NCBI RefSeq assembly: GCF_006345805.1
Contig: NW_021836491.1
Coordinates: 1-24,143, forward strand
Length of the DNA: 24,143 nucleotides
Reading direction: 5' to 3'
From: Octopus sinensis
Taxonomy: Eukaryota
In this document: one piece after another, positions 1 to 24,143 of the stretch
Layout of the letters: every line of letters starts with the position of its first letter
Numbering within the stretch: position 1 is the first letter of the stretch
Translations under genes and position numbers: made by a program
The notes under the pieces: model-generated
What the model was told of the DNA's origin: nothing
Databases searched by the model: none
Seen by the model: only the letters and a program-made list of their open reading frames with translations

Positions 1-49
1 ATAATAATAATAATAATAATAATATGTAATAATAATTAATAATAATAAT
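1..49. repeat. (AAT)n microsatellite, also the (ATT)n tail of the adjacent SINE B'
   Basis: Direct reading of the repeat. Confidence 0.95.
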
Positions 50-257
50 TCTTTCTGCTATAGGCACAGGGCCTGGAATTTTGTGGAAGGGGGCTAGATC
101 GACCCTAGTGTTCAACTGGTACTTATTTTATTGACCCCGAAAGGATATAAGAAGTTAAGTCCACCTCGGCGGAATTTGATCTCAGAACGTAAAAACGGAC
201 GGAATACTGCAAAGCATTTTGCTTACCGTGCTAACGGTACTGCCAGTTCGCTGCCTT
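50..257 (-). mobile_element. tRNA-derived SINE B' (B head and core with an alternative 3' tail), diverged
   Basis: Reverse complement aligns by eye to the SINE B head (gagctggcag..cgttagcac; B-box-like gagatcaaattccgccgagg) and core (ggggtcaataaaataagtaccag). The tail differs (..caggccctgtgcctatagcagaaag). Confidence 0.8.
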
Positions 258-338
258 AATAATGATAATAATAATAATGATAATAATAATAATGATGATG
301 ATGATAATAATAATAATAATAATAATAATAATAGTGAT

Positions 339-369
<31 letters not shown>

Positions 370-467
370 GTAATATTAATAATAATAATAATAATAATAA
401 TGATGATAATAATAATAATACTAATAATAGTGATATTAATAATAATAATAATAATAATAATAGTAAT

Positions 468-553
<86 letters not shown>

Positions 554-585
554 TAATAATAATAATACTAATAAAAATAATAATA
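258..585. repeat. (AAT)n microsatellite with GAT/AGT interruptions
   Basis: Direct reading. It explains the poly-N, poly-I and poly-L ORFs. Confidence 0.97.
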
Positions 586-586
586 C

Positions 587-1210
587 GTATGTCAACAACA
601 AAATGAAACCGTTGAGCATGTCTCCAAGTGCAGTCTTCTTGCGCCTACAGAGGATCTCAACAGGCGTGATAGAGCTGCACAATATATTCACTGGGTAATT
701 TTCAAAAATCTGGACCTGCCCAATGATAAAAACTGGTGGGAACACAAGCCACCTCCAGAGCTTGAAAATGATCACATCTCACTCCTCTGGAACTTCACCA
801 TTCAAACTGAGAGAAAGATAGATGCAAATAGGCCAGACATTATTTTGAAAGGCTTCAAACAAAAATCATGCCTCCTCATTGATATAACAGTCCCAATCGA
901 TATAATAATATCTGTTAAGACCTACCAAAAACTGAGCAGGTATAAAGAACTTGAAATAGAAATTGGCAAAATGTGGAACCTGAAGACTAAAAACAATACC
1001 TGTTGTCATAAGTGCCCTGGGAATAATAGAAAAAGGGGCTGGTTGCTACCTAGCTCAGATAACAGGAAATCCTAAAATGGCAGAAATTCGAAAGATAGTG
1101 TTCATGGGAACTGCCCTATCCTACGCAAAATACTTTCTATGTAATCTCAAATTTGAAAACAAACTCTTAATTTTCTTATGGTTTCTTAAACATTCTCTAG
1201 AACAACCAAT
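587..1210 (+). pseudogene. 5'-truncated non-LTR retrotransposon, R4/Dong-like (R2 superfamily) C-terminus: zinc knuckle plus restriction-like endonuclease, then partial 3' UTR
   Basis: Frame from 587 reads VCQQQNETVEHVSKCSLLAP..RDRAAQYIHW..WWEHKP..LLWNFTIQTERKIDANRPDIIL..LLIDITVP..KLSRYKELEIEIGKMW. After a frameshift near 993 it continues TIPVVISALG..KIVFMGTA..LRKILSM* (stop 1142-1144). These are the C-x-ETxxH-xxC and RPD..D..K motifs of RLE elements. Confidence 0.9.
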
Positions 1211-1282
1211 TATTCAGCCAATTATTGGGATTTTTAAGAAAAAAAGAACACCACAAGTTACTTCTGAGAGTAGAAAGAAAAC

Positions 1283-1585
1283 CACAAAAGACTTCTGAGA
1301 ATAGTATTTAACATCAAACTGCAATCCCATACAGCAAACCGTGCTATTTATGATAATTGTCCAAGAGTTAGTTCCATCATAATGGAAAGGAGAGTGGGGT
1401 TCCAAGATCACAGCTATCCTGGAAAAGACGAAATAGTGAATCGAATGCTGATTTGGAACAAACACATGGAAAGCGATCTAATGTCGCCCTGCTAGACATT
1501 TATTAACCAACTGGTTGAAAACTCTGATCTACGGAAGAGCTACCTACGAAAAGTCGACGAAAATCATAGCAGCTATATTGTCCCT
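1283..1585 (+). pseudogene. RTE-clade LINE ORF C-terminal remnant
   Basis: Reads HKRLLRIVFNIKLQSHTANRAIYDNCPRVSSIIMERRVGFQDH..EIVNRMLIW, then with frameshifts HGKRS..RPAR.FINQLVE..EELPT. This matches the RTE pattern LRxxLNIxWxxHxTN..RRLxFAGH..W.PxHGxRxxGRP.TYxDQL. Confidence 0.8.
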
Positions 1586-2193
1586 CAACATGTAGAAACG
1601 GCTGACAAGCATCTCCTTTATAGTAAGCGTCACCGTTTTGAAAAGTGAGACACAAATTTGAGCGTATCGTCGTAGACACTGAGTGTTTACTGGAAAATCT
1701 AACACCAATGCCACGTCTCTGCTCAACAGGTGAAAGGTGAAACATGGAGTTTACTGTTAAATTCAATCAAAATTTGCAAAGAGTTCAAAGAAAATTGTGC
1801 TGTACTAAGAAGATAACCAAAAACGAAATTTAAAAAATATATTACGGAAAGGAAAACAAACAGCATTACAAAGAATTCAGCATTACAAAGAATTAAAGAA
1901 CAAATCTGGAGAAAAGTGGAGAATTCCCTCCTGACAAAAAAGAAATACTTTGAAGAAAAAATATTTGGCAAGTAGTGAAAAAAAACAAAAAAACAAGCGA
2001 CCTAAAAGAAAATGAAATAATCAGCAGAACAAAAGAATTATTGAACGATGTTCTTCTACAGAAGTGGAAAGATATAAGGGCAGACGATCGACATAAATAG
2101 AAACCATATGAGAGAAATAAATGGTGAGTGGAATCCGTCTGTAACAAAGAAATGCGAGAAAAAAGTGGATAACAACACCTACATGTGTTTTAC

Positions 2194-2194
<1 letters not shown>

Positions 2195-2226
<32 letters not shown>

Positions 2227-2335
2227 ATGGTAAAGAGAGAGGAATATATGTACATACACTTAGATGCACACAAGCATACACACACGCATGGGCACACGCA
2301 CACTTACAAACATACGTGCACGCATACGCACGCAA
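2195..2335. repeat. (GA)n and (CA)-rich microsatellites
   Basis: Direct reading. Confidence 0.9.
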
Positions 2336-2410
2336 GCAAATGAACGTGGAACGAATGAGTTCGTAAAATCAAAAGTCGTCCATCTTAAATAGCTGAATGA
2401 CTGTCTAGCG

Positions 2411-2490
2411 AGATGGTCACAACTGGAAGATCTTTGTTCATGGGTCTACTGTATCAGGGGCTGAGCGGGGGTTTAAATGACAATAACAAC
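2411..2490 (+). mobile_element. Retroposon 3'-end fragment (family D), copy 1
   Basis: gatggtcacaactggaagatctttgttcatgggtct.. ends in an (AAC)-like tail and is similar to 2918-2985. Confidence 0.5.
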
Positions 2491-2508
2491 AAATCCTCTC
2501 TTAGTACC

Positions 2509-2740
2509 TGTTTCTTTATTACCCACAAGGGGCTAAACACAGTGAGGTCAAACAAGGACAGACAAACGGATCAAGTCGATTACATCGACCCCAGTGCGTA
2601 ACTGATACTTAATTTATCGACCTCGAAAGGATGAAAGGCAAAGTCGACCTCGGCGGAATTTTGAACTCGGAACGTAACGGCAGACGAAATACGGCTACGC
2701 ATTTCGCCCAGCGTGCTAACGTTTCTGCTAGCTCGCCGCC
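2509..2740 (-). mobile_element. SINE B, full-length monomer
   Basis: Complete head-core-tail. Flanking direct repeat ctcttagtacc (2498-2508) / ctcctagtacc (2740-2750) is a TSD with one mismatch. Confidence 0.92.
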
Positions 2741-2917
2741 TCCTAGTACCATCGGCACGAGCCAATGAAGAAGTCTGTACGTGATTCCTAGACTTACTAG
2801 ATAAAGTAACTAAGTCTGTCTGTCTGTGTGTCTCTCTCTCTAATCAGATGCAACATATTTGCAGAAGACGCATTAGATCTTGTGGTTCTCGGTTTCTTGC
2901 ACATAGGTAACAAATAG

Positions 2918-2985
2918 GATGGTCACGGCTGGAGAGCCTTCGACTATAAGTCTGTTCAATCACCGTGGATCTGGTAGTAACAAAA
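2918..2985 (+). mobile_element. Retroposon 3'-end fragment (family D), copy 2
   Basis: ggatggtcacggctggagagccttcgactataagtctgttcaatca is similar to 2411-2490. Confidence 0.45.
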
Positions 2986-2999
2986 CCACCATCACTAAA

Positions 3000-3445
3000 C
3001 ACACAACCACCACCACCACCACCGTCACCCCCCAAAAAAACAACAACAACAACTACTACTCTACTACTACTACTACTACTACTAATAATAATAATAATAA
3101 TAATGATAATAATAATAATAATAATAATAATACTGTACCAGCCATAAGAGCACCACCACCACTAAGACAATCGTTACTACTACTACTACTACTACTACTA
3201 CTATAAGAGCCATAATCTCACCACCGCCACCACCACCACCAACACAATCGTTACTACTACTACTACTATCACTACTACTGCTGCTGCTACTACTACTACT
3301 ACTGCTGCTGCTACTACTACTACTACTGTAACAGCCATAAGAGCACTACCACAACTAAGACAATCGTTACTACTACTACTTCTACTACTACTACTGTAAC
3401 AGCCATAAGATCACCACCACAACAACACAATCGTTACTACTACTG

Positions 3446-3493
<48 letters not shown>

Positions 3494-3520
3494 TTGCTAC
3501 TGCTACTGCTCTGCTGTTGT
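3000..3520. repeat. Compound (CAC/ACT/AAT)n microsatellite containing a 4-unit minisatellite
   Basis: The unit ..agccataag..caatcgttactac starts near 3133, 3203, 3326 and 3394. Confidence 0.9.
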
Positions 3521-4002
3521 TGTTGGTGTTAGAGGAATTAACTTGAACGCTGCTACCTGTTCGATTTAAAATTAGCTGCCAATTACAGTCTTTAAAAGAA
3601 AATTTGGAAGACACATTGGCTGAGGCGGTTGTGGAGAGAATGTCGCTGAATAAAAGTTGGGATGGTCACATCAGTAATGGAATTTCTATTTTTATAGAAT
3701 TTGTTGAATGGAGTTCAGTTCTAACTAAACAGCAAAACCATTTCCAACGAAGACAACAGAACCTGACAGCATTCAAGTGAATGCTCGCCATTTTACTGTC
3801 AGTAATCCAAATCGTTGACGGAGAAATGGTACACAATTACAAATACAAACGCAATTACAAATACAAATGCAGCGGAATGCATATAGGCACACGTACACAC
3901 ACGCACGCACAGACGCACACACACACACACACACAGACACATATATACACACACACGCACATGTACACATATACGCACACATACTCACACACGCACACTT
4001 AT

Positions 4003-5217
4003 CTATTTCTTTACTGCCCATAAGGGGCTAAGCACAGAGGAGACAAACAAGGATAGACAAACGGATTAAGTTTGATTATATCGACCCCAGTGCATAACTG
4101 GTACTTATTTTATCGACCACGAAAGGATGAAAGGCAAAGTCGACCACGGCGGAATTTGAACTCAGAACGTAACGGCAGACGAAATACCTATTTCTTTACT
4201 GCCCACAAGGGGCTAAACACAGAGGGGACAAAAACAAGGACAGACAAACGGATAAGTCGATTATATCGCCCCAGTGCGTAACTGGTACTTATTTAATCGA
4301 CACCGAAGGATGAAAGGCAAAGTCGACCTCGGCGGAATTTGAACTCAGAACGTAACGGCAGACGAAATACCTATTTCTTTACTGCCCACAAGGGGCTAAA
4401 TACAGAGGGGACAAACAAGGACAGACAAACGGATTAAGTCGATTATATCGACCCCAGTGCGTAACTGGTACTTATTTAATCGACCCCGAAAGGATGAAAG
4501 GCAAAGTCGACCTCGGCGGAATTTGAACTCAGAATGTAAAGACAGACGGAATACCTATTTCTTTACAAGCAGATCACAGTGCACAACATACAGCACCCTA
4601 AAAGCAATAAGTCGATTATATCGACCCCAGTGCGTAACTGGTACATATTTAATCGACCCCGAAAGGATGAAAGGCAAAGTCGACCTCGGCGGAATTTGAA
4701 CTCAGAACGTAACGGCAGACGAAATACGGCTACGCATTTCGCCCGGCGAGCTAACGTTTCTTATTTCTTTACTGCCCACAAGGGGCTAAACACACAGGGC
4801 ATAAACAAGGACAGACAGACAAAGGGATTAAGTCGATTATATCGACCACCCTGCGTAACTGGTACTTAATTAATCGACTCCGAAAGGATGAAAGGCAAAA
4901 TCGACCTCGGCAGAATTTGAACTCAGAACGTAACGGCAGACGAAATACGGCTACGCATTTCGCCCGGCGAGCTAACGTTTCTTATTTCTTTACTGCCCAC
5001 AAGGGGCTAAACACACAGGGCATAAACAAGGACAGACAGACAAAGGGATTAAGTCGATTATATCGACCACCCTGCGTAACTGGTACTTAATTAATCGACT
5101 CCGAAAGGATGAAAGGCAAAATCGACCTCGGCAGAATTTGAACTCAGAACGTAACGGCAGACGAAATACGGCTACGCATTTCGCCAGGCGTGCTAACGTT
5201 TCTGCCAGCTCGTCGCC
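4003..5217 (-). mobile_element. Head-to-tail array of six SINE B units; only the rightmost has a complete head
   Basis: Units start at 4003, 4188, 4372, 4555, 4761 and 4982. A perfect 15-bp direct repeat CACACGCACACTTAT lies at 3988-4002 and 5221-5235. Confidence 0.95.
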
Positions 5218-5402
5218 TTTCACACGCACACTTATATGCACAAGCATACGTAGTCATATACAGACAAAACAGGATTTAAGTAGGAACATCTTTCATTCTA
5301 TGCCTTTCAGGCATGTACAAGTATTTACGTACGTATGTATTTACGCATGCGTATATGTATAGGTATATTTTTTTATATTTATAGAAATGTATATAAAGAC
5401 GT

Positions 5403-5815
5403 AGGAGTGGCTGTGTGGTAAGTAGCTTGCTTACGAACCACATGGTTCCGGGTTCAGTCCCACTGCGTGGCACCTTGGGCAAGTGTCTTCTACTATAGCC
5501 TCGGGCCGACCAAAGCCTTGAGTGGATTTGGTAGACGGAAACTGAAAGAAGCGCGTCGTATATATGTATATATATGTGTGTGTATGTGTATATGTTTGTG
5601 TGTCTGTGTTTGTCCCTCCCCAACATCGCTTGACAACCAATGCTGGTATGTTTACGTCCCCGTAACTTAGCGGTTCGGCAAAAGAGACCGATAGAATATG
5701 TACTAGGTTTACAAAAAATAAGTCCTGGAGTCGATTTGCTCGACAAAAAAGGTGGTGCTCCAGCATGGCCACAGTCAAACGACTGAAACAAGTAAAAAAG
5801 TAAAGAATAAAGAGT
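5403..5815 (+). mobile_element. SINE A (tRNA head, CORE-like segment, internal TA/TG microsatellite, (GTAAAAGA)-type tail), full length
   Basis: Head aggagtggctgtgtggtaag with B-box-like gggttcagtccc, and the CORE-SINE-like motif accttgggcaagtgtctt. Many near-identical copies occur in the window. Octopus OR-type SINEs are the likely known equivalents (not verified). Confidence 0.92.
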
Positions 5816-5857
5816 GTATGTGTGTGTGTTGTTAAAGTTCTGTTTGTTCGACTATAC

Positions 5858-6350
5858 CAGTGGTTCTCAACTGGGATTCATACCAATCTTAGGGTTCGAT
5901 ATAAGGTTCTATTGCTAAAACTTGTTTGTTCATTCCCAAGCCACGCCTGGCTCTTAAGGGCCGGTTTCCCGGTTTCCTTGGCGTATAGGTTCCCCACCTG
6001 GACGGGGCGCCGGTCCGTCGCAGGTGAGCTGCAAGATGCAGGAGGAAAGAGTCAGAGAAAGTCGTGGCGAAAGAGTCAGCAGAAGTTTCGGCATTACATT
6101 CTGCCGGTGCCGCGTGGAGCTTAGGTGTTTCGCTCATAGATACACACATCACCCGGTCTAAGATTCGAACCCTCGATACCTCGAATGCGAGTCCGCTGCT
6201 CTAACCACTTGGCCATGTGCCTCCATTGTTAAAACTAATGCGCAAGAAATTGGTTATTCTTTTACAATACACAAGAGAATTTAACATTTATCTTTATACA
6301 ATTCTTTAAAATATTCAAATGATTTAAATATAATACGAGTTTTTTAAAAT
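5858..6350 (+). mobile_element. Probable hAT (Charlie-type) DNA transposon or MITE left-end fragment, interrupted by SINE C
   Basis: CAGTGGTTCTCAAC at 5858-5871 matches the hAT-Charlie TIR consensus. No right TIR was found, and the extent beyond the SINE is a guess. Confidence 0.4.
5922..6224 (-). mobile_element. SINE C, tRNA-derived, full length
   Basis: Reverse complement head ggaggcacatggccaagtggttagagcagcgg..gggttcgaatct has clear A and B boxes. TSD is attgctaaaac (5911-5921) / attgttaaaac (6225-6235). A second copy lies at 16348-16649. Confidence 0.93.
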
Positions 6351-6359
6351 ATGTATCAG

Positions 6360-6500
6360 CTACGTCGAATGAGTTGCGTAAAATAAGAATCAAATCGATC
6401 TACAGGTATAAAAGAAAAATGGCTGACAAACACGAGACTAAAGGCGATGCCCCAGTATGGCAGCAGCTCACTGAATGGAACAAGTAAAAGATAAAAAGGA
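6360..6500 (+). mobile_element. Old degenerate SINE A-like 3' half
   Basis: gactaaaggcgatgccccagtatggcagcagc..aacaagtaaaagata resembles the SINE A tail. Confidence 0.55.
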
Positions 6501-6716
6501 AAACGTATCTGTGAATTATAGAGTAAGTTATAATACAATTTTTTTTTGTTTTCTGTAGAATTTTGTTTTATAAATTTGAAATTGTCTGATTTTATATTGT
6601 ATAACATCTTTTAACGTTTGTGTATCTTTCTCTGTTAAACCAGCCCACGCGTCGTTGTAAACGATCCGTTTTAACCGTTTCTTTGTATTTTGCTTTTCTG
6701 TATTGCTCCGAGCTCT

Positions 6717-6875
6717 TCGTCATCATCATCATCATCACCATCATCATCATCAACATCATCATCAGCAGCAGCATCATCAGCATCGTCACCATCATTGTCG
6801 TCGTCATCGTCATTATCATCATCATCGTCGTCATCATCATCTTCGTCAACATCATCATCATCATCATCACCTTGG

Positions 6876-6912
<37 letters not shown>

Positions 6913-6940
6913 AAGCAAGGTCATTGTTATCATTATCATT

Positions 6941-6971
<31 letters not shown>

Positions 6972-7470
6972 ACATCATCGTCACCAACATTATCATCATC
7001 ATCATCATCATCATCATCGTCGTCGTCGTCATCATCGTCATCATCATCATCATCATCGTCATTATTATCATCATCATCATCATCGTCATCATTATCAGCA
7101 TCATCATCATCGTCGTCGTCGTCGTCATCATCATCATCATCATTGGCATCATCTCAAATACAAATGCTAGCCCTTTCAAAACAAGCATAAACAATTTATA
7201 CACCATATGAAGAAAATTATCCGCCATCACCACCACCACCAGCACCACCACCACCAACAACAACAACAACAACACCGCCACCACCACCATCACCACACGA
7301 ACAAGAACAACAACAACAAGACAATACATCATCGACAAACCAAGAATACACAGCAAACACACACACACCACACACCCAAACACACACCCAAACACACACC
7401 CACACACACACTCCCTCTTTCACACATACACACCCACCCACACAGACACAAGCATACATATGGACATATA
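6717..7470. repeat. Degenerate (CAT)n tract, then (CAC/CAA)n and (CA)n
   Basis: Direct reading. It explains the poly-H, poly-S, poly-I and poly-M ORFs. Confidence 0.95.
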
Positions 7471-7639
7471 TTTTCTTCATTTGCTCATATTCTATAAGGC
7501 TTTGTCGCTTGAATATTCCCTCTCCATATTTTATTTTAATGTTCAACTTGAAACGTGACACGAATTCGAAATGAAAATATTTACAATATAATATTTAAAG
7601 ATAAGGTAAATAACGCTTTTAAAACATGTACACACATGT

Positions 7640-8217
7640 ACAGCCATTCAAAAAAACACACACACACACACACATACACACACATAAACACACGACAAAC
7701 ACACATAGACTTATACAGACATATACACAGATCTCTGCTCATACGCAAACTCATAAACTCATAAACTCATAAACTCACATATGTGTGTATGTGCTTCTGT
7801 GCTTCTGTATATTTCTGTGTGTGTGTGTTGTGTGTGTGTGTTTGTTTGTGTGTGTGTGTACGTGTGTGTGTGTGTGTGTGTGTTGTGTGTGTGTGTGTAT
7901 GTGTGTGTGTGTGCGTGTATACATAAGCTAGAAAATGTATAGCCAGTATTCAGAATATTCAACACACACACGCGCACACATTCACAAACACACAGCCGCA
8001 CGCACATTTTTACATCATCCATACTTACACACACATAACTAGTGTATTATATATATATAATATATACACTTAGATATTATACATACACATATACACACAC
8101 AATATATATACATAATATATATACAAACATCTTGATATATGCATATATATATATATATAATCTACAGGTGTATACATGCATATATATATATATATATATA
8201 CATACATACATCTTGTG

Positions 8218-8251
<34 letters not shown>

Positions 8252-8480
8252 ATATATAATATAATATATGTATATGTATTATCCAGGTGTGACTATGTAC
8301 AACTCATAAATATATTATGCGCACACGCACAAATGCACCTGTGTGTATGTGTGTGTGTACATGTGTGCGTCAGTTTGTGAGTGTGTGTGGTATGTCTGTG
8401 GTGTGTATGAGCGTATGTGCGTATGTGTGTGTGTGTGAGGTGTGTCAGTTATGTGTGCGTGTATATGTGTATGTGTGTAT
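7640..8480. repeat. (CA)n, (TG)n and (TA)n microsatellite mosaic
   Basis: Direct reading. Confidence 0.93.
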
Positions 8481-8667
8481 TCGTGAGGTATGGTTTACTG
8501 ACAGATTTTTAATCCTTTGTTTTTTAAATCTATGTTAAGGCTATTTGAATCTTTTAAAATATCAAGGGCTACACTTAATATTCTTTCAGATTCACCTACG
8601 CACAAATATAGGGGCAACGATGCCAACAACAACAACAGCAACAACAAAAATAACATCATTATCAGAA

Positions 8668-8813
8668 GTGGTGAGCTGGCAGAATCGTTAGCACACCGGG
8701 CGAAATGCTTAGCGGTATTTCGTCTGCCGTTTCGTTCTGTGTTCAAATTCCGCCGGGGTCGACTTTGCCTTTCATCCTTTCGGGATCGGTATATTAAGTA
8801 CCAGTTACGCGCT

Positions 8814-8815
<2 letters not shown>
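8668..8815 (+). mobile_element. SINE B, 3'-truncated at a (TA)n tract
   Basis: Head and core are present up to gtaccagttacgcgctgg. Confidence 0.88.
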
Positions 8816-8850
<35 letters not shown>

Positions 8851-8853
<3 letters not shown>

Positions 8854-9030
8854 GCCCCTACACATTCTTTTCTCTCCTTGTTTCTTTCTGTTTCCTTTCT
8901 GTGAAAGAGCGTAGGCTCGAAACGTTAAAGACTTTTTCACTTCCCGAGCGTTACTCTAATACGTCTGTTTGTTGTCTACACCACCTGTCTTTTGTTTTTT
9001 GTTTTTTTGTGTGTTTGAATTCTCCCTCTG
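8851..9030 (+). mobile_element. Short (TA)n-flanked cassette, Penelope pseudo-LTR-like, with a decayed minimal hammerhead
   Basis: cttt-CTGTGAA-A-GAGC-gtag-GCTC-GAAACGTT-aaag at 8895-8930. Confidence 0.5.
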
Positions 9031-9654
9031 TATATATATATATATATATCAAAGCAGCAGAAAATTCAACAAAACCTGTTACTCTGAGTTTACACACACA
9101 TTCACATCTACACACACTCGTATACACATCAATATTAAGGTGCATCTGTAAAAAAAAACGAAGAAAATGACTGAAGGAATTTTTGCTGCAGGTCTGCCAT
9201 GAAATTCTTCTTCTTTTTTTCCTGCATATACTTAACTGGCTGTTATTCATTTTTGCGATTGTTTTTTTTTTTTAATTTATCTATTTATTTTTAATTCCTT
9301 TCCTGTTGTTATTGGATACGAATGAGCGGGCAATGTAGTTCTTTGAATGATATCATAAATCAATGTGAGCTAATAATTTGATATCCAAATGCTTGGTCGT
9401 GAATACCATATGTTCCTGCAGACAATGGATGGCACCAGTTTGCCGAAATATGTTTCTTTTTTGGGGGGGAGGGTGGGGGTCAAAGGGGGTGGGGGAGATT
9501 GTGGTTGCTGTCGTTACTCTTGTTGTATTTTGCTTGTATTTTTTTAAAAATATATTGCTTCGTTTTTGAATTGTACTTCATTCATAAGGGCTATTCTTTG
9601 TTTCGTTTTTGTTTTTATTTTGCTTTTTCTTTCGTTTTCTTTTAAATGATTGTG

Positions 9655-9686
<32 letters not shown>

Positions 9687-10310
9687 GTGATGGTGATGGT
9701 GGTGGATGTGGTGGTGTTGGTGGTGGTGGTGGTGGTTGTGGTGATTGCGGTTGTGGTCCTGGTGGTAGTGGTGGTATTGGTGGTTGTGGTTGTGGTCCTG
9801 GTGGTGGTGGTGGTGGTGGTGGTATTGGTGGTTGTGCTTGTGGTTGTGGTGGTGGTGGAGGTGGTGGTGGTTGTGGTGGTGGTGTTGGTATTGGTGGTGG
9901 TGGTTGTGGTGATTGTGGTTGTGGTGGTGATGGTGGTTGTGGTTGTGGTCCTGGTGGTGGTGGTGGTGGTATTGGTGGTTGTGCTTGTGGTTGTGGTGGT
10001 GGTGGAGGTGGTGGTGGTGGTTGTGGTGGTGGTGTTGGTATTGGTGGTGGTGGTGGTTGTGGTGATAGTGGTTGTGGTGGTGATGGTGGTATTGGTGGTT
10101 GTGGTTGTGGTGGTGATGGTGATGGTCGTGGTGGTTGTGGTGGTGGTGGTTGTGGTGGTGGTATTGGTGGTTGTAGTGGTAATAGTGGTGGTGGTGGTGG
10201 TTGTGGTTGTGGTGGTGATGTGATGGTGGTGTTGGATGGTTGTAGTAGTGGTGGTGGTGATGCTGATGGTGGTGGTGGTGGTAGTGGTAGTGGTGGTTGT
10301 GGTGATATTG
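9655..10310. repeat. Complex (GGT/TGT/GAT)n tract with an internal duplication
   Basis: Direct reading. The segment ggtcctggtggt..tgtgcttgtggt..ggtgttggtatt occurs twice (~9793-9910 and ~9945-10065). Confidence 0.93.
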
Positions 10311-10556
10311 GTGTTTCTATCGTTGTAACTGTACTTACCACACACTCCAAAATCTCTAATATTGATTCTGGTGGATTTCAATATCTATGTTCATACATAC
10401 ATACATGCACATACAAGCACCACACACACCACACACACACACACACACACACTCATATAAACATATGTACAAACACATGTATACACACTCATATATATAT
10501 GCATTTGTGTATATATAATATATAAATGAGTGTGCACATTATATGTATACATTGTA

Positions 10557-10610
<54 letters not shown>

Positions 10611-10973
10611 GCTCACATACATACACAGACACACACACACGCACACACACATATACATATGTGAAACTAATTGATAGGTTTACTGTCGGGTAAAAACGAG
10701 TATAGTATCTCTTTCTCTCTTCAACCCTACTACCCCAAATGATAGCCTCATTTTCTCTGTTCCGACTGTCTGTTGCACTCTTAGGGGTCAGGGTTATAGT
10801 TTAATTTCTCTGGGCATTTCTTTACAAATGCTACAATATCAATTCAGTTGTTACATACAACCTATTTGTAGTTTCAAAAAACAATAAATATTCTTCTTAT
10901 AAAAGCGCAATGTCCCCCCATTGCTTTAGTTACGTGTGCAGCTAGTAGGCTATCTCTATCTTCCTTCCTAAAC

Positions 10974-12160
10974 ATGTTTCATTGATTAGACTACAGCCAT
11001 GCTGGAGCACCGTCCTGAGGAACTTTCAGTCGTATAAATCGATATCAGCACTCATTTTACCTTTTTTAAGAGCGGTACTTATTCTATCGGTCGCTTTTGC
11101 TGAACTGTTAAGTTATGGCAACGTAAACGCGCGTACGCTTGTTGTCAAGCGATGACGGGAATAAAATGCACACACACACACACACACACAACGTTAACGT
11201 TGAACTTCTTTCAGTTTTCGGTTACCAATCCATTGACAGGGCTTTGGTTGGTCCGAGGCTATAGTAGAAGACATTTGCCCCAGGTGCCACACTGTGTGAC
11301 TGAAACCCGATACCATGTGGTTGGGAAGCAAGCTTCTTACTTCTTATGTCTTTATTGCCCACAAGGGGCTAAACATAGAGGGGACAAACAAGGACAGACA
11401 AAGGGGTTAAGTCGATTATATCGACCTCAGTGCGTAACTGGTACTTATTTAATCGACCCCGAAAGCATGAAAGGCAAAGTCGACCTCGGCGGAATTTGAA
11501 CTCAGAACGTAGCGGCAGACGAAATACCTATTTCTTTACTACCCATAAGGGGCTAAGCACAGAGGGGACAAACAAGGACAGACAAAGGGGTTAAGTCGAT
11601 TATATCGACCTCAGTGCGTAACTGGTACTTATTTAATCGACCCGGAAAGCATGAAAGGCAAAGTCGACCTCGGCGGAATTTGAACTCAGAACGTAGCGGC
11701 AGACGAAATACCTATTTCTTTACTACCCACAAGGGGCTAAGCACAGAGGGGACAAACAAGGACAGACAAAGGGGTTAAGTCGATTATATCGACCTCAGTG
11801 CGTAACTGGTACTTATTTAATCGACCCCGAAAGCATGAAAGGTAAAGTCGACCTCGGCGGAATATGAACTCAGAACGTAGCGGCAGACGAAATACCTATT
11901 TCTTTACTATCCACAAGGGGCTAAACACAGAGGGGACAAACAAGGACAGACAAACGGATTAAGTCGATTACATCGACCCCATTACGTAACTGGTACTTAT
12001 TTAATCGATCCCGAAAGGATGAAAGACAAAGTCAACCTCGGCGGTTTTGAACTCAGAACGTAACGGTAGCCGAAATACCTGCTAAGCATTTCGTCCGGCG
12101 TGCTAACGTTTCTGGCAGCTCACCACTTCTTACTTCTTACCACTCAATCACGCATGCGCT
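10974..12160 (-). mobile_element. SINE A, diverged, split by the SINE B tetramer
   Basis: The body runs 10974-11340. The missing head end resumes after the array as cttcttaccactcaatcacgcatgcgc (~12133-12159). Confidence 0.8.
11347..12124 (-). mobile_element. Head-to-tail array of four SINE B units, period 184 bp
   Basis: Junctions lie at 11527/8, 11711/2 and 11895/6. The flanking direct repeat cttcttacttctta is at 11333-11346 and 12126-12139. Confidence 0.95.
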
Positions 12161-12297
12161 ATGTTTGGTTAGTGTGTTCTGTATTTTTTTTTCTATCAGG
12201 AAGAACTTAATCTTCGATCATCTGCTGCCTATGTAAAATTTAATTAAAAGCTAAAAAATGGAATTCTGTTGACACTTTATCTGGGACAGTACAGCTG

Positions 12298-12299
<2 letters not shown>

Positions 12300-12338
<39 letters not shown>

Positions 12339-12600
12339 TACACACTCACTCACCGTCATCATCATCATCGTCACCACCAACGTCATCATTTCCTCATGAC
12401 AACCATCATCATTACCATCATCACCATCATCATCATCCCCTTCATCGTCATTGTCAACCTCGTTATTATCGCCATCTTTATCGTTATCATCATCATCATC
12501 ATCATCATTATTATCCTTCTCCCCCTCCTCCTCCTCATCATCATCATCGCCATCCTTATCGTCGTCATCATCATCATCATCATCATCTTCAACATCATCC
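12300..12600. repeat. (CA)n and degenerate (CAT)n microsatellite
   Basis: Direct reading. Confidence 0.93.
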
Positions 12601-12800
12601 TATTCCAATGCGCATGTAACAAGTATAGTGTTATTGGACGCTCAGGAAATGAGAGAAAAAAGGCGGATTTAACGTTCCGAGCGGAGCTTTTCGTTAGAAA
12701 CATAGAAAAAGGAAAGGTCCAAGGAAGGGAAGACGGAGGAAGAAAATCGCCAACGATACACACGCGGTCACTTATTGAATGGCCGGAAGGGAATGGGTGA
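12601..12800 (-). mobile_element. Penelope pseudo-LTR-like cassette, copy 1, with a decayed minimal hammerhead
   Basis: Reverse complement aligns by eye to 13045-13268 and contains gttt-CTAACGA-A-AAGC-tcc-GCTC-GGAACGTT-aaa (12667-12701). Confidence 0.6.
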
Positions 12801-12867
12801 AGAAAAACTTTTTTCAAAGACAGGAGAGTGCAAGAGAAGGAGGTATGTGTGTGTATGTGTGGGTAGG

Positions 12868-13040
12868 TATATATACAACAGGCTTCTTTCGTTTTTCGTC
12901 TAGCATATCTTTTCACAAGACTTTGGTTGGCGCGGGGCTATAGTAGAAGACACTCACCCAAGGTGCCTCGCAATGAGACTGAACCCGGGACCATGTGGTG
13001 GGGAAGCAAGCTTCTTATCACACAGCAACGCCAGCGGCCT
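12868..13040 (-). mobile_element. SINE A, 5' half only
   Basis: Head and CORE-like segment are on the minus strand. Confidence 0.8.
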
Positions 13041-13044
13041 ATTT

Positions 13045-13267
13045 CAATATGTGACCTCGTGAATACCGCTGCCGATGTTTTTCCTCTGTCTTCCCTTCTC
13101 GGGATCTTTCCTTCTCCTATGTTTCCGACGAAGAGCTCCGCTCGAAACGTTAAAAACCCTCTTCTTCTCTTCCTTCTTCCTGAGAGTCCAATAATATTTT
13201 ATTTGTTCCACGTCCTCGCTTTCTGTGTTTTTTTTTGTTTTTTTTTTGTGTTTTCTTATTATTGGAT

Positions 13268-13268
<1 letters not shown>
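13045..13268 (+). mobile_element. Penelope pseudo-LTR-like cassette, copy 2, with a near-intact minimal hammerhead
   Basis: gttt-CCGACGA-A-GAGC-tcc-GCTC-GAAACGTT-aaa at 13121-13154, followed by (TA)n. Confidence 0.6.
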
Positions 13269-13349
<81 letters not shown>

Positions 13350-13384
13350 TAATATAGGTATATTATATATGTGTATGTATGTAT

Positions 13385-13600
13385 AGGCAACCTTGGGTAG
13401 TCTTCTGCTATAAACCCTGGACCATTACTTGAGCGAATATGTAATACGAAACTGGATAGAAGCCCATCGTAAAGTATATATGTTGATACATGTGTGTGTA
13501 TGTTACCTTGTATTTGTTCATTATCAACCAACCTCTTAAGAGCCACAGTTGGTTTGTATACATCCCCATAACATTGTTATTTCGGCAAAAAAGAATATAT
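13385..13600 (+). mobile_element. Old degenerate SINE A-like copy
   Basis: accttgggtagtcttctgctata..gaagcccatcgta..catccccataac..ttcggcaaaaaaga. Confidence 0.6.
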
Positions 13601-13621
13601 AAAAAAAATTAAATTATAAGC

Positions 13622-14040
13622 AGGAGTGGCTGTGTGGTAAGTAGCTTGCTTACCAACCACATGGTTCTGGGTTCTGGATTTAGTCCCACTGCGTGACACC
13701 TTGGGCAAGTATCTTCTACTAAAGCCTCGGACCGACCAAAGCCTTGTGAGTGGATTTGGTAGACGGAAACTGAAAGGAGCCCGTCGTATATATGTACATA
13801 TATATATGTGTGTGTGTGCGTGTGTGTGTTTGTGTTTGTCTACCCAACATCGCTTGACAACCGATGCTGGTGAGTTTACGTCCTCGTAACTTAACGGTTG
13901 GGCAAAAGAGATGCGATAGAATAAGTACTAGGCTTACAAAGAATAAGTCCCGGGGTCGATTTGCTCGACTAAAGGCGGTGCTGCAGCATGGCCGCAGTCA
14001 AATGACTGAAGCAAGTAAAAAAGTGAAAGAGTAAAAGAGT
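13622..14040 (+). mobile_element. SINE A, full length
   Basis: Complete head-to-tail match to 5403-5815. Confidence 0.93.
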
Positions 14041-14084
14041 ATAACTCCCTAGAATATTACCAGGATTTAAAAATGAGTCGTGCT

Positions 14085-14165
14085 GTCCATTTGTTCGACA
14101 AACCTCTTCAAGGCGGCGCTCCAGCATGGCCGCTGTCCAATGACAGAAGCAATGAATCGTAAAAG
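14085..14165 (+). mobile_element. SINE A-like tail fragment
   Basis: ttgttcgac..aaggcggcgctccagcatggccgctgtccaatgac. Confidence 0.65.
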
Positions 14166-14599
14166 ATTCCTGTAATTCACGCAACCAGTCTTGTCACACG
14201 AAGTGTCACGCTCATTCTGCCTTAAGGATCAATTGAACGGCGCACAAGTGTATATACGAAATACTTATCGGTTTACTGTGTAGGATGAACGGTACCCGTA
14301 ATTCAAAAGACCACCCTCTGTTTCACTATTATATTAAATGTACAAGTGGGTATGTGGAATACGCAACTACTTAACCTTATAATTCAATAAATGGGTAGCT
14401 CAGTGTCTCGAACTGGAAATTTCGATGTTGAAGCTGGCGGAGAAAGCATTAAGTATTACTAATTTATTTGGTTCTGTAATTCTGTTCACTGCCTTCTGTT
14501 ATTAAAACCAGTTTTATTGAATTCTGAAGTGGGCCTCTTCTTCAAACAAGATGTCTCCATTGACGGATGCAGACGACACACGTAAGCTTGGTAACAAAG

Positions 14600-15540
14600 G
14601 GGAATGAATACGAGAGGAAAAGAGGCAGACGAAGAAAGGAAGAAATGTTGAAAGCAATGATGGTTGAGAAAGGAAAAGGAGAAAGAGGGGAAAAGGAAAA
14701 GGAGAGAGGAAGAAAAAGGAGAGGAAACGAAAGTTGAATGAAGAAATAATAGAAATGAAATATGAGAAAGACAATGAGTGACGGAGTGAGAGAAGGAGTG
14801 AGAGAAAGTGAGAGAGAAAGCGAGAGAGAAAGATGGGTAGATAGAAGGTGAGAGAGACATGGACGGAAAGACAGAGAGACAAACAAAGAGGGAGGGAGAG
14901 CTAGAAAGAAACAGAGGGTGAGACAAAGAAAGGCAGATAGAGAAAGAGGCAAAGAGTGAGAGATAGAGATAGAGCGAAAGAGAGAGAGAGAGAGATAGAG
15001 AGAGAAAGAGAGAGAGGCAGTGAGAAAGAAGGAGAGGTAGGAGAGAGAGCATGAGAGAGACAGAGAGAAGGACAAAGGGAGGGAGCGAGAGACAGACAGA
15101 TGATGTGAGAGAGAGAGAGAGAGCGAAGAACAGAGATAGAGAGGGAGTGAGTGAGCGATACTGGAGTGGGGGACAGAATGTGGGAGAGAAAATAGAAAGC
15201 TAGAAAGCGGGGGTAAATAAATTAGGAAAGAAAGTACACCTAAATCAAAGAACGAAAGAAAGATAGAAAGAAAGGAAGAAAGAAAGAAGAAAGAAAGAAA
15301 GCCAGAAAAGAAGAGAGAAAGAAAGAAAGAGAGGAAGAAACAATGGAGACCGAGAAGTAGATATATTAAAAAGGAAGAAAAAAACAAACAAAAACAACTC
15401 ACGAACAAAGTGAGATAAGAAGTGACACAAAGAAAAGAACACACAATTATTTGAAACGAAGAAAAAGAAAGAGAAATGAGGAAGATCAGTAAGGAGAGGG
15501 ATGAGAAAAAAGGAAAAGAAGGGGGAAAAGGTGGACAAAT
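14600..15540. repeat. Polypurine (GA/GAAA-rich) low-complexity tract
   Basis: Direct reading. It explains the S/L/F-rich minus-strand ORFs. Confidence 0.92.
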
Positions 15541-15639
15541 ATTATGAAGATGTTTAATAAAGTAAAAGCGCAAATATCATCGAAAAGATTTCTCTGTAAT
15601 AACAGAAAGAAGCAATATTAATTTTCAAATAACTTGTTT

Positions 15640-15766
15640 AGTATGTACGTACGTCCATTCACATATACCTACATACATACATACATGCATACATATGTAT
15701 GTATCAATATACATATGTATGCTGGTTATGTATGTATAAGTATAATCTATCTATCTATATGTATAT

Positions 15767-15816
<50 letters not shown>

Positions 15817-16101
15817 ACATATATACACGCATGTATGTATATATAATATATATGTATGTATATATTTATATATACATATTTATATACATACGTACACAGA
15901 CACACACACACATACATATACAAATGCACACACATATATAATTCCAAATGCGTAAGAACATACAAACATACTCTGATTCAGATATACTGTATAGAATATA
16001 TGCGTTTATACAATATACATACACATATATGTTCTGAAATCTTTCACAGCCTTGGATTTTTATCTCATTCTGTAATTTTAATATATATATATATGTATAT
16101 C

Positions 16102-16173
<72 letters not shown>

Positions 16174-16205
16174 TCGCATATATATATATCTATATATATA
16201 TATAT
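15640..16205. repeat. (TA)n, (CATA)n and (CA)n mosaic
   Basis: Direct reading. Confidence 0.92.
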
Positions 16206-16347
16206 CGAAATTACTACGATGATCCGGTTCTTGACTGAAGACTGAGGGCTTCGAATGTCCTGTCTGTGTTTGTTGTATCGTCTCTAATTTTTATGCGTTC
16301 TTGTCTCAGTTTGTATTTTTCTACAATCATAGATATCTATATATACA

Positions 16348-16649
16348 TTGTTTTGTTCCCTTCTCGAGCCATGCCTGGCTCATTAGGGCCGGTTTCCCGG
16401 CTTCCTTGGTGTATGGGTTCCCTACCTGGACGGGGCGTCGATCCTTCGCAGGTGAGCTGCAAGATGCAGGAGGAAAGAGTGAGAGAATGTTGTGGCGAAA
16501 GAGTCAGCAGAAGTTCGCCATTACCTTTTGCCGGAGCCGCGTGGAGCTTAGGTGTTTCGCTCATAAACACACATCGCTCGGTCTGAGATTCGAGCTCGCC
16601 ATCCCTCGACCGCGAGTCCGCTGCTCTGACCACTAAGCCATGTGCCTCC
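16348..16649 (-). mobile_element. SINE C, full length
   Basis: Aligns to 5922-6224 and has tRNA-like A and B boxes. Confidence 0.93.
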
Positions 16650-16720
16650 ACACACACACACACACACACCACACACATATATGTACATACACACAAATAT
16701 ATGTGTGTACATATGTGCGC

Positions 16721-16937
16721 TTATTTACTCATTTACTCATTTACTTGTTTCAGTCATTTGACTGCGGCCTTGCTGGAGCGCCGCCTTTAGTCGAGCACAT
16801 CGACCCCGGGACTTATTCCTTTGTAAGCCTAGTACTTATTCTATCGGTCTCTTTTGCCGAACCGCTAAGTGACGGCGACGTAAACACACCAGCATCGGTT
16901 GTCAAGCAATGCTAGGGGGACAAACATAGACACGCAA

Positions 16938-16986
<49 letters not shown>

Positions 16987-17183
16987 ACATACATATATAT
17001 ATATATATATATACATATATACGACAGGCTTCTTTCAAATTCCGTCTATCAAATCCACTCACAAGGCATTGGTCGGCCTGGGGCTATACCAAACCACATT
17101 GCCCAAGATGCCACGCAGTGGGACTGTACCCGAACCATGTGTGTTGGGTTAGCAAGCTACTTACCACACAGCCACTCCTGCGC
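16721..17183 (-). mobile_element. SINE A, full length (left arm of an inverted pair)
   Basis: Complete copy on the minus strand. Confidence 0.93.
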
Positions 17184-17200
17184 CTGATGTATATATATAT

Positions 17201-17614
17201 AGGTGTGGGCTGTGTGGTAAGTAGCTTGTGCTAACCCAAGGTGTCCCGGGTTCAGTCCCACTGCGTGGCATCTTGGGCAAGTGTCTTCTGCTATAGCCCC
17301 CGGGCCGACCAAGCCTTGTGAGTGGATTTGGTAGACGGAAGCTGAAAGAAGCCTGTCGTATATATGTATATATATATATGTGTGTACGTGTTTGTGTGTC
17401 TGTGTTTGTCCCCCTAGCATTGCTTGGCAACCGATGCTGGTATGTTTATGTCCCCGTTACTTAGCGGTTCGGCAAAAGAGACCGATAGAATAAGTACTGG
17501 GCTTACAAAGAATAAGTCCCGGGGTCGATTTGCTCGACTAAAGGCGGTGCTCCAGCATGGCCGCAGTCAATGACTGAAACAAGTAAAAGAGTAAAAGAAT
17601 AAAGAGTAAAGAGT
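17201..17614 (+). mobile_element. SINE A, full length (right arm of an inverted pair)
   Basis: Complete copy on the plus strand, 17 bp from the opposing head. Confidence 0.93.
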
Positions 17615-17793
17615 ATATGAAGCCACGCAGTAGAAGACGGACAGGTGGAAAAATATGGATGCGCAAATGTGACAAACACTGAGGGAACAGCTTACAAACG
17701 TGTATTTTGTGACTGTAATATAATGATTCAATGTTTGAGAGACGTAAATTGTCCATTCCCTAAAACTTCTCGTCTTCTCTTCTTCTTCTCGGG

Positions 17794-17858
17794 AGGATAA
17801 CTGAAGAGATGGTGGCGTGGATTTCCACCTCGGCATCCGAAACTCGGAGTTTTATCTT
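17794..17858 (+). ncRNA. Type I hammerhead ribozyme, apparently intact
   Basis: Stem I is AGGATAA (17794-17800) / TTATCTT (17852-17858). Core CTGAAGA is at 17801-17807, stem II at 17808-17838, GAAA at 17839-17842, and stem III is ACT-cgg-AGT. The predicted GUU cleavage site is after 17851. Confidence 0.75.
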
Positions 17859-18089
17859 GGCTACCTAATAATTGTCGCATATTACATCTACAGATACATT
17901 CCTCTATTTACATAACGTCGAGGTCTCTTTCTTTCTTTTGTTATCTTAACGTTTTTATCAATCTAAAAACAAAAAAAAACAAGGGAGATAACTCCATTAG
18001 AATCAAATAATCACACTTTCTTAACATTGCAGATGTCCTACTTATATATATTTGTTTACTTATTTGCTCTCTATGTTCTTTCCTTTCTT

Positions 18090-18830
18090 TTATACTTTTA
18101 CTTTTGTTGCTTTTTTCCATTTCCTTTCTTCCTTCCTTCCTTCCTTCCTTCCTTCCTTTTCTTTCTTTCGCTTGTAACTTTCTAAATTCCAGCCACGTTT
18201 CCTATTTTCTTCTTTGTTTTCTTCCCGTTTGCCTTCATTTCTTTCATTCACTTCATCATTCATTCTTTCCCATATCCTATCTTTCCTTCTCTACTTGAAT
18301 TTCCTTCACCCATTCATTGCGTCTTTCTCGTATACTTTTCATTTTATCATCTATTATTACCTTCTTCCCTGCATTCTTTGTTTCATTTCTTTGACTTGTA
18401 CCTATTTCGTTAATTTATTCTCTTTCCTTCACAGCCTCTTCCTTACGCTATCTCTGTCTCTCTGTCTGTCAGTCTGGCTGTCCGTCCGTCTGTCTGTCTG
18501 TCTGTCTGTCTGTCTGTGTTTGTCTCTCTCTCTCTCTCTTCCATCCTCTTTTCCCTTTTCCTATCTTCCTTTTCAACATTTTTTACAATTTGCTTTCGTT
18601 CCTTTTATCAATTCTATATAAAATTTAAAATATCATCTCTCCTACCTTCTCTCTGTCACTCTCTCTCTTTCTTAGCTCCTCCTATTCCCTCCCTTTCCCT
18701 CATCTCTCTCTCTCTCTCACTCTCTCTCTCTCTTTCCCTTCTTCTCTACTCCAGCCTCTCCCAGCATTTCTCGTCTTTCTCTCCGCCCCTCTCTATCCTT
18801 CCGAATCTCTATCCTTCTCGCCGCTCTTTT
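18090..18830. repeat. Polypyrimidine (CT/CCTT/TCTG) low-complexity tract
   Basis: Direct reading. Confidence 0.9.
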
Positions 18831-18873
18831 AAAAAGCCTTCGTTTTTCGTTTACTCATAATTATAGTTTGTGG

Positions 18874-18904
<31 letters not shown>

Positions 18905-18907
<3 letters not shown>

Positions 18908-19311
18908 TCTTTTACTCTTTTACTTGTTTCAGTCATTTGACTGCGGCCATGCTGGAGCACCGCCTTTAGTCGAGCAACTCGACCCCGGGACTTAATCTTT
19001 GTAAGCTCAGTACTTATTCTATCGGTCTCTTTTTGCCGAACCGCTAATTGACGGGGACATAAACACACCAGCATCGGTTGTCAAGCAATGGTAGGGGGAC
19101 AAACACAGACACACAAACATACACGCACATACATATATATACATATATACGACAGGCTTCTTTCAGTTTCCGTCTACCAAATCCACTCACAAGGCATTGG
19201 TCGGCCCGGGGCTATAGCAGAAGACACTTGCCCAAGACGCCACGCAGTAGGACTGAACCCGGATCCATGTGGCTGGTTAGCAAGCTACTTACCACACAGC
19301 CACTCCTGCGC
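18905..19311 (-). mobile_element. SINE A, full length; a 15-bp piece of the head end is duplicated at ~19316-19330
   Basis: Complete copy, with agccactcctgcgc repeated. Confidence 0.93.
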
Positions 19312-19341
19312 ATATAGCCACTCCTGCGCCTATATTCATTT

Positions 19342-19564
19342 AGCTGGGCGAAACGTTAGCACGCCGGGCGAAATGTGTAGCGTATTTCGTCTGTCGTTAC
19401 GTTCTGAGTTCAAATTCTGCCGAGGTCGACTTTGCCTTTCATCCTTTCGGGGTCGATAAATTAAGTACCAGTTATGCACTGGGGTCGATGTAATCGACTT
19501 AATCCCTCTGTCTGTCCTTGTTTGTCCCCTCTGTGTTTAGCCCCTTGTGGGTAGTAAAGAAATA
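19342..19564 (+). mobile_element. SINE B monomer
   Basis: Perfect TSD tatattcattt at 19331-19341 and 19565-19575. Confidence 0.93.
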
Positions 19565-19572
19565 TATATTCA

Positions 19573-19610
<38 letters not shown>

Positions 19611-19879
19611 ATATTAGTTCGTTTGCTTGTATTTCACTGTTTGTACAGGCTTGTTTGTATGAGAATTTATAAGTCTGTGTTACGCATCTTTGTGGCAGAA
19701 TACTTCTGTGTATTAATGCGCCATTTTGAACCACGAACCACGTGTGCTTTACTGTACGGGTCGTTGTTTGTGTTTGCTTGTATTTCTATAAGTCTGTTTG
19801 CATGTGAACATATAACAAGGTCTTGTGTATGTCGCTTCACTCGCGTGGACGTGTGTTTTGGCTATGTCATTATATATGT

Positions 19880-20735
19880 GGGTGTGAGTGTGAGTGTGTG
19901 TATATACATGCATATACATATATATATGTCATTCTATCAATCTATCTGACAGTCTGTCAGTTTGTCTCACTATGTATGTATGTATGTATGTATGTATGTA
20001 TGTATGCATGCATGTATGTATGTATGCATGCATGTATGTATGTATGCATGCATGTATGTATGTATGCATGCATGTATGTATGTATGTATGTATGTATGTA
20101 TGCATGTATGTATGTATGTATGTATGTATGTATGTATGTATGCATGCATGTATGTATGTATGCATGCATGTATGTATGTATGTATGTATGTATGTATGCA
20201 TGCATGTATGTATGTATGCATGCATGTATGTATGTATGTATGTATGTATGTATGTATGTATGTATGTATGTATCAATCTTGCTATCTATCTGTCTGTCAG
20301 TCTGTCTAGCTAGCTACATATTTATATACGTGTGTGTGTATATTATGCATGTACATACATGCATACATACATTCATACATACATGCATACATACACGCAG
20401 GCATATATACGCACACGCATACATGCACACATACACATACAAGCATATATACATATACATACATAAATACATACATACACACATACATACTTGCATGCTT
20501 ACACACATATACATATACATACATACACGCACATACATACACAAATACATACATATATACATACATTCATACATACACATATATCCATACATACACACAT
20601 CCATACACGCATATATACATACATACACATATATATATAACATACATACACACATATATACATACATACATATATACATACATACACACACATATACATA
20701 CGTACATACATATATACATACATACACACACATAT
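19880..20735. repeat. (TATG/CATG)n followed by (CATA/CA)n tetranucleotide tracts
   Basis: Direct reading. It explains the MYVC and HTYI ORFs. Confidence 0.95.
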
Positions 20736-20757
20736 GGTTTTGATTTTGATTTTGATT

Positions 20758-20806
20758 TTTCCAGTTTCAGCTAATGATCTGTGGCCATGCTGGGGCACCG
20801 CCATAT
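20758..20806 (-). mobile_element. SINE A-like tail fragment
   Basis: gtttcagctaatgatctgtggccatgctggggcaccgcc. Confidence 0.6.
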
Positions 20807-20842
20807 ACATATATTCACACATATATATATACACATATAAAA

Positions 20843-21073
20843 GGCGGCTAGCTGGCAGAAACGTTAGCACGCCGGGCGAAACCTGCGTAGCCGTATTTCG
20901 TCTGTCGTTACGTTCCGAGTTCAAATTCCGCCGAGGTCGACTTTGCCTTCATCCTTCGGGGTCGAATAAATTAAGTACCAGTTACGCACTGGAGGTCGTG
21001 TAATCGACTTAATCCCCTTGTCTTCCTTGTTCGTCTCCCCTCTATGTTTAGCCCCTTGTGGGCAATAAAGAAA
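20843..21073 (+). mobile_element. SINE B monomer, full length
   Basis: Runs from ggcggctagctggcagaaacgttagc to gcaataaagaaata. Confidence 0.93.
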
Positions 21074-21320
21074 TATATATACTACAACATACATGCATAT
21101 AAATTTCATACATGCACACATGCATACATACATAGATATATACATAAACACGTACATATATACATAATGAACAGCTGTGTCTATGAGATTTCCTATATAT
21201 CAGCCTGTATATCCTCGCTTGTGTATGTTCATATCTTTTTGCATCTGTCTGTATATGAGCCCTTTTACAAAGTTTTGTTAGTACAGATGTGCATTCATGT
21301 ATGTACATAAAAGTATGTGC

Positions 21321-21414
<94 letters not shown>

Positions 21415-21477
21415 ATATGTATCTATATACATGTGTAATGTACATATGCGTGTGTGAACGGATGTTTCGCCTGATAT

Positions 21478-21519
<42 letters not shown>

Positions 21520-21607
21520 TATGATATTATTATTATTATTATTATTATCATCATTATTATTAATATTATCATTATCATTATCATCATCATCATTATTATT
21601 ATTATTA

Positions 21608-21641
<34 letters not shown>

Positions 21642-21652
21642 CATTATTATTA

Positions 21653-21683
<31 letters not shown>

Positions 21684-21758
21684 CATTATTATTATTATTA
21701 TTATATTATTATTATTATTATTATTATTATTATCATTATTATTATTATTATTATTATC

Positions 21759-21802
<44 letters not shown>

Positions 21803-21843
21803 CATCATCATTATTATTATTATTATTATCATCATCATCATCA

Positions 21844-21880
<37 letters not shown>

Positions 21881-21921
21881 CATCATCATTATTATTATTA
21901 TTATTATTATCATCATCATCA

Positions 21922-21971
<50 letters not shown>

Positions 21972-21995
21972 GTCTTGTTGTTGTTGTTGTTGTTA
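21478..21995. repeat. (ATT)n with CAT interruptions, ending in (GTT)n
   Basis: Direct reading. Confidence 0.97.
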
Positions 21996-22369
21996 TTTAC
22001 CATGTTTTTTTTCTCTCATCTGCTTTCCCTTTATTCTTACTCATTTTCGTTCTTTAATGAATAAATTTCATTTCTCTTTAGAATTTATGGTAACAAAGTT
22101 CAGAGTTCTCGTCGAGAGCAATTGTTTATACAAAACAAACATACAAACAAACAACAACAACAACAAAAAACCCGACAAAAAACAAACAAAAAAAAAAACT
22201 AATTAAAAAGAAGGAAATAATTTATTTTGGCTTATCTATGCATAAGGCTCGTTTTTCAAAACTAAATATACAACAAACTACATAAGTATGAGAAATGGGA
22301 GTTCGTTAGAAAGAAGTCATCACTTGTGTCTTCAATCACTCAACCAATTAATTAAAATAATCAATATGT

Positions 22370-22660
22370 ATGTGTGTGTGTGTGTGTGTTTGCGTCTGCG
22401 AGCTTGTGTTTGTGTGCATGTGTGTGTATGCGTGTCTATTCGTATATATGAATATATATATATATACATGTATGTGTGTATGTGTGTATATATATATATA
22501 TATTTATATATATACATATATATTTATACATATTTATCTATATATATATAAGTATATGTATATGTGTGTATGTGTGTATATATATATATATATATACATA
22601 TATACATATATACATATTTATGCACACATGTATCTACAGACACACACACACACACATACA
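22370..22660. repeat. (TG)n, (TA)n and (CA)n mosaic
   Basis: Direct reading. Confidence 0.92.
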
Positions 22661-22915
22661 CATTTATAAGTAAGTCGCCATGTCAGACGAAAAACTTTTC
22701 GTTAGCAACATCGGACTAATTAATTGCTTTACATTATTTAACATCTTAAACGTTGTCTAGGGTTTCAGATCAGTTTATGTTACCATGAACCAGTACGCAG
22801 TAATATATCTATTGTTAATAACTGCACGTATGGTATTCCGTATCGTATACTACGTTTGACATTCAATATCTCAACCTTTGTATAATACTCCGCATCTAAT
22901 GTTAAGCAAGCAAGA

Positions 22916-23118
22916 GGCGATGAGCTGGCAGAATCGTTATCGTGCGGATCGAAATCTGTAGCAGTATTTCGTCCGTCTTTACCATGGGTTCAAATTCTAT
23001 CAAGGTCGACTTTACTTTTCATCCTTTCGGGGTCGATAACATATGTACCAGTTGATCACTGGGGTTGATGTAATAGACTTAATTTCTCCCCCGAAATTGT
23101 TCTCCCTGTACTAAAATC
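22916..23118 (+). mobile_element. SINE B', diverged
   Basis: B head and core, then the tail ctcccccgaaattgttctccctgtactaaaat, which is unlike the B tail. Confidence 0.8.
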
Positions 23119-23123
23119 TTCAA

Positions 23124-23213
23124 ATCTTCAAAGCCACAGTCGAACCAATTCTACTATATGGCTCAGAAACCTGGACGTTATCAAAGAAGCTTGAGAGGCG
23201 GTTGGATGGAACT
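23124..23213 (+). pseudogene. RTE-clade LINE fragment (post-RT region)
   Basis: Reads IFKATVEPILLYGSETWTLSKKLERRLDGT, containing the LLYGSETW motif typical of RTE ORFs. Confidence 0.88.
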
Positions 23214-23308
23214 TAGTGACCTTCTGTGTCTTCCATCCGACTGTGTATTTAGTGTATGTTCGTATATTTATTTACTACACATTGTTTCGAATTTTATATA
23301 TATATAAA

Positions 23309-23468
23309 AGGAGTGGCTGTGTGGTAATTAGCTTGCTAACCAACCACATTATTCCGGGTTCAGTCCCACTGCGTGGCATCTTGGGCAAGTGTCTTCTGCT
23401 ATAGCCCCGGGCCGACCAATGCCTTGCGAGTGGATTTGTTAGACGGAAACTGAAAGAAGCCTGTCGTA

Positions 23469-23501
<33 letters not shown>

Positions 23502-23507
23502 GATATA

Positions 23508-23538
<31 letters not shown>

Positions 23539-23902
23539 CTAAGCAATAAAGGGTTTAGCAACGATTGCCTTACCACATACCGAATTTGACAAATAGCAGT
23601 CAAAGAGTTATAGCTATTTCTTCTACTAAAAAGGGAGATCTCAGTAAAAACAGCAATATATATATATATATGTGTGTGCTTGTGTGTCTGTGTTTGTCCC
23701 CTTTGCATTGCTTGACAACCGATGCTGGTGTGTTTACGTCCCCGTCACTTAGCGGTTCGGCAAAAAGAGACCGACAGAGTAAGTACTGGGGCTTACAAAA
23801 GAATAAGTCCCGGGGTCGATTTGCTCGACTAAAAGGCGTTGCTCCAGCATGGCCGCAGTCAAATGACTGAAACAAGTAAAAGAGTAAAGAGTGTAAAAGA
23901 GT
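23309..23902 (+). mobile_element. SINE A, full length, with a ~118-bp insertion (23539-23656) in its internal (TA)n
   Basis: The 5' half (23309-23468) and 3' half (~23670-23902) are collinear with other copies. Confidence 0.92.
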
Positions 23903-23924
23903 ATATATTTACTCGTTTCAGTCA

Positions 23925-24143
23925 TGCGGCTGTGGTCCTGATTCCTTGGTCTTGGATTTAGATGGAGTGGATGATACCTTTGTTACTATACAATGGCCGC
24001 CAGTTGTGGCATTTGAAATTAGGTACTAGACCCTGTAGAGTTTTCCTTATGTACATTATTGCATATCTCTCACGCCTTTGCTCCAGAGAGGAAAGTTGCA
24101 GTTTTCTCAGCCTATCTCTGCAGCCCATCCGCTGCTCTCTTTC
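23925..24143 (-). pseudogene. CR1-clade LINE ORF2 C-terminal fragment running off the window end
   Basis: Reads MGCRDRLRKLQLSSLEQRRERYAIMYIRKTLQGLVPNF, then after a frameshift TGGHCIVTKV..GPQ. This matches the CR1-type YxERLxxLxLxSLExRRxR..IxxxKIxxG pattern. Confidence 0.8.

What the first reader, a model, noticed from the sequence alone, without database searches (positions are those of the whole stretch)
3988..5235. Six heterogeneous SINE units inserted inside a single perfect 15-bp target-site duplication
Seen: six head-to-tail SINE B units of 185, 184, 183, 206, 221 and ~236 bp, with only the 5'-most unit (rightmost on +) carrying the whole tRNA head. The whole 1.2-kb block is bracketed by CACACGCACACTTAT, and there are no TSD-like sequences between units. 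Units are not clones: units 5 and 6 share private variants, unit 4 has a foreign tail, and units 1-3 differ. Established: TPRT leaves one TSD per insertion event. Inference: a multimer was delivered in one event, by reading a multimeric transcript or by repeated template jumping, rather than by successive independent insertions. Units 5 and 6 may be a later local duplication.
Basis: partly seen in the sequence, partly recalled or inferred. Interest (0 to 1): 0.8.

Follow-up and report, generated by a model that had tools for sequence, protein, structure and literature searches.

The report
Self-concatenating SINE arrays in octopus-like genome
A 1.2-kb block of six head-to-tail copies of a short retrotransposon (SINE) lies inside one 15-bp target duplication, and it is one of tens of thousands of such blocks in this genome, most likely made when the reverse transcriptase hops from a fixed internal site of one SINE RNA to the matching 3' end of another during a single insertion.

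Summary
Six SINE units lie on the minus strand at 4003-5220. Only the 5'-most has the full head, there is nothing between units, and exact 15-bp repeats flank the block.

The block is not a one-off. The same unit junction (SINE 3' end joined to internal position 50) occurs more than 25,000 times in the 2.72-Gb assembly, and a second junction (to position 17) occurs 687 times. The window holds a second, 4-unit array with its own TSD. In 48 sampled arrays, 19 have a flanking TSD above the 99th percentile of shuffled controls.

Each junction type follows one rule: the upstream unit's 3'-terminal extension equals the internal site where the next unit starts (GGTATT = positions 50-56; AGAAA = positions 17-21). 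About half the arrays are heteromeric. The terminal unit belongs to another subfamily or to a sibling SINE, which post-insertion duplication cannot produce.

Unit 4's "foreign tail" is 43/43 identical to the 3' flank of another array elsewhere in the genome.

Unit 5 is the hybrid expected from one later unequal crossover between units 6 and 4.

Best reading: the array was born as a 5-unit chimera by serial, microhomology-guided template switching in one insertion event, and was later expanded by one unit. Copying of a multimeric transcript is not excluded.

The parts
3988..4002 (.). Target-site duplication, copy next to the element's 3' end (CACACGCACACTTAT on +)
   Evidence: Exact 15-mer, identical to 5221-5235. 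TSD score is 15, against a shuffled-control maximum of 11.
4003..4187 (-). Unit 1, consensus positions 50-234. It is the 3'-terminal unit and would be the first one reverse-transcribed. Its tail ...GGGCAGTAAAGAAATAG abuts the TSD.
4188..4371 (-). Unit 2, consensus positions 50-234. Junction AAATA|GGTATTTCG to unit 1.
4372..4554 (-). Unit 3, consensus positions 50-234. Junction AAATAG|GTATTTCG to unit 2.
4555..4566 (-). Bare 12-nt SINE tail GTAAAGAAATAG, forming the 3' end of unit 4. It is joined at position 50 to unit 3.
4567..4609 (-). The 'foreign tail' of unit 4. These 43 nt are identical to the 3' end, TSD and flank of another 4-unit array at G000:C5431. The last 4 nt (TATT) could belong to either partner.
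   Evidence: The 26-mer occurs only at these two places in the 2.72-Gb assembly. Identity is 43/43. At C5431 the piece begins with that array's own TSD, TTGCTTTT(A)GG, which is also present upstream of that array.
4610..4760 (-). Unit 4 body, consensus positions 17 to about 176. It is a mosaic: columns 19-87 are identical to unit 5 (the same type as unit 6), and the rest is consensus-type.
   Evidence: Alignment A1
4761..4981 (-). Unit 5, consensus positions 17-234. It is a hybrid: U4-like at the only two sites where it differs from U6 (columns 30 and 35), and U6-like from column 88 to the end.
4982..5220 (-). Unit 6, full length (positions 1-234 plus one or two A at the 5' end). It is the only unit with the whole head. 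Junction AAATA|AGAAACG (position 17) to unit 5.
5221..5235 (.). Target-site duplication, copy next to the element's 5' end
11333..12137 (-). Second array of the same kind. Four units occupy 11345-12125: three TAG-tail units, the 5'-most starting at position 6, followed by a terminal CAA-tail unit. It is flanked by a 12-bp TSD (CTTCTTACTTCT on +) at 11333-11344 and 12126-12137, and is inserted in a copy of a different SINE.
19331..19575 (+). Reference monomer of the same SINE (19342-19564, starting at position 10) with an 11-bp TSD, TATATTCATTT, at 19331-19341 and 19565-19575

Best explanation
The block is a multimer of a roughly 234-nt LINE-dependent SINE with no poly-A tail. It was laid down in one target-primed reverse-transcription event, which explains the single 15-bp TSD. 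Reverse transcription started on one SINE RNA at the target nick (unit 1). Each time the enzyme reached internal position 50, the 3' end of the growing cDNA was complementary to the 3'-terminal GGUAUU of another SINE RNA of the 'TAG-tail' subfamily. Position 50 reads GGTATTT and lies on the loop side of the 3' arm of a predicted 13-bp hairpin. The enzyme switched onto that RNA's 3' end and copied it, and this repeated until one template was copied to its 5' end (unit 6). A second, rarer switch uses position 17 (AGAAAC) and the tail repeat ...AAATAAGAAAT of another subfamily. The internal site in effect mimics a nicked target that primes on the SINE 3' end. In this window the templates were heterogeneous, and one carried 39-43 nt of the 3' flank of another array (G000:C5431). 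The array was born with five units (U6-U4-U3-U2-U1). One later unequal crossover between U6 and U4 added the hybrid U5. What is shown: the anatomy, the TSD, the genome-wide recurrence, the match between tail type and junction site, the heteromeric arrays, the flank transfer and the hybrid unit. What is inferred: that the junctions are made by the reverse transcriptase on RNA, at each insertion anew.
For: (1) Recurrence. The position-50 junction 26-mer occurs 14,555 times. With the TAG tail, GGTAGTAAAGAAATAGGTATTTCG occurs 25,582 times. The position-17 junction occurs 687 times. The window itself has a second TSD-flanked array.
(2) One TSD per array. Of 48 sampled arrays, 19 score above the 99th percentile of shuffled flank pairs, and 18 of the 37 with an intact 3' end do so. 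These arrays have 2-9 units.
(3) The microhomology rule. TAG-type ends not followed by a unit are followed by GG 40%, GGT 37%, GGTA 31%, GGTAT 23% and GGTATT 12%. CAA-type ends are followed by AGA 37%, AGAA 30% and AGAAA 19%. Fisher p = 1.7e-11. These extensions equal positions 50-56 and 17-21 respectively. In the sample, position-50 junctions follow T221 tails in 82 of 85 cases, and position-17 junctions follow C221 tails in 8 of 9. Sibling tails (...AAAAGAAT) are followed by a unit in 1 of 100 cases, and that junction overlaps AGAAT with a head variant CAGAATCG. Junction frequency rises with the length of the match: 7 nt gives about 48%, 5 nt gives about 1-3%.
(4) The switch is site-specific and is not simple fall-off. 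Of 100 position-50 sites, 51 are preceded by their own head, 48 by a SINE tail and 1 by flank.
(5) Heteromeric arrays. Seventeen arrays end in a sibling-SINE unit, and 5-6 of these have significant TSDs. Ten of 18 B-terminated arrays have a non-TAG terminal unit behind all-TAG upstream units. There are 34 architectures among 49 arrays.
(6) Small arrays are star-like.
(7) The size distribution is roughly geometric with p about 0.48.
(8) U4's foreign piece is 43/43 identical to the C5431 array flank and is unique in the genome.
(9) U5 is a hybrid of U4 and U6.
(10) The hairpin pairs positions 33-45 with 50-62 in the minimum-free-energy fold.
(11) End-to-end template jumping and chimeric retrocopies are documented for LINE-type reverse transcriptases. 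Bibillo & Eickbush 2004 and Buzdin et al. 2003 are listed as references in PMC3414825.
Against: No RNA data, no orthologous empty or monomer allele and no assay exist here, so the RNA-level step is inferred. The consensus unit has no run of four or more T, so Pol III could read through an array, and multimeric transcripts are possible. The GGTATT 3' extension of the TAG subfamily could itself be a relic of the next unit in a multimeric source. That would make the microhomology a consequence of arrays and not their cause. The fold z-score of the whole SINE is weak (-1.6), and position 17 is not at a hairpin apex, so structure is at most a helper. Several arrays end in 3'-truncated units, which plain TPRT from the canonical tail does not predict. 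The 12-nt tail between the transferred flank and U3 needs three switches within about 55 nt and shows no clear microhomology. The LINE partner was not identified. The 48% figure comes from 100 listed sites on one chromosome arm, and some of those sites sit in the same arrays.
Confidence: 0.6

Rival explanations
1. Multimeric-master model. Arrays are transcribed as long Pol III read-through RNAs from source arrays and copied as a whole. The junction arose once, or a few times, and is inherited. Unit number varies because the enzyme starts at different internal tails or slips between repeats in register.
For: The junction is near-identical at more than 25,000 sites. The consensus unit lacks a T4 terminator (consensus, read directly). 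TAG tails are internal to arrays about half the time. Some arrays end in a partial next unit, such as [50-77], [50-91] and [50-96], as expected if template RNAs end inside a unit. The C5431 flank piece shows that a read-through or flank-containing template existed.
Against: The model needs separate masters for every combination seen: TAGn with a CAA, sibling or TAG terminal unit, with n from 1 to 9, and with mixed position-17 and position-50 junctions. There are 34 architectures in 49 arrays. It does not predict that three different tail types each join at the internal site matching their own 3' extension. No two arrays in the sample share close unit haplotypes; the nearest between-array distance is 3.4% or more. 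A master with U4's structure is absent from the assembly. The first junctions would still have needed a template switch.
Confidence: 0.22
2. Post-insertion expansion. A monomer inserted, and the array grew in place by microhomology-mediated tandem duplication (GGTATT at position 50 and at the 3' end) or by unequal crossing-over.
For: A single TSD is kept under this model. Large arrays (7-10 units) contain identical unit pairs alongside pairs that differ by up to 10-19%. U5 in the window is demonstrably a crossover hybrid. Mean within-array distance is 0.070, below the between-array value of 0.106.
Against: It cannot make arrays whose terminal unit is a different subfamily or a sibling SINE, and these are about half of the arrays, several with clear TSDs. 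It cannot place another locus's flank inside U4. Dimers and trimers are star-like, with no shared private variants. A 6-7-bp microhomology 184 bp apart is unlikely to convert about half of all TAG copies. This process explains later growth (U5 and the fat tail of array sizes) but not the origin.
Confidence: 0.08
3. Successive independent insertions. New 5'-truncated copies repeatedly landed exactly at the 3' end of a resident copy because the tail is a preferred target.
For: The element shows target preference for sequences resembling its own 3' end: TSDs start with GGTA or AGAA. Two arrays sit at the same site of another SINE.
Against: No TSD or flank copy lies between units at any junction inspected; 89 of about 100 position-50 junctions read AAGAAATA|GGTATTTC exactly. 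Each event would need 5' truncation at exactly position 50, yet position-50 truncations next to non-SINE flank are about 1%. One TSD brackets the whole block.
Confidence: 0.03

Closest known systems
TSD1-(SINE)n-TSD1 multimers of HCD-SINEs in the blood clam Scapharca broughtonii (PMC11481361, Mob DNA 2024)
   Same: Both are head-to-tail SINE arrays inside one TSD. In both, the first unit has a complete head, the following units are truncated at the same head position, and the last unit has a complete tail. Both hosts are molluscs.
   Different: In the clam the upstream units also lack part of the 3' tail. Arrays there are a few per cent of copies, and only unequal recombination was offered as a cause. 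Here every unit keeps its full tail, about half of the passes through the internal site end in a junction, and junction sites match the 3'-terminal extension of the upstream unit. Heteromeric arrays and a transferred flank also point to the reverse-transcription step.
Template jumping and chimeric retrocopies made by non-LTR reverse transcriptases (R2 end-to-end jumping, Bibillo & Eickbush 2004; L1-made chimeric retrogenes, Buzdin et al. 2003; both seen as references in PMC3414825; content recalled from my own knowledge)
   Same: One cDNA is copied from several RNAs in series and integrated with a single TSD. The 5' partner is complete and the 3' partners are 5'-truncated.
   Different: The known chimeras are rare, heterotypic (U6, mRNA, Alu) and have scattered breakpoints. 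Here the partners are copies of the same SINE family, the breakpoints are two fixed sites, and the events number in the tens of thousands.
SINE-derived satellites of squamates (PMC10702118, Mob DNA 2023)
   Same: Both are tandem repeats whose unit is a portion of a SINE. In both, longer arrays become more uniform, and unequal recombination is invoked.
   Different: The squamate arrays are few loci, probably subtelomeric, and no TSD analysis was made. Here thousands of short dispersed arrays (2-10 units) each carry a TSD, which is an earlier stage on a possible SINE-to-satellite path.
SVA-type composite retrotransposons with an internal VNTR; fixed dimeric SINEs such as Alu and Bov-A2 (my own knowledge)
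   Same: Both are retrotransposed units that contain internal tandem repeats of variable or fixed number inside one TSD.
   Different: Those are copied from masters that already hold the repeat. Here the repeat unit is the SINE itself, from an internal site to its true 3' end, and unit number and composition vary from locus to locus.

Membership tests
SINE (LINE-dependent, non-autonomous, Pol III type) | Short (80-500 bp), very high copy number, dispersed | tested here: met
   The consensus is 234 nt. Tail words occur tens of thousands of times across contigs.
SINE (LINE-dependent, non-autonomous, Pol III type) | Insertions flanked by target-site duplications | tested here: met
   Monomers have 11-15-bp TSDs. 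Arrays show 8-19-bp TSDs (one anomalous 23-bp flanking repeat, L030), and 19 of 48 score above the 99th percentile of controls.
SINE (LINE-dependent, non-autonomous, Pol III type) | Head derived from tRNA, 7SL or 5S RNA with internal A and B boxes | tested here: inconclusive
   ARAGORN finds no tRNA. Rfam gives no tRNA, 5S or 7SL hit at E<=1 over 3900-5400. A B-box-like GAGTTCAAATTCC and an A-box-like TGGCAGAAACG are visible by eye only.
SINE (LINE-dependent, non-autonomous, Pol III type) | 3' end shared with a partner LINE, or a short-repeat tail | tested here: inconclusive
   The CAA subfamily ends in (AAGAAAT)n repeats. No partner LINE was found in the 270-kb sample.
Single-event SINE multimer (TSD1-(SINE)n-TSD1) | One TSD around the whole array and none between units | tested here: met
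Single-event SINE multimer (TSD1-(SINE)n-TSD1) | Only the 5'-most unit has the full head, and downstream units are truncated at a common head position | tested here: met
   In the window U6 is full, U5 and U4 start at position 17, and U1-U3 start at position 50. In the sample most arrays begin at positions 1-4, and later units start at position 50 or 17.
Single-event SINE multimer (TSD1-(SINE)n-TSD1) | Multimeric already at insertion (an orthologous empty site, or a polymorphic allele without intermediates) | not testable with these tools
   There is no second copy of the window's flank in the assembly and no hit in metagenome contigs. Other cephalopod genomes are not available here.
Template-switch chimera made during TPRT | Segments from different source RNAs or loci joined in one insertion | tested here: met
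   Arrays end in sibling-SINE or other-subfamily units. U4 holds 43 nt of the C5431 array flank.
Template-switch chimera made during TPRT | Microhomology between the acceptor 3' end and the donor site at junctions | tested here: met
   The three matches are GGTATT(T), AGAAA and AGAAT.
Template-switch chimera made during TPRT | Direct demonstration that the switch happens on RNA during reverse transcription | not testable with these tools
   This needs RNA 3'-end data or a retrotransposition assay.
Satellite or minisatellite evolving by unequal exchange | Hybrid units, and identical neighbours inside otherwise diverged arrays | tested here: met
   U5 is a hybrid of U4 and U6. Arrays of 7-10 units have a minimum pairwise distance of 0.000 and a maximum of 0.08-0.19. 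This applies to later growth, not to origin.

The most novel reading that the evidence does not exclude
This SINE family is self-concatenating. A 5-7-nt identity between its RNA 3' end and an internal site makes the growing cDNA act as a pseudo-target that primes on the next SINE RNA. For the main site this identity sits at the apex of a 13-bp hairpin. As a result, roughly every second pass yields another unit. The genome would then hold more than 25,000 natural, mapped reverse-transcriptase template switches, and a working route from dispersed SINE to tandem (proto-satellite) DNA, seeded at retrotransposition and then grown by unequal exchange.
Probability: 0.45. Interest if true: 0.7.

Novelty: new variant of a known kind. 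Interest (0 to 1): 0.55.

Why it matters
How tandem repeats arise from dispersed elements is a long-standing question, and SINE-derived satellites have been reported without a mechanism. Here the seeding step appears to be recorded thousands of times, with clean junctions, TSDs and identifiable template types.

The frequency, site rules and partner choice of template switching by a LINE reverse transcriptase in vivo could therefore be measured from a genome sequence alone, and then tested by mutating 6-7 nucleotides.

There are practical consequences too. These arrays (at least 4.7 Mb, from more than 25,000 junctions of about 184 bp each) will confuse SINE copy-number counts, age estimates taken from divergence, presence/absence markers and repeat libraries for this genome. 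Transferred flanks such as the one in unit 4 can be used to trace active source loci.

Tried and rejected
- Allelic or empty-site copy. The unique left flank (3540-3890) matches only itself in the assembly. The window is a whole small scaffold with no haplotig partner.
- C5431 was first taken for an allele because it shares U4's 26-mer. Its flanks match the window only through SINEs at 78-91% identity. It is a different locus whose flank was copied.
- A metagenome scan for the junction gave 0 hits.
The sample therefore stayed at 40 loci from the first 16 Mb of one chromosome, plus the window.
- tRNA origin of the head. ARAGORN and Rfam are negative. The weak mir-297 hits fall far below the gathering score and lie on CA/TA-rich low-complexity flanks, so I rejected them.
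- LINE partner. Tail-only fragments and tail words outside SINEs gave nothing LINE-like.
- Mapping a crossover inside sibling-terminated last units. The B and sibling consensus sequences do not differ between positions 50 and 104, so the test has no power there.
- Shared masters. I looked for arrays with near-identical units at other loci and found none closer than 3.4%. With only about 48 arrays the power is low.
- Rolling-circle copying of a circular 50-234 RNA was considered. I rejected it because most arrays start with a full head and end in a different unit type.
- Assembly artefact was rejected, because thousands of loci have their own TSDs and diverged units.
Full report
OBSERVATION

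On the minus strand of 4003-5220 there are six head-to-tail copies of one SINE.
- U1 4003-4187, U2 4188-4371 and U3 4372-4554 each begin at consensus position 50.
- U4 4555-4760 and U5 4761-4981 begin at position 17.
- U6 4982-5220 is full length.

Units abut with no spacer. CACACGCACACTTAT is exact at 3988-4002 and 5221-5235. The left copy closes an imperfect (CA)n tract, but the DNA right of 5235 is ordinary sequence, so the right copy is a real duplicate. Shuffled flank pairs from 48 arrays never scored above 11, against 15 here.

U5 and U6 differ at 2 of 221 positions. U1-U3 are 91-94% identical to each other. U4 has a non-SINE 3' part.

NOT A ONE-OFF

The window is a complete 24-kb scaffold of a 2.72-Gb assembly with 13,516 contigs. 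From memory these statistics and repeats look like an Octopus genome, but I did not verify that.
- The position-50 junction 26-mer occurs 14,555 times.
- With the commonest tail, GGTAGTAAAGAAATAGGTATTTCG occurs 25,582 times.
- The position-17 junction occurs 687 times.

The window holds a second array at 11345-12125: four units with a 12-bp TSD at 11333-11344 and 12126-12137. It also holds a monomer with an 11-bp TSD.

I fetched 40 junction-bearing loci, built a 234-nt consensus and delineated about 50 arrays of 2-10 units.

ONE TSD PER ARRAY IS THE RULE

Nineteen of 48 arrays have flanking repeats above the 99th percentile of shuffled controls, where 0.5 would be expected by chance. Among the 37 arrays with an intact 3' end the figure is 18. 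These include arrays of 7 and 9 units and five or six arrays that end in a different SINE.

A single TSD excludes successive insertions. It does not exclude expansion in place, so further tests were needed.

WHAT DECIDES WHERE UNITS JOIN

The SINE has tail subfamilies.

TAG subfamily (…GGGTAGTAAAGAAATA):
- Copies with this tail and no following unit are followed by GG (40%), GGT (37), GGTA (31), GGTAT (23) and GGTATT (12).

CAA subfamily (…GGGCAATAAAGAAATA):
- These copies are followed by AGA (37), AGAA (30), AGAAA (19) and AGAAAT (11), which is a tail repeat (AAGAAAT)n.
- The contrast between the two tail types has Fisher p = 1.7e-11.

The tail type is defined 12 nt upstream, so these extensions belong to the element and not to the target. 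They are identical to the two internal sites where downstream units begin: GGTATTT at 50-56 and AGAAAC at 17-22.

In the sample:
- Position-50 junctions follow T221 tails in 82 of 85 cases.
- Position-17 junctions follow C221 tails in 8 of 9 cases.

A sibling SINE shares positions 1-168 but has another tail (…CCTAGAGTAGAAAAGAATAT). It is followed by a unit in only 1 of 100 cases. That junction overlaps AGAAT with a head variant CAGAATCG.

Genome-wide, about half of TAG tails are internal to arrays (25,582 junctions, against 16,421 listed non-junction ends). For CAA tails the figure is about 2-4%.

Seen from the donor side, of 100 position-50 sites:
- 51 are preceded by their own head.
- 48 are preceded by a SINE tail.
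- 1 is preceded by flank.

The site is therefore a switch point and not a fall-off point.

In the minimum-free-energy fold of the consensus, positions 33-45 pair with 50-62 around a 4-nt loop. Position 50 is thus the loop-side end of the 3' arm. TSDs of TAG-type insertions often begin with GGTA, which is also present in the 5' TSD copy. Ordinary priming at the target seems to use the same few base pairs.

ARRAYS ARE HETEROMERIC
- Seventeen arrays end in a sibling-SINE unit joined at position 50 or 17 to upstream B-type units.
- Among 18 arrays ending in a B-type unit, ten have a non-TAG terminal unit behind all-TAG upstream units. Examples are nine TAG plus one CAA in L012, and three TAG plus one CAA in the window's second array.
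- Units followed by a unit are TAG in 87 of 109 cases. Terminal units and monomers are TAG in 11 of 29 cases (p = 3.9e-5).
- There are 34 architectures among 49 arrays.

Duplication of one inserted element cannot give this pattern. A model in which the first template is any SINE RNA, and each later template must carry the matching 3' end, predicts it.

AGE STRUCTURE

Mean unit distance is 0.070 within arrays and 0.106 between arrays. In dimers to tetramers, however, the within-array distance is about twice the distance to consensus. That is star-like, with no shared private changes.

Arrays of 7-10 units contain identical unit pairs next to pairs 8-19% apart, which indicates later local exchange.

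After correcting for ascertainment, sizes are roughly geometric (2: 0.66, 3: 0.18, 4: 0.12) with a fat tail.

THE WINDOW'S ARRAY IN DETAIL

U4's "foreign tail" is unique sequence. Its 26-mer occurs at only one other place in the genome, G000:C5431. There it is the DNA immediately 3' of another four-unit array. It begins with that array's own TSD, TTGCTTTT(A)GG, which is also present upstream of that array. Identity is 43/43.

So a template carrying the C5431 flank contributed to this array. In the window the piece lies between U4's body, which ends at about position 176, and a bare 12-nt tail joined to U3.

Alignment A1 shows three things:
- U4 is identical to U5 over columns 19-87.
- U5 equals U6 from column 36 to the end.
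- U5's only two differences from U6 (columns 30 and 35) are both U4's states.

U5 is therefore exactly the recombinant expected from one unequal crossover between U6 and U4. The array was born with five units.

Three observations argue that the array is young:
- The perfect TSD (15/15).
- The perfect transferred piece (43/43).
- One change per lineage in the 70 nt shared by U6 and U4.

If so, the 6-14 differences among U1-U3 mostly predate insertion. This is a weak statistical argument, because the counts are small.

MECHANISM AND RIVALS

The best account is serial template switching in one TPRT event, guided by 5-7 nt of complementarity between the cDNA end at an internal site and the 3' end of the next SINE RNA, followed by unequal exchange.

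The main rival is copying of multimeric read-through transcripts from source arrays. It is not excluded for three reasons:
- The consensus has no T4 run.
- Some arrays end in partial units.
- The GGTATT extension could be a relic of a next unit.

But that rival needs many masters and does not predict the tail-to-site rule. A hybrid is possible, in which arrays serve as sources of monomer RNAs that end a few bases into the next unit.

Origin by in-place duplication and origin by successive insertions are both rejected by the heteromeric arrays, the transferred flank and the absence of internal TSDs.

COMPARISON WITH WHAT IS KNOWN
- The anatomy TSD1-(SINE)n-TSD1 was described for a blood clam in 2024, with unequal recombination suggested as the cause.
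- SINE-derived satellites are known in squamates.
- Template jumping and chimeric retrocopies are known for LINE-type enzymes (references seen).
- I found no description of these octopus arrays or of a tail-to-internal-site rule in the searchable library. That library lacks most subscription journals, including the 1990s papers on octopus SINEs.

I rate this a new variant of a known kind.

LIMITS
- The sample is 40 loci from 16 Mb of one chromosome.
- Percentages from the 100-row listings are approximate and include clustered sites.
- No RNA, population or cross-species data were available.
- The LINE partner is unknown.

Noticed in passing
window 11333-12137: The second SINE array is inserted into a copy of a different, about 400-bp abundant repeat, at ...GTGGTAAGAAG|CTTGCTTCCC. 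A 9-unit array at locus L037 sits at the same site of another copy of that repeat (TSD AAGAAGCTT). This suggests a target preference for AAGAAG-like sequence resembling the SINE's own tail.
   Followed up: partly
L030 (G000:C1:14185700-14191700), about 2748-3054: This array's last unit stops at consensus position 96, yet the array is flanked by a perfect 23-bp direct repeat, TGGGTGAGCTATCGATGCACACA. That repeat is longer than any other TSD seen. It implies initiation inside a unit or a different duplication process.
   Followed up: no
L039 (G000:C1:15889500-15895500), about 2540-2575: Fourteen extra bases (ccatttctgtggtg) lie between the 19-bp TSD and the SINE 5' end. Part of them is the reverse complement of the start of the TSD (agaaatgg), which looks like a small inverted fill-in at the 5' junction.
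   Followed up: no
L031 (G000:C1:14309100-14315300), about 3340-3370: A TAG-type tail with its extension (AAATAGGCATTA) is joined directly to position 1 of a full-length unit. This looks like an end-to-end jump from the 5' end of one template to the 3' end of another, and it shows the extension without a following position-50 sequence.
   Followed up: partly
genome-wide; for example G000:C1:12577116, 13586055, 15943113 and 15943303: About 3-5% of junctions carry a duplicated tail word, AAATAGAAATAG|GTATTTCG. This is consistent with slippage or alternative register when the enzyme engages the tail.
   Followed up: no
L018 (G000:C1:11890500-11896500), about 2979-3050: A dimer's second unit stops at position 91 and abuts an inverted SINE head (positions 35 to 1). 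This is either a 5'-inversion, twin-priming-like structure or a nested opposite insertion.
   Followed up: no
window 257-585, 6720-7143, 9685-10304, 19971-20273, 20352-20730, 21475-21971: The window holds very long microsatellites: (TAA)110, (TCA)141, a roughly 620-bp (TGG)n tract, (TATG)76, (TACA)96 and (TAT)166. Together with the SINEs, this leaves little unique sequence in the scaffold.
   Followed up: no
window 5395-5811, 13620-14022, 16740-17185, 17208-17588, 18918-19311: At least five copies of another repeat of about 400 bp (containing ...GGTAAGTAGCTTGCTTACGAACCACATGGTTCCGGGTTCAGTCC...) share 78-92% identity with copies flanking the C5431 array. This is a second abundant SINE-like family.
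   Followed up: no
window 95-257 (-), 8670-8815 (+), 22915-23083 (+), 2508-2741 (-), 20841-21075 (+): Further single copies of the same SINE (2508-2741 and 20841-21075) and of related, sibling-type or partial copies (95-257, 8670-8815, 22915-23083), of which 95-257 has the sibling tail. There are about 17 SINE units of this superfamily in 24 kb.
   Followed up: partly
window 3942-4006 and 5315-5383: Rfam gives weak mir-297 matches (30.5 bits against a gathering score of 90) on CA/TA-rich low-complexity DNA beside the array. These are almost certainly composition artefacts.
   Followed up: yes
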